The notes under the pieces were generated by a model. The model made no database searches and was not told the origin of the DNA. It saw only the letters and a list, made by a program, of their open reading frames with translations. From the IMG/VR virus record IMGVR_UViG_3300017792_000001, positions 168,697-232,696 of that record: a DNA stretch of 64,000 nt; one strand, given 5' to 3'. This document shows positions 1-64,000 of the stretch, piece by piece. The stretch's first letter is position 1. Each line of letters begins with the position of its first letter. The stretch is from a virus. Taxonomy: Duplodnaviria > Heunggongvirae > Uroviricota > Caudoviricetes. A program made the position numbers and the translations under genes.

Positions 1-956
1 GCGGCCTTGGCGGCTGCTGGCTTAGCTGCTTTCTTCGCTGCTGGCTTGGCTGCTTTAGCGGCGGCCGGCTTTGCAGCTTTCTTCGCGGCAGGTTTAGCTG
101 CCTTGGTAGCGGCGGCCTTGGCCGGAGCTTTTACTGCTTTCTTGGCTTCGGTCTTGACGGCTTTCTTGACCGCTGGGGTCTTGACTGCCTTCTTAACTTC
201 GGCTTTGATCGCTTTCTTCACGGCCGGGGTTTTCACAGCAGTTTTAACTGCTTTCTTCGCGGCTGGCTTGACGGCCTTGGTGGTAGCTGCTTTCGAAGCG
301 CGTGGCTTCTTGGCAACAGTACCGCCGGATGCAGCAGGCGCTTTACGAGCCGACTGATGCGGGCCTTTACCTGGGTGCTTGGCGCCCAGCTTGGCGCGAA
401 TACCGGCCAGCTTGTTCTTGCGAGCAGTGGTCAGCTTGGAGCGGGTTGCGCCCAATTTGGCCAGCGAAGCTTTGTGCTTGTCACGCAGAGCAGCGCCCTT
501 GGCTTTACGCTGGGCAACTGGCAGGCCTTTCAGCTTGGCGCGAGCAGCTTTGTACGACGCGCTCAGGCCTTTGCGCTTGGCGCTCAGGGCTGCACGTTGC
601 TTGGCTGCGGCTTCGCGGATTTTCTTGGTCTGCTCGACAGTCTTCGACTTCAACTTGCCGTGCGACTGATGCTTCTTCCACCAGGCCTTGTATTCTTTCA
701 CCGCAGCGCGCGGATCCTGACCAGCCTTCTGAGCACGACGGATCACACGCTTCTCGCCGGCTGCATACTTCTCAGCAGGAGTGCGGGTGCGACGCGCGGT
801 CTTGGCTTTGGCGTTGGTGGCCGACTTGGTTTTCTTTGCAGCGACGCGAGCGGCTTTACGCTTCGCTTTCGCTTCTGGACTCATGTCCATTTTCACTTTC
901 ACGGGTTTGGCGAATTTGCCTGCGCCCTTTTTCTGTACGAGACGGGTAGTCGCCAT
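1..956 (-). CDS. Histone H1/AlgP-like Lys/Ala-rich DNA-binding protein (partial, runs off left edge, >=318 aa)
   Basis: Missing from the ORF track. ATG at 956 with CAGGAG RBS; reads MATTRLVQKKGAGKFAKPVK...AATTKAVKPAAKKAVKT with repeated KPAAKK. The + strand ORFs here are its antisense shadows. Confidence 0.85.
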   Translation of the reverse strand, partial: MATTRLVQKKGAGKFAKPVKVKMDMSPEAKAKRKAARVAAKKTKSATNAKAKTARRTRTPAEKYAAGEKRVIRRAQKAGQDPRAAVKEYKAWWKKHQSHGKLKSKTVEQTKKIREAAAKQRAALSAKRKGLSASYKAARAKLKGLPVAQRKAKGAALRDKHKASLAKLGATRSKLTTARKNKLAGIRAKLGAKHPGKGPHQSARKAPAASGGTVAKKPRASKAATTKAVKPAAKKAVKTAVKTPAVKKAIKAEVKKAVKTPAVKKAVKTEAKKAVKAPAKAAATKAAKPAAKKAAKPAAAKAAKPAAKKAAKPAAAKA

Positions 957-1125
957 GATTGGCAATCTCCTGGGTTTGGGTTGTAATAGGCATCGAGGAC
1001 TTTCTTACAACCTTAGCGCCAAGGTCTAACGTCTCTCGATGTACAAAAAATTAGTATTATCCAATACGTGCAACGGAAGTCTCGCTCTATGATCAGTCAA
1101 ATCCTGCCAATTCTGCCAGACGCCT

Positions 1126-2184
1126 TTAGGAAATACCTAACTCGTTCATGGCTTCGCGGACAATTGACTTGGCTATGCTGATGTCCTTCTTGTTGTAGCC
1201 TTCACCGACAAGGAACTTGGTAAGTCCGGTAGTTGGTTTGATACGAGACACTTGGCTAACCAAACCCAGTTGTTCAGGACTGGTTGGACTATCCGTGGAA
1301 TCGTTCTTCTTTTTCGTCTCACTGTTGAAGATGCCACCAGTGATGTTCGGATACTGGATGCGCAGATCAGCTGGGATCAGGACATCCGGTGCAACCAGCA
1401 ACTTGTATCGCAGGTTGTTATTGTCCTTCAACTTGGAGAAGTCAGAAGGGCTTTCGATCACGACCGTATGCAGTTCGAAGTTCGGATGATTGTCGATGAA
1501 CCGATGCTTCATCTGGACTTCATTCTTCTGCGTCTGGGTCTTGAAGTGGATAAACCCTTTCGGCAGCGACTCACCGAAGTTCTTCTGGTACGGGTTGCCA
1601 TTGAAGATCAGGCGCTGATTCTTCATGTGCTGGTACTGGTGGATGTGGCCCGAGATTGTGTAGTCTCGTTTGTGGCTACCGAAGTCATGGCTAACCTTCA
1701 TCGGTCGACCGTTATCTCCGATTGCACCGTTCGCGGCGATGTGAGCGAAGTTCAAGCTACCTTCTTTCTCAGTCAACGACGCATTACACGGCCACGCACA
1801 GAAGTTGACCAGTGTTCCATCAATGCGATCCTGTTCGGGCGCAAGGAAGATACGGAACGATTTGAAGAACCCATGTTCCGTCAGGAGCTTCAACAGGTCA
1901 CAGCTGGTACTCGTACTATCACTACGATCGTGGTTGCCACCAACGTAGTAGATATTCAGGATGCCGTCGTACTTCTTCAGGAACATAACCAGCTTCAAGT
2001 AGGTACTGAACGGCATCGACGGATGATCAGACAGGTCACCAGGCCAGAACACATGGCGAATACCTTTCGACATGGCGTACTGGTTAACCTTGTCCACTTC
2101 CTTGAGTTGACGATCAGTCGCATCAATGAAGTGTTTGTTCATACCGTCAAGATGGAAGTCACTGGTAGAAAGGGCTTCGAGCAT
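1126..2184 (-). CDS. sbcD: SbcD/Mre11-like metallophosphoesterase nuclease
   Basis: Motifs SDFH, GDLSD, GNHD, AH, SGHIH, GNP; start probably 2184 (TAATG overlap with the upstream gene); near SbcC. Confidence 0.9.
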   Translation of the reverse strand: MLEALSTSDFHLDGMNKHFIDATDRQLKEVDKVNQYAMSKGIRHVFWPGDLSDHPSMPFSTYLKLVMFLKKYDGILNIYYVGGNHDRSDSTSTSCDLLKLLTEHGFFKSFRIFLAPEQDRIDGTLVNFCAWPCNASLTEKEGSLNFAHIAANGAIGDNGRPMKVSHDFGSHKRDYTISGHIHQYQHMKNQRLIFNGNPYQKNFGESLPKGFIHFKTQTQKNEVQMKHRFIDNHPNFELHTVVIESPSDFSKLKDNNNLRYKLLVAPDVLIPADLRIQYPNITGGIFNSETKKKNDSTDSPTSPEQLGLVSQVSRIKPTTGLTKFLVGEGYNKKDISIAKSIVREAMNELGIS

Positions 2185-3044
2185 TACATATTTTCCACTA
2201 ACGGCGGGAGCCACGTTGCGTCAGTCACAAAGCCAGCAGCGTTCAAATGTCCACTGCCACCGTATTCCATCGCGAGACGCTGGGCTGCACCTTGAGTTTG
2301 AGGTAGAGAGCGTACACTCCATTTACGCTTTCCGTTACCCAGATCCTCGTAAGCCATTGCAACCATCGGCAGCTTGCACAACTCGTCCAGTACCAAGCTT
2401 TGCAGAACACGGTTCACGTTGACGACTGGAATGGAATAACCCTGCCATGCCATGTACATCAACTTGAGACGCGCTTGCGGTAGCACGGTGTTGTGGATGA
2501 AGTTGTAGACATTACGACCGGAGAAGATCAAGGCGTTCACCTTGTCGTCGTCTTCGATCAGCGAATGCCAGAACGAGATGGTTTGAATTTCGGTCAACGC
2601 ACCATAGAAGAAGTAATCGTCCTCAATGGTCTTGCCCACATGCAGGTCGTGATTGCGCACAAGCTGCACTGCCTTCGGCAAATCCGTCGGCGAGTAGGAC
2701 TTCCAGGCCAAGCTTGCACCAGACTCATGGTCGTCGTAATAGACGGTGAGTTTGTTGGTGAGCTTATCTGCGGCTTGCAGTGCCTTGATGTTGGCGACAG
2801 CACCGTCATGGTGGTCGATGATCCGCATCGTGTTGCACGAATCGAGCAGGCCGAGCATCAGGCCCAACTGGTTGTGGCAGAAGTCAACGAAGATGATGTC
2901 AGAGCCGACTGGGAGGTCTGGCATCGGTGAGCTGTACCTACACGGGTAATACGTTATTGTTGGATCTTTTTCGAAATGCGCGACTACGGCTGCAGCCATA
3001 ATCCCGTCATTGCATTCAGCATGGTACAACACTACCTTTGCCAT
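2184..3044 (-). CDS. DHH/DHHA1 family phosphoesterase
   Basis: YHAECNDG, VDF, IIDHH, SGASLAW, SVRS, GGSGHLNAAG motifs. Confidence 0.85.
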   Translation of the reverse strand: MAKVVLYHAECNDGIMAAAVVAHFEKDPTITYYPCRYSSPMPDLPVGSDIIFVDFCHNQLGLMLGLLDSCNTMRIIDHHDGAVANIKALQAADKLTNKLTVYYDDHESGASLAWKSYSPTDLPKAVQLVRNHDLHVGKTIEDDYFFYGALTEIQTISFWHSLIEDDDKVNALIFSGRNVYNFIHNTVLPQARLKLMYMAWQGYSIPVVNVNRVLQSLVLDELCKLPMVAMAYEDLGNGKRKWSVRSLPQTQGAAQRLAMEYGGSGHLNAAGFVTDATWLPPLVENM

Positions 3045-3052
3045 AGAGCACC

Positions 3053-3784
3053 TCAGCTTTTAGCCGCAATGGCGCGCATGTAGTTGATTTCATACGCGCT
3101 GATTCCATAACGACGTGCTAGGGCTTCGGAATCCCCACCTTCGCGCATAGCTTCGCGATAAATCAAAGCCGTCTCAGAGGACAGGATATCATTCAGCCTT
3201 GCACGCTGTTTGTCGTTTAACGGACTACCCTTCAACTTGGCCAGGTCGGCGTTCAACTTCACCAGTGTGTTGCGGCTCGCCATCCAATTGCAGATGCGCT
3301 CCTTGATCACAGATTGGTGGGTCGCACGCGGCAACTGGTAGATGAAGGTCATCAGTTGATTTAGCAAGGTACGCTGGGCTTTGACTTCATCCACTGACAT
3401 TTGAACAATGTCGAATCCCGTGCGGGTTAAGGCCTGGAACTCTAGTTCCTCAAAGTCGAGTTTAAGCGGCAAGCACTTGAACCCGTCAATGTGGAGGTCT
3501 GCACCGATTTTGAAATCCATGTGCTTGAAGTTATAGCCCGACAATGCGATTGGCGTATCGAACACCAAGAAGATCACATTGTCGAAGCTCTTGTCATAGC
3601 TCACGTTTCGGCGCAAGTCCTTAACGCTGAAAAACACCACAAACTCAACCTGCTTTGGCTTTCTTTTTGGCAGGAGCGCGTCTGGCGTTAGCATCAGCAC
3701 TTGGCTTCGCTTTACCTTTCTTTCCTTGTTTAGCCTCACCAGAACTTCGTCCGGGGCGTGGCAACCGAAACTTGCTACTTTCAT
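3053..3784 (-). CDS. Hypothetical protein, possibly HolA(delta)-like clamp-loader accessory subunit
   Basis: 243 aa ORF with GGAG RBS; the function is suggested only by context and the C-terminal LARRYGISAY motif. Confidence 0.55.
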   Translation of the reverse strand: MKVASFGCHAPDEVLVRLNKERKVKRSQVLMLTPDALLPKRKPKQVEFVVFFSVKDLRRNVSYDKSFDNVIFLVFDTPIALSGYNFKHMDFKIGADLHIDGFKCLPLKLDFEELEFQALTRTGFDIVQMSVDEVKAQRTLLNQLMTFIYQLPRATHQSVIKERICNWMASRNTLVKLNADLAKLKGSPLNDKQRARLNDILSSETALIYREAMREGGDSEALARRYGISAYEINYMRAIAAKS

Positions 3785-6083
3785 CGTCGCTCTCCACTAC
3801 TTTAGACACGCCACCTTTCTTCGTCACCGTGATGTAATGGCACTCGCTGTACAAATGCTTGCTCAGCGGAGTTACCAGAAACACGTGTGGCACTAGAGTG
3901 CGCAATGCTGGAATAAACCGTTCAACGAACAGGGAGCGAGTGGTATCGTCCATGTGGCTGTCTGGTTCATCAAGCACGCAGAAGTTGGTACGGCGATCAT
4001 CTTCAACCATGACTAGCATCACCCACATCCAGAGTAGGCGGAAGCAGTCAGACTCAGCACCAGACAACAGGCGCACGTCAGATTCTTTGCCGTTCCCTCG
4101 ATCAACTCGGCAATGCACACCATCTTCTTTGGCGAACAGAGTGAACTTGAAAGGTTCGGCGAATATCAGGTTGGAGTAGCGGTTCATGAGTTGTTCGATC
4201 TGGAACAACACACCGTTTGCAGCCGTGATCTTCAAACCCTTGGCGCTGTAGCCTTTCTCCAGGGACTTGAACATATCACGTTGAGCGATGATTGGCTTAA
4301 TGAGCTCCAGTTTCTCCAGTGCGTCCTTACGTTCGCGTCGGAGTACCTTATACTCACTGGCCTTTGAGCCAAGATTGGAACAGATGTCTTGCGCCTTCGT
4401 GTAACGGCGTTCGATTTTCTTGTACCGAGCTTGAGCGTCACTCAGTTTATTAGACAACGAAACAGCATCAATGGTTCCGTGCTGATTTTCGAGTGATTCC
4501 AAAACGCTATCAATGCGCTGAATCTCGGAATGCGCTTCGAAGATTTCCTCCAGTTGATCCAGTGAATACTTCGGCTCGACGATAACCTTCTCGGGAGCTT
4601 TCAACTTGGACAAACGGGTGGTCAGCTTTTCAACCTGTGTTGCGGCTTCAAACTGGCTTTCGAGTTTGTCGAAGGTGTCACTGTCAGCCGCGTACTGCTT
4701 ACGGCGCTCAACAAAGGCAGCATCGTCAAACTTGATCTTCTTGTCACGCACGCGCACGTAGGCTAACGCCGCATCAAACTGCTCAATGTGGGTTTCCAGC
4801 TTGTCGATGGCTTTCTCTGCCTTCTTGATGTGCTTGCGGATCTTGTCAATCTCGACCTGCTGCATACAAGTTGGGCATTCACCATCGGTGCAGTCATGCA
4901 GAATGGACTTGAGTTGCAGTACGGCTTTATGCTGCACCAGCTCCTCTTCCTGACGACCCTTACCGAACGCAACGGCTACCGGTGCATCTTTACGCTTGAG
5001 ACCAACAGCTTCACACGCGAGTGCCAGTTCTTCCTTGCGCTTCTCCAGAGACTTCCACTCTTGACGGACTTCGTGCAACTCCGTGAGGGCCTTTTCTTCT
5101 GCCTTCAGGTGAGCATTCAGCGCCTTGAGTTTCTTCTTGAGTACAGCGATAGGCTTGGTCTTGCCGAGTTCTTCAACCTGCTGCTCCAGTTGTTTCTTCT
5201 GGGCTTTGTAGGTCTTGAGTTCGGACTGGTATTCTTCCATGTCGCGATGCCACTTGCGTTCTTCCTTTGCACGCTTCAGGTCGATCGGTGGCTTGAGCTT
5301 CTTGCGCTTCGCTTTCAGCTTGTCGTACTGCTCGACAATTGCCAATGCAGCCTTGTATTTCTGGATCTTCGATTGCAGGGTCTTGCTGTCACCACCGAGA
5401 GTCTTGATGACCTCACGGGCTTCGTCCAGCTCTGCCGCACTTTCTTTAGACCAAGCGAGACGTTCCAACAAGCCGTTGATCTTCACCAACTGTTGGTTGA
5501 GGACGTCAAACTCTACCTGCTTGTTCTTAATCTCACCGAGCTTCTTGGTGAAATACTTCTTGAGCTGGTCGTATACGTCCAGACGGAAGATGGAGGTGAT
5601 GTACTGTAGTCGCGCTGCTGGCTTGTCGATCTGGAAGTTCAGAGGACGTTGGCTTTGCAGGTAGACGTAGGAGTAAAATTCTTCTTCGGTGATAGGAAAA
5701 ATCTCGGCAATCTTCGTCTTTTGTAACGGGATCGTCCGAGATTCTATGTCTTTGCCATCTTCTTCAATAACGAACTTGGAACTTGTTTGAGTGATGCTGT
5801 ACGGAACATTGTTGTTCCCCACAAACGCCATCTTAATGCGCGCGGCCGCAGACGTGAGCATATCTTTCTTGCTCTTGGTCTGCGCGAGCGGAGTCGCTTC
5901 ATAACGAAGGTTCGGAATGGACGACAGCAACAGACTTTTACCAGCACCGTTGCTCGTCTCACTCGAAATGCGGCTGTCCTCATTGTGACCACTGATCACG
6001 GTAAAAGGATGCCGGTCTACTGCAAGTCGCACTTTCTTGAAGAGGACGACATTATCCAGCTCAATGTCGGTCACTCTCAGCAT
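3645..6083 (-). CDS. sbcC: SbcC/Rad50-like SMC ATPase
   Basis: Walker A SNGAGKS, coiled coils, zinc hook CPTC, signature LSGAE, Walker B VLDEP. Confidence 0.93.
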   Translation of the reverse strand: MLRVTDIELDNVVLFKKVRLAVDRHPFTVISGHNEDSRISSETSNGAGKSLLLSSIPNLRYEATPLAQTKSKKDMLTSAAARIKMAFVGNNNVPYSITQTSSKFVIEEDGKDIESRTIPLQKTKIAEIFPITEEEFYSYVYLQSQRPLNFQIDKPAARLQYITSIFRLDVYDQLKKYFTKKLGEIKNKQVEFDVLNQQLVKINGLLERLAWSKESAAELDEAREVIKTLGGDSKTLQSKIQKYKAALAIVEQYDKLKAKRKKLKPPIDLKRAKEERKWHRDMEEYQSELKTYKAQKKQLEQQVEELGKTKPIAVLKKKLKALNAHLKAEEKALTELHEVRQEWKSLEKRKEELALACEAVGLKRKDAPVAVAFGKGRQEEELVQHKAVLQLKSILHDCTDGECPTCMQQVEIDKIRKHIKKAEKAIDKLETHIEQFDAALAYVRVRDKKIKFDDAAFVERRKQYAADSDTFDKLESQFEAATQVEKLTTRLSKLKAPEKVIVEPKYSLDQLEEIFEAHSEIQRIDSVLESLENQHGTIDAVSLSNKLSDAQARYKKIERRYTKAQDICSNLGSKASEYKVLRRERKDALEKLELIKPIIAQRDMFKSLEKGYSAKGLKITAANGVLFQIEQLMNRYSNLIFAEPFKFTLFAKEDGVHCRVDRGNGKESDVRLLSGAESDCFRLLWMWVMLVMVEDDRRTNFCVLDEPDSHMDDTTRSLFVERFIPALRTLVPHVFLVTPLSKHLYSECHYITVTKKGGVSKVVESDDESSKFRLPRPGRSSGEAKQGKKGKAKPSADANARRAPAKKKAKAG

Positions 6084-6089
6084 GTTTGA

Positions 6090-7238
6090 TTATTCCGAAT
6101 GGTCGATGATGAACTTGCCCATGTGGGTTTGCAGCAAGACGGCTTCGTCAATTGCGCAACTGTTCATGGCGAGCTCCACGTTGTTGACTACTTCCTGGAG
6201 CAGGATCAGGACTTTCAAGTTGAACTTGATTTCCATCTTCTGTGCAACCGATTCGAACACACGACCGGCGTACGGCGTGAACTTGGCGGTCTTGGTCTTC
6301 GAACCAATGAGGTAGTCGAGCAACATGCGGCTCTTGTACACGATGCCGCGCGGGTTCTGCGCTTTGCGGATGATCGAGATACAGCCCGGCAGGTCACGAT
6401 TGAGTGCGGCTGCAATAACGCTGGCGCAGGCTTTGTCCAGATCAACGGCAGCAGACTCGACGTAGTGCGCGAGTGCGCCCTTCTCTTTCAGGTTCAGTTC
6501 ACCAGACGCTGCGGCGTACATCAGCTTTTCGAGGATCGCCAGGCCGCCACGAACACTACCGTCAGAGAACTGGGCGATCAGCTTGATGGCTTTGGCGCCG
6601 TCTTTACTGTCGATGAACTTCATGCCTTCCAGTTCTGCAACCTGCGTCAGGCGCTTAGCAATCTGTTCTGGTTCGACAGTCTTGAGCGTGATGGTTGTGC
6701 AACGGTCGACGATGGTCTTGAGCAACTTCTCTGGGTTGGTGGTACCAAGAATCCAGATTGTGTGCGGGCTGGGTTCTTCCAGTGGAACCAGAAGCGCCTC
6801 GGCCGACGCACCTGTGAGCTTGTGGGCTTCGTCAACGAAGATGATCCGGTAGTTGGTCATCGGCGCAGAACGACTGCCTTTGATCACGGTACGGATATCT
6901 TCGACTTTACCCTGGGTTGCAGCGTTGATCGTCGTGATGTCCGGGTGCTTTTCGCCCAGCTTGTACGCCATGGAGTCCTTGACGTTCTTGGGATCATCGG
7001 CGTTCATGTACGCAGCAAGAATCCTGGCGAGTGTGGTCTTACCGCAACCAGTGGCACCGCTGAGTAGGATCGCACCAGGGAACTTGCGAGTCTTGATCAT
7101 GCCTTTGATTACGGCGACTTCTTGCTCGTTACCGACCACGTCTTTCAGAGTACGCGGTCGATACTTAACGGCGAGTGACAGCGTTGCAGATGCTGTCTCC
7201 TCAACCTTCTCCTTTTTCGGTTTATCTTTCTTCGCCAC
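6090..7238 (-). CDS. dnaX: DNA polymerase III gamma-like clamp loader ATPase
   Basis: KYRPRTLKDVVG, GATGCGKTT, IIFVDEAHKL, LEEP, TTNPEKL, DGSVR. Confidence 0.92.
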   Translation of the reverse strand: MAKKDKPKKEKVEETASATLSLAVKYRPRTLKDVVGNEQEVAVIKGMIKTRKFPGAILLSGATGCGKTTLARILAAYMNADDPKNVKDSMAYKLGEKHPDITTINAATQGKVEDIRTVIKGSRSAPMTNYRIIFVDEAHKLTGASAEALLVPLEEPSPHTIWILGTTNPEKLLKTIVDRCTTITLKTVEPEQIAKRLTQVAELEGMKFIDSKDGAKAIKLIAQFSDGSVRGGLAILEKLMYAAASGELNLKEKGALAHYVESAAVDLDKACASVIAAALNRDLPGCISIIRKAQNPRGIVYKSRMLLDYLIGSKTKTAKFTPYAGRVFESVAQKMEIKFNLKVLILLQEVVNNVELAMNSCAIDEAVLLQTHMGKFIIDHSE

Positions 7239-7240
7239 GA

Positions 7241-7786
7241 TTAGAGCTCCGTGTCATCTTTAAAGAAGTGGTAGGCCATCGGATACAGAGTGGCCTCGAT
7301 CTGGTGCAGACTGGTATATTCGAACTTTACAGTACCAATGCTCAACGGGAAGCACATGATACCGTGACCGCCAACTTCTTTGGCAGCATTGTAGACGCGA
7401 CGCAGATCGTTGAAGAACTTCTGGAGCGCTTCAATCGGATACGCACGACCATCAAGCCGAGCGTATTGGAAATTCATTGCACAGATGGTGTCAGTGAGCG
7501 CAACGACACGGTTAGCCTGTCTGCGAGACTTGACTAGCAGTGCGTCACGGTCAGCCTGATCAAACTCACCGCGTACCAGCACACGACCACGCGGTTGAAT
7601 ATCAAACTGCTCGATGATGTGCGGCGTGGTATTCACAGAGAGCACGATGCCTGTCTTCTGTGTGCCGAATGCTTCAACGCGTTCCAAGTAAAACTTATCG
7701 AAACGCACCTGCTTTTGTGGATAAGTGCCGAGAGTGGCGATTGGTCGGATTGCGGACATTGCTTTCAGCGTGGACAGGTCAAACAT
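7241..7786 (-). CDS. Hypothetical protein
   Basis: 181 aa ORF packed in the operon. Confidence 0.7.
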   Translation of the reverse strand: MFDLSTLKAMSAIRPIATLGTYPQKQVRFDKFYLERVEAFGTQKTGIVLSVNTTPHIIEQFDIQPRGRVLVRGEFDQADRDALLVKSRRQANRVVALTDTICAMNFQYARLDGRAYPIEALQKFFNDLRRVYNAAKEVGGHGIMCFPLSIGTVKFEYTSLHQIEATLYPMAYHFFKDDTEL

Positions 7787-7797
7787 GATGTTCTCTC

Positions 7798-8436
7798 TTA
7801 GAGCGGTCGTCGCATGTGCGGACCGTTATCGTAGGCGTTGATGCCGTAGACCTCGAAGCCCAGCTCAGTCGCGTAGTTGAACACGGCCTGGGATTCGGCG
7901 GCAATCATTGGTGTCTCGTTGTCGAGTGGACGTGACAGGCTGATCAGCCCGAAGATGTAGTACGGCTTCTGGCGCCAGCTACCTGCGTTTGCGCCTTCAA
8001 CAACAGGCTTACCGTTTTCGTCGTATGGTGCACGCACTTCAATCGACACCCACTTCGCGTCGGTATCAACGTCGGCAAGCCACGCGAGTCTGTAGTCGAG
8101 CAAGGCTTTATAGATTCCCTGCTTCTGGTGACTCGGGTTAACGAACGCGCCGCAGAGTTCCCAGTTCTTCTCCAGGAGTTCAACACGGTGCGTGGTAGTG
8201 CTGTAGTACGGGCTGTCTTCGTGCAGCACCAATGAGCCCATGCCCACGATCACGTCATCGACTACAGCAACCCAGGTACGGCGCTTCTCGTGGTTGAGCG
8301 CTTTGCCCAGAAGGTACAACTGGTGTTCGAGGTTGTGCTGCATACTCGACAGGCCGTCTGCTTCCCGCATCATGTGCAGGAGAGCGCGCAGTCCAGGTGC
8401 TTCGAGGTCTTGAGGCTTGAGTTCGCGAATGTCCAT
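7798..8436 (-). CDS. GNAT family acetyltransferase
   Basis: WVAVVDDVIVGMG; acetyl-CoA motif A FVNPSHQKQGIYKALL; LGFEVYG. Confidence 0.8.
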   Translation of the reverse strand: MDIRELKPQDLEAPGLRALLHMMREADGLSSMQHNLEHQLYLLGKALNHEKRRTWVAVVDDVIVGMGSLVLHEDSPYYSTTTHRVELLEKNWELCGAFVNPSHQKQGIYKALLDYRLAWLADVDTDAKWVSIEVRAPYDENGKPVVEGANAGSWRQKPYYIFGLISLSRPLDNETPMIAAESQAVFNYATELGFEVYGINAYDNGPHMRRPL

Positions 8437-8438
8437 GA

Positions 8439-9296
8439 TTACTTCCGTTTTTTCTTGGGCAACGGCGGCGCTTCGAGCTGGCCGCTGATCACACGGTTGT
8501 AGATACCGACGACAGACTTGCCGCCATGTGCGTTCCAGACTGGGTCTTCGAGCAGTGCTTCAAAGTGCCCAGCAATACCGCTGTCACCCTTGTGCATGTC
8601 GGTGTGATTGAAAATCTTCACCTGCTCCAAGTAGTCAGCGAACTGGGTACGAATCGGCTGCTTCTGCTTCGGCTTGTTCACGTCATCCCAGCTTGTGCCG
8701 ATGAATTCGTTGAGCATGCCACGAGTGACCCACGGGCTGATCCATTCACGACCCAGGCTGCGGCAATACTTCTTCAACTTGGAAGTCTGGGAAGTAGGGC
8801 CGATCACCTTGTTGAACTTCGGAATGCGGTAGTCGTCGATGCAGTCGCGGTAGTGCATACAGCCAGTCTTCGACAGAGCGAAGTAGATGTCGGCTGCAAG
8901 GCCGCCAGTCATCGAATGCTCTTTGCCTTGGTCGATGCAACGGCGAATAGCCCAGAACGCTTCGACTTCAACCTTGCTGCGGGTCTGGAGCAGATCAACG
9001 TTCGCTACCATGTCGCGCTTGAGCGTATCAAGGCAGCGAGGCAGCAGCACAGGCGAGAACGGAATGCCGAAGACTTGAGCGGTGTTGCGCGCTGATTTGA
9101 AGTCACGGCTCTCGTGGTCTTCCATCGTCACACTGTAGATCGTGATGTCTTTCGGCTTGTGCCCAAGTTCCAGCAGGGAGAACAGTACGGCATGGCTGTC
9201 GAGTCCGCCGGACATCAGGACCCCAAAGGGCCCGTCATGTTTCTCCAGGTTCTTCATCAAAGCCATCTTGATGTTGGGTTTAATGATCTTTCCCAC
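8439..9296 (-). CDS. Asparagine-synthetase-like ATP pyrophosphatase (synthetase domain only)
   Basis: PP-loop SGGLDS; GGLAADIYF resembles GEGADE; SPW resembles the xPF motif; no N-terminal glutaminase domain. Confidence 0.75.
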   Translation of the reverse strand: MGKIIKPNIKMALMKNLEKHDGPFGVLMSGGLDSHAVLFSLLELGHKPKDITIYSVTMEDHESRDFKSARNTAQVFGIPFSPVLLPRCLDTLKRDMVANVDLLQTRSKVEVEAFWAIRRCIDQGKEHSMTGGLAADIYFALSKTGCMHYRDCIDDYRIPKFNKVIGPTSQTSKLKKYCRSLGREWISPWVTRGMLNEFIGTSWDDVNKPKQKQPIRTQFADYLEQVKIFNHTDMHKGDSGIAGHFEALLEDPVWNAHGGKSVVGIYNRVISGQLEAPPLPKKKRK

Positions 9297-9297
9297 G

Positions 9298-10371
9298 TTA
9301 CTGTCCTTTGATCTGGGTGAGTGTCTTGTCCATCAGCTTCACGATGTCACCGGTCATCTTGCGACCAGTCATGTGGAAGGCAAAACACTCGGCGAAGAAT
9401 TCTTCTGGCTTGGTGAGCGCGTACTCGGACGGGTCAGCTTTCGACTCGACGATCGTGGAGCGCTTCGGCCACATGCTGGCAAACTTCTCGCTGTCCTCAG
9501 AGAACAGAATGGCGAGTGACTTGCCGTCGAGCTTGTGGTACTTCTTGTAGTGCGCCAGAACTTCTTTGAACACGCTCTTGGACTCGTCGTCCAGTTCTTT
9601 CTGGAAGTCGCGCATATCGCCGTCTTGATAGCCCAGCAATTCGTCAAGCAGAGACTCCAGGCGCTCTTTCAGGAAGTTGGTCAGTTCGATGCGCTTGTGA
9701 AACATCTTGATCCAGCGCGCCTTGGTACGCGACTCGACCATCTTGTACCAGACAGCATGACCGTATTCGTGATACAGCAGGTACTCGTTCCACTGTGCGT
9801 CTTCAAACGTCTCAGGGAACAGGTCAACCTTGTCGCTGATTTCAGAACCCTTGCGGCGAATCTCGTACATGCCCGCGTACTTGCCACGCTTCGGATAGAC
9901 GCGCATAGCAGTGAACGGGAACACGTCGAGACTGGTTTCGATCATCTGCGCGTAGGTAGACTTCAAGGCTTTCTTGAAGGACTTCATTTCGCGTTCATTC
10001 AGTTCGCGATAGAAGTGGATCGGGCCGTACTTGGTTTCCACCGAGCTGATGTACGGGTTGATCTTCACACCGTATGCAGAGCCAGGCTTTGGCTTGGTGC
10101 CGAGAACTGCAACGAGGTTCTGTTCGTCGAACTCGATGGTCTTCGGTTCGTCGTCGATCAGCGTTGAGTCAATGACTGCACGGCCGCGTTCTGGGTTGAT
10201 CGCCAGACACAGGAAGTTCTTGGTGCCGACCTTGACAATGATGTAGCTGTCTTTCTCGACAGGCATACCACGACCGATCTCGCGGGTCTTCTGCTTCTTG
10301 AGTTTCGGAGCATCGCCGCTTACGTCGATCTTGGCCTTGTCTTTCTTCTTGAGTTTCTTTTCCTTAGCCAT
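9298..10371 (-). CDS. Zincin-like metallopeptidase-domain protein
   Basis: HEYGH plus downstream SEYALTKPEEFFAECF (anthrax-LF-like third-ligand motif). Confidence 0.7.
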   Translation of the reverse strand: MAKEKKLKKKDKAKIDVSGDAPKLKKQKTREIGRGMPVEKDSYIIVKVGTKNFLCLAINPERGRAVIDSTLIDDEPKTIEFDEQNLVAVLGTKPKPGSAYGVKINPYISSVETKYGPIHFYRELNEREMKSFKKALKSTYAQMIETSLDVFPFTAMRVYPKRGKYAGMYEIRRKGSEISDKVDLFPETFEDAQWNEYLLYHEYGHAVWYKMVESRTKARWIKMFHKRIELTNFLKERLESLLDELLGYQDGDMRDFQKELDDESKSVFKEVLAHYKKYHKLDGKSLAILFSEDSEKFASMWPKRSTIVESKADPSEYALTKPEEFFAECFAFHMTGRKMTGDIVKLMDKTLTQIKGQ

Positions 10372-11009
10372 CAGTCACGCGCTCCGCCGACACTGACAAT
10401 ACCGTAGTAACCCAGGCTGCCCGGGATGAACATTTGGTTGTCGAATTTAGGATAGTCAGGCAGTGGGTTCTGACTGTAGATGACATCGACGCCGTTGCCA
10501 GCAGGCATGCGCAGGGTTTTGATGCCCCACTTGTACGACTCAAACTCCAGCTTCAACACGGCGAAACGTGGATCAACCGTGGTCTGCTGAATGGCCTTGT
10601 TGATGATGTAATCACGGATGCCACGACCGCGACTGACAAACTCGTCGAACATATCGTCAGCCTTGATGCAGCCAGATGCGAAGCCTTCTTCTGGCATAGA
10701 CTCCCAGGCGAGATACACACAGACTGCCATCTGGTCTACCATGGTGCCTTCGAAGTAGGTCTCGGTAGCAGTGGCGACCATATCGCAGAAGGTCTTTTCG
10801 TCTTCGGTGAGTTCACGGCCTTCCGGCGGACGCTCATAGCCCATCGCCTTGCATTCGAATGCTTGCTCGTCGAACACCTTACGCAGGTTGTCCTTGTACG
10901 GATTGGTCTTCTGCGGGAACAGTTCGTTCCAGGCTTGACGCACGTACCAGTCCGGATCATCTTTGACAACGAACTGGGTGTATTTTGGAATAGTCATGGT
11001 CATGTTCAT
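10371..11009 (-). CDS. Hypothetical protein
   Basis: 212 aa ORF overlapping both neighbours. Confidence 0.7.
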   Translation of the reverse strand: MNMTMTIPKYTQFVVKDDPDWYVRQAWNELFPQKTNPYKDNLRKVFDEQAFECKAMGYERPPEGRELTEDEKTFCDMVATATETYFEGTMVDQMAVCVYLAWESMPEEGFASGCIKADDMFDEFVSRGRGIRDYIINKAIQQTTVDPRFAVLKLEFESYKWGIKTLRMPAGNGVDVIYSQNPLPDYPKFDNQMFIPGSLGYYGIVSVGGARD

Positions 11010-12526
11010 TTACCTTTGAGCAGGCCTAGGCCCTTCGATGGTTTGCGTTTACAGTTGGCGAACCCGTGCTTGAGATAATCTTCAAGCGTCCAAGTGCCAC
11101 CCTTTGCCCACAACCAGATCGGTTCAATCGAAGCGCCTTCTTTGCCTTCGAGAGCACCCGACTGTGGGCGTTTGGCGAGACGCAACCCAATGCAACCAAG
11201 ATAGCGAGCACCCTTGAGCGTGCCGATATAGTCGTTCATTGGGTCGCAGATTTCACCACGCTCCATCGTGTCGTTGTTGTAGATGTCGGCGATGTTCATG
11301 GCGAGAATACCACCACGATCGCCCTCGTCTGTCAGCGCATCCCACGAGTTCTTCAGGGACGGGAACAGGAAGCCTTCGAGCCACGCGTCAATCTCACCGA
11401 ACTTGCGGAACGATTGGCCTGGGTCGTCGCTGTACTGCTCAGCGTTGAAGTACGGCGGGCTGGTGAACACGGTATCGACCTTGTACCCGTAGCGCTTGCG
11501 CATACCCTTCGGCAGTTCAGAGCCGTGGCAGTGCATTTCAATCTCTTGGCCCTTCTGACGATAGCGCTTGACCTCGGCAGCATAGCCCTCGTACAGGCTG
11601 CTGTTAGGGTCAGTCGAGCAATAGAACTCGGCGCCTTTGGTTGCCATGAAGCCAGCAACACGGTCGCCCCACCCAGAAGAAGGATCGTACACCCGTTTCG
11701 CGTTGAACAGTTCGTAGAAGCAACGTGCGGCAAGTGGCTTGAACTGACTGGCGATGTACTTGCGCATCGACAACGTGGTACGGAATTCAGGGTTACCGAT
11801 GACCTTGTACTTGAGAGTCCACAATGCGTTGAGCATGGACATCATGTACTTGTCACCGTGCCAAACTCGATACGGCGAAGGGATGCCTTTGTAGTCGCAC
11901 TTCCACCGGTTCTCTTGGTGGTAGTAGTTCGATGCCTCGTTGCCAGTACGCGGTGCGTCGATCACGATGTCGCTGATTGCATAGCGGTAATCCCAACGAG
12001 TGACAGTCGGCATCCGCTTGATCAGCTTCGATACGTCAAACTCCTGAATCTGTTTGAACGCAGCATCGGCTTCACGCAGACTGATTGGCTGCATCGGCGC
12101 AGGCATTTCGTAATGACGAATCGCCTTGATGATCGCTTCTTTGATCGTGCCCTTGTCGAAGTGCTCATTCAAGTCACGCCAGAGTTTGGCATTGATCTTG
12201 ATTTCACCATTCTTCACCAGCTCGTGGATATTGATTTCACCACTTGCTGCTTTGGCCTTCGACTTCACAAGACCCAGGCCGGCCGGCATTGCTTTGACGT
12301 GCTGTGCAGGTTTCAGATCAGACCAGCGCTTCGACATCACAATCCAGCGAATGGTCTTGGGGTGCACGCCGTAGTGGGCGCCAGCTTTCTTGCAAAACTT
12401 CTTGTGCTGCTCTGGGTCTTTCTGGCAGCCGCCTTCTTTCCAACGCTTGCGCAGTTTCATGGCGAGCGTGTGGTCGAACTTGGATAGCTCAGGGCGCAAA
12501 ACTTCTTCGAGAGTAGGGACGGTCAT
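11006..12526 (-). CDS. SAM-dependent DNA amino-methyltransferase-fold protein
   Basis: SAM motif YDPSSGWGDR and catalytic FTSPPYF. Confidence 0.8.
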   Translation of the reverse strand: MTVPTLEEVLRPELSKFDHTLAMKLRKRWKEGGCQKDPEQHKKFCKKAGAHYGVHPKTIRWIVMSKRWSDLKPAQHVKAMPAGLGLVKSKAKAASGEINIHELVKNGEIKINAKLWRDLNEHFDKGTIKEAIIKAIRHYEMPAPMQPISLREADAAFKQIQEFDVSKLIKRMPTVTRWDYRYAISDIVIDAPRTGNEASNYYHQENRWKCDYKGIPSPYRVWHGDKYMMSMLNALWTLKYKVIGNPEFRTTLSMRKYIASQFKPLAARCFYELFNAKRVYDPSSGWGDRVAGFMATKGAEFYCSTDPNSSLYEGYAAEVKRYRQKGQEIEMHCHGSELPKGMRKRYGYKVDTVFTSPPYFNAEQYSDDPGQSFRKFGEIDAWLEGFLFPSLKNSWDALTDEGDRGGILAMNIADIYNNDTMERGEICDPMNDYIGTLKGARYLGCIGLRLAKRPQSGALEGKEGASIEPIWLWAKGGTWTLEDYLKHGFANCKRKPSKGLGLLKGK

Positions 12527-12534
12527 GTTGTTTC

Positions 12535-13341
12535 CTACAGGAACGTATATTCGCCGCCGAGATTCCAGAACAGAGTCTTCTTGCGGCGCATAATGTCGGT
12601 GTTTTCAGTCAACCAGTGCCAGGCTTTCATATCCCAGAATTGGTTGCACGGGAAAGGCGCAGGGTCAACCTTCGGCATCACGTCGCTGAATTCATACGGC
12701 GAGTGGACGATGGTGACGTTATCGAGTGGGATCTTCCACTGCGTCATGGTCTTGGTGATCGCGCCCTCAGAGGACACACAGATCGTGTATACTTTACCCT
12801 TTGGGTTTAGCGACAGGAAAGCCTTGGCAAGTCCAGAGACTGTCACGCCAGCACCGCTACTGATCACCAGGTTGTCGATGTGCCCGAGTTCTGCAAACGT
12901 TTCACGAAAGCGGCGGGCCATCGGGTTCAGATACCATGGAGTACCGAACGCATACGGCAGCATCTGGAACCCACGCTCGTCACCCATGTTCTTCGCTTGC
13001 GCATATAGCACGCGCATCATGTTGTGACGAATGGGGATCAGCTCGCCACCATTCTTGGTGATGTTGTGCAGGTATTCTTCTTTGATCTTCTTGGTGATCG
13101 GATGCACGATGTGGACTTCGTGCTTCTTCGCGAGCTTCGACAGCGCCCAACCGGACCACGAACCGAAGACGTTCAAGTGAATGATCGGCTTGTTCGGATC
13201 CATCTTGGTGAGCACTTCTTTGATGGCGTGCAGCTTTGCCCATGGCGGCAGCGTCTTGTTGTCACCCATCAGGTCGTCACGCTTCACCAGAACTTCGTGG
13301 CGGCCAATCTTGTACGTTTCAATCGGAGTGTCGAGTCTCAT
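12535..13341 (-). CDS. PLP-dependent fold-type II enzyme (ACC deaminase/D-Cys desulfhydrase-like)
   Basis: VKRDDL...WAK (PLP lysine), SSGAGVTVSG phosphate loop, C-terminal LFWNLG. Confidence 0.8.
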   Translation of the reverse strand: MRLDTPIETYKIGRHEVLVKRDDLMGDNKTLPPWAKLHAIKEVLTKMDPNKPIIHLNVFGSWSGWALSKLAKKHEVHIVHPITKKIKEEYLHNITKNGGELIPIRHNMMRVLYAQAKNMGDERGFQMLPYAFGTPWYLNPMARRFRETFAELGHIDNLVISSGAGVTVSGLAKAFLSLNPKGKVYTICVSSEGAITKTMTQWKIPLDNVTIVHSPYEFSDVMPKVDPAPFPCNQFWDMKAWHWLTENTDIMRRKKTLFWNLGGEYTFL

Positions 13342-14078
13342 TTCTTTTCCTTGCGTGCGTATGCGGTCATGTACGACAGCAGTTCGTTACCCTGTTGGGC
13401 TTCTTCACCGCTGTAGAAGTTGTGCGCTGACGTGGCATGCAAGGTCAACGTACCCATTTTCATACCGCTGCGCTCTGCGATATAGGTACCAAGGTCACAC
13501 AGAGCTTTGATGTCCGCATATCCCGCTTTGCCGAAACGCATTGAGCGGAAGAACGCGGTAACGTCGAGCTCCTTGTTGCGCGGCTTGATGTCTACTGACG
13601 ACAAGCACGGCACACCGCCCATGACTTTCTTTGAGTCACTGGTCGGGTCGTACACGGCAATGGAAATCATCTTGGTGTTCTTGCCGTTGCTCAGCTTCTT
13701 GATGGCTGCTTCGATCTGGTTGACTTCACCACCGAACGCGATCATGCGCCCCCAGTAGCTGTTCGTCCACTTCGCTTTCGGATCGTTCTGCTCATACGAC
13801 CAGACACCGAGCATGTTCTTCTTGGGCTGCACGAACGTCACGGATGCGGCGTAGTCGATACGCTCGTCGCCGTAGACATTGCGGAACTCACTGTCGAAGA
13901 ACTTGTTGGTCTTGCCGGTCATTGCGAAGTTGTCACGCAGCACCATGATCAGGTTTGGAATCTCTTGGATCCCGCTGATCTTGATACCGTCGCGTTTGAT
14001 CTTGCCATACGTCTTGCACCACAGGGATGCAATCGAGTTGGCTTCAATGATTGTCGCCATTGTTCTTTTCCTGTTCAT
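13338..14078 (-). CDS. Thymidylate synthase/dCMP hydroxymethylase family protein
   Basis: YWGR, catalytic PC, FRS, Asp at the Asn177-equivalent position, SAHNFY. Confidence 0.78.
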   Translation of the reverse strand: MNRKRTMATIIEANSIASLWCKTYGKIKRDGIKISGIQEIPNLIMVLRDNFAMTGKTNKFFDSEFRNVYGDERIDYAASVTFVQPKKNMLGVWSYEQNDPKAKWTNSYWGRMIAFGGEVNQIEAAIKKLSNGKNTKMISIAVYDPTSDSKKVMGGVPCLSSVDIKPRNKELDVTAFFRSMRFGKAGYADIKALCDLGTYIAERSGMKMGTLTLHATSAHNFYSGEEAQQGNELLSYMTAYARKEKK

Positions 14079-14499
14079 GCTTCATTACGGGAGACTCTGG
14101 CGAATACTTCTTCTTACCGTAGTCGAAGCCAATTTCCTTGAAGAAGGCAGGCATCCCGTCGATGCGAATGATTGGGTGCAGATTCTTGTAGACAAGCATC
14201 TGGCTGCCGTCTTCTGGTTCCGCAGGCAGTGTCTTGCCAGCCTCTTTCATCTGCTCGACGAAGATGGTCTGGACGCAACCGAAGTCGTCGTCAAACAAAT
14301 GCACCTTGTACCAGATCTTGTCGTTACAATTGCGGATCTTGTTACCTGGAGCAAACGCGCGGTGAATCTCGTGGTGGCGAAACCCTTCGCGATGCTGAAT
14401 TGACCTGCGTGCACCAGTGTCGCACATTTCGGCGACGGTAACTTTGAAGACGCGCTTCACCACATGCCCATGCTGTTCGAAGATAAGGATGTCTCTCAT
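14044..14499 (-). CDS. Hypothetical protein
   Basis: 151 aa ORF in the operon. Confidence 0.6.
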   Translation of the reverse strand: MRDILIFEQHGHVVKRVFKVTVAEMCDTGARRSIQHREGFRHHEIHRAFAPGNKIRNCNDKIWYKVHLFDDDFGCVQTIFVEQMKEAGKTLPAEPEDGSQMLVYKNLHPIIRIDGMPAFFKEIGFDYGKKKYSPESPVMKHEQEKNNGDNH

Positions 14500-14909
14500 T
14501 AGCGCGGCTCCAGATCGTCGATGTCAATGTCGAAGACGTGCGAGCACAACGGCGCCAGCTTCTTCACCATCTTCGCGTGTCGCTTTTCGAGGTAGCGATT
14601 GCGGCTTTCGAGTTCGCCTTCACCTGTTTCGTAGATGCGCAAAGCTGTCTGCTGCATTTCTTCGGTGACGTGCTGTTGATTACCCGTGGCATGCCACGAA
14701 TGACCGATCAACTGCCAGAACTGAGCCACGTCATCTTTTGTGACTTCTGGTACAGTTGAGAGAAAGGTAAATGGATCGACACCCATAGACAGGAGTTTCT
14801 GATACAGTGCTTCGACAGCATTGTTCTGACTGTAGCGCAACGTGCCGTGTTCGTCTTTGCACAGACGCTGCATCGGATGCTTCGGGATCGGATCGGCTTT
14901 GCTTTTCAT
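14499..14909 (-). CDS. Hypothetical phage protein
   Basis: Start probably 14909 (GGAG RBS, ATGA overlap); HPMQR...FWQLIG. Confidence 0.65.
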   Translation of the reverse strand: MKSKADPIPKHPMQRLCKDEHGTLRYSQNNAVEALYQKLLSMGVDPFTFLSTVPEVTKDDVAQFWQLIGHSWHATGNQQHVTEEMQQTALRIYETGEGELESRNRYLEKRHAKMVKKLAPLCSHVFDIDIDDLEPR

Positions 14910-15133
14910 TTGCCTGCTCCAGGAATCTGGTAGCACGACACGCCGACACCATCACTTGCAGAGACGACGAGGCACTCGATGCCAGCACGCGGAGAGACGA
15001 CACGATCCTGCACCGATGCAGCACTCAGCCAGCGTACCATAAAACCGATGGCAACAACGACTGCGATGCAGATGGCGATCAGACCTGCGTAGATCAGCAG
15101 ATCCTGAAACTTGCTCTTGGATTTAAGTGCCAT
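14906..15133 (-). CDS. Small membrane protein
   Basis: 75 aa with one hydrophobic helix. Confidence 0.65.
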   Translation of the reverse strand: MALKSKSKFQDLLIYAGLIAICIAVVVAIGFMVRWLSAASVQDRVVSPRAGIECLVVSASDGVGVSCYQIPGAGK

Positions 15134-15175
15134 GGGTATGCCCTACCTATGTGAGTATATACGTAGGGTTTACAG

Positions 15176-15679
15176 TTATATGCTCACACCCAGATCCTCA
15201 CGCATCCGTCGCAGGCACTCCTCTTTCTTCATAAATGCCCAGTTCTTCGGCAGAGGGATGCGCTTACCAGAACCAGTCATCAGCAGAATGCAGAACTTGA
15301 AACCACGATCGTGGCACGCTCTCGCTTTCGCTTGGTTCATCGACCAGCCGCGCTTCTTGCGACCCTTGAGTCCCATGGTCACGACAGACTTCACCTCCAC
15401 GATGATGTTCTCACCGCGAATGAAGATGTCGGGCATGTAGGTTCGCATACGCTTGCGGTACTTGTACCTGATCTTGAGTGCATCACCGAATTCACCCTCT
15501 GTTAGGATGTCCTCGGGCTTGAACCCTGCTTCCACCAGATAGTCGAGTCCCTGACGCTCGTAACCCTGCACCAGCAATTGACGTCCGTAGAACTGGTAGT
15601 GGTACTGCTTGTACTTCTTGAATACGGCTTTCCTGCGAGTACGCTTGACCACGGGTTTGTTTCCGAATAGACCTAGCAT
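15176..15679 (-). CDS. PD-(D/E)XK (TnsA-N-like) endonuclease
   Basis: YMPDIF...IVEVKS; GGAG RBS before ATG 15679. Confidence 0.7.
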   Translation of the reverse strand: MLGLFGNKPVVKRTRRKAVFKKYKQYHYQFYGRQLLVQGYERQGLDYLVEAGFKPEDILTEGEFGDALKIRYKYRKRMRTYMPDIFIRGENIIVEVKSVVTMGLKGRKKRGWSMNQAKARACHDRGFKFCILLMTGSGKRIPLPKNWAFMKKEECLRRMREDLGVSI

Positions 15680-15721
15680 GGCAATTCTCCATCCATTTAG
15701 TTGGAGGAAAATTAGGCCAAA

Positions 15722-15749
15722 TAAAAACGGGAACCCTAAGGCTCCCGTT
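15722..15749 (-). terminator. Intrinsic terminator
   Basis: AACGGGAGCC-TTAG-GGTTCCCGTT-TTTA. Confidence 0.7.
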
Positions 15750-16026
15750 GGACTTTCTTGCACGTCGATTTATGACATCTGGCGAGTAGGGTAATCAGCG
15801 CACTGGCGCGTCCCTTGTCTTTCAACTCAAACCCACCAAGATGGTCTTCTTCACCTGTGCGCGTATGCAGACGTACCTGATACACGATGCGTTTGTCGAT
15901 GATCTGCACCTTGGCGTACGGCGATTCGAACGAGGTGCCACGTTGATTGAACGTGCCTATCTCTTTGCCGCGTTCCTCTGCTTTCTCGCGGAGTTGCTTG
16001 AACACGGATAGTGCATGGTTAGGCAT
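15736..16026 (-). CDS. Hypothetical protein
   Basis: About 96 aa, starts MPNHAL, coupled to the upstream gene. Confidence 0.55.
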   Translation of the reverse strand: MPNHALSVFKQLREKAEERGKEIGTFNQRGTSFESPYAKVQIIDKRIVYQVRLHTRTGEEDHLGGFELKDKGRASALITLLARCHKSTCKKVQREP

Positions 16027-16399
16027 GGAGCTCTCCACGCATCTTGTCGAATACTTTACCGCCAACCAGCGGATCGAAGAACATCAGATCCGGGAATACG
16101 GCCAGCAGACGCTCAGACCATTCGTGATATTCCTCTTGGCTGACGCCTTGAATATCTACCGCGATGTAGGTAAGACTTGGGCATTCCGCCTTCATGCGCG
16201 AAACATCACCTGCGCCCTTAGCGTCAATATTGACGCCCAACACCAGCAGTTCGTTGTCTACCTTGTTACGATACTTCGGCTGCAGAAACATAACCAGCTG
16301 GGAAGTATTTGCAGGTGCGAAGTTGCGCTGCACCATAACGTTGTTCATGTTCACCCGGACCTTCGGGTCAGACCAAACAAACACCAGTTTCTTTGCCAT
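16019..16399 (-). CDS. Hypothetical protein
   Basis: 126 aa, CAGGAG RBS. Confidence 0.7.
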   Translation of the reverse strand: MAKKLVFVWSDPKVRVNMNNVMVQRNFAPANTSQLVMFLQPKYRNKVDNELLVLGVNIDAKGAGDVSRMKAECPSLTYIAVDIQGVSQEEYHEWSERLLAVFPDLMFFDPLVGGKVFDKMRGELHA

Positions 16400-16434
16400 G
16401 ATGTATCTCCTGTTTGGGCTTGTTTACAGATACC

Positions 16435-16457
16435 AAAAGAGCGACCAGAGGCCGCTC
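16435..16457 (-). terminator. Intrinsic terminator (near-identical to 18116-18138)
   Basis: GAGCGGCC-TCT-GGTCGCTC-TTTT. Confidence 0.65.
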
Positions 16458-16473
16458 AATTGGGTGTTTCATG

Positions 16474-16908
16474 TCAGTCCTGCTTCGGCGAAACGTAGAT
16501 CCCTTCTTGCTGCACAGCACCGATCAGGATATCAGGCTGCTTCACAGGATCGAACGGCATCAACTGAGTGTAGTCAGACAGCTTGGACATCCAATCATCC
16601 ATGATATCTGGATCTACTGAATCTTCCAAGATAGCCAGTTGAACGTCAGGAGCTTCCATGTCGGCGAGTTCGATTGCCTTGATCAGAGCGGCGACATCGC
16701 TGTTCGCCTGCACGTTCTCATTGGCAATATCGTAGGCGATCACTACCAGAGACTTCTTCTCTGCCTGGATATATTCCGCGAACGGAGTTTCCACGATAGT
16801 GACTTTCAGGTTGTTCTTGTGAGCAACGTCCGCGATAGCACTGCGCACTACCTGCGTTACGCGCTCTCCATGCGATACGATACGAATGTCAACATGCTGC
16901 TGGTTCAT
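16474..16908 (-). CDS. Hypothetical protein
   Basis: 144 aa from MNQQHV, AGGTGG RBS. Confidence 0.65.
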   Translation of the reverse strand: MNQQHVDIRIVSHGERVTQVVRSAIADVAHKNNLKVTIVETPFAEYIQAEKKSLVVIAYDIANENVQANSDVAALIKAIELADMEAPDVQLAILEDSVDPDIMDDWMSKLSDYTQLMPFDPVKQPDILIGAVQQEGIYVSPKQD

Positions 16909-16921
16909 AGGTCCACCTTGT

Positions 16922-16948
16922 AAAAAGGGAGCCCACGTTCGGGCTCCC
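16922..16948 (-). terminator. Intrinsic terminator
   Basis: GGGAGCCC-GAACGT-GGGCTCCC-TTTTT. Confidence 0.75.
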
Positions 16949-16960
16949 ATTGCTGCTGCT

Positions 16961-17143
16961 CTAGCCCAATCGCAGGGCCGGCGCATAACCACCCAACATA
17001 CCCAGGAGGTAGAGGATGAAGATCACGATCACGATCACTTGAATGATCTGCATCAACTTCGGATCCAACGGGAGCATACGCACCAGGTAAAGGATCAGAG
17101 CGCCGATGATGATCAAGATCAACAAGCTGATTAGCGTACCCAT
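16961..17143 (-). CDS. Small two-TM membrane protein
   Basis: 60 aa, two hydrophobic helices, AGGAGG RBS. Confidence 0.75.
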   Translation of the reverse strand: MGTLISLLILIIIGALILYLVRMLPLDPKLMQIIQVIVIVIFILYLLGMLGGYAPALRLG

Positions 17144-17175
17144 AGTCTTACCTCCTTACAGGTGGAAGGTCTGAG

Positions 17176-17910
17176 TTACAGGGTGCCGGTCAGCACGCGC
17201 AGGTTGTAACTGTTCAGCACTTCGGCTTCGTCGTCGCTGATCGAACCGTCTTCTGGTTTCAGTTCGATGTGCTTCTGGCCCTTGCCGTCTTGGGCACCGG
17301 AGGCAGCGAAGGTCACGAAGCGCTTGCCTTTGCGGTGGATGATCGGCGAGGTGCTGCCACGAACCATGTGCTCGACAGCCTTGTCACCGGCTTCACGCAG
17401 GGTCAGTTCGTCGGTGGTTTCGCCATCGACTTCCAGGCTGTAGTCGGCCGGAGCTTTCTTCTCGGCTTCTTTCTTTTCAGCCTTTACTTTGGACGGTTGC
17501 AGATCGCGCACGTCTTTGCGTTCCGGTACGTTCGACGAACCAGCTTCGACATTCGGCTTTACCGGTTGATCGCTGCCCATGTTGCCGGTGCTCGAAACAC
17601 GCGGGTCAGCAGAACCAGCCTGGATACCTTGCACGCCGCCAGTACCGGCAGTGTGTTGGGCCAGAGGGATTTCCTTGGAAGGATCCTTGTCGGCTTCGTT
17701 GGTGGTATCGACGTGGATGGTCACTTCATCGCCTTTCTTGGCGGTGGTGGTGCCTTCGCCTTTGTCCGACTTGTCATCAGCTTTGTCGGTCAGAGTGGAA
17801 TTGCCCTTCTCGTCGATCTTCGAAGTGGTCTTCGGATCAACGGTGGTGGTGTCCTTGTTTTCCACGCCTTCGGTAGAGCCAGCTTTGGTATCGTCTTTTT
17901 TGGCAGTCAT
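17176..17910 (-). CDS. Hypothetical protein with hydrophilic low-complexity N-terminus
   Basis: 244 aa, GAGG RBS, phage-like codon usage. Confidence 0.75.
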   Translation of the reverse strand: MTAKKDDTKAGSTEGVENKDTTTVDPKTTSKIDEKGNSTLTDKADDKSDKGEGTTTAKKGDEVTIHVDTTNEADKDPSKEIPLAQHTAGTGGVQGIQAGSADPRVSSTGNMGSDQPVKPNVEAGSSNVPERKDVRDLQPSKVKAEKKEAEKKAPADYSLEVDGETTDELTLREAGDKAVEHMVRGSTSPIIHRKGKRFVTFAASGAQDGKGQKHIELKPEDGSISDDEAEVLNSYNLRVLTGTL

Positions 17911-18115
17911 GGCATATTCCTCGATAGGTTACGAAAGAGAGTAAGAGTTCTCACCCTCTACTCCATTAGACAAGATGAAGTTCCCCTGCGTTCAAAAGAA
18001 TTTTTAGCGTTCAGACGGACGGTCATCCAGCCTTTACCATAACGGGTGCCATGCGGGTGCCAATACAATCGCACTGGGCATACAAGATACAGGATGGTTA
18101 TGGCAACACAAACGG

Positions 18116-18138
18116 AAAGAGCGACCCGAAGGCCGCTC
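18116..18138 (-). terminator. Intrinsic terminator
   Basis: GAGCGGCC-TTCG-GGTCGCTC-TTT. Confidence 0.7.
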
Positions 18139-18154
18139 AATCAGTGAAACGCGA

Positions 18155-18523
18155 TCACACTTGTCGTGGAATAAGCCAGATGGTGTGCGGTGCTGGATCT
18201 TTGGCAACTGGTTCACAGAAGGCGTCAGTCACCAGCTTACAACCACAGGCAGTACCGACACTACCGTCAAGCACTTCATCGTATCGGGTATTTGGGTCGA
18301 GGCAGTTGATGAAGGCATTGGAGCCGATCAGGTCTGCCCAGTGAGAATTGCGGATGAAAGCAACCTCGGACTTGCCAAGCTGTTCGATGAAAGCCTGTTC
18401 GTTGCCGTTGATGGTGTGCGGCCATTCGACTGCGCGAGTGCGATCAATGGTGTAGTAAGCACAGCGCTTGTGTTCATGTTCGATGATCTGTTCGTCAGTC
18501 GGTTCTACTTTAACTTCTGTCAT
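18155..18523 (-). CDS. Hypothetical protein, possibly a capsid-like fragment
   Basis: 122 aa; LDP...GSVGTACGCKLVTDAF. Confidence 0.65.
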   Translation of the reverse strand: MTEVKVEPTDEQIIEHEHKRCAYYTIDRTRAVEWPHTINGNEQAFIEQLGKSEVAFIRNSHWADLIGSNAFINCLDPNTRYDEVLDGSVGTACGCKLVTDAFCEPVAKDPAPHTIWLIPRQV

Positions 18524-18553
18524 GTTCGTAATTCCCGCAGGTTATTGAAATAG

Positions 18554-18577
18554 AAAAGGGAACCCGAAGGCTCCCTT
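18554..18577 (-). terminator. Terminator of the tRNA transcript
   Basis: AAGGGAGCC-TTCG-GGTTCCCTTTT. Confidence 0.75.
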
Positions 18578-18762
18578 AGCACATCTTCTGCTTTGCCACC
18601 AAGCCGTGAAAGGGTGAAGCGGCATTACAGCGCTGCCGGTCAAGCAAGTGACCAAACGAGATTTCCCGGCAGTGTATGGTTCTATGTCTGCAAGTCTCGC
18701 CTGCACTTCTCCCGACTTGCACCTTCCACTTAAGGGCGTGTGCCAACGGCTGACATAGAATT

Positions 18763-18838
18763 TGGTGGGTCGTGCAGGATTCGAACCTGCGACCAATTGG
18801 TTAAAAGCCAACTGCTCTACCAACTGAGCTAACGACCC
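18763..18838 (-). tRNA. tRNA-Lys(UUU)
   Basis: GGGTCGTTAGCTCAGTTGGTAGAGCAGTTGGCTTTTAACCAATTGGTCGCAGGTTCGAATCCTGCACGACCCACCA; full cloverleaf with CCA. Confidence 0.96.
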
Positions 18839-18847
18839 GAACGAGCA

Positions 18848-18919
18848 GGGTCCGTACAAGTTTCCCTGTCAATGCTAAGCAGTCTCACGCACGAAGGCTT
18901 GCTGCTCAACACCGGACCC
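18848..18919 (-). ncRNA. Structured three-way-junction RNA between tRNAs
   Basis: GGGTCCG/CGGACCC closing stem, an 11-bp helix with G-U pairs, and ACAGG-GAAA-CTTGT. Confidence 0.5.
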
Positions 18920-18925
18920 ACAAAA

Positions 18926-19002
18926 TGGCGACACCGAAGGGACTCGAACCCTCGACCCCTAGCGTGACAGGCTAGTGCTCTAACCAACTGAGCTACGGCG
19001 TC
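18926..19002 (-). tRNA. tRNA-Asp(GUC)
   Basis: GACGCCGTAGCTCAGTTGGTTAGAGCACTAGCCTGTCACGCTAGGGGTCGAGGGTTCGAGTCCCTTCGGTGTCGCCA. Confidence 0.95.
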
Positions 19003-19006
19003 TAAA

Positions 19007-19083
19007 TGGTAGGACGTCTGGGATTCGAACCCAGGACCAATGGCTTAAAAGGCCACTGCTCTGACCAACTGAGCTAACGTCCT
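19007..19083 (-). tRNA. tRNA-Lys(UUU), second divergent copy
   Basis: AGGACGTTAGCTCAGTTGGTCAGAGCAGTGGCCTTTTAAGCCATTGGTCCTGGGTTCGAATCCCAGACGTCCTACCA. Confidence 0.95.
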
Positions 19084-19089
19084 ATGAAA

Positions 19090-19166
19090 GGTGGGAACAA
19101 GAGGAATCGAACCTCCATCAGAATGCGACGCGCGCAAACTGCTCTGCCAATATGAGCTACGTTCCC
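19090..19166 (-). tRNA. tRNA-like gene with aberrant anticodon arm (pseudo-tRNA)
   Basis: Good acceptor (GGGAACG/TGTTCCC), D and T arms; anticodon arm non-canonical; ends ACCT. Confidence 0.6.
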
Positions 19167-19294
19167 AAATGCGTCTCGCCGACTCCAGTAAAGCCACGAG
19201 GGTAAATCAATCGCTGCCACCAGTTACGGCGAACACGAACTCGGATACCAGGACTGTCTTGATGCCAGACTTCTAACTCGATTGTCTTAAACAT

Positions 19295-19585
19295 TCACAG
19301 TTTCCTGGCTTTGAGTGGGCGCTCTACCGAGTTGTTGTACTCGACGTGAGCAACTGATGGCCCATCAACGAAGTCAAACAGTTCGACCTTCACTGTGATC
19401 GTGCCAGCTTGGTTCAAGGTAACAACGGCAGTCGCGTGTCGATACGTGGTGCGCTTCTTGACCAGTTCGACAACGCAGTCAGCAATCTGCTTTTCCAGAA
19501 ACGCGGTGCTCGCATCCTTTGGATACGTGGCGACCGTGATTACATCTTCAATGACTTTGTGGATTACTGACATGCCGATACCCAT
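19295..19585 (-). CDS. Hypothetical protein
   Basis: About 92-96 aa ORF. Confidence 0.6.
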   Translation of the reverse strand: MGIGMSVIHKVIEDVITVATYPKDASTAFLEKQIADCVVELVKKRTTYRHATAVVTLNQAGTITVKVELFDFVDGPSVAHVEYNNSVERPLKARKL

Positions 19586-19592
19586 GAGTGCC

Positions 19593-19829
19593 TCACGCCG
19601 TAAATAGTCGGCCAGTGATTCGAAGTTCTTCTAAACGCGGCTTTGATAGCCAACGTCGTAATGGTTTGCAGAATCCCGGGGCGCACAGCATGATACTCAG
19701 GAACATCTGTGCTGCGAATGTCGTATCCGCATTCAGGTTGCCGGTGAGATATGCGATGCAACCAAACAGGAGATACGAACACCATACAGCGCGAACCCAG
19801 AGGTTGAGTCGTGGGACGAGCTTGAACAT
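19593..19829 (-). CDS. Small membrane protein
   Basis: 78 aa, two hydrophobic segments, AAGGA RBS. Confidence 0.6.
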   Translation of the reverse strand: MFKLVPRLNLWVRAVWCSYLLFGCIAYLTGNLNADTTFAAQMFLSIMLCAPGFCKPLRRWLSKPRLEELRITGRLFTA

Positions 19830-19849
19830 AATGGTATCCTTGGAGAGTA

Positions 19850-19936
19850 TGGAGCGGAATTCAGGATTCGAACCTGACGGCGATCAACCGCCTATACCCT
19901 GCGCAGGGTTGTCCACCGAGAGGACAGGTCTTCCGC
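19850..19936 (-). ncRNA. tRNA-like RNA with Gly-type acceptor end and no anticodon loop
   Basis: GCGGAA/TTCCGC-T-CCA; T arm TCAGG-TTCGAAT-CCTGA; long variable arm; ACCCT-GCGC-AGGGT in place of the anticodon arm. Confidence 0.6.
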
Positions 19937-20099
19937 ATGAGGTCTGTGACGTAGACCAATCGACCAGATCACGCACACCACATTGAGTACACAGGCAGCG
20001 CTTCGGTTTATTCCGATTAACCGCAATGACAAGAATGGTTTGGTGCCCCTCAGAGGATGTCGCATGTCGCTCGTGATGGTTAAGGGGAACGCTCTGGTT

Positions 20100-21045
20100 G
20101 CTACGATTATATCCCATCGTCTGCCAGGGTCAGGACGCAGCGGGCGGGCTGTGTTCGGAAATAGGGACCGAAAGTGGACTGTCGAGAAGACCCAGGTAGG
20201 GCGACCAGGTCTGTCGAGCCGTGCAGGCGGCACCACCTTATCAACGCTCTCGTATCTGCCGGGACCAAGAGTCGTCTATCAAGTCGCTGCATTCACCCGA
20301 CAAACGCCGGGGATAATAAAGGTGCTTCACACTCGTTACCGCGTCAGAACCAGAAGGACAATACGGGAGGACGTTTCCGCCGAGTCGAAATCGCGTTCGC
20401 GTTCTCTATCTGCTGGTTAGAGGCCCTCACTCTGGATTCTCTCTTAAATTCTCAGGAAGAAGTCGAGTGTGAAGCGAAAATTGAAACCCACCTATAAGGG
20501 CTAGTAAGACTCGATGTTTAGGTTCGCTAGCGGAATTCCTACTTTCACTACCCACATCTGAAGGGCTTGATCCGGTCGGCTCGTGGCTGCGTGTGTCGGC
20601 ATTCTTTTCTTCTTTACACAAATAGGTGGGAGTGGTTGCGGCTCTCACTTCAAGAGAGCCGAGTGAGCAACTGCTTTCGGGGTTAGAGGCTCAAAACCGC
20701 ATCCCGTCTACAGAAGGCAACCATGCGCTTGATGGGCGACCACTCTAGTATCTTGTACGTAAGGCGAGGCAAACAACCCGACGGCACGCAAACGCAATAC
20801 TCACGCTGCCTATGCTCCGCAATTCACCCATTAACCGAAGCAGGAGTTTCCTCGGTGACGATCCTTTGGACCGCTGGATCAGGCGCGCCGACCTATCAAG
20901 TCAGTACCTGTCGCATACCCAATTGGGTTTCACGGATTAACCGATCATCAGTGCGACTGTGCGAAAGCCCTCTGTATGCGCAAAGGGCTTTCTATCTCTG
21001 TGGTTTCTTGGCGGGAAATCTCTGCTGCTGGAACAACAGGACACC
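20100..21045. ncRNA. Candidate large structured non-coding RNA or RNA array
   Basis: No credible CDS; tandem long-range helices (see findings). Confidence 0.45.
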
Positions 21046-21051
21046 CGAGCT

Positions 21052-21291
21052 TCACATTCGCTCTACCCGACCGATCCTCACGGGCAATTCGCTTCTCAGG
21101 GCGGTTGCATCACTCACCAAGAATTCCAGCTTGATGGTGTTTGTCGGTGCGTACTCCCGATTTGCAGGAGGCACCCAATTCCGTAAGATGACCTTCTCGG
21201 ACTCAGTGGCGTAATGCACCTTGTCTACGATCTGGTCGGCGGCCGATACTTGCACAGACAAACTCAGAACGAGCAATGCCATTGACAACAT
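21052..21291 (-). CDS. Small secreted protein
   Basis: AAGGAG RBS; signal-peptide-like N-terminus. Confidence 0.6.
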   Translation of the reverse strand: MLSMALLVLSLSVQVSAADQIVDKVHYATESEKVILRNWVPPANREYAPTNTIKLEFLVSDATALRSELPVRIGRVERM

Positions 21292-21483
21292 ATCGAACTC
21301 CTTGAATGGGCTCGGTTACTATTCCACCGAGAAGTCAAGACAGGCTGACACTGAACCGTAACAGCATCATCCGCGAGGCAGTGTGGCGGCTGATGAACCC
21401 GCGCACTGACCGGCTAACGTACCCTTATCTAAGGGGCAGCACCTGTATTCCCGAGCGAGCTTCGCGGAAACCGACGAAAGTAC

Positions 21484-22455
21484 CTAAAGCTCTCCAGGGA
21501 ACTCTTTGCGTTCAGTCATGGACATGAACAACCAGGACGCGGTGCGACGTGCAACAGCGCATCCGGTGGCGTTATGTTGAATATTCACAGTTTCTGGTCT
21601 GAGGTCAGACAGTACCAGGTAACGTGCAACAGAACCATCCATCTTGAACTGACGAATCACCAACTGCGACAGCTTGCTGGAAACGAGGGCTGCGCGAGCA
21701 TCAAGCTGCTCTTGGTCGAAGTCCAGGTCGTGGAAACCCGCTTCAAGTCTGTACGCAGGTAGTTTGAGCCCTGCGAGTTCGTACAGGTCGCGCTTACCAA
21801 AGTCCAGAGTGAGTTTGAACTCAACCAGTGCCATGAACTGCGGGTTCTTTGCAGTCATGAGGCCTATTGCGCGAGCCACGGATTCTTCGGCACTGACGGA
21901 ACAGATGTCGAAGTTGTCTTCGATCATTGGGTCTGGCTGGTCCATCAATTCTTTCAGGCTTGCTTGCCCTGCAGCAAAAGTCGTGGGATGAACAACGACG
22001 TTGTTGAGGCCGTCGTTATACGGAGTGATGAAACGACCGACTGCACTCACCAGCACATCATCGCGTATCAGGACGCACATGAACATATCGGGGAAGATGA
22101 ACCCTGTATCATCGGCGATCACATCATAACCACAGAGCATGCCGAGGTAACCGGTGTCGCGCAGGGCAAGCTCAGTGGCGTGATCGTAGAAACTTACGAC
22201 AGGGTGTGTCCACTCTCCACGACTTTCACGAAAGGCTTCATCGAGTTCAGCAGCAACGCTCTTGCCTGCGATCCAGACAACCGCATCACCGGGTTGGCGC
22301 TTGCCAACTTCCTTCATCAGTTCGCCACGAATAATGCCGAGACTCGCAGGAGTCAGCGCTGTGGTTTCCCAATGAGGTTTGCTGACGAGGATGTAACGCA
22401 GCTCGTTGAGAACCTTTTCTTTCACGCCTAGGATTTTAGAAGTGATGACTTCCAT
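21484..22455 (-). CDS. Hypothetical protein
   Basis: 323 aa ORF; contains TGYLGMLCGYDVIAD. Confidence 0.75.
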   Translation of the reverse strand: MEVITSKILGVKEKVLNELRYILVSKPHWETTALTPASLGIIRGELMKEVGKRQPGDAVVWIAGKSVAAELDEAFRESRGEWTHPVVSFYDHATELALRDTGYLGMLCGYDVIADDTGFIFPDMFMCVLIRDDVLVSAVGRFITPYNDGLNNVVVHPTTFAAGQASLKELMDQPDPMIEDNFDICSVSAEESVARAIGLMTAKNPQFMALVEFKLTLDFGKRDLYELAGLKLPAYRLEAGFHDLDFDQEQLDARAALVSSKLSQLVIRQFKMDGSVARYLVLSDLRPETVNIQHNATGCAVARRTASWLFMSMTERKEFPGEL

Positions 22456-22506
22456 TCTTCATTCCCTTGTGAAGCTCGTTCACAGTCTATGAATTAGCAT
22501 TCTGCC

Positions 22507-22845
22507 TTACGACAAAACGGCCTGGGTAAACACGACGCGCAGGGTATTGACGAACGCCACGCCTTCATCGTCCATGATGTCGGACAGGTTCAGTTCGACG
22601 TGCGAGATACGCACCACGTTATCGACAGTCAGGCCAACCGTGGGAATCGTTACCTGACGCAGCGATTCTTCTTCGGGCTCAGTGCCCGGCATCGGCATCA
22701 GGGCAAGCAGGTCATCGTGCAATTCGCGCAGAGACTTCGAACGAGCTACAGCCAACACCGCGTTGTCTTCGGTGAGTGCGACGCCGCGAAAGGTCACGGA
22801 CTGTTCGAGAGTACCGAGTACGTTTTCAGGAAGTGCCATGATCAC
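22507..22845 (-). CDS. Hypothetical protein
   Basis: 112 aa, GGAGG RBS, GTGA overlap. Confidence 0.65.
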   Translation of the reverse strand: MIMALPENVLGTLEQSVTFRGVALTEDNAVLAVARSKSLRELHDDLLALMPMPGTEPEEESLRQVTIPTVGLTVDNVVRISHVELNLSDIMDDEGVAFVNTLRVVFTQAVLS

Positions 22846-23504
22846 GCCTCCAGTTTACGTGGCAGGATGACCCAGTCTTTCGCGAGTGCATCGCTCTGGC
22901 TGATAGTCCAGACAACGACTTGGCCGTCGGCAGTGAACATATCAATGTGCGGGCGGAATTCGATCTGGCGGCCAGCGTCGAAGATGCCGAGCAACGGAGC
23001 ACGGTTGACTTCGAACTCGGAACCTGGAACGAGATAGACGAACATACCCTTGCCGTTCCAACCTTCACGCGCAGCACGATAACCGTTTTCCAGGGCTTCG
23101 AGCACAGCGCCGAAACTAACACCGGTGTCACCAGCCTTCGGTTGCTTGGCGAGTTCGGCTACGTCGTTCGCTTCGCTGCTGAACGCAACGGCAATCTCGA
23201 AATAGGTTTCTGGGCCTGTGTCTGGCGATTCGATTGCGGCTTCCGAACCAGTCTGCGTGCGATAGAACACCGACACGTTGTCAGCCTTGTCAGCAGCCAT
23301 TTCGGCTTGCAGCTTGGAGATTGCAGTGCGACGATCACCAGCGATAGTCACGGCCTTGTAGATTTTGAACAACGGCGTGATGTACTCACCCCAATTGTCC
23401 ATGTGACCGCCGACATCACCTTGTTGCAGGATGTGGATCTTGCAGCCCAGGCCGCCGAGAATTTCATTTGCAACGCTGTCATTCATTACGGTTGGAACGA
23501 TCAT
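22842..23504 (-). CDS. Fusion protein with C-terminal DUF2829/Tad2-like domain
   Basis: SFGAVLEALENG-YRAAREGWNGKGMFVYL...W-TISQSDALAKDW, characteristic of DUF2829. Confidence 0.75.
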   Translation of the reverse strand: MIVPTVMNDSVANEILGGLGCKIHILQQGDVGGHMDNWGEYITPLFKIYKAVTIAGDRRTAISKLQAEMAADKADNVSVFYRTQTGSEAAIESPDTGPETYFEIAVAFSSEANDVAELAKQPKAGDTGVSFGAVLEALENGYRAAREGWNGKGMFVYLVPGSEFEVNRAPLLGIFDAGRQIEFRPHIDMFTADGQVVVWTISQSDALAKDWVILPRKLEA

Positions 23505-23532
23505 GACGTACCTCCATTGAGTTGTGAGTATA

Positions 23533-23874
23533 TTAGAATTCAGCGGCGTCGAAATCAGGCCACTGAACTGTCATAACTGCAGCCGAGTATTCAGCAACGA
23601 TCTGGCGGCCGATGAAGTCGAACAACCAAATCTCGTACCACCAGTTCGGCGTGCGGCTCAAGTCAATGAACGGCAGGTCGAATTCAGGTTCCCCGTCAAC
23701 CGCTTCAACGTCAAGCGGAGGATTGTCAATCTGGTCGAGAATCATCATGCAACGACTCGCATCGACCGCAGCTTGCGCCGTGTTGATGTAGGTATCGACC
23801 GTCAGGTAACGCCACGCGGTGCTGACGCAAGTTGCTGCGCCGCACAAACCCATGATCATCAGGACTTCGTTCAT
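23533..23874 (-). CDS. Hypothetical protein
   Basis: 113 aa, ATGA overlap. Confidence 0.6.
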   Translation of the reverse strand: MNEVLMIMGLCGAATCVSTAWRYLTVDTYINTAQAAVDASRCMMILDQIDNPPLDVEAVDGEPEFDLPFIDLSRTPNWWYEIWLFDFIGRQIVAEYSAAVMTVQWPDFDAAEF

Positions 23875-24689
23875 GCTTCGATACCGTAGAAGGCGTGCAT
23901 GATCGCGACAAGGCTGGCATAGATGTACACCAGTTCGCGTTCGAGCAGGATATGCGGAATGTAATAGCCAACATCTTTGGGTTCGGTGATCACCCGTTGG
24001 TAGATGTCAGTCATCAGTTGGTTAATGATCTTGTACGGCAGTGGTAGGAATGGATCGAGCGCTTTCTGTGCGCGGATAACCAGTGTGTCGTCATCTGCGA
24101 ACATCAGATCAGCGCTGTGCACCTGTGCGATCTTCACCGCAGTTCGGTATTCATCACGGCAGATCAGTTCGACGCCAGTGCCAGTGTCGTAGGCTCGACG
24201 TTCAATGCTGACACCAGTGAGCGCAACATACACAGCACCGTTGACGAAATGAACACGGGCGTTCGCTTTGTAGTCGAACCCGAATTCATCCAGTGAGAGT
24301 TTCGAACGAATGCGCGGACCAATGAGGTCGAGCGCGTATGCTGAAACCGCAATGCCCTGTTTCAAGGCATCCAGGTGATCAGCAAGATCCTTGCCGAGTG
24401 TCGTCCGGCGGTTCGGTTCAAACAAGCCGTAGCTCTTACCGAAGCGAACGATGTGTGGATCAACGAGGCGCAGGCCACCAAACTTTTCAGTGTGAGTGAG
24501 CGCGCAACTCTCGGCTTCTGCAGCCATGTCGACCAACAACCCAACTGGCTCGCCGCCATGAAAATGGATCGAATGTGCGATAGGGCACATGGCGAGTAGG
24601 GTTTTATTCGTTACAGCGTTGACGGGTCCCCGCTTGCTCGATATAGCATCGACCATGGCGCGGTCTGTGACCTTGATATAGATGCTCAT
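23871..24689 (-). CDS. Hypothetical protein
   Basis: 272 aa ORF. Confidence 0.7.
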   Translation of the reverse strand: MSIYIKVTDRAMVDAISSKRGPVNAVTNKTLLAMCPIAHSIHFHGGEPVGLLVDMAAEAESCALTHTEKFGGLRLVDPHIVRFGKSYGLFEPNRRTTLGKDLADHLDALKQGIAVSAYALDLIGPRIRSKLSLDEFGFDYKANARVHFVNGAVYVALTGVSIERRAYDTGTGVELICRDEYRTAVKIAQVHSADLMFADDDTLVIRAQKALDPFLPLPYKIINQLMTDIYQRVITEPKDVGYYIPHILLERELVYIYASLVAIMHAFYGIEA

Positions 24690-24769
24690 GTGTGAAAGTG
24701 CCCCAGCGATTATTATACAAACTTTTCACAGTATCCGCGAAACCGCCGGCGCGCGCAACAGTGCTTTTT

Positions 24770-26100
24770 AACCCCTGACCCGAAGGGTCGAGTGAACCAA
24801 ATCCATGAAACGGTTTCCAAAGATCCGTGAGCGGAGCGAACCTAGCCGAAGGCCAGAGAAGAACCATTGAGCGAAGCTCAAGCAGGAGCGTAAGCGACTG
24901 CCAAAGAACGTGACACGGATACCAGCTTCCTCAGCACCTGGTAAAAAGCATCCTCTCCTGTTCATCCTCGTTTCTACCCTAGAGAACGCTTCGCTCTTAT
25001 GGGCTCGCCTGTTTGCTCCGCAAAATCAGGGACCATAGTTCGGGCTTTTGAAAAAGGCTGTCAGAGGACATTGGGAAGTAGAGACTTACTTTCCGATATT
25101 CTCTAGCAGGAGCGTAGGAACACAAGCCGTGTCGGATGCTAGTTCGCGTCGCGGCTTTGCCGCTCGCTTTCGCCTTCGGCGAGGCTTCTATCGCTTCGCT
25201 CTCTCAAGCATCCCTTCCACGTCGTCTCTTTCGAGACAGTATTGCTGGCGGGCCAACGAATTACAGAGAGGAAAATTCTGAAAAGGTTCGGAGAACCGAA
25301 GGTGGAGAATTATCTGGTCAGCGAGCGACTTAAGGACAGAGGACGTAGTAGCGAAGATGCGAAGTAACTTCGTGAGTGTTGACAGTATCCATTTTCGTGA
25401 TTTTCGACACTTTTGCCTGTTTTTTGATCAGATCGTTCAAAAAATGAACAACATCGCTGGAGGTCGCGCCCTGTCTAGCTTCCAGAGGTGGCACTAGGTC
25501 CAGAAAAACATGGCACCCAGAATCGCTCCGTATACGTCTGGAGTTTCTGGATATATGCGGAGACACGTCGATTTTTCGCGCACTGCACCCCTACTTGTCT
25601 GATCGTCTTGCGTCGAACTTTTCACGACTACCTGCGAAAAACGCAAAACGGAGAAACGCTTCATAGACACTGCTTTTGGTATTTCCAGAATCGTTCAATG
25701 CACGAAAGTTGCGAAACGCAATTACTGTCATCAGTCGTCAAAACAGGCGACTTGCGGATTTGGGTATATAAAGCCATGGCTTTTGGTATTTCCAGAATCA
25801 CCTAATGCGCAAAACTCAAAATTCAGGCTCGAAAAACGCTGTACAAAATTTGATCAATCGCACAAATATATTTTCAAACGCTCGTTTGAATCATGTTTCT
25901 GACACGCTGTCACGATGCAACTTTTGCGAGAAACGATACTACACGCACGCGCAGCGATTCTCCGCATATAGAAACGGCCCGTTTTCTGGAGTGCAGGTTC
26001 AGCGGCGACTTTGGAGATTCGCATATTGGCTGCAGCCACGCATGACCTCCGCTTCAAGATTAACTAGGGCCTCAGATACGACAAAACCTACACTCAAAAC
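24770..26100. other. Non-coding region: mini-hairpin cluster, A-tracts and direct repeats (origin candidate)
   Basis: No convincing ORF; see findings. Confidence 0.45.
25672..25799. repeat. 21-bp perfect direct repeat GCTTTTGGTATTTCCAGAATC x2
   Basis: Copies at 25672-25692 and 25779-25799. Confidence 0.9.
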
Positions 26101-26166
26101 GGAGTGTAGGCTTCGCGTGTCGAGTGGCACTGCGATCAGTAGTACAGGACGACCACCGAAAACAGC

Positions 26167-26499
26167 TTAAATCAGCGGCTCACCTGCCAACCACCGGCCG
26201 AAATTCTCATGCAGATTGTAGATCCAGGTAGCGTCTGGCTTCTCGCCGTCGACCGAGGCGTGACTGCGATGATGTCCGATCTTGCCCGCGATTTCATCAC
26301 GCACTTTGTTCCAGACCTGGGTGAACTGGTGCGAGTTACCTTTGCTGATTGCATCGGCGAGTGCATCACCGGATTCACGACTCAGGTGCGGCATGATCAT
26401 GCGCAACATCTGACTGCGCTTCTTGGCGCTCGGGCTTTTACCGCGAGCAACTGCCATGATCATGACGTTGTTCAGGATCTTGATGTCACGCTGGTTCAT
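26167..26499 (-). CDS. Hypothetical protein
   Basis: 110 aa, AGGAG RBS. Confidence 0.7.
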   Translation of the reverse strand: MNQRDIKILNNVMIMAVARGKSPSAKKRSQMLRMIMPHLSRESGDALADAISKGNSHQFTQVWNKVRDEIAGKIGHHRSHASVDGEKPDATWIYNLHENFGRWLAGEPLI

Positions 26500-26508
26500 T
26501 TACTTCTC

Positions 26509-27633
26509 CTAGTACAGTTTGAAACCGTTCGCGATATTGCGCAGAGTTTCTGTGGGTTGCAGCACACGGGTAGACACGCTCCATTCCAAGCGGCGTTTGT
26601 CTGCCGTAGCATTCTTGTCTTTGTCTCGCACCTTGAGCGCGAGGTTACGCGACTTCATAATGATGATGTCACCCGGCTCAATCTCGGAAAGAGTAGGCGG
26701 CAGGATCATCGTGATGTCACCGATAGTCACCAGACGTTCATAGTCCAGTGCAGCCTGTTCAGGACTCATGTTCGCACGCAGCTTCGGAATGTCCAGATCA
26801 AACTCAATTACGACGTGAGTGAAGCAATTGGCTTGGATGATGAACTCAACCTCACGACCAGCGCGATCACGGAAGTCGGAGGTTGTCATGCGTTCGCCGT
26901 CGGTGCGCAGCAGATGGTCCTCAACCAGATACACGAGGTTGTCACGCACGCTCACGGTTACCGTCTTGAAATACTTTGGCACGGTAGTCCTGAACTTCAC
27001 GAACCCAGGAACTTTCGGATCGTGCTTCTCAATGGTGTGCGGCGCCTTCTGCGTGTTGACACGGAAGCCATTGCTTTCTTCGATGTCATAGTTGGTGAAC
27101 AGGTAGCGCTGCTTGCCGTATGCCTTGTACGGGGGTTGAAAGCCCGTGCGATAGCAGATGCCGCAGTCGATACCACCACCGCCGAGAAACCCATCACCGT
27201 ATGCAGAGTCACCGTCAGCTGGTTCTTCAATCTCATGGAAGATGTGCGCCTTGTCACCGCTGACATCCAACACATGATCGTTGTCGTCGTTGTAAATCTT
27301 CTCGGCAAGACTCTCACCGAAGATGTCTGTCTCCTGAAAGCGCACCTTGCCACCTTTCGTGGTGCTGTCTTTCGTGGGGATCACTGGTGCGATGTTGCTG
27401 TCCTGCTCGTCGAGCATTACAGGTTCCACCGCCGTCTTCTCGCAAGTGCAGGGAATGCCTACCTTGGTCTGAATGTGGTAGTAGTCAATCTCCACAGAGT
27501 CCACGTACAGGCTGTTCATCACCTGTTGGTTGAACGGCTCTACTGCTTCGTCCAGACGTTTCTGGGCCGACTCTTGCGTGAAGTTGCGGGCATGCCGCCG
27601 TTGAATCGTATTGCCACCGCGTTTGAGTGCCAT
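26509..27633 (-). CDS. Hypothetical protein with CxC...CxxC motif (possibly virion-associated)
   Basis: 374 aa, GGGAG RBS; PCTC and CGICYRTGF. Confidence 0.75.
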   Translation of the reverse strand: MALKRGGNTIQRRHARNFTQESAQKRLDEAVEPFNQQVMNSLYVDSVEIDYYHIQTKVGIPCTCEKTAVEPVMLDEQDSNIAPVIPTKDSTTKGGKVRFQETDIFGESLAEKIYNDDNDHVLDVSGDKAHIFHEIEEPADGDSAYGDGFLGGGGIDCGICYRTGFQPPYKAYGKQRYLFTNYDIEESNGFRVNTQKAPHTIEKHDPKVPGFVKFRTTVPKYFKTVTVSVRDNLVYLVEDHLLRTDGERMTTSDFRDRAGREVEFIIQANCFTHVVIEFDLDIPKLRANMSPEQAALDYERLVTIGDITMILPPTLSEIEPGDIIIMKSRNLALKVRDKDKNATADKRRLEWSVSTRVLQPTETLRNIANGFKLY

Positions 27634-27722
27634 GATTATCTCTCCCAGTATGAAGGTAAATTACTGCCGTAACATCGAACCTTGATATGCTTATTTCGAT
27701 TGCATATTAAAGGAGTAGTGCT

Positions 27723-28388
27723 ATGCAACTACGAATACTTACAATGGATCCAGGCACTGCGAACTTCGCGGTCGCCATCATGTTGATCAGTTACGTTGAC
27801 GGTGTGTTTCGTTTCAAGTGCGAAGGCACTGCGATGCTGGACAAGCGCCGTCTCCTCAAAGATATGAAGACCATGCGCGCCTCACTCCTTATTTTCGAGG
27901 AGTATGTGCAACCGCTGTTCAGCAACGGCAAGTTTGATGCGTTCGTGGCTGAGCGCTTTCAAGCACGGGGCGGCAAAGGCCCTACAATCGAATCCGTGAA
28001 CTGCATGTTGGGCCGCATGGCTGGCATGAGTACAGACGCCGAGATTCCAGATGCGGACTTCGTGACTGCTGGTGTGTGGAAGAACGAGTTCAACCGCAAC
28101 GGCGACCTCAAGGAAATGTACGAGGATCACAAGGAACTGCGTCGCGACAAGACCAGACCGCACATCCAGATCCACCAACTGGATGCGTGCCTGCTTGGTA
28201 TCTACCGTGCTTGCAAGATACTTGGCATCAAGCCATTCTCGTTCATCACGTCGCGAGATAAGGAAGCCAAACTGCTCAAGATTCTGGACAGCGCACCAGA
28301 ACTCCGTTGCTTGGCCGAACCTCTGCCTACACTTCGCCGAGCTCCAAAGAAGAAGCGGAAGACAAAAGCCAAAAAGTGTGCGGCGTGA
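27723..28388 (+). CDS. RuvC-like Holliday junction resolvase
   Basis: RNase H-fold motifs TMDPGTANFA, VAERFQ, WK, HQLDA; AAGGAG RBS. Confidence 0.75.
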   Translation: MQLRILTMDPGTANFAVAIMLISYVDGVFRFKCEGTAMLDKRRLLKDMKTMRASLLIFEEYVQPLFSNGKFDAFVAERFQARGGKGPTIESVNCMLGRMAGMSTDAEIPDADFVTAGVWKNEFNRNGDLKEMYEDHKELRRDKTRPHIQIHQLDACLLGIYRACKILGIKPFSFITSRDKEAKLLKILDSAPELRCLAEPLPTLRRAPKKKRKTKAKKCAA

Positions 28389-28444
28389 TTGCAGGAAACT
28401 GTTAATACCCACTAAGGAGATTTAGGTCTTCGCAGGAGGTGTGT

Positions 28445-29017
28445 ATGAAGCAGCAGTTGATTCCGTTGAAACAATGTCCGTTAGAAGAAGCCTATCAGTT
28501 CCGCACCAAATGTCGTATCACCAACTGCAAGATGTATAACGAACAAACGGTATGCAACTGTTTGGGTTTAGATACGACATTCGCGTCGAACGACAAAACC
28601 TTGAGTGACGCCGAGCTGGTGATCTACAAGTTCCCCGGCAAGAACCAACGAGAGGTTGCGTCGATCCGGAAGCGCGCAGTGAATCGGGTAAGTGCTGTGC
28701 TGGCGCTCAACCAGATTGTACAGCATGTACGAAACAAGGAAGTCCCAGAGAATGGTCTCAATAGCAGTTTCATGCGGCGATTGCCGGGTGACGCAAAGCA
28801 GTTGCTAAAGAAATCCTTCCGCTCCAAAATCTTCAAAATCAAACACCTTGACCTTGAGGTCTGGATGTTACCGTTCGTGCTCGACCGAGAGTACGCCAGC
28901 AAGATCGTGCCAGACTACGACCGCTTCGCCATTCACCTGTTGTTCAGATGGGCGCCGAAGGAGTTGGAAATCGTGACACGTTCAATCACCGAAGCGAGGA
29001 AACACCATCGTGGCTAA
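28445..29017 (+). CDS. Hypothetical Cys-rich protein
   Basis: AGGAGG RBS; several Cys in the N-terminus. Confidence 0.7.
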   Translation: MKQQLIPLKQCPLEEAYQFRTKCRITNCKMYNEQTVCNCLGLDTTFASNDKTLSDAELVIYKFPGKNQREVASIRKRAVNRVSAVLALNQIVQHVRNKEVPENGLNSSFMRRLPGDAKQLLKKSFRSKIFKIKHLDLEVWMLPFVLDREYASKIVPDYDRFAIHLLFRWAPKELEIVTRSITEARKHHRG

Positions 29018-29687
29018 GAAAGAATTTACCCTGCTTACCGTCTCCCAAGCCGAGAAGCTGAAAGATGAATCGCGCCTGTTCTGCCTGAACCGCGCCGAAG
29101 GCAACCTGAACTTCAACATCACCGACAGCGCTGGCGAACGCAAAGTCATCACCATGCCGATGACCTTCTGCCCGATCGACCTGTCGAACTTCGCCGAGCG
29201 TCCTTCGATCCTGCGTAACAGCGACTTCCGCCGTCTGGTGGCCAAGCAAGCAATCCTGCTGATCGACAACGACGAAGGCGAAGACTTCATCACCAACGAT
29301 CCGCGCGGCCGCAGCGAAACCGCCAAGATTTACGAAGTGCTGGTTGAAGGCGAAGACCCAGAGCTGGGCTACAACGACGGTCACATCGACGCTGCTGACC
29401 TGGCTTCGAAAATGGGCCTGGAATACTCCAACCCGTTCGTCAACAACATCGTTGTGCGCTCCGGCAGCGACGAAGACGGCGCCGACCTGATCAGCGAAGT
29501 AGACGGCAAGTCCCACATCCTGGTACTGGCTGACTTCGAGTACATCGCGAACCACGCGAAGAACGCCGATCTGAAAGCCTGGGCTTCGACTCAGGTTGAA
29601 GAAATGCGCCTGGAAGAAGAAACCAAGCCAGAAAGCGAAAAGACCAAGCCTGCCAAGGGCGCGGCCAAGAAGACCATCGCGGTCTAA
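29010..29687 (+). CDS. Hypothetical protein
   Basis: 225 aa, GAGG RBS, strong codon bias. Confidence 0.8.
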   Translation: MAKKEFTLLTVSQAEKLKDESRLFCLNRAEGNLNFNITDSAGERKVITMPMTFCPIDLSNFAERPSILRNSDFRRLVAKQAILLIDNDEGEDFITNDPRGRSETAKIYEVLVEGEDPELGYNDGHIDAADLASKMGLEYSNPFVNNIVVRSGSDEDGADLISEVDGKSHILVLADFEYIANHAKNADLKAWASTQVEEMRLEEETKPESEKTKPAKGAAKKTIAV

Positions 29688-29706
29688 GCTGTCTGCAAGC
29701 CAAAAG

Positions 29707-29739
29707 AAAGGGAGAGCACGTAATATGCTCTCCCTTTTT
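29707..29739. terminator. Bidirectional terminator between convergent genes
   Basis: AAAGGGAGAGCA-CGTAATA-TGCTCTCCCTTTTT. Confidence 0.8.
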
Positions 29740-29792
29740 CAGGTCTGTCATCGGTGAAAGTTTGCAGAAAAAGACCAAAAGAAAGGGAGCAC

Positions 29793-30074
29793 TTAGCTCC
29801 CGTTAATTGGATAGAGAAACATATCTAGCCTGTCATTCTTGGTGTTGAACATGATGCCGAATACCCTGCCCAATATTCGGTGGTAGTTGTGTTCCAGGTA
29901 GTCAACCCTTGTCCGTATTTCGTCGTAGTCTGCGTCAGTGACCTTCAGGCGATATTCCCAAAACAGTTCGCTCATATCCTCAAGCAGATAGTTGTGGTAG
30001 TTGCGACGTATCTCTGCTGGCGTCCGCGAACCAATGTGCAGACGCTCCATTCCTTTCAGTTCGATCTGCATCAC
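29793..30074 (-). CDS. Hypothetical protein
   Basis: 93 aa, coupled to primase. Confidence 0.6.
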   Translation of the reverse strand: MMQIELKGMERLHIGSRTPAEIRRNYHNYLLEDMSELFWEYRLKVTDADYDEIRTRVDYLEHNYHRILGRVFGIMFNTKNDRLDMFLYPINGS

Positions 30075-31105
30075 TTCACCTTGAAGACAATTTTCTTCAC
30101 CTGATCAATGATCTTCTGATCACAATTGTCCGGGTCGATCTTGATCACCTTCCCGTTCTTGTCCAGTGGCTTCGGCAGTTTGAGGTATTCACACGGCACG
30201 CCAGCAGCTTCACTGTGACGCTTGACTCGCATTGCCATGCCTTTACCTGCGGTGTCGTTATCCGGCAGTACAAACAATTTCTTGATGCCGAGTGCAATGA
30301 GCAACTGCATCTTCTTGTCGTCAAACATACCGGAACCAAGAATCGCCATGCACGGGATCTTGTTCTTCACAAGGCGCAGCCAGTCACGCGGACCTTCGAC
30401 AAGCACGATGGCCTTGGCATCATACAGGTCACGCTTGCGCATGTAGTCATAACCTAGCAGCCCGTAGCTCTTTACCCAGTCACCAGCAGTAGTCAGGTAC
30501 GACAGTCCGTTCTTTTGCTTCTCGAAGAAGGCACGCACGCCTCCACGATAGCGGCCGTTAGTGTAAACAGGAAGCACCAACATCAGTTCACCGTCTCGCT
30601 GGTTGCCGTCCATCGCACCACGACCCGCATCGTTGTAGCAGTAACCACCAACACGATGAATCAACTTCCCGCTGTACGAACGCCACTCCTGGGTTTTAGG
30701 CCAAGGGATTACTGCGTTACCCACTTCGTCAAATAGTCGCTGAATCGTCAGGTTGTTCTGGCCCATCATTTCGATGGCTTTCTTCCTGAACCGCGCTGCT
30801 TGCCCACTTGCATCGCTTTCAAACGCTTGCCACTTCTTGACCGTTTGCAGTCCAGTCTTTTCTGCAAACTTGTTCCACGATCCGCTCTCTTGACAACCGA
30901 AGCAGTAGAACGTACCGATGGGAACGTCCTGCTCTCGACTCAAGTTCACGGAGCATGATGGTGTGTTTTCATCGTGGAACGGACACTGCACATGAACGGC
31001 TGTACCCATCTGTTTGACGCGGCCGCCGTACTTGCTCAGTTCCTCCATTACCACCGTTAGATCGTCTTGAACAATGTCCGGATCGCGCTTCTGTTTCTTT
31101 GCCAT
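30071..31105 (-). CDS. dnaG: DnaG-type DNA primase (CHC2 zinc finger + TOPRIM)
   Basis: CPFHDENTPS...FYCFGC; VLVEGPRD; PDNDTAG. Confidence 0.9.
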   Translation of the reverse strand: MAKKQKRDPDIVQDDLTVVMEELSKYGGRVKQMGTAVHVQCPFHDENTPSCSVNLSREQDVPIGTFYCFGCQESGSWNKFAEKTGLQTVKKWQAFESDASGQAARFRKKAIEMMGQNNLTIQRLFDEVGNAVIPWPKTQEWRSYSGKLIHRVGGYCYNDAGRGAMDGNQRDGELMLVLPVYTNGRYRGGVRAFFEKQKNGLSYLTTAGDWVKSYGLLGYDYMRKRDLYDAKAIVLVEGPRDWLRLVKNKIPCMAILGSGMFDDKKMQLLIALGIKKLFVLPDNDTAGKGMAMRVKRHSEAAGVPCEYLKLPKPLDKNGKVIKIDPDNCDQKIIDQVKKIVFKVK

Positions 31106-31159
31106 AACCGTAGCCGAATTCGTCTAATTTCTCTTTGTTTACAGTATGGAACGAAGACA

Positions 31160-32200
31160 ATGTTTGGTGACTTGAACCCGGTAAAGTATGGTTTCAACAA
31201 CCGCGTAAAGAGCGTGAAGACTTCGCTGTTCGGTACGCTGTATGAAAAGACCATGGATGATGCCATTACAACGAAGTACGGGCGCGGGCCGGAGTACAGA
31301 CCATCTTCATTCCCGACCTGTCCCATCTTGCACATGCTGCGTTTTGCGAAAGCTGCGCATCTTGGTTACAACGAAAGCACGATGACTGCATCTGGTGGAT
31401 ACTTCACCAGCGTCGGCACCGCTGCGCATGAGAACATTCAGTATTACATCGGTCAGACCGGAAAGATCTGGGGTGACTGGAAATGCAAGAACCCAACCTG
31501 TCAAAAGCGGCATGATGCCCAGGACTTGTTTGGGGAAGACGGGAAATGCTGGCGCAAAGGCAAGCTGACCCGCAAGAACACCACGAACAACAAGTGCATG
31601 AAGTGCAAGCACCCAATGGAGTACGTGGAAAAGGAAATCATCTACAAGGGCTTGAAAGGGCACATCGACGCAATCGTCAAACTCGACGGTGGTGGCTGGT
31701 GGGTTGCCGACTACAAGACCTGCACCAAGAACAAGATCATGAAGAAGGGTAAGGATGCCCTGCCGTTCAAGGCTCACTTGAAACAAATCCCGTCGTACTG
31801 CTACGTGCTGGAGAAACGATACGGCATGGAGATTATGGGATTCTCGCTGCTCTACCTGAGTCGCGACAACCCGTTCCAGTTCTTCGAATACAGTGAGCCA
31901 TGGACTGACCGCTGGCGTGAGAAGGTCAGAAAAGTTCTCAAGGATGAAAAGCGGAAGTACCGCAGTGGCGTCAAGTCGTTCGCAACCCGTGACGTCAAGC
32001 ACGCTATTGCCAACAAACCATGCAGTTGCCTTGCCCAGTACGAGAGCGAAATCAACTTCTATGAGGAGTGCCCGCTACTCGGTATTTGCTTCAAGCCGGG
32101 ACTCGACAAGAAGCTCAAGGCGATGCTCAAAGAAACTCCATACACTGACGCGGCGCGTGACAATATCATCGCACGCCTCCCAATAGAGGTTCAACCATGA
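31160..32200 (+). CDS. Cas4-like PD-(D/E)XK exonuclease
   Basis: RPSS..CP, GTAAHE, GHID, ADYKT, QIPSY, C-terminal Cys cluster. Confidence 0.75.
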   Translation: MFGDLNPVKYGFNNRVKSVKTSLFGTLYEKTMDDAITTKYGRGPEYRPSSFPTCPILHMLRFAKAAHLGYNESTMTASGGYFTSVGTAAHENIQYYIGQTGKIWGDWKCKNPTCQKRHDAQDLFGEDGKCWRKGKLTRKNTTNNKCMKCKHPMEYVEKEIIYKGLKGHIDAIVKLDGGGWWVADYKTCTKNKIMKKGKDALPFKAHLKQIPSYCYVLEKRYGMEIMGFSLLYLSRDNPFQFFEYSEPWTDRWREKVRKVLKDEKRKYRSGVKSFATRDVKHAIANKPCSCLAQYESEINFYEECPLLGICFKPGLDKKLKAMLKETPYTDAARDNIIARLPIEVQP

Positions 32201-33024
32201 CGAAGATCAGTTTCCCACTCAAGTCCGAAGCCAACGTCAATATGTACGGGGATGGCGGTCACGGCTCGGTGCCGCAACTCCTGCCTTCTGACGAAGAACT
32301 GGCGAACATCGAGAAGCAGCGCCGCGCAGAGGAACTGGAGCTCGAAAAGAACAAGGTCAAGCAGAAGCCTGACAACAAGAAGACCAAGGACTCGGACGAA
32401 GATGGCGGTGATGTCGGCGACGAAGATGAAGACGCTGATGACGATGCCGATTCCGAAGAAGACGACGGTGAAGACGGCGATGATGCCGGTGATGAATCGG
32501 ACGATGACGAGGAAGAAGATGAAGATGACGAAGCTACGGCTAGCGCTACGGCTGGCTCACGCAAGATCCGTCGGGTCGCTATCGCAGCAGACGGTGGCTA
32601 CAACAATGTGTTCAGTGGCTTCCCTGGCGTCGGCAAATCCACTGTCTTCCGAAAAGCTGACGGCCTCGTTGTCGCAGACAGTGACAGCAGCACCTTCGAC
32701 AAGTCCGAGTTCCCTGACAACTACCTGATGCATATCCAGGAAACCCGTCCAAACGTTGACGTGCTGCTGGTGTCGAGTCACAACGTGGTGCGCGACGAAC
32801 TGGAAGAACGCGGCATCCCGTTCCATCTGGTCTATCCGACTGTTGATCAGAAAGAAGACTACATGAAGCGCTACCGTGAGCGTGGCAGCCCGCAACCTTT
32901 CCTCGATCTGATGGATCAGAACTGGGAGAAGTTTATCGGCGAATGCGCTCAGCAAGTTGGCTGCACGCACGTTGTTCTCAAGCCCGGTCAGTTCTTGGGT
33001 GACGTGATCCAAGACTACCTGTAA
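32197..33024 (+). CDS. Acidic-linker protein with C-terminal P-loop kinase-like domain
   Basis: Long D/E tract followed by SGFPGVGKST. Confidence 0.7.
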   Translation: MTKISFPLKSEANVNMYGDGGHGSVPQLLPSDEELANIEKQRRAEELELEKNKVKQKPDNKKTKDSDEDGGDVGDEDEDADDDADSEEDDGEDGDDAGDESDDDEEEDEDDEATASATAGSRKIRRVAIAADGGYNNVFSGFPGVGKSTVFRKADGLVVADSDSSTFDKSEFPDNYLMHIQETRPNVDVLLVSSHNVVRDELEERGIPFHLVYPTVDQKEDYMKRYRERGSPQPFLDLMDQNWEKFIGECAQQVGCTHVVLKPGQFLGDVIQDYL

Positions 33025-33029
33025 TCGAC

Positions 33030-33055
33030 AAGCCCTCCACTGCGAGGGCTTTGTT
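33030..33055 (+). terminator. Intrinsic terminator
   Basis: AAGCCCTC-CACTGC-GAGGGCTT-TGTT. Confidence 0.65.
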
Positions 33056-33069
33056 CGTTCGGAGGCAAC

Positions 33070-33345
33070 ATGACCAGTGAAGAACGGTTACGCGCAATTC
33101 TCGACCGATATCCGAACATCGAAGACGCTCTGCAATTCCGCCCAATGGAATCAGCACCGCTCGACCATAAGATCTGGATCATCGTCTGCACGACGCATGG
33201 TAATATAGAGCCAGCACATTACATGGCAGACGGCGACTTCAAAGATCGCTGGGGACGGGAGAACGTCCGCTTTCAATGTCTGGGCTGGCTACCATTCACC
33301 GCTGTAGCACCACAGCTTGACCATCGGTTACCTGGTCGAACGTGA
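33070..33345 (+). CDS. Hypothetical protein
   Basis: 91 aa, GGAGG RBS. Confidence 0.65.
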   Translation: MTSEERLRAILDRYPNIEDALQFRPMESAPLDHKIWIIVCTTHGNIEPAHYMADGDFKDRWGRENVRFQCLGWLPFTAVAPQLDHRLPGRT

Positions 33346-33390
33346 TACTGTAAACAGCATTCATACGAACACAACCAACGGAATACGAAC

Positions 33391-35436
33391 ATGGCGAAGA
33401 AGGCCAAGAAATCTCCGGTTGATGAAGCCGAGGTTGGCACAAAGAAACGCAAGAAGTCAGCGAGTCAAGACGGGTTCATTATTGCGGAAGGTTTGCAGGG
33501 TATCCGACTGAACCCAACCGTCTATCTCGGATCGCTCGGCCATGACATGGCATACCGCGTCGTCAAGGAAGAAGTTGACAACAGTTACGACGAAGCCGTT
33601 GCAGGTCGGAACAAGTTGATCGAGGTGATCCTCGACTATGACAATGACCGTCACATCGTGGCTGACGCCGCCGGCGGTATTCCGACCGACTACAAAAAGC
33701 TCGAAGATGGCAGCAAAGAAACGATCATGACCGCAGCGTTCACCCGAGCGCACGCCGGTGGCAAGTTCAACAACGAAGCGTACAAGACCTCGGCCGGTAC
33801 TCACGGTATCGGGGTCGCTGCCGTTAACGCTGTGTGTGAAGAACTCCGCGTCTGGTCCATGTACAACGGTCGGTGCGCTTTCCAATCGTTCGCGAAAGGC
33901 AAGATCACCACCGAAGGCAAAGACCCGATCAAGGTCAAAGCTGTGGACAAGGACGTGATGTCCCTGCTCACCATGAAGCAATCGAAGTACGGTACGATCA
34001 TCTGCGGCAAGCTCGACCAGACCATCGTGTCTGAGTCCGTGATGCGCGGGCAGAAGCTGCCGAAGGATTATGTTCACGCGATCCCACAAGCGAAGCCAAT
34101 CGCCAAGTGGTTGAAGAACATGGCGAACCTGAACCCTGGTCTGGAGATTCGTTTCTCCCTGATCAAGAAGGGCAAGCGCAAAGACTACGTGTTCATCAAC
34201 AAGAAGGACCTGTCGTGGGTTCCTCGCGCCATGTGCGAAGACCGCGAACTGGGTATGCTCGGCAAGCCACTTACTCACAAGTCGGAGCACATCAGCCTGA
34301 CCGTTGTGTGGGCAGAGCACCCGGACGCCGAGAACTTCCTGACGTTCGTGAACACCAGCCCGACTGTCGATGGCGGCTGGCACGTCAACGGCTTCGCGTC
34401 TGCCTTGATGTCTGCAATCAAGCCGTACCTGCCTGCCCCAAAGGGCAAGAAGAAAAGCACAGGCTTCTCGCAGAACGACCTGTTGATCGGCCTCACCGGC
34501 ATGTTCGACTATCGTATGCACGGTGCGCAGTACACGTCCCAGGTGAAAGACAAGCTCGCCAGCCGTGTTGACAAGTTGGTCTATGACGAACTGTTCCCCG
34601 TGATGGAGGAATACTTCAAGAACAACAAGAAGGTTGCAAACACGATCATCAAGCGCGCTCTGGTAATGACCAAAGGCCGTGAAGATCTGGCTGCAGTCGT
34701 CAAGTCCATGGCTGACGTGAAGAAGACCACGAAGGGTTCTGCCCTGCCATCGTCTCTGGCAGTCGCACCTAACTGCAAACCACATGAGCGCGAAATGTTC
34801 ATCGTGGAAGGTGACTCTGCGGCAGGTCCAGCAATCGACGCCCGTGACGCGACGTACCAAGAAGTGATGTGCGCGGGTGGTAAGCCGCTGAACAGCCTGA
34901 AAGCCACGTTGGCCAAAGTGCTGGGTCACGAAGAAGTCCAGAACATGCTGATTGGCCTTGGTGCTGACATCAAGACTCTGGATCCGAAGTCCGAGAACCC
35001 GATTCTCTCGACTGCGAACCTGCGTGTTGCGAACATCATCTTCCTCGTCGACCCGGACCCTGACGGTGGACACATCGCCGTACTGTTCCTCGCAGCGATC
35101 TACCGCTTGCTGCCAGATATGTTCAAAGAGGGTCGCGTCTGGTGTGTTCGTGCACCGCTGTATGCTGTGCTGCACCAAGGCGAACTCTACGGTGGCATGA
35201 CATTCAACGAGTGTCGCGCCAAAGCTCCGAAGGCTGTAAAAGACAAAGAGATTATTCGAATCAAAGGTTGGGGTGAAGTTGATGAAACGTACCTCGAACC
35301 AATCGCCTTCGATCCAGACAAGCGCAAACTGATTCGTCTCAACCCATTCGAGAACGCAGAACAGGCTGCCTGGTTCCGCGGCGTTGTTGCAGAAGATGCC
35401 GTGTACCGCCGTCGTTTGCTAGGGCTGGAGGACTAA
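33391..35436 (+). CDS. gyrB: Type IIA topoisomerase subunit B (GyrB/ParE-like)
   Basis: EEVDNSYDE, HAGGKF, GTHGIG, EGDSA, DPDPDGGHI, KGWGE. Confidence 0.93.
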   Translation: MAKKAKKSPVDEAEVGTKKRKKSASQDGFIIAEGLQGIRLNPTVYLGSLGHDMAYRVVKEEVDNSYDEAVAGRNKLIEVILDYDNDRHIVADAAGGIPTDYKKLEDGSKETIMTAAFTRAHAGGKFNNEAYKTSAGTHGIGVAAVNAVCEELRVWSMYNGRCAFQSFAKGKITTEGKDPIKVKAVDKDVMSLLTMKQSKYGTIICGKLDQTIVSESVMRGQKLPKDYVHAIPQAKPIAKWLKNMANLNPGLEIRFSLIKKGKRKDYVFINKKDLSWVPRAMCEDRELGMLGKPLTHKSEHISLTVVWAEHPDAENFLTFVNTSPTVDGGWHVNGFASALMSAIKPYLPAPKGKKKSTGFSQNDLLIGLTGMFDYRMHGAQYTSQVKDKLASRVDKLVYDELFPVMEEYFKNNKKVANTIIKRALVMTKGREDLAAVVKSMADVKKTTKGSALPSSLAVAPNCKPHEREMFIVEGDSAAGPAIDARDATYQEVMCAGGKPLNSLKATLAKVLGHEEVQNMLIGLGADIKTLDPKSENPILSTANLRVANIIFLVDPDPDGGHIAVLFLAAIYRLLPDMFKEGRVWCVRAPLYAVLHQGELYGGMTFNECRAKAPKAVKDKEIIRIKGWGEVDETYLEPIAFDPDKRKLIRLNPFENAEQAAWFRGVVAEDAVYRRRLLGLED

Positions 35437-37025
35437 TGGCCGCCAAGAAGAAGGTCAGCAAGAAAGCTGGCAAAGTGAAAGAAAAGAACCGCGACAGAAC
35501 GATTGCCAAGGACAGCAAGTCGCTGTACCCGATGCTCGGTCAGCGCGAAGACACAATCGAAGACATCGGCCTCCAGGAATACACCGAAGAATGTCTGCGC
35601 ATCTACGGCAGCTACGTCGTTGAAGACCGGGCAGTCCCTGACTTCCGTGACGGGTGCAAGCCTGTTCACCGTGCGCTGCTCTGGTCGTTGTCTGAACTGG
35701 GTCTGACCCCGGACAAGGGCTACAAGAAAGCGGCGCGTACTGTCGGTGACACCATCGGTAAGTTTCACCCTCACGGTGACGGTGCTGCTTATGGTGCGAT
35801 GGTCACGATTGCCAACACGATGCCGCCTGTGGTCGATGGTCAAGGTAACTGGGGCACGCCGATCAACCCGGCTGCTGCACAGCGATACACCGAAGCCAAG
35901 ATGTCGAAGTTTGCGCATCTGTTCATGCTCGACAGCAAGTACCTGTCGGTCGTGCCGAAGGTGCCGAACTTCTCTGGCGATGACGTGATCCCGCTGTACC
36001 TGCCAGCGCTGCTGCCGTACGTGTTGTTCAACGGTAACGTCCCGGCTCCGGCCTACGGCGTTCGTGCTGGTAACCCGAGCTTTAAGTTCACCGACGTTGC
36101 CAAGATCGTGATCGCCATGCTCAAGGGCAAAGCTGTCACTGCGAAGATGCTCGCGAAGCACATGGCGATTCACCACCCGTACGGTTGTGAGAACATCACC
36201 AGCGACGCCGAATATCTGAACATGATGGCAACCGGCAAAGGCAGCATTACCTATGCCCCGCTGATGGGTGTTGACTTCAAGACCCGCAAGATCAACATCC
36301 GGTCGTTCGTACCTGCCGGTCTGGCGAGTAAGGGCACCATCGACAAAACCCTGGCGAAGCTGAGCACGTTCAACGGTGTCAAGAAGGTGTTCTCGCAGCA
36401 AGGCAAGAAGACCAAAGGCTCCGGCCCGTACGGTGCGATCTTCGTTGTTGAAGTGGCTCGCAACGTCGGTGAAGATGCGTTCGCTGATCTGGTCGAGAAG
36501 GTCGAAGCACAGGTAACCAACAGCGTCGGCTATCGTCTCGGTATCACCATCCGTAAAGACGGCGAGCAGAACAAGTTCAAGTACCTGAGCTACGTCACGT
36601 TCTTCGAACAGTGGATCAAGTACCGCATTGCCCTTGAAATCAAACTGATCAAGTCCCTGATCGTCAAGGCTGAGCGCGACCTGCACGTCAACGAGGTGTA
36701 CCTGTTCGCTGTCGAGAACATGGACAAGATCCTCAAAGCCTTGCCGAAGGTGCTCACCAGCACTGACCCGGACAAGACGCTCGCGAAGATCCTGAGCATC
36801 CCGGTTGAAGACGCTGTGATCATCCTCGACCGGAAAGTTCGTCAGTTGGCTAAGATGGAAGCCGACGCACTGAAAGCCAAGATCAAGGACCTCAAGTCTG
36901 AAATCAAGACCCTGAACGCAGACCTGAAAGCTCCAGGTGAACGTGCAGCCCGTGACACGACTGAGCGCGTGAAGAAGTACCTGAAGAAACCTGACCTCAA
37001 CAAATCGGGGTTGACCTTCGAGTAA
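35436..37025 (+). CDS. gyrA: Type IIA topoisomerase subunit A (GyrA/ParC-like, no CTD)
   Basis: RAVPDFRDGCKPVHR, FHPHGD, GQGNWG, AAQRYT catalytic Tyr. Confidence 0.93.
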   Translation: MAAKKKVSKKAGKVKEKNRDRTIAKDSKSLYPMLGQREDTIEDIGLQEYTEECLRIYGSYVVEDRAVPDFRDGCKPVHRALLWSLSELGLTPDKGYKKAARTVGDTIGKFHPHGDGAAYGAMVTIANTMPPVVDGQGNWGTPINPAAAQRYTEAKMSKFAHLFMLDSKYLSVVPKVPNFSGDDVIPLYLPALLPYVLFNGNVPAPAYGVRAGNPSFKFTDVAKIVIAMLKGKAVTAKMLAKHMAIHHPYGCENITSDAEYLNMMATGKGSITYAPLMGVDFKTRKINIRSFVPAGLASKGTIDKTLAKLSTFNGVKKVFSQQGKKTKGSGPYGAIFVVEVARNVGEDAFADLVEKVEAQVTNSVGYRLGITIRKDGEQNKFKYLSYVTFFEQWIKYRIALEIKLIKSLIVKAERDLHVNEVYLFAVENMDKILKALPKVLTSTDPDKTLAKILSIPVEDAVIILDRKVRQLAKMEADALKAKIKDLKSEIKTLNADLKAPGERAARDTTERVKKYLKKPDLNKSGLTFE

Positions 37026-37030
37026 TCGCC

Positions 37031-37540
37031 ATGCCATTTGATCCGAACAAGGCTCAACCAATCAAGGTTGGGTCGCTGCGTCCTCCACCGCTGAGCTATC
37101 ACAGTGTCAGTGGGTTCACTTGGGTTCTGCGCGAATCTGGACAACCAGTGCGCGTGCATGAACTCGTTTCTGCTGCATCGCCCGACCACCGCTACCGTCT
37201 TCTCGGTCCAGAAGGTGTCGTCGAGGTACGAATTCAAATCGGCGGCTTTCAGGACAAGATGAATGTCACCGTGTTCTCCACGGCCGACGGTGAGACTGAC
37301 ATCAGTTTCGCCACGTCGATAACGCATCTGCGGCTCAACCGTGAAGCGCTTATGGATATGACCAAAGGCGTGTTCAATGGATTCCGCATGGTCAACGGTC
37401 AGCGTGAGTATGTTGCACTTCAGGCAACAGACATCATGCGCAACAAGTGCATCGAGCACTACGCCTACACAATCACGCCGTGCGCTCTCTTTCTGGGCGC
37501 AGGACGCAAGCCAATCTTTCTACCATTCGAGGTGAAGTGA
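37031..37540 (+). CDS. Hypothetical protein
   Basis: 169 aa ORF. Confidence 0.65.
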   Translation: MPFDPNKAQPIKVGSLRPPPLSYHSVSGFTWVLRESGQPVRVHELVSAASPDHRYRLLGPEGVVEVRIQIGGFQDKMNVTVFSTADGETDISFATSITHLRLNREALMDMTKGVFNGFRMVNGQREYVALQATDIMRNKCIEHYAYTITPCALFLGAGRKPIFLPFEVK

Positions 37541-38061
37541 TGATCTACGTCCACCCTGACAACAATCCGAGTGCGCTCGAATACAACTCGGTGATGTACT
37601 GTTTCATGCGGAGTTGGAACTGCCCGGACATCGAGGGCTTCGACTTCAAGGGCGACACGTGGTTCGCTGTGCCTGCACTGCGCCGTGAAACCCAGCGTGA
37701 CGTGACGTTCACCATCATCAATAGCAAGATCGAAATGACTGCCATGATGATCGTCGCGGACAACGGCATGCTGCTGAAAGCCACGCGTGTGAATCTCCAG
37801 CAGAAGGTCGCGCAGCACCAGATCGAGCAAATCACCCAGCAGGCGTTCGACATCGGCAAGTGGGAGAAGCTGCACAGCAAGCCATTCCCCTACGAGAATA
37901 TGTTTGACGGCAAGCTGGTGCAGAAGCGCTATCAAGCCAAGAACGGCACGAACAGCGAGGCTTACTTCTCCATCGCGAGTGAGAACGCCCTGTTCACCGA
38001 AATCAAGAAGAAGGTTTCTCCGAAGCCTTGCAACTGCGGTAAGCCGCAATACGTGGGGTGA
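37540..38061 (+). CDS. Hypothetical protein
   Basis: 173 aa from MIYVHP, GAGGTG RBS. Confidence 0.65.
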   Translation: MIYVHPDNNPSALEYNSVMYCFMRSWNCPDIEGFDFKGDTWFAVPALRRETQRDVTFTIINSKIEMTAMMIVADNGMLLKATRVNLQQKVAQHQIEQITQQAFDIGKWEKLHSKPFPYENMFDGKLVQKRYQAKNGTNSEAYFSIASENALFTEIKKKVSPKPCNCGKPQYVG

Positions 38062-38064
38062 CCT

Positions 38065-38292
38065 ATGCCACACATGCTGCAACTTGAACACCACCTGCCT
38101 TTCGCAATCATGGGCGACGCAGAACTCAAGCGTCTTGACGAGTTGGTTGCAGCAGGTGAGGATTTCATTATCCAGGTATACAAACCCTCAGATGACATCG
38201 CACGCCAGCTCCCAGGGCAAGGCTACATCGCGTATGTCAAAGCAGCACCAAAGGAAACCGACGATGATCAAAGTATTCAAACGGTGGATTAA
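38065..38292 (+). CDS. Hypothetical protein
   Basis: 75 aa ORF. Confidence 0.55.
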   Translation: MPHMLQLEHHLPFAIMGDAELKRLDELVAAGEDFIIQVYKPSDDIARQLPGQGYIAYVKAAPKETDDDQSIQTVD

Positions 38293-38935
38293 CCACCACA
38301 CGAACCGCCAGATCGGCACTTACATGGATCGCTGGTACATTATTCCGCCTGCGTGGAATCTGCCGATCTGTGTGCGTCTGCAACACATCAAACGTGCTGA
38401 CGCCGAGCGCATTCCGCACAATCACCCGTACGCCTTCAAATCTGTCGTGCTCAAGGGCTGGTACGTCGAAGATCAGGTTCAGGACTTCACTGAGCTTGCT
38501 CCGGGCAGCGACCAGAAAGTATTCGACGTGCGTGCCATACACCACACGCCGTTCAAGGTGTTCCAGATTGCGCAAGAGAAGTATCACCGTCTGGTCAATA
38601 TGTCCGAAGGTGGTGTCTGGACTCTGATCTGGCATCCACGCAAAGCGAAGGAAAGCGCTTGGGGTTATCTCGACGAAGACGGCACGCACATCCCGCATGA
38701 TGAATACGTGCGCCCACCAGGATACGATCTGCCGTACAAAGCGAGCGCGTATCGTCGTGACGGTCCGAAGAACAACGATGGTCCTGGTCCCTACGGCCCT
38801 CGCGGTCCCGGCGGTCCAAAGGGTAGCGCGACCAACTCGTTTGACGTTGAGCTTCGTGGCAGCCTTGAGGTTGAAGTGATGAACGCCGCAATCTACAACC
38901 CCAAAGCCGTACAGAAGGGTGACTTGCCGAAATGA
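38264..38935 (+). CDS. Cupin-like phage protein
   Basis: PHNHPY..S.VLKGWY.E...YHR...VWTL; AAGGA RBS. Confidence 0.6.
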   Translation: MIKVFKRWINHHTNRQIGTYMDRWYIIPPAWNLPICVRLQHIKRADAERIPHNHPYAFKSVVLKGWYVEDQVQDFTELAPGSDQKVFDVRAIHHTPFKVFQIAQEKYHRLVNMSEGGVWTLIWHPRKAKESAWGYLDEDGTHIPHDEYVRPPGYDLPYKASAYRRDGPKNNDGPGPYGPRGPGGPKGSATNSFDVELRGSLEVEVMNAAIYNPKAVQKGDLPK

Positions 38936-38995
38936 AAATGCCTGTGTATCAACTCGACTTCCGAATGCGATTATCCCGCATATCGGAGAAACATC

Positions 38996-39157
38996 ATGGC
39001 ACGTACAAAGAAAGGCAGCAAAGGTCCTGGGTATGAATACTGGAGTCGTCGCCCTTACAATGGGCACAACCCCGGCAAAGTAACCAAGCGCATCTGCCAT
39101 CAAATGGAACGAGCAATCGCGAAGCGCGACATCCAGAGCGAACTCGACCACCTGTGA
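38996..39157 (+). CDS. Small basic protein (53 aa)
   Basis: Below the ORF-track cutoff; GGAG RBS; MARTKKGSKGPGYEYWSRRP...; followed by a terminator-like hairpin. Confidence 0.65.
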   Translation: MARTKKGSKGPGYEYWSRRPYNGHNPGKVTKRICHQMERAIAKRDIQSELDHL

Positions 39158-39241
39158 CACTGAGCCCGGCCATTGCGTCGGGCTTTGTCGTTCTGAGCAC
39201 CGCACAGACAACCTGATCTATGAGCGTCACCGCTAAACGGC

Positions 39242-39327
39242 TTGTACTACTGATGACAGTCGTGATATAATGATCTAGCTGATCGAACAGCAGCGTGATC
39301 AATAGTGGTTACGCAAATAGGTTAGGA
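39242..39327 (+). promoter_or_regulatory. Sigma70-type early promoter plus conserved downstream box
   Basis: TTGTAC-N18-TATAAT with TGn extension; TGGTT-N7-TAGGT-T-AGG 35 nt after the -10. Confidence 0.7.
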
Positions 39328-39335
39328 AAACGAAC

Positions 39336-40268
39336 ATGAGCAATTCAACTGCGAAGATCGCGGCGGTAGAAACCCTGTCAGATGCACTCATTGCCTTCGG
39401 CTACCAGAAGGACATCGAAGGCATGTGGGAGCGCAAGGCCAAAGCCACCGTGAAAGCGCATGAAATGGAATTTGGAATTCTCAACAAGGTCCTCGTTGCC
39501 GACGATCTGGTTTCAATCGAGGGTATGTCCCGGGTTTGTTTGTACAACCAGCTGAACAATAGCAGTCAGGTACGCTGGTTGATGCAGACTGATACGCCGA
39601 TGGCTGGCGTCAAGTTCCCTACAGACTACCGTGAGTTCGACGAGTGGAAGTTTGAAACGATCGGCAAGTTCTCGGACGTCATGTACGTTGGGCACAAACA
39701 AAACGAAGGCTGGATGTGTGTTGATATCCAAGACGAAATCGTGGTGGGCTTCACGACCGGTACGTTCAAGCAAATGTTTGAGCGGTTCTGCAACGCTTCG
39801 ATGGTGCAACTGGAGCTGAGCTTCCGCAACTGGATGTGCCAGAAGGGAACAGCCACCCTGAACGACTTGTACACCCAACAAGTTGATCGGCATAAGGCGT
39901 ATGTGAATGAGGAGCGTCGCAAACTGGAGCGTCGTCTCGCTGCCCGCACCAAGCTTGTTGTCGCAGGCTCCGTCCGCATTCACGACAGCATCGAAATGAT
40001 CGCTGAGGCCTGCACCGAAAACCCGCAGAATGTTGCACTGGGTGAGGGCGTCAACTACTACCTCGTGTACATGATCGACCACACGGCTAATCATGCCCAT
40101 GAGGAGAATGCAAACTCGCTCAACGCCAAGAACTGGGAGAACTTCTGCATCGGCCACACCAAGCAGAAGCGCACCAATGAAATCGCCTGGGCGTATCGTA
40201 CTGTAAACAAACACAAAGTGCCGTATGCAATCTGGAACCCGAGCGCAATGCTCTGGGAACTGCTCTAA
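39336..40268 (+). CDS. Hypothetical early protein
   Basis: 310 aa ORF. Confidence 0.75.
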   Translation: MSNSTAKIAAVETLSDALIAFGYQKDIEGMWERKAKATVKAHEMEFGILNKVLVADDLVSIEGMSRVCLYNQLNNSSQVRWLMQTDTPMAGVKFPTDYREFDEWKFETIGKFSDVMYVGHKQNEGWMCVDIQDEIVVGFTTGTFKQMFERFCNASMVQLELSFRNWMCQKGTATLNDLYTQQVDRHKAYVNEERRKLERRLAARTKLVVAGSVRIHDSIEMIAEACTENPQNVALGEGVNYYLVYMIDHTANHAHEENANSLNAKNWENFCIGHTKQKRTNEIAWAYRTVNKHKVPYAIWNPSAMLWELL

Positions 40269-40316
40269 CTCAAACACGGGGTGGGCGCACAAGCGCCTGC
40301 CTCTCTGGGGATACAA

Positions 40317-41186
40317 ATGACCCGCAAGAAGATCACCCACCCGCCGCGAAATGAAAAGTTGCTGCTGGACCAAATCGCAGCGTGCAAGACACCCGTGCAG
40401 GTCATGAAGCTGTTCGGGTACGGCGTTGAACATCTGCGTGACGATGTTGACTGGGGTTTCAACCCGGTGCAGTCGCCGTGGACGTTCGTGAGCCGTGATT
40501 GGGAAATGCGCTTCGACACCTGCCTCGATGCGACAAACAAACGCCTGCCAGTGTTTCACTGCATCAGCGTGGTCGAGTCGTCGAACAGTGGCTCGATGTT
40601 CACCCTGTTCAAGGCGACCAGCAATCTGCCCAACTTCAACTTCCCGGTGGACAAGAAGTATGCCGCCTCCTGGATCGTTGCAGAGTTTAGCCGGGCAGAC
40701 GGGCGCTTCCAGAACTCGATGATCATCGGCACGTTTGCTGAGGCTCTCAAGGCATTCGTGAAGATCGACCGCAAGAAGATGTCCGCAAGCTACGCTGAGT
40801 TGGTGACTGGCCTTGACCCGAGCAACCTGGGCAAACTGCGCACCAGCCTGCAAGATGCAATGCTGGACGAGATTGACGAGGCTGAGCAACAACACGCAAT
40901 GGTGATCGCGAGCATTCGCAACCGCCACCGCAACCAGCTCAACTACTTCACGGCATTGTTTGACGAGGCTCAGGCAGCAATTGATGCCAAGCAGAAAGCC
41001 CAGTACGCTTTCGAGTTGAACGGCTACCCGCCGAGCAAGATGTACACCACGTACAAGGAAGCACGTCGCTCCCACAGTCGTCGCAACACGCCGAACGTGG
41101 ACTGCGTGATCTACCGCTACGTGAAGAAACAACCCCAAAAGTTTGCGCGGTGGTCTGTCGATGACCGCGTGTGGATTATCCTCTGA
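40317..41186 (+). CDS. Hypothetical protein
   Basis: 289 aa from MTRKK. Confidence 0.7.
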   Translation: MTRKKITHPPRNEKLLLDQIAACKTPVQVMKLFGYGVEHLRDDVDWGFNPVQSPWTFVSRDWEMRFDTCLDATNKRLPVFHCISVVESSNSGSMFTLFKATSNLPNFNFPVDKKYAASWIVAEFSRADGRFQNSMIIGTFAEALKAFVKIDRKKMSASYAELVTGLDPSNLGKLRTSLQDAMLDEIDEAEQQHAMVIASIRNRHRNQLNYFTALFDEAQAAIDAKQKAQYAFELNGYPPSKMYTTYKEARRSHSRRNTPNVDCVIYRYVKKQPQKFARWSVDDRVWIIL

Positions 41187-41194
41187 GCACGAAC

Positions 41195-41509
41195 ATGACC
41201 AGCAAGAAAGAAGTATCGAACGACGAACAAGATTGGGGTGACTGCAACACAACCAGTATCGACGATCAGGCGACAACGCTTGGTGAGCAAAAGTTTTGCT
41301 GCCACCGCATGTTCTTCCTGGCGTACCTGATGATCACCCTGATAGTTTTTGGTTACATCACGCAACGCACCGAACATCTGAGCGGCGACGCTCTGTCTGC
41401 ATACTGGACTGGCGGCCTGCTGTGCTACGTCGCTGTCATGGCTTGCGGTATGTTACTCCACGCACTTGCAATCTTCGACCTAACCGTCAATCATTATACC
41501 AAGGACTGA
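41195..41509 (+). CDS. Membrane protein (2 TM)
   Basis: Two hydrophobic helices. Confidence 0.6.
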   Translation: MTSKKEVSNDEQDWGDCNTTSIDDQATTLGEQKFCCHRMFFLAYLMITLIVFGYITQRTEHLSGDALSAYWTGGLLCYVAVMACGMLLHALAIFDLTVNHYTKD

Positions 41510-41511
41510 AC

Positions 41512-41961
41512 ATGAAACGCATTCTGCTCGCTCTCGCTGTGATCGCATCCACTGGCTGCCACGCTGCTATCTCGAAGCCAGTGCCGATGCAAACCTCAGG
41601 TCCCGTATCGTATCAAGATTCGGGCATCGAAGAGGCTGTCGTCTGCAAGTCGAAGTCGGACGCCATGACGTATGTGAAGTACGCTGGCGACAATGACACC
41701 GAAGGGTATGTCAAGTTTACCAAGACTCAGATGGCCAAAGGCGCCTGCCAGTTTCTGGGTAACAGCGACGCTATGACCGTGGTTGACCACCAGGTCGTGC
41801 TGACTGATAACGGGCCACTGTTCATCATCAAGTTCACTCAAGGCAAAGCTGTCTGGTGGGCCAGCGCAAACTACTTCCCAGCTTCGTACCCAATGAGCGG
41901 CATGTGGGAAGACGAACTGTCAGGTGAGCCGATTGAGGGCTTACTCGGAGAAGACGAGTGA
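41512..41961 (+). CDS. Secreted protein or lipoprotein
   Basis: MKRILLALAVIASTGC signal peptide/lipobox-like; AAGGA RBS. Confidence 0.65.
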   Translation: MKRILLALAVIASTGCHAAISKPVPMQTSGPVSYQDSGIEEAVVCKSKSDAMTYVKYAGDNDTEGYVKFTKTQMAKGACQFLGNSDAMTVVDHQVVLTDNGPLFIIKFTQGKAVWWASANYFPASYPMSGMWEDELSGEPIEGLLGEDE

Positions 41962-42248
41962 GGTTTGTGTGGGTGCTTGTCTTGATGTCGCTTGTTTGCC
42001 AAGCCCCGGCTGCCACATACGTTAAACACAATGGCTTCGCGTGCAAGACTCCAGAAATTTGGATGCAGTACGCGACCGCCATTGATAAGAGCGATGCGAA
42101 GACGATCCGTAATGTCCGTCTCTCGCAGCGCTGTGTTGACCTAGTACCCGGTGAAGTCGAAGTCCTTGAGCGCGTGGAGGACTTCTTGCGGATCAAGGCG
42201 AATGATGGTCGCAAACTCTACATTCCCAAGGTGTACATTCGAGAATGA
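41958..42248 (+). CDS. Small secreted protein
   Basis: Signal peptide; GGAG RBS. Confidence 0.6.
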   Translation: MRFVWVLVLMSLVCQAPAATYVKHNGFACKTPEIWMQYATAIDKSDAKTIRNVRLSQRCVDLVPGEVEVLERVEDFLRIKANDGRKLYIPKVYIRE

Positions 42249-43150
42249 AGACCAAGAAGAAAGAGGAGTTGCTGCTGATATTTGATGGCAGCAACTGCAT
42301 GGCGCGGGCTTTCTTCGCCGTGCCGCAGATGACCACCAGCAAAGGCTTTCACACGAACGCCATCAAGGGTACGATCAACATTGTCACTGCCGTGATTCGT
42401 GAGGCAGCACCCACGCACATTGCGCTGACGATGGACCGGAAGTACCCGACGCACCGTCACAACATCTTCGCGGACTACAAGGGCAATCGCGTCCGTGATC
42501 CCGAGGAACAGGCTCGTCTCGTTCCTCAGCGCAAGCCGCTGTATGACTTGCTCCGGGCCATGGGCATTCGCGTAGTTCACAAAGCAGGCGTGGAGGCTGA
42601 CGACATCGTTGGCACTCTCGCCCGCAAGGCTGCACGTAAAGGCATGCGAGTCATCATCGTGTCGAACGACAAAGACTTTGGCCAGTTGCTGGATGATCCG
42701 CTGATCGAACAGTGGAAGTACATCGACAAGGTTGTTGGCTACAAGAAGGTCAACGTCACGAACTGCGAGGAAGTCTACGGTGTGCCGCCTGCCAGAGTGA
42801 TCGACAAGCTGATGATGGAGGGTGACAAGGTTGACAACATCCCCGGCGTCAAAGGAATTGGCCTTGCCGCAATTCGGAAGCTGATCGCGACGCATAAGCG
42901 GATCGAGAAGGCCGACCTGTCTGTGTTGAACAAGACCCAGCGCGCCACGTTTGAGGCGAGTCGCAAACAACTCAAGCTGACCCGCGAGCTGGTGACCATC
43001 AACTGCGACATCATGCAGATCAACGTGGCGAATCTCAAACCCACAGAGCCGGACGTCAAGTTGATCAACCGTATCTGTAAAGCGTTAGAAGCCCAGCAGA
43101 TCAGAAACACCGTTCTGCGGTATGTGGCAGATCGTCAGAACCGTATCTAA
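42245..43150 (+). CDS. 5'-3' exonuclease / flap endonuclease (Pol I N-terminal-like)
   Basis: FDGSN, YKGNR, EADD, SNDKD, GDKVDNIPGVKGIG. Confidence 0.92.
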   Translation: MKTKKKEELLLIFDGSNCMARAFFAVPQMTTSKGFHTNAIKGTINIVTAVIREAAPTHIALTMDRKYPTHRHNIFADYKGNRVRDPEEQARLVPQRKPLYDLLRAMGIRVVHKAGVEADDIVGTLARKAARKGMRVIIVSNDKDFGQLLDDPLIEQWKYIDKVVGYKKVNVTNCEEVYGVPPARVIDKLMMEGDKVDNIPGVKGIGLAAIRKLIATHKRIEKADLSVLNKTQRATFEASRKQLKLTRELVTINCDIMQINVANLKPTEPDVKLINRICKALEAQQIRNTVLRYVADRQNRI

Positions 43151-43170
43151 AAACATATCCATTAGCGCTA

Positions 43171-43254
43171 TAGACGTGCCCGCTGCGATGTGATATACTA
43201 GCCACGTGTAGCGACCCGAGCTACAACACTATTGGTTACGAACTTAGATAAGGT
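43171..43254 (+). promoter_or_regulatory. Sigma70-type promoter plus conserved downstream box
   Basis: TAGACG-N17-TATACT with TGn; TGGTT-N7-TAGAT-A-AGG 34 nt downstream. Confidence 0.7.
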
Positions 43255-43264
43255 TAATACGAAC

Positions 43265-43480
43265 ATGACTACTACCTCCGCTTTCGACCTGAACGACATC
43301 CAGCTTTTCATCAACCTGCGCACCAACGAAGTCACCGCGCAGTACGGCGACATTCGTGGCTCTTACGCTCTGGCAGAGTTTGCAAATGACCACGATGCAC
43401 CGCTCGGCGAAATCTCCATCGTCAGCCTGATGCTTTCGGTGCGTGTGAAGTTTGCACAAGAAGCCATCAAAGTTTCCTGA
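43265..43480 (+). CDS. Hypothetical protein
   Basis: 71 aa after the promoter. Confidence 0.6.
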   Translation: MTTTSAFDLNDIQLFINLRTNEVTAQYGDIRGSYALAEFANDHDAPLGEISIVSLMLSVRVKFAQEAIKVS

Positions 43481-43568
43481 TTGCCCAAATTCAGTAGCTC
43501 CTAACCCGAGCTACTCTGTGTGGACAAACTCGTACCACAACTTAATCACCAACATGGAAATACTGAAC

Positions 43569-44018
43569 ATGACCAAGAAAATCGAAGCTGCCCTGTCGTC
43601 TGTTAAAGTCGTTCGTCAGGAGCTGGGTGCTGCTACTCGTTCCGTGGTCAAGGCCGCCAAGAACGTTGCAACGCTGGAAGCCAAGCTGCTGGCCGCTCAG
43701 CAAGAACTCGACACCGCCGCTACCCGTGCCGAAGACGCCTTGAAGAAAGCACTGGCGACCACCAAGGCTCTCGACACTTCGAAGCTCAAGAAGGTCCCGG
43801 CCGTCAAGCCAGCCACCAAGACCACCGCGAAGCCGCTGCCGAAGCCTGCTGCCAAGGCAACTGCAAAGCCAGTCGCGAAGAAGCCTACCCGTGCTGAAAC
43901 CCGCGCTGCAAACAAACCAGCGGCCAAGCCTGCTGCGAAGCCAGCGGTCAAGAAAGCCCCGGTGAAAGCTGCTGGCAAGAAGTCCGTAGTTGCGATCAAG
44001 AACAGCGCCGCTATCTAA
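43569..44018 (+). CDS. Second histone H1-like protein (coiled coil plus KPAAK tail)
   Basis: KPAAKPAAKPAVKKAPVKAAGKK; followed by a terminator hairpin at about 44039-44064. Confidence 0.75.
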   Translation: MTKKIEAALSSVKVVRQELGAATRSVVKAAKNVATLEAKLLAAQQELDTAATRAEDALKKALATTKALDTSKLKKVPAVKPATKTTAKPLPKPAAKATAKPVAKKPTRAETRAANKPAAKPAAKPAVKKAPVKAAGKKSVVAIKNSAAI

Positions 44019-44082
44019 CAGCGCCGCGTAGTTTGCATGGGCGGTGGGAGCACTGCCGCCCTTTGTCTAAGGGGTTAAGAAG

Positions 44083-44334
44083 ATGGTCAAGGAATTTATA
44101 CCGGAGGGTTTCAAGCCGGATGAAGAAGCGGAAGAACTCGCCAGACAGATCCGTCTGCTAGAAGCGAGTCTGTCCCGAACGACCACAAAGCCGACTCGCA
44201 GTCGTGCAGTGCAGCCGGAGCCAGTTGAAGCACCGGAGCCCTACGCAAACAAAGCCAGCATCTTCCTTGACGAAGACGAAGGTGCTCGCAGATTGAACGG
44301 TGGCCCGCGCGGTCGCGTCCATTCTCGTTTCTGA
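44083..44334 (+). CDS. Hypothetical protein
   Basis: 83 aa ORF. Confidence 0.55.
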   Translation: MVKEFIPEGFKPDEEAEELARQIRLLEASLSRTTTKPTRSRAVQPEPVEAPEPYANKASIFLDEDEGARRLNGGPRGRVHSRF

Positions 44335-44392
44335 CAATCACATGCGCAATTAACGGACCTCAGGGTCCGTTAGCCATTTCTCGGGTCTAAAA

Positions 44393-44641
44393 ATGAACGC
44401 ATTGATAATCTGGTGGTGCAGCGTCAAGCCCAAAGCGAAGTGGTTGATCGTGTGGGCGTTCCTGTATTTCAACGTCTGTATGCTCCTCCTGTTCTTCGAC
44501 TTGTTTGAAGACTGGAACTGGCTGAACCAGTTTGTGTGGATCTTCATCAGCTCCATTCCGCTGTGGAACAAACGCCTCGCTACGTGGCTCAACATGAACC
44601 CGAAGTTATCCGACTGGTTCAAACGCAAACTAACCAAGTAA
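44393..44641 (+). CDS. Trp-rich membrane protein
   Basis: 82 aa, hydrophobic. Confidence 0.6.
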   Translation: MNALIIWWCSVKPKAKWLIVWAFLYFNVCMLLLFFDLFEDWNWLNQFVWIFISSIPLWNKRLATWLNMNPKLSDWFKRKLTK

Positions 44642-44658
44642 CAAAAGGAACCTCGAAC

Positions 44659-44976
44659 ATGCGCAAGTTACTCATTGCACTGGCAGTTGTGGCACAGCCT
44701 GCATTTGCCGACAGCTACCTGATGTCGTTTACCCCGGAAGGCCACGCTCAGTTGATCATGGAGCACGACCTGGCCCTCCCGCCGAATCCCCTTATGCGTG
44801 GCCCGCTTTTCTGGTCGTTGATCGACGACGAGAACCCGCATGTTTCTGAGTACATCGGAGCCGCAGAGACGGTCGTTGTTATGTCCGATGCCAAGCGTGA
44901 GAAACTCCGAGCGCAGTGCGAACATATCGACGATGCCTGCGTTGATTCCATCCTCAGTGAACAAGGCCATGACTAA
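44659..44976 (+). CDS. Small secreted protein
   Basis: MRKLLIALAVVAQPAFA signal peptide. Confidence 0.65.
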   Translation: MRKLLIALAVVAQPAFADSYLMSFTPEGHAQLIMEHDLALPPNPLMRGPLFWSLIDDENPHVSEYIGAAETVVVMSDAKREKLRAQCEHIDDACVDSILSEQGHD

Positions 44977-45343
44977 GCAAAGATTGACCAAGAAGCAGCA
45001 AACGGCTTTGCGTCAAGCGAAGCTACAAGAACAGGCCGCACTCCAGAAGGCTTTGAAGCAGCGACCAAAGATCGACAACCGAGAGATATCGGTGAATGCC
45101 ATACCACGTTATGATTACGAAGATCGAGTAGGCATCCGTAGCTTGCCCTCAGCGCCAGAAGCGCCGGAAGTATTGCACGCGAAGCCTGTCTACGAGAAAG
45201 GTTCTGAGTTGGCTGTGAGGGAGCAGTTGGCTCAGGAAGAAAAGGACAGAAAGCGAAAACGCCTTGCCCCGCTGTACAACAAGGGCCCGGTGCAGTACAT
45301 CACCGACGACGCCGACCCGAAAGAACTCGGTCGCAAACTCTGA
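44969..45343 (+). CDS. Hypothetical phage protein
   Basis: APLYNKGPVQYI motif. Confidence 0.65.
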   Translation: MTKQRLTKKQQTALRQAKLQEQAALQKALKQRPKIDNREISVNAIPRYDYEDRVGIRSLPSAPEAPEVLHAKPVYEKGSELAVREQLAQEEKDRKRKRLAPLYNKGPVQYITDDADPKELGRKL

Positions 45344-45352
45344 GAGGCAAAC

Positions 45353-46216
45353 ATGAACGCCATCATCCGCAGTAACGAGCACTTGATGCCCGCGCTGACC
45401 TTCGCAAACAAACAGATCGACCAATTCGGTGCGCGCAAGCGGCTTACCTTCTCCGAACTGGCGCTGATCGTGGAAGCGATCTACACCATGTGCAACCTCA
45501 GCGGCAGCCTCGTGCTGTCGTATGCGTTGCTCTCCCGTGCCAAGTGCCTGGTGCTGGACGAACACGGTTACTTCACGCTGCATGACGTGAACGACACCAA
45601 GTTCGACCACATCATCCCAAACTTCTTGCGTGACCTGCCGTTCTACATGGACAACAAGGTCAAGTACGAGCAGCTTGACACGTTCGTTCCCCTATTCACG
45701 CTTGGCCTTGGCGCAAACACCGTTGTGTTGAAGAACACGATCTGGGTACGCAGCCGCGAGCGTAACGATATTCACCTGCCGATTCTCCTGGGGAGTCAGA
45801 TGGTGGATGCTTCACAAGTGGATAACAAGCACGCCAGCGTTGTGGTGCCGATTGTTCACTTGGTCAAAGATGCGCCTGTTTGTTCCTTGTTGCAACTTCC
45901 TGCTGCGACGTTCGACAAGGTGTACGCATCGACGGTACGGGCACAGCGCACAAGCCATAGCGGCTTCGCGTTGAGTCTGCGTAAAGCGAGTGGCCGCCAC
46001 AGCCATCCGGATGTGTTTATCAAACCTCTGGATCAACGACTGTCGCGGGACAATGTGCATAACGTTGTCGGTCAGTTCTGGCCAAACTATGAGGCATATG
46101 CCAAGAAGATTGCGGCGCAGAATGCAAACATGCCCAAGCATGTGATCGAAGCGGTGACGCACACGCTGATCAACACTCAAAAGAAGCCGGGCGAGTTGTC
46201 TGCGCTGATCTTTTGA
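45353..46216 (+). CDS. Hypothetical protein
   Basis: 287 aa, GAGG RBS. Confidence 0.7.
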   Translation: MNAIIRSNEHLMPALTFANKQIDQFGARKRLTFSELALIVEAIYTMCNLSGSLVLSYALLSRAKCLVLDEHGYFTLHDVNDTKFDHIIPNFLRDLPFYMDNKVKYEQLDTFVPLFTLGLGANTVVLKNTIWVRSRERNDIHLPILLGSQMVDASQVDNKHASVVVPIVHLVKDAPVCSLLQLPAATFDKVYASTVRAQRTSHSGFALSLRKASGRHSHPDVFIKPLDQRLSRDNVHNVVGQFWPNYEAYAKKIAAQNANMPKHVIEAVTHTLINTQKKPGELSALIF

Positions 46217-46223
46217 CTACCAC

Positions 46224-46308
46224 TTGTGCTCATTTAGCAGCATGTGATATGATGCCGTCGTGAGCGACAAGCAGCTTCAAACATAATGGTTCTAAACTTA
46301 GATCAGGT
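46224..46308 (+). promoter_or_regulatory. Sigma70-type promoter plus conserved downstream box
   Basis: TTGTGC-N18-TATGAT with TGn; TGGTT-N7-TAGAT-C-AGG 34 nt downstream. Confidence 0.65.
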
Positions 46309-46327
46309 TAATTGAGGAAGTACGAAA

Positions 46328-47692
46328 ATGGCTATCGACAAAGCGACGTTGAAAGAAATGGTTGGCAAGCGTATCACCATCGACGGTACCAAACACCGTG
46401 TGGAAAAAGTGGTCATGAAGACCGGCCTGATCGTCACACGCGATGGCGCAGAGGCTCTGGCGGAGGGCGTCTACAAGAAAGGTCCTGGGTTCTTCTATGA
46501 CTCGCCGAAGGGCAGCAAGAAGAAGGCTGCAGCCGCTGCCGAACCCGTGAAAGAAACTGCGCGTGCTCGCCGTGCCCGTGAGAAGGCAGAGGCTGAGCCA
46601 GTAGAGACAGCCCGCGAGAAACGTGCGCGTCTCAAGCGTGAAGCCGAGGAAGAGGAGGAACCAGCCAAGCCTGCGCGTGCTCGCCGTCGTTCCTCTGACA
46701 AGACTCCTGGCGCCAAGGGTGACGGTGCCAAAGTCCCTGGCAAGAAAAAGAAATTGTTTGAAGCGTTCACCCAGGCCATTGCCGAGCGTGTCAGTCAAGA
46801 GTCCTACGATCTGCTGGCCGAAGCGTACGGTGATCGTGGTGACTACGCCATCACGCCTGTTGCTGTCGGCGCCGCGTTCGACAATGACGCGCTCAAAATC
46901 ACCATCACCGTGATGTCGGCGGGCAAGTCGGCGAAGGAAATCAAAGCCTACATCCGCGACCATCGCGAGGCTACAGACATCGCCAGTGACGACGAGGAAG
47001 ATGATGACCTCGACGATGATGATCTGGAAGACGATGACAGCGAAGACGAGGACCTGGAGGATGACGACAGCCTCGAAGACGAGGAAGATGACGAGGAGGA
47101 CGATGATGACTCCGAAGACGCCTTCGAGGCTGCGTTGAACGAACTCTCCTTGAAGGATCTGCGCAAGATCGCCAAGGACATGGAAATCGACGACTACAAG
47201 GACTTCTCCAAGGAAGACCTGGCACAAGAACTGTCCGAGTACGAAGAATCGGATGTCCGTGAATCGGCAGCCACTGCCGGCGTAACACTTGGCGATGGCG
47301 ACGAGGAAGACGATGATGCAGAAGATGACGATGACGATGGATCGGAAGACGATGCCGACGACGAAGAACAGGAAGAAGCGGCTACTGTCGAAGACCTGGT
47401 GGGCGAGGTACTGGAAGTAGCACCAGACCTGAAAGCCAAGTCGGTCACCAAGTTTGTTGAAGCGTTCCTCGCCAACGACGAGTGCCAAGAGAAGTTTGAC
47501 GGCGAACTCGTACCTGGCCGTACCCAGCTGCAAGAGAAGGGCAACAAGGGCCCTGAAATGTTGCTGCTCGGTTACGACGAAGCCAACGAAGTGATCAAGC
47601 TGCTGAACATCAGCACCGGCAAGACTCGCAGCAAGACCATCAGCGAAGTCGTCCACATGGAAATCCTGGAAGCGGCTGACGACGCCGAGTAA
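46328..47692 (+). CDS. Multi-domain protein with basic and long acidic low-complexity tracts
   Basis: 454 aa; D/E tracts; LSLKDLRKIAKDMEI...SKEDL resembles a HeH/Rho-N-like motif. Confidence 0.8.
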   Translation: MAIDKATLKEMVGKRITIDGTKHRVEKVVMKTGLIVTRDGAEALAEGVYKKGPGFFYDSPKGSKKKAAAAAEPVKETARARRAREKAEAEPVETAREKRARLKREAEEEEEPAKPARARRRSSDKTPGAKGDGAKVPGKKKKLFEAFTQAIAERVSQESYDLLAEAYGDRGDYAITPVAVGAAFDNDALKITITVMSAGKSAKEIKAYIRDHREATDIASDDEEDDDLDDDDLEDDDSEDEDLEDDDSLEDEEDDEEDDDDSEDAFEAALNELSLKDLRKIAKDMEIDDYKDFSKEDLAQELSEYEESDVRESAATAGVTLGDGDEEDDDAEDDDDDGSEDDADDEEQEEAATVEDLVGEVLEVAPDLKAKSVTKFVEAFLANDECQEKFDGELVPGRTQLQEKGNKGPEMLLLGYDEANEVIKLLNISTGKTRSKTISEVVHMEILEAADDAE

Positions 47693-47748
47693 CACCACCG
47701 GGGCCTCCGGGCCCCAACCCCTACGAACATGATGCCGAGATAACTACC

Positions 47749-48222
47749 ATGCTTGATTCAATTGCTGAGCTTTTCCGTTTAGCGACGTTCTTTCCGAAAC
47801 TGACGGGCCTACGCAAACACGTAGAGCCAAACACTGGTGATTGCACCAACATCGAGTCGATCGGCATCGTCGTGCGTTCTGTAAATGTAGAGTTCGTTCG
47901 CTATAAACAATGTGGTGATCCGCAGGTGCTGGTTATGATTCACAGCACCGAACGTGGTTCTGCCATGTTCATGTGCAACAGCAAGATTCTGGCTGACAGC
48001 GAACAGGCAGGCAAACTCCTGTACAAGCTGATCGACTCGGATCTAAAGGATCTGGTGGACGAAGCCAACGATAAGGTGTTTCGTGAAGGCATGCGTCAAT
48101 TGGAGCTAAACAGCGCCATCCGCCGTGCCACGCCTGTAGTGAGTGACGCTCAGGCTGACGACTTCATCAACAAAACTTCCGACGGTGAGTTTGCCACCGT
48201 ATCCGAATTCTATAAAGGCTGA
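47749..48222 (+). CDS. Hypothetical protein
   Basis: 157 aa ORF. Confidence 0.65.
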   Translation: MLDSIAELFRLATFFPKLTGLRKHVEPNTGDCTNIESIGIVVRSVNVEFVRYKQCGDPQVLVMIHSTERGSAMFMCNSKILADSEQAGKLLYKLIDSDLKDLVDEANDKVFREGMRQLELNSAIRRATPVVSDAQADDFINKTSDGEFATVSEFYKG

Positions 48223-48227
48223 TTGTC

Positions 48228-48575
48228 ATGAGTGAGTCTCTGCAAGTAATCCTAGCTGACTTCATTGGTGACGATGAAATCAACTGCTCCGTATTTCCCG
48301 AGGACCAATTCGGCCTGCCTGAAGTTGACGGCAAGATCACCGAAGAAGCTCTCACCGTGCTGGGCGAGTTTAACCTGCTCGCGGCTGATCGCAACGTCGT
48401 TGCCATCCCTTGCGCCATTCAAGGCGTAACCGGTGTGTTCATGGCTAAGCTGGATGTGGAGCTGTCCGACAACGACTTGCAGGTATATGCGATGTTTGCA
48501 GAGCCTGTGATCGCAGGCAACCACGTCGAGGCACTCAACTGCCAACGCTTTATCGCCCTGCTGAAAAAAGTGTGA
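48228..48575 (+). CDS. Hypothetical protein
   Basis: 115 aa ORF. Confidence 0.65.
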   Translation: MSESLQVILADFIGDDEINCSVFPEDQFGLPEVDGKITEEALTVLGEFNLLAADRNVVAIPCAIQGVTGVFMAKLDVELSDNDLQVYAMFAEPVIAGNHVEALNCQRFIALLKKV

Positions 48576-48595
48576 ACAGTAAGCAGGAGGTGCCT

Positions 48596-49984
48596 ATGAA
48601 AGCAGAAGCATTACAAACCTGTCTGAATGACCTGTATGAGCGCAACTTTCTGGTGCGTACTACGGACAAGAAGGCTAACCACCTTGAATACGAAAAGCGG
48701 TTCGATACCGTGTTCCATCATCGGTTCGTGTTCAAAGGTCGGCTGATCGACGAGGAGATTGACATCGTGCCTGCGCTGCCGAAAGCTGCACTCTCGGGTA
48801 TTGTGCTGGGCGCCATCAATGGCAACCTCCCCGACATGGCAACCGTCGCTATGATGTACAGCGCCGGCTTTGCACTGCCGCACGATTTGGTCAAAGCAGA
48901 AGCATGGGGCTGTTTCGCCTGTATGCAGCCAGCGCCAAACGCAACGTATGTGCAAGCCATAGCAAGTTTGAAAGCCGATCACAAGCAGGCACAAGCGCGA
49001 GCGCGTGACGAAATGATCTGGCCCGAGGAGTTCGAGGAAACAATCGAGACCGTCCTCACCAAATGCAATGCGTTGCGCCCGTACAAGAACCAGCCGCTCC
49101 CTCGTGGCGCACTGATCACACCACGCCTCGCTGGCGTGAAGATCAATCTGGTGTACCGCGCATACAAGATCGGCGACAAGTTCCACGCTCACCTGTACGG
49201 TGCGTTCATGCACATCGGCGGCAAGATCGTGTATACGTTGGATCAACTGCGCTATCTGGACATTCCGATTGAACTCGGCATGCACGGTCCGCGCAAGATC
49301 ATCAACAACTATACACCGTTTGGTGAGACTGCAAAGTTGTACGTGGTTCAAGGCACTCTGGTTGCGCCGAAGGGATTGCGTGAAGATATGCGCAAGCACT
49401 TCCCTGACGTGCGAACTGTGAAAGACTTGTTAGACCACTATATGGCAAGCCTGAAGCGCGTTCGTATTGACGACTTCGGGTTTGTTATTGCGGACCTGCG
49501 AGAGAAGCTGCGTGAGTGTACGTCGCGCCTTGCACGGTACGCTGGCAAGAAGAAGTATGCTGATGAATACAGCAAACTCCAAAAGCGTAAAGCCAAGTTA
49601 GAAAAGCGCATCGAGAACGAGTCTGCCGAGTTGGAAGCGGCAAGGGCGGAATATGTAAAGACACTGCCTGAGCACTACGTTCGATTCGTGGCGACTGGAA
49701 TGTTTGTATACCAGAACGGCAAGCTGATGGGCCCGCAAGTGCGTATCCGTACTCCCGTTCACCTGCAATCGCTGGGTTTCCGAACCCTGTATCATCCAGT
49801 CGTTGAGTTTGTTGGCTATGAAGTCGAGAAGGATGGGTCACTATCTGGATTTGATAATATCATCGCCAAGTTTGAATCAGCATTCGATGACCAGTACACC
49901 GTGACAGGTTTGACTATCAGACCTGGTGCGCAAAGTGTAAACATTAACCGTTGCTACTCGTATACGAAGTCAAAAGGAGAATAA
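48596..49984 (+). CDS. Degenerate NAD-dependent DNA-ligase-like protein
   Basis: TPRLAGVKINLVY ~ EPKLDG.A.SL.Y; VQGTL ~ VRGEV; LQSLGF; YTVTGLTIR ~ YEIDGVVIK; AGGAGG RBS. Confidence 0.55.
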   Translation: MKAEALQTCLNDLYERNFLVRTTDKKANHLEYEKRFDTVFHHRFVFKGRLIDEEIDIVPALPKAALSGIVLGAINGNLPDMATVAMMYSAGFALPHDLVKAEAWGCFACMQPAPNATYVQAIASLKADHKQAQARARDEMIWPEEFEETIETVLTKCNALRPYKNQPLPRGALITPRLAGVKINLVYRAYKIGDKFHAHLYGAFMHIGGKIVYTLDQLRYLDIPIELGMHGPRKIINNYTPFGETAKLYVVQGTLVAPKGLREDMRKHFPDVRTVKDLLDHYMASLKRVRIDDFGFVIADLREKLRECTSRLARYAGKKKYADEYSKLQKRKAKLEKRIENESAELEAARAEYVKTLPEHYVRFVATGMFVYQNGKLMGPQVRIRTPVHLQSLGFRTLYHPVVEFVGYEVEKDGSLSGFDNIIAKFESAFDDQYTVTGLTIRPGAQSVNINRCYSYTKSKGE

Positions 49985-49987
49985 CCC

Positions 49988-51043
49988 ATGACCACTATCG
50001 CCTCCGAAGCTGATCGCCTCGCCCAACAAATCGTGAGCGAGCAAGACAGCACCGAGCCCCTGACCGCAGTTGCTACTGCCGCTACCCGCGCCGACCTGGG
50101 CGAAATCAACATCCCGGACGTCGATGACGGTGTTGACAGCGAAGACGAGTTCCAACCACGACTGCTGAGCCAAATGCTTTCGCAAGCTGCTGGTGAAGTC
50201 GGCATGGTTCGTCTGAGCATCAAGCCGAACCTCGCATTCGTGCTGAACCTGTTCAACGACCAGATCCACGAAGAACTGGTTACCGTCGGCAACTTCGAGA
50301 ACGAGGGTGATTCGTTCAACATCATCCAGCCGCTCGCGAAGAAGAACGAGCGCTCCGGCCGCGTCGGCGTGCTGCGTGAACCGATGCGTGAGTTCGTCAA
50401 GGTGTTGAACACCATGCTCGACTACACCGACACCATCGTGACCAGCCCTGAATCGGGTACCACGATCGTCGATGCGCTGGTGACTGAATTCACCACCCTG
50501 GCCGAGAACACCCTGTTTGCAAACTTCCCGCTGATCGACGGCCGCCGTGCAATTCCTGTGCTGTCCGGCGACGAAGAAGCTCCGGGCTACCTGCTCGACG
50601 TGAACCACTTCCTGCGCGTTCACACCCTGATCGAAGCGCAGCAAGACGTTGCCGAAACCGGCCTGGTTACCGACGTTACGGTAACTGTGAAATTCGTTGT
50701 ACATCTGCGCGTTCCGTTGTTGCTGCGTGAATCGAGCGACAAGTTCGAGAAGACCCTGAAGGGCCACTTCAAGTACCTGGAAAACGCTGGCACCAAAGCT
50801 GGTATCCCGACCACGATCTACGCTGGCTTCAACTCTACCGACCTGGCAGCGCCTGCGGTCGTCAACGCTCTCAACTGGATTCGCGAAACCGATCCAGGCA
50901 TGGAAGTGCTGTCGTACCGCAATGCTGATCAAGGCGGTGATTTCCTGGGCGTCCCGGGCTTTGAGTCCGAAGACTACGCCGACACCCTGTTCAACGGCGG
51001 CGATTTCATCGTCGCTTTCAATCTCGAAAATGAAGGTGAGTAA
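49988..51043 (+). CDS. Hypothetical acidic protein
   Basis: 351 aa, AAGGAG RBS, strong codon bias. Confidence 0.8.
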   Translation: MTTIASEADRLAQQIVSEQDSTEPLTAVATAATRADLGEINIPDVDDGVDSEDEFQPRLLSQMLSQAAGEVGMVRLSIKPNLAFVLNLFNDQIHEELVTVGNFENEGDSFNIIQPLAKKNERSGRVGVLREPMREFVKVLNTMLDYTDTIVTSPESGTTIVDALVTEFTTLAENTLFANFPLIDGRRAIPVLSGDEEAPGYLLDVNHFLRVHTLIEAQQDVAETGLVTDVTVTVKFVVHLRVPLLLRESSDKFEKTLKGHFKYLENAGTKAGIPTTIYAGFNSTDLAAPAVVNALNWIRETDPGMEVLSYRNADQGGDFLGVPGFESEDYADTLFNGGDFIVAFNLENEGE

Positions 51044-51048
51044 GTAAC

Positions 51049-51651
51049 ATGGCTAAGAAAGAAAAAGCTGCCAAAGGCGATAAGAAAGTTCGCAACACTG
51101 CGAATCGCCTGACCCGTGCCGACAAGATCGAAAAGCGCCTGCGTGGCGTCAGCGCCAAGACCTCGTTCAAATCGAAGTCTGCTCTGTTCACCTTCCGTGT
51201 TTTCCGCCTGGCCCCGGTTGCTGTTCACGGCTTCATCCTCGCCGAAAACGCCGACAGCATCCTGCTGCGTCACAAGCGCACCAACGCTTCGAAGCGCATG
51301 GTCGTGAGCCGCATCAGCCACAGCGACATCATCGAGCTTTACGGCACCGTCGGTGAAACTTCCAGCGCGCTGGTCGTGAAAGAAACCCAGATCCACGAAG
51401 TCGTCGGCAAGATCGTCGAAGACAAGGGCGGTGTTATCACCATCCAGACCGCATCCGGCGAAACTGTGAAGTTGTTCCAGAACGCACAGTCGCGCATCGA
51501 AGTCTCCGTTGAAGACGAAGGCGGCAGCGAAGAAGGCGGCGGCAAGAAGTCCAAGAAGTCGAAGGCCGACAAGCCTGAGAAGTCTGGCAAGAAAAAGAAG
51601 AAGGCCAAGCCTGCGGAAGATGATGACGAAGACGACGACCTCGACGACTGA
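51049..51651 (+). CDS. Hypothetical protein with basic N-terminus and K/D-rich tail
   Basis: 200 aa ORF. Confidence 0.8.
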   Translation: MAKKEKAAKGDKKVRNTANRLTRADKIEKRLRGVSAKTSFKSKSALFTFRVFRLAPVAVHGFILAENADSILLRHKRTNASKRMVVSRISHSDIIELYGTVGETSSALVVKETQIHEVVGKIVEDKGGVITIQTASGETVKLFQNAQSRIEVSVEDEGGSEEGGGKKSKKSKADKPEKSGKKKKKAKPAEDDDEDDDLDD

Positions 51652-51766
51652 TCATCCGGCCTGGTAACTGTAAACTGCTAACACACAGTACACGTTAGCA
51701 GTTTACTGCGGTAAGTGTAAAATCAATTCGTATTAGTTCACAACTCAAACAAGTGGAGATTCACAC

Positions 51767-52285
51767 ATGGCTAAGGCAAAAGCAAGCGCGAAGAAGAAAG
51801 TCGGCAAGAAAGGTAGCAAGAAGGACCTGCCGAAGTTCGACCTGACCGGTATGCTCGCCGTTACCCTGCTGTCCTGGCTGCAACAGCTTCAGGAAGCGGG
51901 CGCTGAAACCATCGAAGACGCTATCGACCTGGTCGGTGAAGGCGTCCCGGACACCGACGTCGATGATGACGCGGACGAAGACGACGACGCCGATGAAGAT
52001 GACGGCGACGACGAAGATGACGAAGAAGAGGAGGACGACGAGGAAGACGACGACTCCGACGAAGATGACGACGACGAGGACGATGAGGACTCGGACGACG
52101 ACGAAGATGATGACGAAGACGACGAGGAGGAAGATGATGACTCCGAAGACGACGACGATGACGAGGACGATGAAGAGGAGGACGACGAGGAAGACGACGA
52201 CTCCGATGATGACGATGATGAAGAAGAGGAAGATGACGACGACGAGGATGATGAAGACGACGAAGACGAAGAAGACTTCGACTGA
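51767..52285 (+). CDS. Hyper-acidic protein (about 110-residue D/E tract)
   Basis: GGAG RBS; K-rich N-terminus then poly-D/E with internal repeats. Confidence 0.8.
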   Translation: MAKAKASAKKKVGKKGSKKDLPKFDLTGMLAVTLLSWLQQLQEAGAETIEDAIDLVGEGVPDTDVDDDADEDDDADEDDGDDEDDEEEEDDEEDDDSDEDDDDEDDEDSDDDEDDDEDDEEEDDDSEDDDDDEDDEEEDDEEDDDSDDDDDEEEEDDDDEDDEDDEDEEDFD

Positions 52286-52483
52286 TTCCTGATCCCCGGT
52301 CGGCGCGTGGGCTAGGTTGCGACTGAGCGCCCACACTCGATTCATCATGCTGCATCCAGGAGGTGAGAGTTGAGTTTGCCTCCTGTCACAAAAGTTTGAG
52401 CATCATAATTCTTTAGCTGCTCTAAAAGTCTGGCGACACATTGAAGCTGCCGCCGCTTACCACTCAAACAGGAATACCGAACA

Positions 52484-53089
52484 ATGGCTAAGTCCGACGT
52501 TACCATCAACAAGAAATCCGAACTGGGTCGCCTGCGCAAAGAAGAACGCGCGCTGAAAGGCACCGTTGGCCAACTGGAAAAAGCGCTCAAGTCCGCGCAA
52601 GACGCGCTGAAAGGCGTTTCGACCCAGATCACCGCAGTAGACAAACTGTCCGCTGACGGCGCCCCGGCCAAGGCCGAGAAAGGCAGCAAGAAGTCCAAGA
52701 AAGCCGACAAAGCTGAAAAGCCGGCCAAGGGCGACAAGAAGTCGAAGAAAGCTGACAAGGCTGAAAAAGCCGAGAAGCCTTCCAAGAAGGACAAGAAAGC
52801 CAAGGCAGACAAAGCTGAAAAGCCTGCCAAAGAAGGCAAGAAGTCCAAGAAAGTGAAAGAAGAAAAGGCTGAAAAGCCGTCGAAGAAGGACAAGAAGGCC
52901 AAGGCTGAAAAAGCTGAAAAGCCTTCGAAAAAGGACAAGAAAGCAGCCAAGGCCGACAAAGCCGAAAAAGGCGGCAAGAAGTCCAAAGCTGAAAAGCCTG
53001 CCAAAGAAGGCAAGAAGTCCAAGAAAGAAGGCAAGAAGTCGAAAGCCAAAGACGATGACTTCGATGACTTCGACGACCTCGAAGACTGA
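52484..53089 (+). CDS. Lys-rich repeat protein (coiled coil plus AEKPAK/SKKDKK repeats)
   Basis: AGGA RBS; tandem KAEKP repeats; short acidic C-terminus. Confidence 0.8.
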   Translation: MAKSDVTINKKSELGRLRKEERALKGTVGQLEKALKSAQDALKGVSTQITAVDKLSADGAPAKAEKGSKKSKKADKAEKPAKGDKKSKKADKAEKAEKPSKKDKKAKADKAEKPAKEGKKSKKVKEEKAEKPSKKDKKAKAEKAEKPSKKDKKAAKADKAEKGGKKSKAEKPAKEGKKSKKEGKKSKAKDDDFDDFDDLED

Positions 53090-53201
53090 TCATTCTGCGG
53101 CATCGGCCAGGGGCTTCCCGGACTACGTCTGGGTAGCCTAAAGAAAGCGCGCCCAAAACTTAATTGTGAGTAGGCGCGCTTTTTCCGTTTTGGAGTCCGT
53201 C

Positions 53202-53963
53202 ATGAATTGGAAACACTCGTTCTACGAACTATACGCAATGACCTTCGGTCAGGCGTTCACCATTGACGAAGCACACCGCTTGTTGAACGAGCACCGTGAA
53301 GATCGTCTATTCTCCATTGCCTCAGCGGGCGCCGAAAGCAAACGCGCACAGGCAAAAGTCATTGATGCCAAAATGAGTATCAACGACTACAATGCAGTCC
53401 CTCCCCGAGAAACGAAGTCCAACTTCCGGCGTTCAGAGGCATTCCTTCTGGAGACCGAGGCTCGTTTCATCATTGCGCGCCCATGTCTCGAAATGGCCCG
53501 TGCAGAACTCTCCTTCCTAGAATTGTTGATCAAGTACATCGACGACAACAAGCTGCGGATCCATGCGCGTGTTGAAGTCGGCTACCAGTACGTGCAAGAA
53601 ATGGAGATTGCCTTCGACCTGCTCTGGCAGCTTTGCTACGACGGTGCTCACTCGGCGTTGATGCGCAACATCTTCGCACACCCGAAGGGTGAACAGTTGA
53701 TCGAAATCCGCAAGGAGTGGAAAGAGGCGCTGCCTACCCGTAAGGCCATCAGCGAGAGCCTTGCCAAGGTCTACAATCTGGCACCTGCGCAACTAGCCAT
53801 TACTGTAAACGTATTCGAGAAGCTACAGAGTGCGATACAGTCCAATGAGTTGAACACGTACCGCATTGCGTCTGAAAAGGCCATGATCAAACTAGAGGAG
53901 ACTGCACTTGCTCAGTCATCAAGAAGTCCTGAAACAGGCCCTGGAGTTACGAGCGTCGATTGA
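53202..53963 (+). CDS. Hypothetical protein
   Basis: 253 aa from MNWKH, GGAG RBS. Confidence 0.7.
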   Translation: MNWKHSFYELYAMTFGQAFTIDEAHRLLNEHREDRLFSIASAGAESKRAQAKVIDAKMSINDYNAVPPRETKSNFRRSEAFLLETEARFIIARPCLEMARAELSFLELLIKYIDDNKLRIHARVEVGYQYVQEMEIAFDLLWQLCYDGAHSALMRNIFAHPKGEQLIEIRKEWKEALPTRKAISESLAKVYNLAPAQLAITVNVFEKLQSAIQSNELNTYRIASEKAMIKLEETALAQSSRSPETGPGVTSVD

Positions 53964-54306
53964 CGACCTTCGCTCCTCGACGTACATCGTTGTCAACTTT
54001 ACCGACGACAACCAGACGCCGTATATGTTCATTGCGTCGTTTGATATGGACGCCATGGAGTATGCGTACAACGTCACCGATGCCAACTTCATCGAAATCA
54101 AAGGCATCAGCCAGACCAGTCCAGAGACGATCGTGGCTTTCGGTGAGTTCATAAAGAACATGCGCGAATACATTGCTGGCGGGCCGCACCCGTACACCGA
54201 CAAACTCGCGGCACATCAACCGAATATCATCAACCCGATGGACGAACTGAAAAACACCCAGTTTGAATCCGACCGGGACGTTGACGATTCCGAAGCCCAG
54301 TTGTGA
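53908..54306 (+). CDS. Hypothetical protein
   Basis: TTG start after GAGGAG; 132 aa. Confidence 0.6.
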   Translation: MLSHQEVLKQALELRASIDDLRSSTYIVVNFTDDNQTPYMFIASFDMDAMEYAYNVTDANFIEIKGISQTSPETIVAFGEFIKNMREYIAGGPHPYTDKLAAHQPNIINPMDELKNTQFESDRDVDDSEAQL

Positions 54307-54312
54307 CGTAAC

Positions 54313-55029
54313 ATGGATATCTACCCAATGCGAAATTTCTACAGCTGCGGCTGCTACGTCGCAGATGATGTGCCGGTCATCAGTCGCTGCGGGGAACACA
54401 ACGGCTTCGTGATCTGCCGAACCAACTGTCGCGTTACAAACCCACGTCAGTTGATCATTGGTAAGCGCAAGCGGTTGAAGATCATCCATCACAACCTGTA
54501 TGACGTGCTGTCGATGTTGAAGCAACCCGTGGATCTGGTGTTCGCATACCCAGAGCACGACCTGTTCATGATGCCGCACATGCTCACACCGTTCGGTTTC
54601 AGGAATAGCCGTGTCGAGGTGTTCAAACACGTTGCACGCCTGCTCAAGCCCGATGGCAAGGCAGTTTTCTTGATCGACCCAATCGACCTAGCGACTGTGT
54701 TGTACCAGGCCAAGCTGCGCAAGTTTGAAGTGCATACGCGCTTCTTTCCAGTGGTCATTCGACCTGAGCCACTTCGGTGGAGTAAGTCGCTTGAGAAACA
54801 CAAGGTCTATAAAATTGCCGTGGGGTTAAACACTGGACCCCTTCCTCAGCTCCGTCTTGACGACCTCACGCCGTTCTTTGATGCGCTGAACGTTCCAGAC
54901 GCGGGCAGGATATTGGACCTTTCCTGTATTCACATCGGTGCTGTCAAGAAGGCAAGACCGAATTCGAAAATTGTAGGGATATGCGAAGATGCAAACCGTT
55001 ACCGAAAATTCATTGAAGCCAACAGTTGA
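54313..55029 (+). CDS. Degenerate DNA methyltransferase-like protein
   Basis: VDLVFAYPEH ~ DLIFTDPPY; RLLKPDG; ILDLSC ~ VLDPF.G. Confidence 0.5.
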   Translation: MDIYPMRNFYSCGCYVADDVPVISRCGEHNGFVICRTNCRVTNPRQLIIGKRKRLKIIHHNLYDVLSMLKQPVDLVFAYPEHDLFMMPHMLTPFGFRNSRVEVFKHVARLLKPDGKAVFLIDPIDLATVLYQAKLRKFEVHTRFFPVVIRPEPLRWSKSLEKHKVYKIAVGLNTGPLPQLRLDDLTPFFDALNVPDAGRILDLSCIHIGAVKKARPNSKIVGICEDANRYRKFIEANS

Positions 55030-55810
55030 ACAGACAGCCCTGTTGTGGGAATTGGTGCTACCCGATCCAGCTTTCGACGAAGCTGTAGAGCGCTGCATCG
55101 CCAAAGGCCGTGAAGACCTGGCGCTGTACGAAGGCACCAAGACCTACGCATACCAGATGACGCTGTGCGTGATCACCTCGATTTTCAACGAAGCCATCAA
55201 GCTCGTTCACTTCGACGGTGAGTTGCTGCACATCTTCATGAAGAACAAACTGCCGCCGAACCACATCATGTTGCTCAAGCGCCTGTTTGACTCCAAGATG
55301 TGGCTGCCTGACAAGGTGCTGCACGACATTCTCGGTGGCGAGCAAGCCCTGTTCTCTGTGCGCGAACAAGTAGGTGACGACGTACTCGAAACGACCTACA
55401 CAGGGCTCACGTCCTACGAAGGTCCAACCGACTACACCGAAATCAAGGATCTGCTGATCGCTGCCAACGTCCTGGACAACCACAACACGGTTGCTCTTGT
55501 GTACGAAGTCGGCGGTCTGCGTGAAACACCGTACGAAAATGCTCGGTACGACAACCTGACCTCGCGGTTCATTGGCGGTACAGAACGGTTGATCGACACC
55601 TTGATGTTTGCCCGTGAACTCCAGGGTGATCCCTTAAAGCGTAAAGCAGTTGTAGCAGAGGCTGAACGTTACTTCGCCGCGACGAAGTTTAAGGTAGTCC
55701 CAAAGCAAACTACCCAGATGAAGCTCGACGATGCGCGTAAAGAGGCGAAAGAAGCCGCGAAGCCATTCAAGACGCTCAAGAAGATGAAGAAGGCTGCCAA
55801 GGCCAAGTAG
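54989..55810 (+). CDS. Hypothetical protein
   Basis: 273 aa, K-rich C-terminus. Confidence 0.7.
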   Translation: MQTVTENSLKPTVEQTALLWELVLPDPAFDEAVERCIAKGREDLALYEGTKTYAYQMTLCVITSIFNEAIKLVHFDGELLHIFMKNKLPPNHIMLLKRLFDSKMWLPDKVLHDILGGEQALFSVREQVGDDVLETTYTGLTSYEGPTDYTEIKDLLIAANVLDNHNTVALVYEVGGLRETPYENARYDNLTSRFIGGTERLIDTLMFARELQGDPLKRKAVVAEAERYFAATKFKVVPKQTTQMKLDDARKEAKEAAKPFKTLKKMKKAAKAK

Positions 55811-55819
55811 AGGATCCCA

Positions 55820-56476
55820 ATGGCGAAGAAGCCCTACAAAGGCATCACAAAAAGCCGCAGCAACACCAGCGGCCGTAAGTCTGCTGCAAAGCGTGAAGCT
55901 GAGAAAACGAAGGAACGCATGACGGAGCGCAAAGCCGTTCTGCATACGTCGAAGCGTAGCGGCAAGGAGCGACTCGCCAAAGGTGTTCCCTACAAACTGA
56001 AACGTCTGGAGGCAATGCCTGTACGGCAGCTTCCAGCGACAGCAGCCAATCAGAAAGGGCGCACGCTGCGTCAACTCATTCGTGGCACACCGAAGCTGTT
56101 CATCAACAACGCGGTGGACGTTGAAGCCAAGAAGATTGAGCGCAAGAAGACCAAGACCGGACGCCCCGTCATTATGGGGCAGATGGTTACTTGGGACCCG
56201 TGGCGTAAAGACCGTGTGCGCCGTGTGCATGATGCGTACATCATCGGTCTCGACGATGACCCAGACAAGCCGATCAACCGCCACCAGAAAGTCTTGGTGC
56301 AATGTTCGTGCGAGAACTTCGTCTACGTCTGGGAGTATGCGAATGCCACGGTTGGTGCGAGTCGCCTGATCTACTCGAACGGTGAGCCACCAAACTTCAC
56401 GAACCCGAAGCTCGCTGTTGGTCTATGCAAGCACTTGATCGCGCTCGCCAAGATCATCATGGAGAAAGACGTATGA
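55820..56476 (+). CDS. SWIM zinc-finger protein
   Basis: CSCENF...LCKHL; basic N-terminus. Confidence 0.75.
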   Translation: MAKKPYKGITKSRSNTSGRKSAAKREAEKTKERMTERKAVLHTSKRSGKERLAKGVPYKLKRLEAMPVRQLPATAANQKGRTLRQLIRGTPKLFINNAVDVEAKKIERKKTKTGRPVIMGQMVTWDPWRKDRVRRVHDAYIIGLDDDPDKPINRHQKVLVQCSCENFVYVWEYANATVGASRLIYSNGEPPNFTNPKLAVGLCKHLIALAKIIMEKDV

Positions 56477-57078
56477 GAACCAACGGTTGTTTGCAGCTGG
56501 ATGTTAGCCAGCAAAGCATCGTGTTCTTTCCGCACTACCAGATCGGCGACTACAGCGACCCTGTGATAATCAGTCATTCGCTGAGCGGCCCGAACGACAA
56601 GGTGATTCTGCTCACAAGCATGGCTCAAGCCCATGAGACATACGGACCCGGATCGTATGAGTACCCACTTGCATTCTGCCTGCGTGAGGCGTTGCGAGCT
56701 GGTGCTCCTGCAATCTGGGCTTTTTCGTCTAGCGAGCCTGACCTGTTTGACGCAATCCGAAGTCTGATCAAAGAGGGAGTCTACCCATTCGCGGCTGACC
56801 TCAAGATCATCTTCGAAGAATTGAATCTGGCTGCGATGAAGTACGTGCCCATTCCGTATGAGCCAGAACCAGAAGTCAACTACAGGTCTGTCTTCGCAAA
56901 CGCGAATGAGAGCCAGCGTCTTGACGCGCAGACAATGTTCACGGCATATCCTGACATTCATCTGCGCAACTACGGTACACCTGGACCCATCGGTCACTCC
57001 CCAGGTCCGAGCAATCCCAAACAAACCAAAGACTACCGCAATATCGGTAAGTCGTCGAACGCAAAGAAGCGGTGGTGA
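56473..57078 (+). CDS. Hypothetical protein
   Basis: 201 aa from MRTNG, ATGA overlap. Confidence 0.65.
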   Translation: MRTNGCLQLDVSQQSIVFFPHYQIGDYSDPVIISHSLSGPNDKVILLTSMAQAHETYGPGSYEYPLAFCLREALRAGAPAIWAFSSSEPDLFDAIRSLIKEGVYPFAADLKIIFEELNLAAMKYVPIPYEPEPEVNYRSVFANANESQRLDAQTMFTAYPDIHLRNYGTPGPIGHSPGPSNPKQTKDYRNIGKSSNAKKRW

Positions 57079-57081
57079 AGT

Positions 57082-57585
57082 ATGAGCGAACACGTCCAGT
57101 TGCTTGCAAAGAACATCGAAATCGACACGCTGCAAAAGACGGTGGTCAAGCTGAGTCTCGACCTCGCCACCGTTACGCACGAACAAGGGCTGCTCAAGAA
57201 TGCCTACAACCAGCTCAATGAAAACGCCGTGCAGCAAGCGGATCAAATGAGCAAAGCCAACGTTGCTCTGGTGCTGGAGAAGAACGCGGTTGAAGAAGCC
57301 CGCGGCCGTCAGCAAGAACGCATCCAGGAAATGGAAGACGACCTCACTGGGGTGCGCCACGAGAAAGACCGGCACGAAATCATCTACACCCACATCTTCT
57401 CCGAAATCAAGAACGGCAGTTCGATCATCATGCTGCCAGGCCATAAGTCTCTCGGCAAGGTCAAGAAAACCGACCTGCGGATTGAACTGAACTCAGGGCA
57501 CACGCTCTCTGGTATCGTCACGTACATCGACAACCTGTACCAGCAGATCGACAATCCAGAACTTCGGAGATTACTGCGCGCATGA
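57082..57585 (+). CDS. Coiled-coil hypothetical protein
   Basis: 167 aa ORF. Confidence 0.7.
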   Translation: MSEHVQLLAKNIEIDTLQKTVVKLSLDLATVTHEQGLLKNAYNQLNENAVQQADQMSKANVALVLEKNAVEEARGRQQERIQEMEDDLTGVRHEKDRHEIIYTHIFSEIKNGSSIIMLPGHKSLGKVKKTDLRIELNSGHTLSGIVTYIDNLYQQIDNPELRRLLRA

Positions 57586-58601
57586 GCATAGACAAGAACC
57601 TCACTGGAGAACAAATCCAGAAGGTCATGGATATGCTGCTGTACAAAGCGCTTGAACCTATCATGCTTCACTCGAATGTGTTTGATGCACAGGTGTCCCA
57701 CATCCTCACGACAGTAACGACAAACCGTAAGCGCAAGTTGTCCAGCGTGCCGCGGGAGTTGCTGACTGAGAACTTGGCCGCTGTGCTCGCACGCAATGAC
57801 GGTGCAACCAAGTTCAAGACGTTTCGTGAATGCCGCATTGAACGCTCCTTCATTCACTGCTTCATCAAGCGGTTTCTGGAGGTCAACCATGAATTTCTGG
57901 ACGTGTATCGTGCGTGGCTGATTGATCCGACCAGCGAGCGCAAGAACCACGTAGACAATCTGGCGTATGTCCACGGCGGGTGTCACAAGCGGGCAGATAT
58001 GTACCGCATCATGACGCACAGCGCAGACTACCTGGACAAGTTCTACGCATTCCGCGCCAGCGTACTCGACAACTACCTGCGTCATTCATCGACCCAGGCC
58101 AAGTCGCACGTCGCTGCAAACTCACACAACCAACTGAGCTTCTCCGACCTCAAGCAATCAATTTTGAAGGCTATGGTCGTCGCTCTCGATAAGTACGACA
58201 GCAGTAAGGGCGCACTCACCACGTACATCAACTGGTGGGTTCTAAATGCCCAGACGTGCAGTGCTGATCACGAATATGGTGTCGCATATACCGTACCTCA
58301 AAGCCAGCGCCGCCGGCTCGCCGAAGGCAAAAGCAATGAGGTTAATTTCAGCGTCTCGCTTGATGCGTTGAAGAAACCGGGTGATGAAGATGACCGCTCG
58401 TTGTACTCGTCCTTGTCGGACGGGCATTTCATGGATGAAGATTTCGAGCGGCTGGAAAGTCAGCAACTGGTGCAGTTGTTAGCCAAGGAAGTCGATAGAG
58501 GTGGAGTCGCCCGATTGACTCTGGACATCGGAGAATTTTTCACCAAAGAAGAACGTGAACTCATGCGCCGTCACACGCAAGAGGAAACTGTTAATAACTA
58601 A
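57582..58601 (+). CDS. Phage sigma-70-family factor
   Basis: Region-2-like DLKQ...ALDKYDSSKGALTTYINWWV; region-3-like VSLD. Confidence 0.7.
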   Translation: MSIDKNLTGEQIQKVMDMLLYKALEPIMLHSNVFDAQVSHILTTVTTNRKRKLSSVPRELLTENLAAVLARNDGATKFKTFRECRIERSFIHCFIKRFLEVNHEFLDVYRAWLIDPTSERKNHVDNLAYVHGGCHKRADMYRIMTHSADYLDKFYAFRASVLDNYLRHSSTQAKSHVAANSHNQLSFSDLKQSILKAMVVALDKYDSSKGALTTYINWWVLNAQTCSADHEYGVAYTVPQSQRRRLAEGKSNEVNFSVSLDALKKPGDEDDRSLYSSLSDGHFMDEDFERLESQQLVQLLAKEVDRGGVARLTLDIGEFFTKEERELMRRHTQEETVNN

Positions 58602-58627
58602 CATATACAAACCAGGAGTCATCAAAC

Positions 58628-59902
58628 ATGAGTGGATTTGGAAACATCCAGCCACGCACAGGTAACAAGGATTCTGTTCGTCTGGAAGAAGTCATTAAGA
58701 TGCACAAATGGCCCGCCGACGAATGGAGCCAAGTGCGTTTCATGCCAGGCAAGATTCTGCCAGTTAAGCGTCACTGGATCAGCATCATCGCAGGCAAAGA
58801 CAAGAAAGAAATCACGATCCCTCGTTATTGCCTGGCGTTCGACAACAACAACGAGAACGAGCCGCGTAAAGACGCGAAGGGCAAGCCGATCAAATGCCCG
58901 TACTGCGACCTGGCTCACGGCCAAGACGCAAGCGCTCGTTACGAGTTCTTCTACCTGGCCAACGCGATCATCCGTGAAGTGCAGGAAGATATGCCTGCTC
59001 GCGCCAAGAAGATCGAGCGCACCAAGGAAGAAAAGAAGACTGGCTTCAAGGACATCAGATCGAAGTCCTGGACCCCGGTAGAAGTTTGTCGTATCACCTC
59101 GACGGTCGCGAACCGCATCAAAGAGCTGGGCGACGGCAACTTCGTCAAGAAGGGTGGCGAGAAGAAAGCCTTCGACGTTACTCACCCGAAATACGGTATC
59201 GACATCCGCGTCAAGTACAAGCCGAAAGCATCCGGCACCGAGAAGTACAGCGCTGACAAAGACGACCGCACTCCGCTGACCGACGACGAGTTGAAGTACC
59301 TGATCTGGCGCCTCGACGAAACCCTGATCGACGTGACCGGCCGCATGGAACCTGCGCAGGCTCTCGAAGACTTCAAGCGCATGGAAGTTGTCGGTGCTGA
59401 CGAAGTTGACGACGACAGCGAAGGCTACAGCCTGGGCGACGACGACGGCAAGAAGAAAAAGAAGAAGGGCGACAAGAAGAAAAAGTCGGCCGCCTTCGAT
59501 GATGACGATGACGATGACGAGCCTAAGAAAGGCAAGAAATCATCCAAGTCCTCGAAGTCTTCCAAGAAGTCGAAAGAAGATGATGCTCCGAAGAAAAAGA
59601 AAAAGGCCAAGCCTGCTTTCTCTGACGACGATGATGACGACGATGACGAGCCGAAGAAAAGCAAGAAATCTTCCGGCGACAAGAAGTCCAAGTCGAAAGA
59701 CAAGGTGAAGTCGAAGAAATCTTCTTCTGACGACGCACCGAAGAAGAAAAAGAAGGCCAAGAAAGAGGAAGACGAGCCGAAGAAGAAAAAGAAATCTTCT
59801 GACAGCAAGAAGTCCTCGAAGTCTTCCAAGGACAAGAAGGCCGACAAGCCAAGCTCCAAGAAAGGCAAGAAGAAATCTGCCTGGGACGATGACGACGAAT
59901 AA
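58628..59902 (+). CDS. Single-stranded DNA-binding protein (gp32-like) with long K/D-block tail
   Basis: VRFMP, CPYC, FDVTHPKYGID; directly upstream of RecA. Confidence 0.6.
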   Translation: MSGFGNIQPRTGNKDSVRLEEVIKMHKWPADEWSQVRFMPGKILPVKRHWISIIAGKDKKEITIPRYCLAFDNNNENEPRKDAKGKPIKCPYCDLAHGQDASARYEFFYLANAIIREVQEDMPARAKKIERTKEEKKTGFKDIRSKSWTPVEVCRITSTVANRIKELGDGNFVKKGGEKKAFDVTHPKYGIDIRVKYKPKASGTEKYSADKDDRTPLTDDELKYLIWRLDETLIDVTGRMEPAQALEDFKRMEVVGADEVDDDSEGYSLGDDDGKKKKKKGDKKKKSAAFDDDDDDDEPKKGKKSSKSSKSSKKSKEDDAPKKKKKAKPAFSDDDDDDDDEPKKSKKSSGDKKSKSKDKVKSKKSSSDDAPKKKKKAKKEEDEPKKKKKSSDSKKSSKSSKDKKADKPSSKKGKKKSAWDDDDE

Positions 59903-59951
59903 GTAGGGAGGGTGGGCTTCGGCTCACCCATTCTCGTTTCTGGAGATACGC

Positions 59952-61433
59952 ATGGCTAAGTCGAAAAAGAAGGACGTCGCTGTTATTGACGTCTCGGGAG
60001 ATTCAGTCCCGTCGAAGAAGAAAGGCAAGAAGGGTAAAGCCCTTGCCGAGGTTGCACCGTTCAATCCCTATGCTCACTTGGGCACTGAGATTGACGCGAT
60101 GGAAAAGAAGTTCGGCCTGACGTCGATGGCAGTGAGCGAATCGGAAGATCGCCTGTCCACCGGCCTCCTGTCGATTGACGTGAACCTCGCTGGTGGTCTG
60201 CTGCCGGGTGGCTGGTACACGTTCTTCGGTGGTGAACAGTCGTGTAAGTCCACGCTCGCCACCACAGCAATGGGTTCGATTGCAACTAACGCCACGTTCC
60301 AAGGCATTGGTGCAATGTTCGACTACGAAGGTTCGTTCCAGGCTGACTACGCCGAGAACATCTTCAAGTACATGAACCACGGCAAGCGCATTTCGGTTGA
60401 TAACGTCTTCGGCGTGAAAGACCAGAAGGGTTGGGTTATCCCACCGCGCGTTCGCTACTACGCACCGTCTGTTGGTGAAGACTTCTACAACTGGCTCGCC
60501 AAGCTTGAGAAGACTCTGCCAGACCTGATTCAAGAAGATGGCAAGTTCTACTACATCTTCGAGAACACCAAGGTCAACCAGAAGGCGCTGTCCGGCAAGT
60601 ACGACAAGGACTTCTTCCGTCGTGAAGGTAAGTTCCGTCTGCCTGCCCCGAACGGTATGCCGCAAGCGGTCGTACTCGTTGACTCGTATCCTGCGATGGT
60701 CCCTAAACAGACCGACGACAAGGACGAGGGCGACAAGTCCCTGGGTTCACAAGCCCGTATGCACGCTGCAAACTTGCCGCGTGTGAAAGGCGCAATGCGT
60801 TCGAAGCGGATCATCGTGCTGGGTATCAACCAGTTGCGTGACATCCCGATGGCCATGTACGGCCCGACCGAACAAGAACCTGGCGGTAAAGCGCTGCGCT
60901 TCTACTCCGACTGTCGTTTGAAGATGACTTCGGTCAGCGTTCCCCACGCCAAAGGCCAGTTCGAGGAAGAAGACACAATCTCCGGTGAAGGTGCTGACAA
61001 GTACCGCTACCTGAAGTGCAAGGTGCAGAAGAACAAACTCGGTGGCCCACAAGCCGCTGAAATCTCGCTGCGCATTCGCGTTTCGGACGCCGATGGTAAC
61101 GCCTCCGGTTTCTGCCGGTGCTGGGACGCATACCAGTACCTGAAGATGACTGGGCAACTCGGTGGCAATCGCAAGAAGCTCAAGTTCCTGACTGGCCCGC
61201 TCGAAGGCATCACTGTCTCCTGGCTCCAGTTCAAGGCCCTGATCGACGGCGATGCAGCGATGATCAAGAAAGGCTGCGAGAAGCTGAAAGTGAAACCGTT
61301 CCGCTTGTACGAATGGTGTCGCAAACAGGTTGTCGAGAAGCAAGCCTATCCTCTGCTCAAGGCTGCCATCAAAGCCGAGAACACCAAGTCCAAGCAGCCT
61401 GCGGAAATCGCTGAGGGTGCTGACGAGGAGTGA
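59952..61433 (+). CDS. recA: RecA/UvsX-like recombinase
   Basis: LSTGLLSIDVNLAGG, GGEQSCKST, DYEGS, LVDS, INQLR, PGGKALRFYS, KNK. Confidence 0.92.
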   Translation: MAKSKKKDVAVIDVSGDSVPSKKKGKKGKALAEVAPFNPYAHLGTEIDAMEKKFGLTSMAVSESEDRLSTGLLSIDVNLAGGLLPGGWYTFFGGEQSCKSTLATTAMGSIATNATFQGIGAMFDYEGSFQADYAENIFKYMNHGKRISVDNVFGVKDQKGWVIPPRVRYYAPSVGEDFYNWLAKLEKTLPDLIQEDGKFYYIFENTKVNQKALSGKYDKDFFRREGKFRLPAPNGMPQAVVLVDSYPAMVPKQTDDKDEGDKSLGSQARMHAANLPRVKGAMRSKRIIVLGINQLRDIPMAMYGPTEQEPGGKALRFYSDCRLKMTSVSVPHAKGQFEEEDTISGEGADKYRYLKCKVQKNKLGGPQAAEISLRIRVSDADGNASGFCRCWDAYQYLKMTGQLGGNRKKLKFLTGPLEGITVSWLQFKALIDGDAAMIKKGCEKLKVKPFRLYEWCRKQVVEKQAYPLLKAAIKAENTKSKQPAEIAEGADEE

Positions 61434-61461
61434 TCTGCTCGCTGCCTGATTTTTGATCAAC

Positions 61462-61545
61462 TTGACTTCGATTTTGTGATGTGATACAATGACTTGCTGA
61501 TCGAAGTCGAGCTTGATTCATATTGGTTACGCGATTAGGTTAGGT
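61462..61545 (+). promoter_or_regulatory. Sigma70-type promoter plus conserved downstream box
   Basis: TTGACT-N17-TACAAT with TGn; TGGTT-N7-TAGGT-T-AGG 34 nt downstream. Confidence 0.7.
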
Positions 61546-61699
61546 TTATGCGACATAAAAAGTTTGCAAGGTATATTGCAACTCCAGTCACCGAGCATGA
61601 TGCTTTGTGCCTGCAAATCCAGCGCTCATATTCGGCGCTGCAACCTGATGGGCGAGTAAGTAATTTACTCACTTGTCACTTTGGCTACAGGGGATTGCC

Positions 61700-62854
61700 A
61701 TGTTAGACTCTTACATCAAAGAGTTGGATAAGAAACACGCAGACAAAACCAACACCGACACCACTCCACAGGAAGTGCCGCAAACGTTGGTCATCTTGTA
61801 TAAGCTGGCATCGAAGTTGAATCAGTTCATCACTGTGGAACTGCTCAAGCCAGAAACCAAGATGTATCCCAGGTCTTTGAAGGCCGTCTTGGTTCCACTT
61901 ATCGAAGGTATCGACGCATCCGACCAGCAGTTGAAAACGCTGCGCGTTGGTGCTGACACTCGGGCTACCGTGCCTGAAGGCTTCAACAAAATCCTCAGCC
62001 GCCTGAATCGGGTGTCTGTCGAGATTGCGAACGCCACGATCTACGCCGATAAGGAAGAACGTCTCACCCGCCGGGAACTCATGCAGATTTACCATGATTC
62101 GTTCCCGTTCGCCGACTTGAAACAGGCGCTCGAAAAGCACATCGAACTCGTCCGTGCCAATCGCTTGAAAGAGCGTATGCACCTGACTCACACTGACCGC
62201 GACAACATCGTTGCTGATGGCAAGCCGTACACGCCACCTGCAAACGAAAGTGAAGCGAACAAGGTGCTGCGTCAACAGGCTGAACTGCGCCGGAAATCGG
62301 CAATGGGTACAGCACTGGGTCAGAAGATCGACAGCTACAAGCGCGCTTACTCCAAACTGCCCACCTCGCTGAAAGGCCTGCCATTCGCAGCACTCCGGAT
62401 GCCGATTGTCCCTGACTTCAAGGACATGGGGTTGCAGATTGAACCAGAGAAGAAGTTGAAGTCCCTGGGTTTCAAAGTCACCGTACTGTCCGATGCGTTC
62501 GTCGTACTCGAAGACCAATTCCTCCTCGCGTTCGACCACAAGCAACTCGACATCGATACAGGCGTGCGCAAGAACAAGGCAGGCGCTTTCGTCGTCGTTC
62601 GCAAGACCGGCCCGAAAGAAACCCTTGAACACAACGAGACAACCGACAAGTTGCTCAAGTTCATTGACAGCATCAACGAGAAAAGCCACGAACGTTACGC
62701 TCTAGGCTCGACGGTGTTTGTTCCAAACCCACGTAACTCAAAGCTGTGGCTGGCTTGGGTAGTGCGTGAGAATCAGCGCAAAGGTATTGCGCAGATGGCA
62801 TCAACGGTAGAAGCAGGCTGGGGCTTGCCCCTCAGTATCCTCGAAAATGAGTAA
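61700..62854 (+). CDS. Hypothetical protein
   Basis: About 384 aa from MLDSY. Confidence 0.75.
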   Translation: MLDSYIKELDKKHADKTNTDTTPQEVPQTLVILYKLASKLNQFITVELLKPETKMYPRSLKAVLVPLIEGIDASDQQLKTLRVGADTRATVPEGFNKILSRLNRVSVEIANATIYADKEERLTRRELMQIYHDSFPFADLKQALEKHIELVRANRLKERMHLTHTDRDNIVADGKPYTPPANESEANKVLRQQAELRRKSAMGTALGQKIDSYKRAYSKLPTSLKGLPFAALRMPIVPDFKDMGLQIEPEKKLKSLGFKVTVLSDAFVVLEDQFLLAFDHKQLDIDTGVRKNKAGAFVVVRKTGPKETLEHNETTDKLLKFIDSINEKSHERYALGSTVFVPNPRNSKLWLAWVVRENQRKGIAQMASTVEAGWGLPLSILENE

Positions 62855-63362
62855 GCAGGAGAAGTATCAGGAAGGGTTGTGTTTGATCTGCACCCGACAC
62901 TTCTCTACGCTGCACTGGCACCACACAGTACCGCAAGCACTTGGCGGCAAGGACAGTTTGCAGATTCCACTCTGCGGTTCTTGTCACACGCAACTCCATG
63001 CGCATGCGGAGGGAATCGTTGCCCAACAACGTGGTGGCCGGAAGATAGGTCGCAACTACTGGACCGATCACACGCAAGAAGAAAATGCAAAACCCTACTT
63101 AGAAATACTCGTGACATCCATCATGAACGCTCCAGCTTCTCTCGCAGGGAAGATGTACATGATCCAGTCGCGCATTCCAGCTGAGGTGCATCGTGCGCTT
63201 CATCTGTACAAGATGGATTCAGGGCTTCGGAACCTAGACCAAGCTCTGCTACTATGTCTCTCAGAGACACTCAAGAAAAAGGGTTATCTAAATGGAAATG
63301 ACAAACCGGACTCGTCGTCAAGTAAAGGCGAGCCTAAAAAGCCAGCAGCCCCTCTGTGGTGA
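62847..63362 (+). CDS. HNH endonuclease-like protein
   Basis: CLIC...HHTVP..LGG...LCGSCH. Confidence 0.75.
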   Translation: MSKQEKYQEGLCLICTRHFSTLHWHHTVPQALGGKDSLQIPLCGSCHTQLHAHAEGIVAQQRGGRKIGRNYWTDHTQEENAKPYLEILVTSIMNAPASLAGKMYMIQSRIPAEVHRALHLYKMDSGLRNLDQALLLCLSETLKKKGYLNGNDKPDSSSSKGEPKKPAAPLW

Positions 63363-64000
63363 CTGCGTAGGACTCAAATGCGAAAAGTTGATTGGTGACA
63401 ACAAGCAGGTTTGCTCCAAGTTAGGTAAGACAGCGACGTCCAAAACGTGCCCGCATTTCATCGCCGACACGAAACCCCTCCAGCCGTTGCTCAAGCGCGA
63501 TGCCTTCGACGCTTTGTCACGACTGCTCCAGGAAATTCCCAAAGACGCACTCCGCAATGTCGCCTCGTTGTTGTACAATGAGAAGAAGACACGGGCTGCC
63601 GGGTATTTCTTCGGCCAGAAAGTTTACGTGCGTTATCGCGGTGCAGCAAACGCCGACTACCTGAGCAACTTCATGATCGCTCGGGTCATGTCCGTAAACA
63701 GCGAATTCATTCGCCTCACCTCGCAAGACGGTAAGTGCAACCTCACCTTCATGAAGAAGACCTGTCAGGAGATTATCCTGTCGGTTGACGAGTTCGACGA
63801 ACTCCGGAAGAAGATGGTTGCCAAGGGTCGTCTCGTTGACCCTGACGTCAAGAAGCTCATTGCCAAGAAGTACCGAGCCGAGGAGGAGTACGAACTGAAC
63901 ATGAACAGCGAGAGCGCTGGTGGTCAAGTCACGACCATCGACTCCGTGTTCAAAGAAAACAACCTCCCACGTCGCAAGCCCAAGAAGACCGTCGATCTGG
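63292..64000 (+). CDS. Hypothetical Cys-rich protein (partial, runs off right edge)
   Basis: Missing from the ORF track; open frame MEMTNRTRRQ...LCGDCVGLKC...CPHF; frame read without stops over the part translated by hand. Confidence 0.7.
   Translation, partial: MEMTNRTRRQVKASLKSQQPLCGDCVGLKCEKLIGDNKQVCSKLGKTATSKTCPHFIADTKPLQPLLKRDAFDALSRLLQEIPKDALRNVASLLYNEKKTRAAGYFFGQKVYVRYRGAANADYLSNFMIARVMSVNSEFIRLTSQDGKCNLTFMKKTCQEIILSVDEFDELRKKMVAKGRLVDPDVKKLIAKKYRAEEEYELNMNSESAGGQVTTIDSVFKENNLPRRKPKKTVDL

Follow-up and report, generated by a model that had tools for sequence, protein, structure and literature searches.

Known large phage RNAs and phage hammerheads

The closest known kind to the RNA described here is that of GOLLD and ROOL, two large ornate RNAs which it does not resemble in sequence and whose covariance models do not match it. 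Both reportedly form multimers, according to a cryo-EM study posted on bioRxiv in 2024. Stable RNAs other than tRNAs are also co-transcribed within the tRNA cluster of phage T4 (species 1 and 2); these are ~120–140 nt long and are not known to carry a ribozyme. In eukaryotes, the 3′ end of the long non-coding RNA MALAT1 is made by RNase P, which cuts at a downstream tRNA-like structure (mascRNA). In contrast to MALAT1 and the T4 RNAs, processing at the present locus is predicted from motifs at its two ends.

In the parts of the study of Weinberg et al. drawn on here (PMC5737381), GOLLD and ROOL are several hundred to ~800 nt long, multi-domain, junction-rich and borne by phages or prophages; they lie beside tRNA genes, with which they are possibly co-transcribed, and their function is unassigned. 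The RNA described here resembles them in these respects, being an ornate phage RNA that adjoins tRNAs, with ~225 conserved core pairs, in a 277.6-kb phage. It differs in its source, a Pseudomonas-type jumbo phage in contrast to Firmicutes, rumen and lake sources, and in the candidate hammerhead at its front, a feature which those parts of PMC5737381 do not mention for GOLLD or ROOL. Concerning hammerheads, type I members are found in intergenic regions of phages and prophages, and where they lie between the genes of a phage operon their cleavage would process the polycistronic transcript (Perreault et al. 2011, PMC3088659). The motif found here has the same catalytic core and three stems, with stem I open. 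Those hammerheads flank protein genes, whereas the present motif sits precisely where a large and conserved structured RNA is predicted to begin. Also, its stem I is minimal (6 bp), no loop–loop or pseudoknot contact between stems I and II was recognised on reading the alignments, its scores fall below the Rfam thresholds and four of the lineages have U.U at pair 10.1–11.1.

Genomic context and coding content

The window (the whole stretch of 64,000 nt analysed here) belongs to a PaBG-like (Baikalvirus-like) Pseudomonas-type jumbo phage, whose 277.6-kb genome has direct terminal repeats. The nearest cultured phage is PaBG, a Pseudomonas jumbo phage that infects P. aeruginosa PAO1. Eight lineages of uncultured PaBG relatives have the region in common, and the synteny around it is conserved; the 277.6-kb genome contains one copy of it, apparently inherited vertically. 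The identity of the relatives over the region is 72–86%, comparable to that of the adjacent coding DNA, so that the conservation by itself is not exceptional. The flanking genes, the tRNAs, the hammerhead motif and the tRNA-like element are all on the minus strand. Four tRNAs are found 0.7–1.1 kb downstream of the RNA region and a Tad2-like anti-defence gene is found 2 kb from it. The flanking ORFs are complete, and the region interrupts no gene or tRNA.

The stretch 19830–21051, part of which an earlier note on this DNA had described as ORF-poor, is non-coding. Codon log-odds are positive in none of its frames and positive in the flanking genes; the substitutions among relatives lack 3-base periodicity (p 0.66–0.69, compared with p = 2e-7 and 5e-4 in the flanking genes), and the indels have lengths of 1, 2, 5, 11 and 19 nt. 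The ORFs of 107–163 aa present in the gap were considered as hidden genes and rejected: none matches Pfam or PHROG, their codon scores are negative and they are not kept open in the relatives.

No known phage was matched by a DNA search with the region or by tblastn with two of the flanking proteins. In IMG/VR, no additional copies were found by the search for relatives with the 323-aa and 272-aa proteins or by three exact scans with invariant blocks. A 20-mer of domain 3 matched five unrelated metagenome contigs and two MAG contigs; since BLAST, nhmmer and model R1 found no homology past the word itself, these matches are attributed to chance.

Consensus structure and domains

Across the eight lineages the predicted secondary structure is conserved via many compensatory changes. 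The consensus fold of the core has 225 pairs (97.2% of cells paired) and a consensus-energy z(E) of -10.5, and contains 68 compensatory pairs, compared with 12.1 ± 3.4 in column-shuffled alignments, 28.1 ± 3.4 in pair shuffles (0/500 reach the observed number) and 5–12 in slid controls. For the whole region in five lineages there are 41 compensatory pairs, compared with 8.2 ± 2.6 in column shuffles and 1–8 in slid controls, with 96.7% of cells paired and a z(E) of -5.5. Folding was better than in shuffled controls only weakly for the single sequence (z -1.3 and -1.6 on the two strands) and strongly for the consensus; the case for an RNA therefore rests on the comparison of relatives. The features found are presented in Table 1.

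Table 1. Predicted features of the RNA region and its borders, in window coordinates, from upstream to downstream on the minus strand
Feature	Position	Strand	Description
Terminator-like hairpin	20963–20992	-	Follows the 79-aa gene and precedes the hammerhead by 5 nt; identified by reading the sequence
Type I hammerhead motif	20910–20957	-	Descriptor match; junction folds; compensatory changes in all three stems
Domain 1	20632–20908	-	Multi-branched, ~277 nt; helices 5–16, many with compensatory pairs
Domain 2	20486–20631	-	Closing helix CCCACCUAU/AUAGGUGGG; helices 17–22, helix 17 with 5 compensatory pairs
Domain 3	20322–20477	-	156-nt irregular hairpin with 12-bp closing stem; helices 23–27
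Variable hairpin separating domain 3 from domain 4	20291–20318	-	Helix 28; both sides changed in 5/6 pairs
Domain 4	20164–20287	-	Three-way junction; helices 29–33, 20 compensatory pairs
Domain 5	20100–20149	-	Nearly invariant block; TATAAT-like box within a small hairpin (ACGAU/AUCGU)
Domain 6	19961–20100	-	Separable module of ~140 nt; helices 37–41, closing helix with 2 compensatory pairs
Small conserved hairpin	19940–19959	-	Just before the tRNA-like element; helix 42
Anticodon-less tRNA-like element	19851–19938	-	Weak match to the tRNA-Sec model (21.8 bits); helices 43–46
Pseudoknot candidates	Alignment A4, columns 715–719 with 782–786 and 85–89 with 146–150		Support too weak to claim

The invariant runs of domain 1 include GGGAUGCGGUUUUG and CCUCUAACCCC. 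Domain 2 contains the invariant purine run AAGAAAAGAA, and its interior is divergent in L022. Domain 3 is the most conserved, with invariant internal loops; model R1, which represents it, matches once in the genome, also in L022, L023, L025 and L026 (138–182 bits), and not in PaBG. Domain 4 is the richest in covariation and forms the 3′ limit of the core common to the eight lineages. Domain 5 is replaced in L022 by a hairpin and a tRNA-Lys. An internal sigma-70 promoter at 20133–20106 is doubtful: the -35 hexamer is unconserved, and in L026 a compensatory replacement of A-U by G-C in the hairpin turns the box TATAAT into TATAAC, both of which weaken the promoter reading; the block is also absent in L022, and the box does not match the repeated strong promoter motif of the phage itself. 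Domain 6 is less conserved and is found in L022 downstream of the tRNA-Lys; since a normal tRNA lies between them in that lineage, it is separable from domains 1–4. To this extent the alternative offered in the earlier note, an array of RNA domains, holds. The scan for inter-domain pseudoknots downstream of the ribozyme gave a few candidates with single compensatory changes, of which two are listed in Table 1 as examples.

All six inverted repeats listed in the earlier note are present at the coordinates it gives, and four of its stems are helices of the consensus fold that covariation supports. The 12-bp stem GCTTCACACTCG/CGAGTGTGAAGC closes domain 3, CCCACCTAT/ATAGGTGGG is the closing helix of domain 2 with its 5 covarying pairs, GTCGCA/TGCGAC is stem I of the hammerhead, and GGCTCTC/GAGAGCC is a consensus hairpin, in place of which three lineages have a shorter, UUCG-capped stem. 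Two of the proposed pairings give way to others: TATCTGCCGG/CCGGGGATA pairs imperfectly and each of its arms belongs to another helix, and for AGTGGTTGC/GCGACCACT the covariation in L009 prefers the adjacent partner, TGGTTGC/GCAACCA. The remaining repeat, GAAAGCCCT/AGGGCTTTC, is the terminator-like hairpin upstream of the ribozyme, which most lineages keep (among them L002, L003 and L004); in L009 and L022 different GC-rich hairpins followed by U runs are found at this site.

The predicted 5′ and 3′ ends

The predicted 5′ edge of the RNA carries a type I hammerhead core that is complete and that is conserved and covaries throughout the lineages. The layout is stem I (GUCGCA/UGCGAC), CUGAUGA, stem II, GAAA, stem III and then UA, with the cleavage site predicted between 20916 and 20915. 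The descriptor matches once in the 277.6-kb genome and, at the corresponding site, once in every one of the six loci of relatives that were scanned, compared with three matches in 20 shuffled genomes. Compensatory changes are found in each of stems I, II and III (consensus helices 1–3), and the minimum-energy folds of the copies of the window, L009 and L004 are three-way junctions in which stem I is open while stems II and III are capped. All eight lineages have the core CUGANGA...GAAA...UH and, without exception, the conserved residues C3-U4-G5-A6-N7-G8-A9, G12-A13-A14 and the A15.1-U16.1 pair; position 7 alone varies (U or C), as expected. H17, which follows U16.1, is A or C and never G, giving GUA or GUC in every copy.

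There is also a difference among the lineages at the base of stem II: pair 10.1–11.1 is the usual G-C in L009, L025 and L022 and is replaced by U.U in the copies of the window, L002, L003 and L026, while L004 has an extra U there. A catalytic metal site of the hammerhead lies at G10.1, so that the four U.U copies may cut slowly. The Rfam hammerhead models gave no match on the window copy; on the L009 copy, sub-threshold matches span the whole core (RAGATH-1-hammerhead, 13.7 bits with a threshold of 56.3; HH9, 12.4 bits with a threshold of 52). Since the terminator-like hairpin lies upstream, synthesis of the ribozyme needs read-through of it, which the hairpin, at a distance of 5 nt, could limit. 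On the 3′ side, no second ribozyme was found by motif scan or with Rfam.

At the 3′ edge of the RNA is the tRNA-like element, which has an acceptor stem, a T arm and an encoded CCA. In L022, a diverged lineage, a true tRNA-Lys is found ~45 nt past domain 4, and L022 and L023 both have a tRNA-Lys directly following domain 4. The element is the presumed site at which RNase P would make the 3′ end. The hammerhead motif at the front and the tRNA or tRNA-like element at the end were both missed in the earlier note.

One processed RNA or several elements

Based on these features, the minus strand from 20915 to ~19939 probably encodes a large, structured non-coding RNA of several domains within the tRNA and accessory-gene transcription unit. 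The RNA would be ~977 nt long here (~0.8–1.0 kb overall), and the core of all lineages, domains 1–4, ~750–800 nt. In the proposed pathway, transcription would read past the hairpin after the 79-aa gene, and the hammerhead would cut itself at 20916|20915, leaving the ribozyme with a 2′,3′-cyclic phosphate on the upstream mRNA. The long RNA would thus gain a 5′-hydroxyl end, its first letters being UGCGAC, and host RNase P would form its 3′ end by cutting 5′ of the tRNA or tRNA-like element that follows. The released RNA would most likely act in trans during infection as a folded particle, either a scaffold or a decoy or sponge for a host factor, in parallel to the phage-associated, tRNA-adjacent GOLLD and ROOL. 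A counter-defence role is a first, speculative guess, made because the accessory island adjoins the Tad2-like anti-defence gene and the phage tRNAs. Circularisation of the RNA is unsupported: neither RtcB nor an RNA ligase was detected in the phage (the search with T4 Rnl1 was uninformative, its control giving no match). RNase P leaves a 3′-OH, and RtcB does not join such ends.

The main alternative, which we regard as unlikely, is a processing platform, or a series of distinct small RNAs and cis leader elements of the tRNA operon, in place of a single RNA acting in trans. The hammerhead would then merely uncouple the upstream mRNA, and the domains would serve to stabilise or to regulate what lies downstream: the tRNA-like element, the 78-aa and 96-aa genes and the tRNAs. 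Indeed, each domain closes directly after the one before, no long-range helix with support joins them, and the L022 tRNA-Lys divides domain 6 from domains 1–4; for these reasons more than one RNA may come from the region. The interior of domain 2 and domains 5 and 6 vary among lineages, and gene-flanking hammerheads are known from phage operons (PMC3088659). Against this, all eight lineages keep domains 1–4 together and in one order, their long invariant unpaired runs exceed the needs of stability elements, and no processing signal was found between them, each locus having one hammerhead and no internal tRNA-like match.

Comparison with known RNA families and with PaBG

The earlier note had proposed an undescribed large structured RNA by the phage tRNAs, and this agrees both with the covariation and with the searches: no family of Rfam 15 matches any domain. 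The covariance models of GOLLD (RF01998) and ROOL (RF03087) match no segment, either with the gathering score as cut-off or with E relaxed to 10. There are also no matches to the group I intron, group II intron, RNase P RNA or tmRNA models, for the first three even with short segments and E relaxed to 10. The stretch GAGGAAACUCC...CAUAGGCAG recalls the CR-I of RNase P; this likeness was rejected because no RNase P model matches, and the local GAGGAAACUCC forms a GNRA-type hairpin in the consensus fold.

A diverged self-splicing intron, mobile RNA element or other large ribozyme outside the current models is a very improbable reading. The RNA is large, has invariant unpaired nucleotides as catalytic RNAs do and is associated with a small ribozyme, and circularly permuted group II introns are said to have long gone undetected. 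Against such a reading stand the absence of intron and RNase P matches even on short segments, the complete flanking ORFs and uninterrupted tRNAs, the single syntenic copy with its apparently vertical inheritance, and the searches of the phage, which detected no reverse transcriptase, RtcB or RNA ligase.

At the syntenic site, PaBG and L027 have a hammerhead-like motif with a compensatory change in stem I, followed by a structured non-coding stretch (z(E) -7.9). Homology of the PaBG gap to the RNA described here was ruled out by blastn, by model R1 on the whole PaBG genome, by nhmmer and by counts of invariant 7-mers. The syntenic structured RNA is unannotated in the PaBG record, and the genome paper does not mention a hammerhead-led RNA there (PMC7412058).

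Strand and DNA-level readings

The sense strand of the RNA is the minus strand, co-directional with the genes and the tRNAs. The earlier note had placed the RNA on the plus strand, opposite to the flanking genes, on the grounds of G-U pairs, and one of its imperfect helices does pair through G-U in the plus sense only. Most helices are Watson–Crick and could form on either strand, and the consensus fold in the plus sense retains 48 compensatory pairs. The G-U argument for the plus strand is nonetheless wrong: the minus-sense fold is superior on each count, with 68 compensatory pairs, an energy of -209 compared with -169 kcal/mol (40 kcal/mol better) and 10 A-C mismatches compared with 42 (a fourfold difference). 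In addition, only the minus sense contains the hammerhead core and the tRNA-like element, and the neighbouring genes and tRNAs are all minus; a plus-strand RNA antisense to the flanking genes is thus highly improbable.

An element acting as DNA (a replication origin, packaging site or promoter array) or plain spacer with incidental structure, to which the sigma-70-like box at 20133–20106, the weak single-sequence z and the coding-like identity to relatives might point, is equally hard to credit, given compensatory double changes at 5–6 times the column-shuffle expectation, an asymmetry of G-U between strands that is a property of RNA, a conserved hammerhead core and a TATAAT box that is changed by compensation in L026 and missing in L022.

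Significance

Large, intricately folded RNAs have repeatedly been found doing unusual biochemistry, and the recent structures of GOLLD, ROOL and OLE are RNA-only assemblies. More tentatively than the gene itself, we suggest as a possibility that this giant phage RNA represents a new class, with a ~0.8-kb core and with exact ends made by RNA alone, the 5′ end by a hammerhead and the 3′ end by the RNase P ribozyme at a tRNA or tRNA mimic. It may then work as a folded particle, either an RNA-only assembly like the cages of GOLLD and ROOL or a new large ribozyme or decoy countering tRNA-targeting defence. In the parts of Weinberg et al. drawn on here, the only complex bacterial RNAs longer than the 581 nt of ROOL are ribosomal RNAs, group II introns and GOLLD (PMC5737381). 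With 225 supported pairs, a conserved core of ~0.8 kb would belong with those larger RNAs. As the ribozyme in front and the tRNA mimic behind predict its exact ends, the RNA lends itself to direct synthesis and testing, and PaBG-like phages infecting P. aeruginosa PAO1 would give access to it in culture by way of the syntenic version in PaBG. The finding also supplies a defined biological context for phage hammerheads.

Genome setting and relatives

The phage genome containing the window is 277.6 kb long with direct terminal repeats, and its nearest phage in the INPHARED collection is the Pseudomonas jumbo phage PaBG (Baikalvirus; DNA primase 70% identical). The genes surrounding the RNA region are all on the minus strand (see the table). 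Known phages gave no match to the DNA of the region or to the flanking proteins; syntenic contigs were recovered via three neighbouring proteins in a large protein collection and one exact-word metagenome scan. These sort into eight lineages: the window (with the near-identical L011), L002, L003 (with L012), L004 (with L014 and L015), L009 (compost metagenome; with L016 and L017), L025, L026 and L022 (with L023). A gene-free gap of 1.2–1.5 kb is found at the same location in all eight. The gap is 72–86% identical to the window among the relatives, about equal to neighbouring coding DNA; conservation alone is therefore unremarkable, and the weight lies on how the sequences change.

The 323-aa orphan protein shows just 38–72% identity among the phages, the surrounding DNA being about 80–86% identical; its gene adjoins a Tad2-like anti-defence gene, and for these two reasons it is a candidate arms-race gene. 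The phage's early promoters are probably marked by a strong motif of sigma-70 type that recurs in the genome and has an extended -10 box (TTG(C/T)AC, 17 nt, then TGATATAAT). Upstream of a 272-aa gene, all relatives and PaBG keep another stretch free of genes, about 1.5 kb long (second gap in the table); its counterpart in the window is a hairpin-rich stretch.

Features of the RNA region, its surroundings and the relative loci (window coordinates unless a locus is named; L018, PaBG)
Feature	Coordinates	Strand	Description
323-aa protein	21484-22455	-	orphan
79-aa protein	21052-21291	-	secreted-type
Hammerhead motif	20957-20910	-	type I layout
Domain 1	20908-20632	-	multi-branched
Domain 2	20631-20486	-	
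Domain 3	20477-20322	-	156-nt irregular hairpin, invariant internal loops, 12-bp closing stem
Variable hairpin	20318-20291	-	
Domain 4	20287-20164	-	three-way junction, densest covariation
Domain 5 block	20149-20100	-	nearly invariant; TATAAT-like box within small hairpin
Domain 6 module	20100-19961	-	140-nt, less conserved
Small hairpin	19959-19940	-	
tRNA-shaped element	19938-19851	-	encoded CCA
78-aa protein	19593-19829	-	membrane-type
96-aa protein	19295-19585	-	
Four tRNAs	18763-19166	-	
Sigma-70-like motif	39229-39288; genome positions 24451, 42321, 54433	+ (window copy)	four near-identical copies, about 45 nt
Second gap	L003:6290-7764, L004:6286-7767, L018:6154-7630		
Second gap, window counterpart	around 24700-25490		hairpin-rich
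L022 hairpin and tRNA-Lys(UUU)	L022:12061-12178		9-bp hairpin, then the tRNA
PaBG motif and structured stretch	L018:11566-12106 (NC_022096.1, about 121565-122105)		motif at L018:11566-11645
PaBG small ORFs	L018:11113-11350, L018:12107-12289		unannotated
PaBG tRNA-Ala(tgc)	L018:12296-12389		94 nt

Non-coding character and conserved fold

The earlier note had described the region as ORF-poor, and a codon log-odds model built from long genes of this phage agrees: no frame is positive across 21051–19830, and the flanking genes are positive. Gap substitutions show no 3-base periodicity (p 0.66–0.69), which is present in the 323-aa gene (p 2e-7) and the 78-aa gene (p 5e-4), and the gap indels among relatives are 1, 2, 5, 11 and 19 nt long.

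All six inverted repeats listed in the note lie where it had placed them. Its expectation that the fold would exceed shuffled controls held weakly for the single sequence (z -1.3 and -1.6), and would thus be borderline without comparative data, but strongly for the comparative fold. With five lineages, RNAalifold predicted 307 pairs over the whole region, of which 304 were kept (96.7% of cells paired); two-sided changes occur in 41 pairs, where pair shuffles give 19.5 +/- 2.8 and sliding the partners gives 1–8. As the fold is predicted from its own alignment, the identical pipeline was run on column-shuffled alignments, which gave 8.2 +/- 2.6 compensatory pairs (energy z -5.5). In the eight-lineage alignment of the shared core (domains 1–4), 225 pairs are predicted, 97.2% paired, with a consensus-fold energy z of -10.5. 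The covariation proposed as a check is found there: 68 compensatory pairs, against 12.1 +/- 3.4 in column-shuffled alignments, 28.1 +/- 3.4 in pair shuffles (0/500) and 5–12 in slid controls.

Concerning the strand, the earlier note had favoured a plus-strand RNA. Over eight lineages the reverse complement folds worse (-169 vs -209 kcal/mol), with 48 compensatory pairs vs 68 in the minus sense and 42 A–C mismatches vs 10. Based on this comparison and on two oriented elements, the hammerhead and the tRNA-type element, the RNA is placed on the minus strand.

The core is present with identical domain order in all eight lineages, and its invariant runs reach 18 nt, many of them in predicted loops. 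Searched with a domain 3 covariance model, the genome yields a single copy, and L022, L023, L025 and L026 yield the expected one (138–182 bits); PaBG and the chance 20-mer loci yield none. The TATAAT box of domain 5 is probably structural: in L026 it reads TATAAC after a compensatory substitution in the hairpin, the -35 hexamer is variable, and the strong promoter motif that this phage repeats elsewhere is a different one.

The hammerhead motif at the 5' edge

On reading of the alignment, the minus sense has a full type I hammerhead layout at the 5' edge, in the order stem I (GUCGCA/UGCGAC, the 20910/20952 pair of the earlier note), CUGAUGA, stem II, GAAA, stem III, UA and a predicted cut at 20916|20915. 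The motif is found at the homologous site in every lineage, and its core varies at the free position 7 (U or C) and at H17 (A or C). All three stems show compensatory changes: stem I becomes GUCGUA/UACGAC or GUUGCA/UGCAAC, stem II is CGG/CCG, GGAG/CUCC, GGGG/CCCC or GUGG/CCAC, and stem III is CCC/GGG, CGCU/AGCG or CUC/GAG. When both strands of the whole genome are scanned with a simple descriptor made of the core and the three stems, this site is the only match; each of six relative loci scanned also has one match, compared with 3 matches in 20 shuffled genomes. Copies from the window, L009 and L004, folded singly, each form a three-way junction.

Rfam gave no hammerhead match on the window copy, and 12–14 bits on the canonical L009 copy, below calling level, with an alignment spanning the whole core. 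The miss is likely due to a minimal stem I lacking the elaborations of the family models. Two caveats bear on the putative activity of the motif, above all in the window copy: the 10.1–11.1 pair is U.U in place of G–C in four lineages, the window included, and no stem I/II tertiary contact was recognised in the alignments.

The 3' edge and processing

The tRNA-shaped element has an acceptor stem, a T arm and an encoded CCA, with a 4-nt loop in the anticodon-loop position. The most diverged lineage, L022/L023, is without this mimic and has a canonical tRNA-Lys(UUU) about 45 nt past domain 4, followed by a domain-6-like module and the 78-aa gene. Directly before this tRNA, L022 has a 9-bp hairpin with a tRNA D-loop-like loop (GCUCAGAUGGU); hairpin and tRNA stand in place of the window's domain 5. 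A tRNA-type RNase P substrate is therefore always 3' of the core, in a shifting position. We infer a processing route in which the hammerhead would make the 5' end and RNase P, cutting at the tRNA-type element, the 3' end; the predicted RNA would be about 977 nt long in the window and about 803 nt in L022, leaving domain 6 as a separable module.

The PaBG counterpart

PaBG has an unannotated 1.5-kb gap in the syntenic place, whose sequence has no detectable similarity to the window's RNA. Within it lies a hammerhead-like motif, likewise unannotated, in which a branched insert of 44 nt sits at stem II. In L027, a PaBG-like contig (78% identical), the motif is kept, with compensatory changes in stem I and an inner hairpin. 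The ~460 nt 3' of the motif lack codon periodicity, and their consensus fold for PaBG and L027 has a z of -7.9, two sequences being a depth at which the covariation test is powerless. Since the layout is shared without sequence similarity, the architecture of ribozyme, structured RNA and tRNA predates the sequence family. The PaBG tRNA-Ala(tgc) (tRNA model 48.9 bits) carries 36 inserted nt in its anticodon region and is another tRNA of the phage group with a remodelled anticodon arm. The gap also has two small ORFs, one whose start resembles a signal peptide and another that is membrane-like (about 60 aa), akin in type to the 79-aa and 78-aa genes flanking the window's RNA. The paper describing the PaBG genome is silent on ribozymes and on non-coding RNA (PMC7412058).

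Identity and possible role

Judged by sequence comparison, the region genuinely encodes, on its minus strand, a large structured non-coding RNA bounded by a 5' hammerhead motif and a 3' tRNA-type element. It interrupts no gene and is single-copy in the genome. An Rfam 15 scan in short segments gave no match to any domain at E up to 10, in line with the undescribed RNA that had been proposed; this rules out membership of the GOLLD, ROOL, intron, RNase P RNA and tmRNA families. The RNA is new as a family, and no account of it turned up in the literature searched on hammerheads, jumbo phages, PaBG and large RNAs. The closest kind are GOLLD and ROOL, large ornate RNAs which are often near tRNAs and in prophages (PMC5737381). 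Hammerheads flanking genes are known in prophages and phages, with unclear roles (PMC3088659). No RtcB or RNA ligase was detected in the phage; for the T4 Rnl1 family the search is uninformative, its control having matched nowhere. Our leading guess, drawn from context alone (the Tad2-like neighbour and the fast-evolving 323-aa neighbour), is that the RNA may be a trans-acting scaffold or decoy within a counter-defence/tRNA island.
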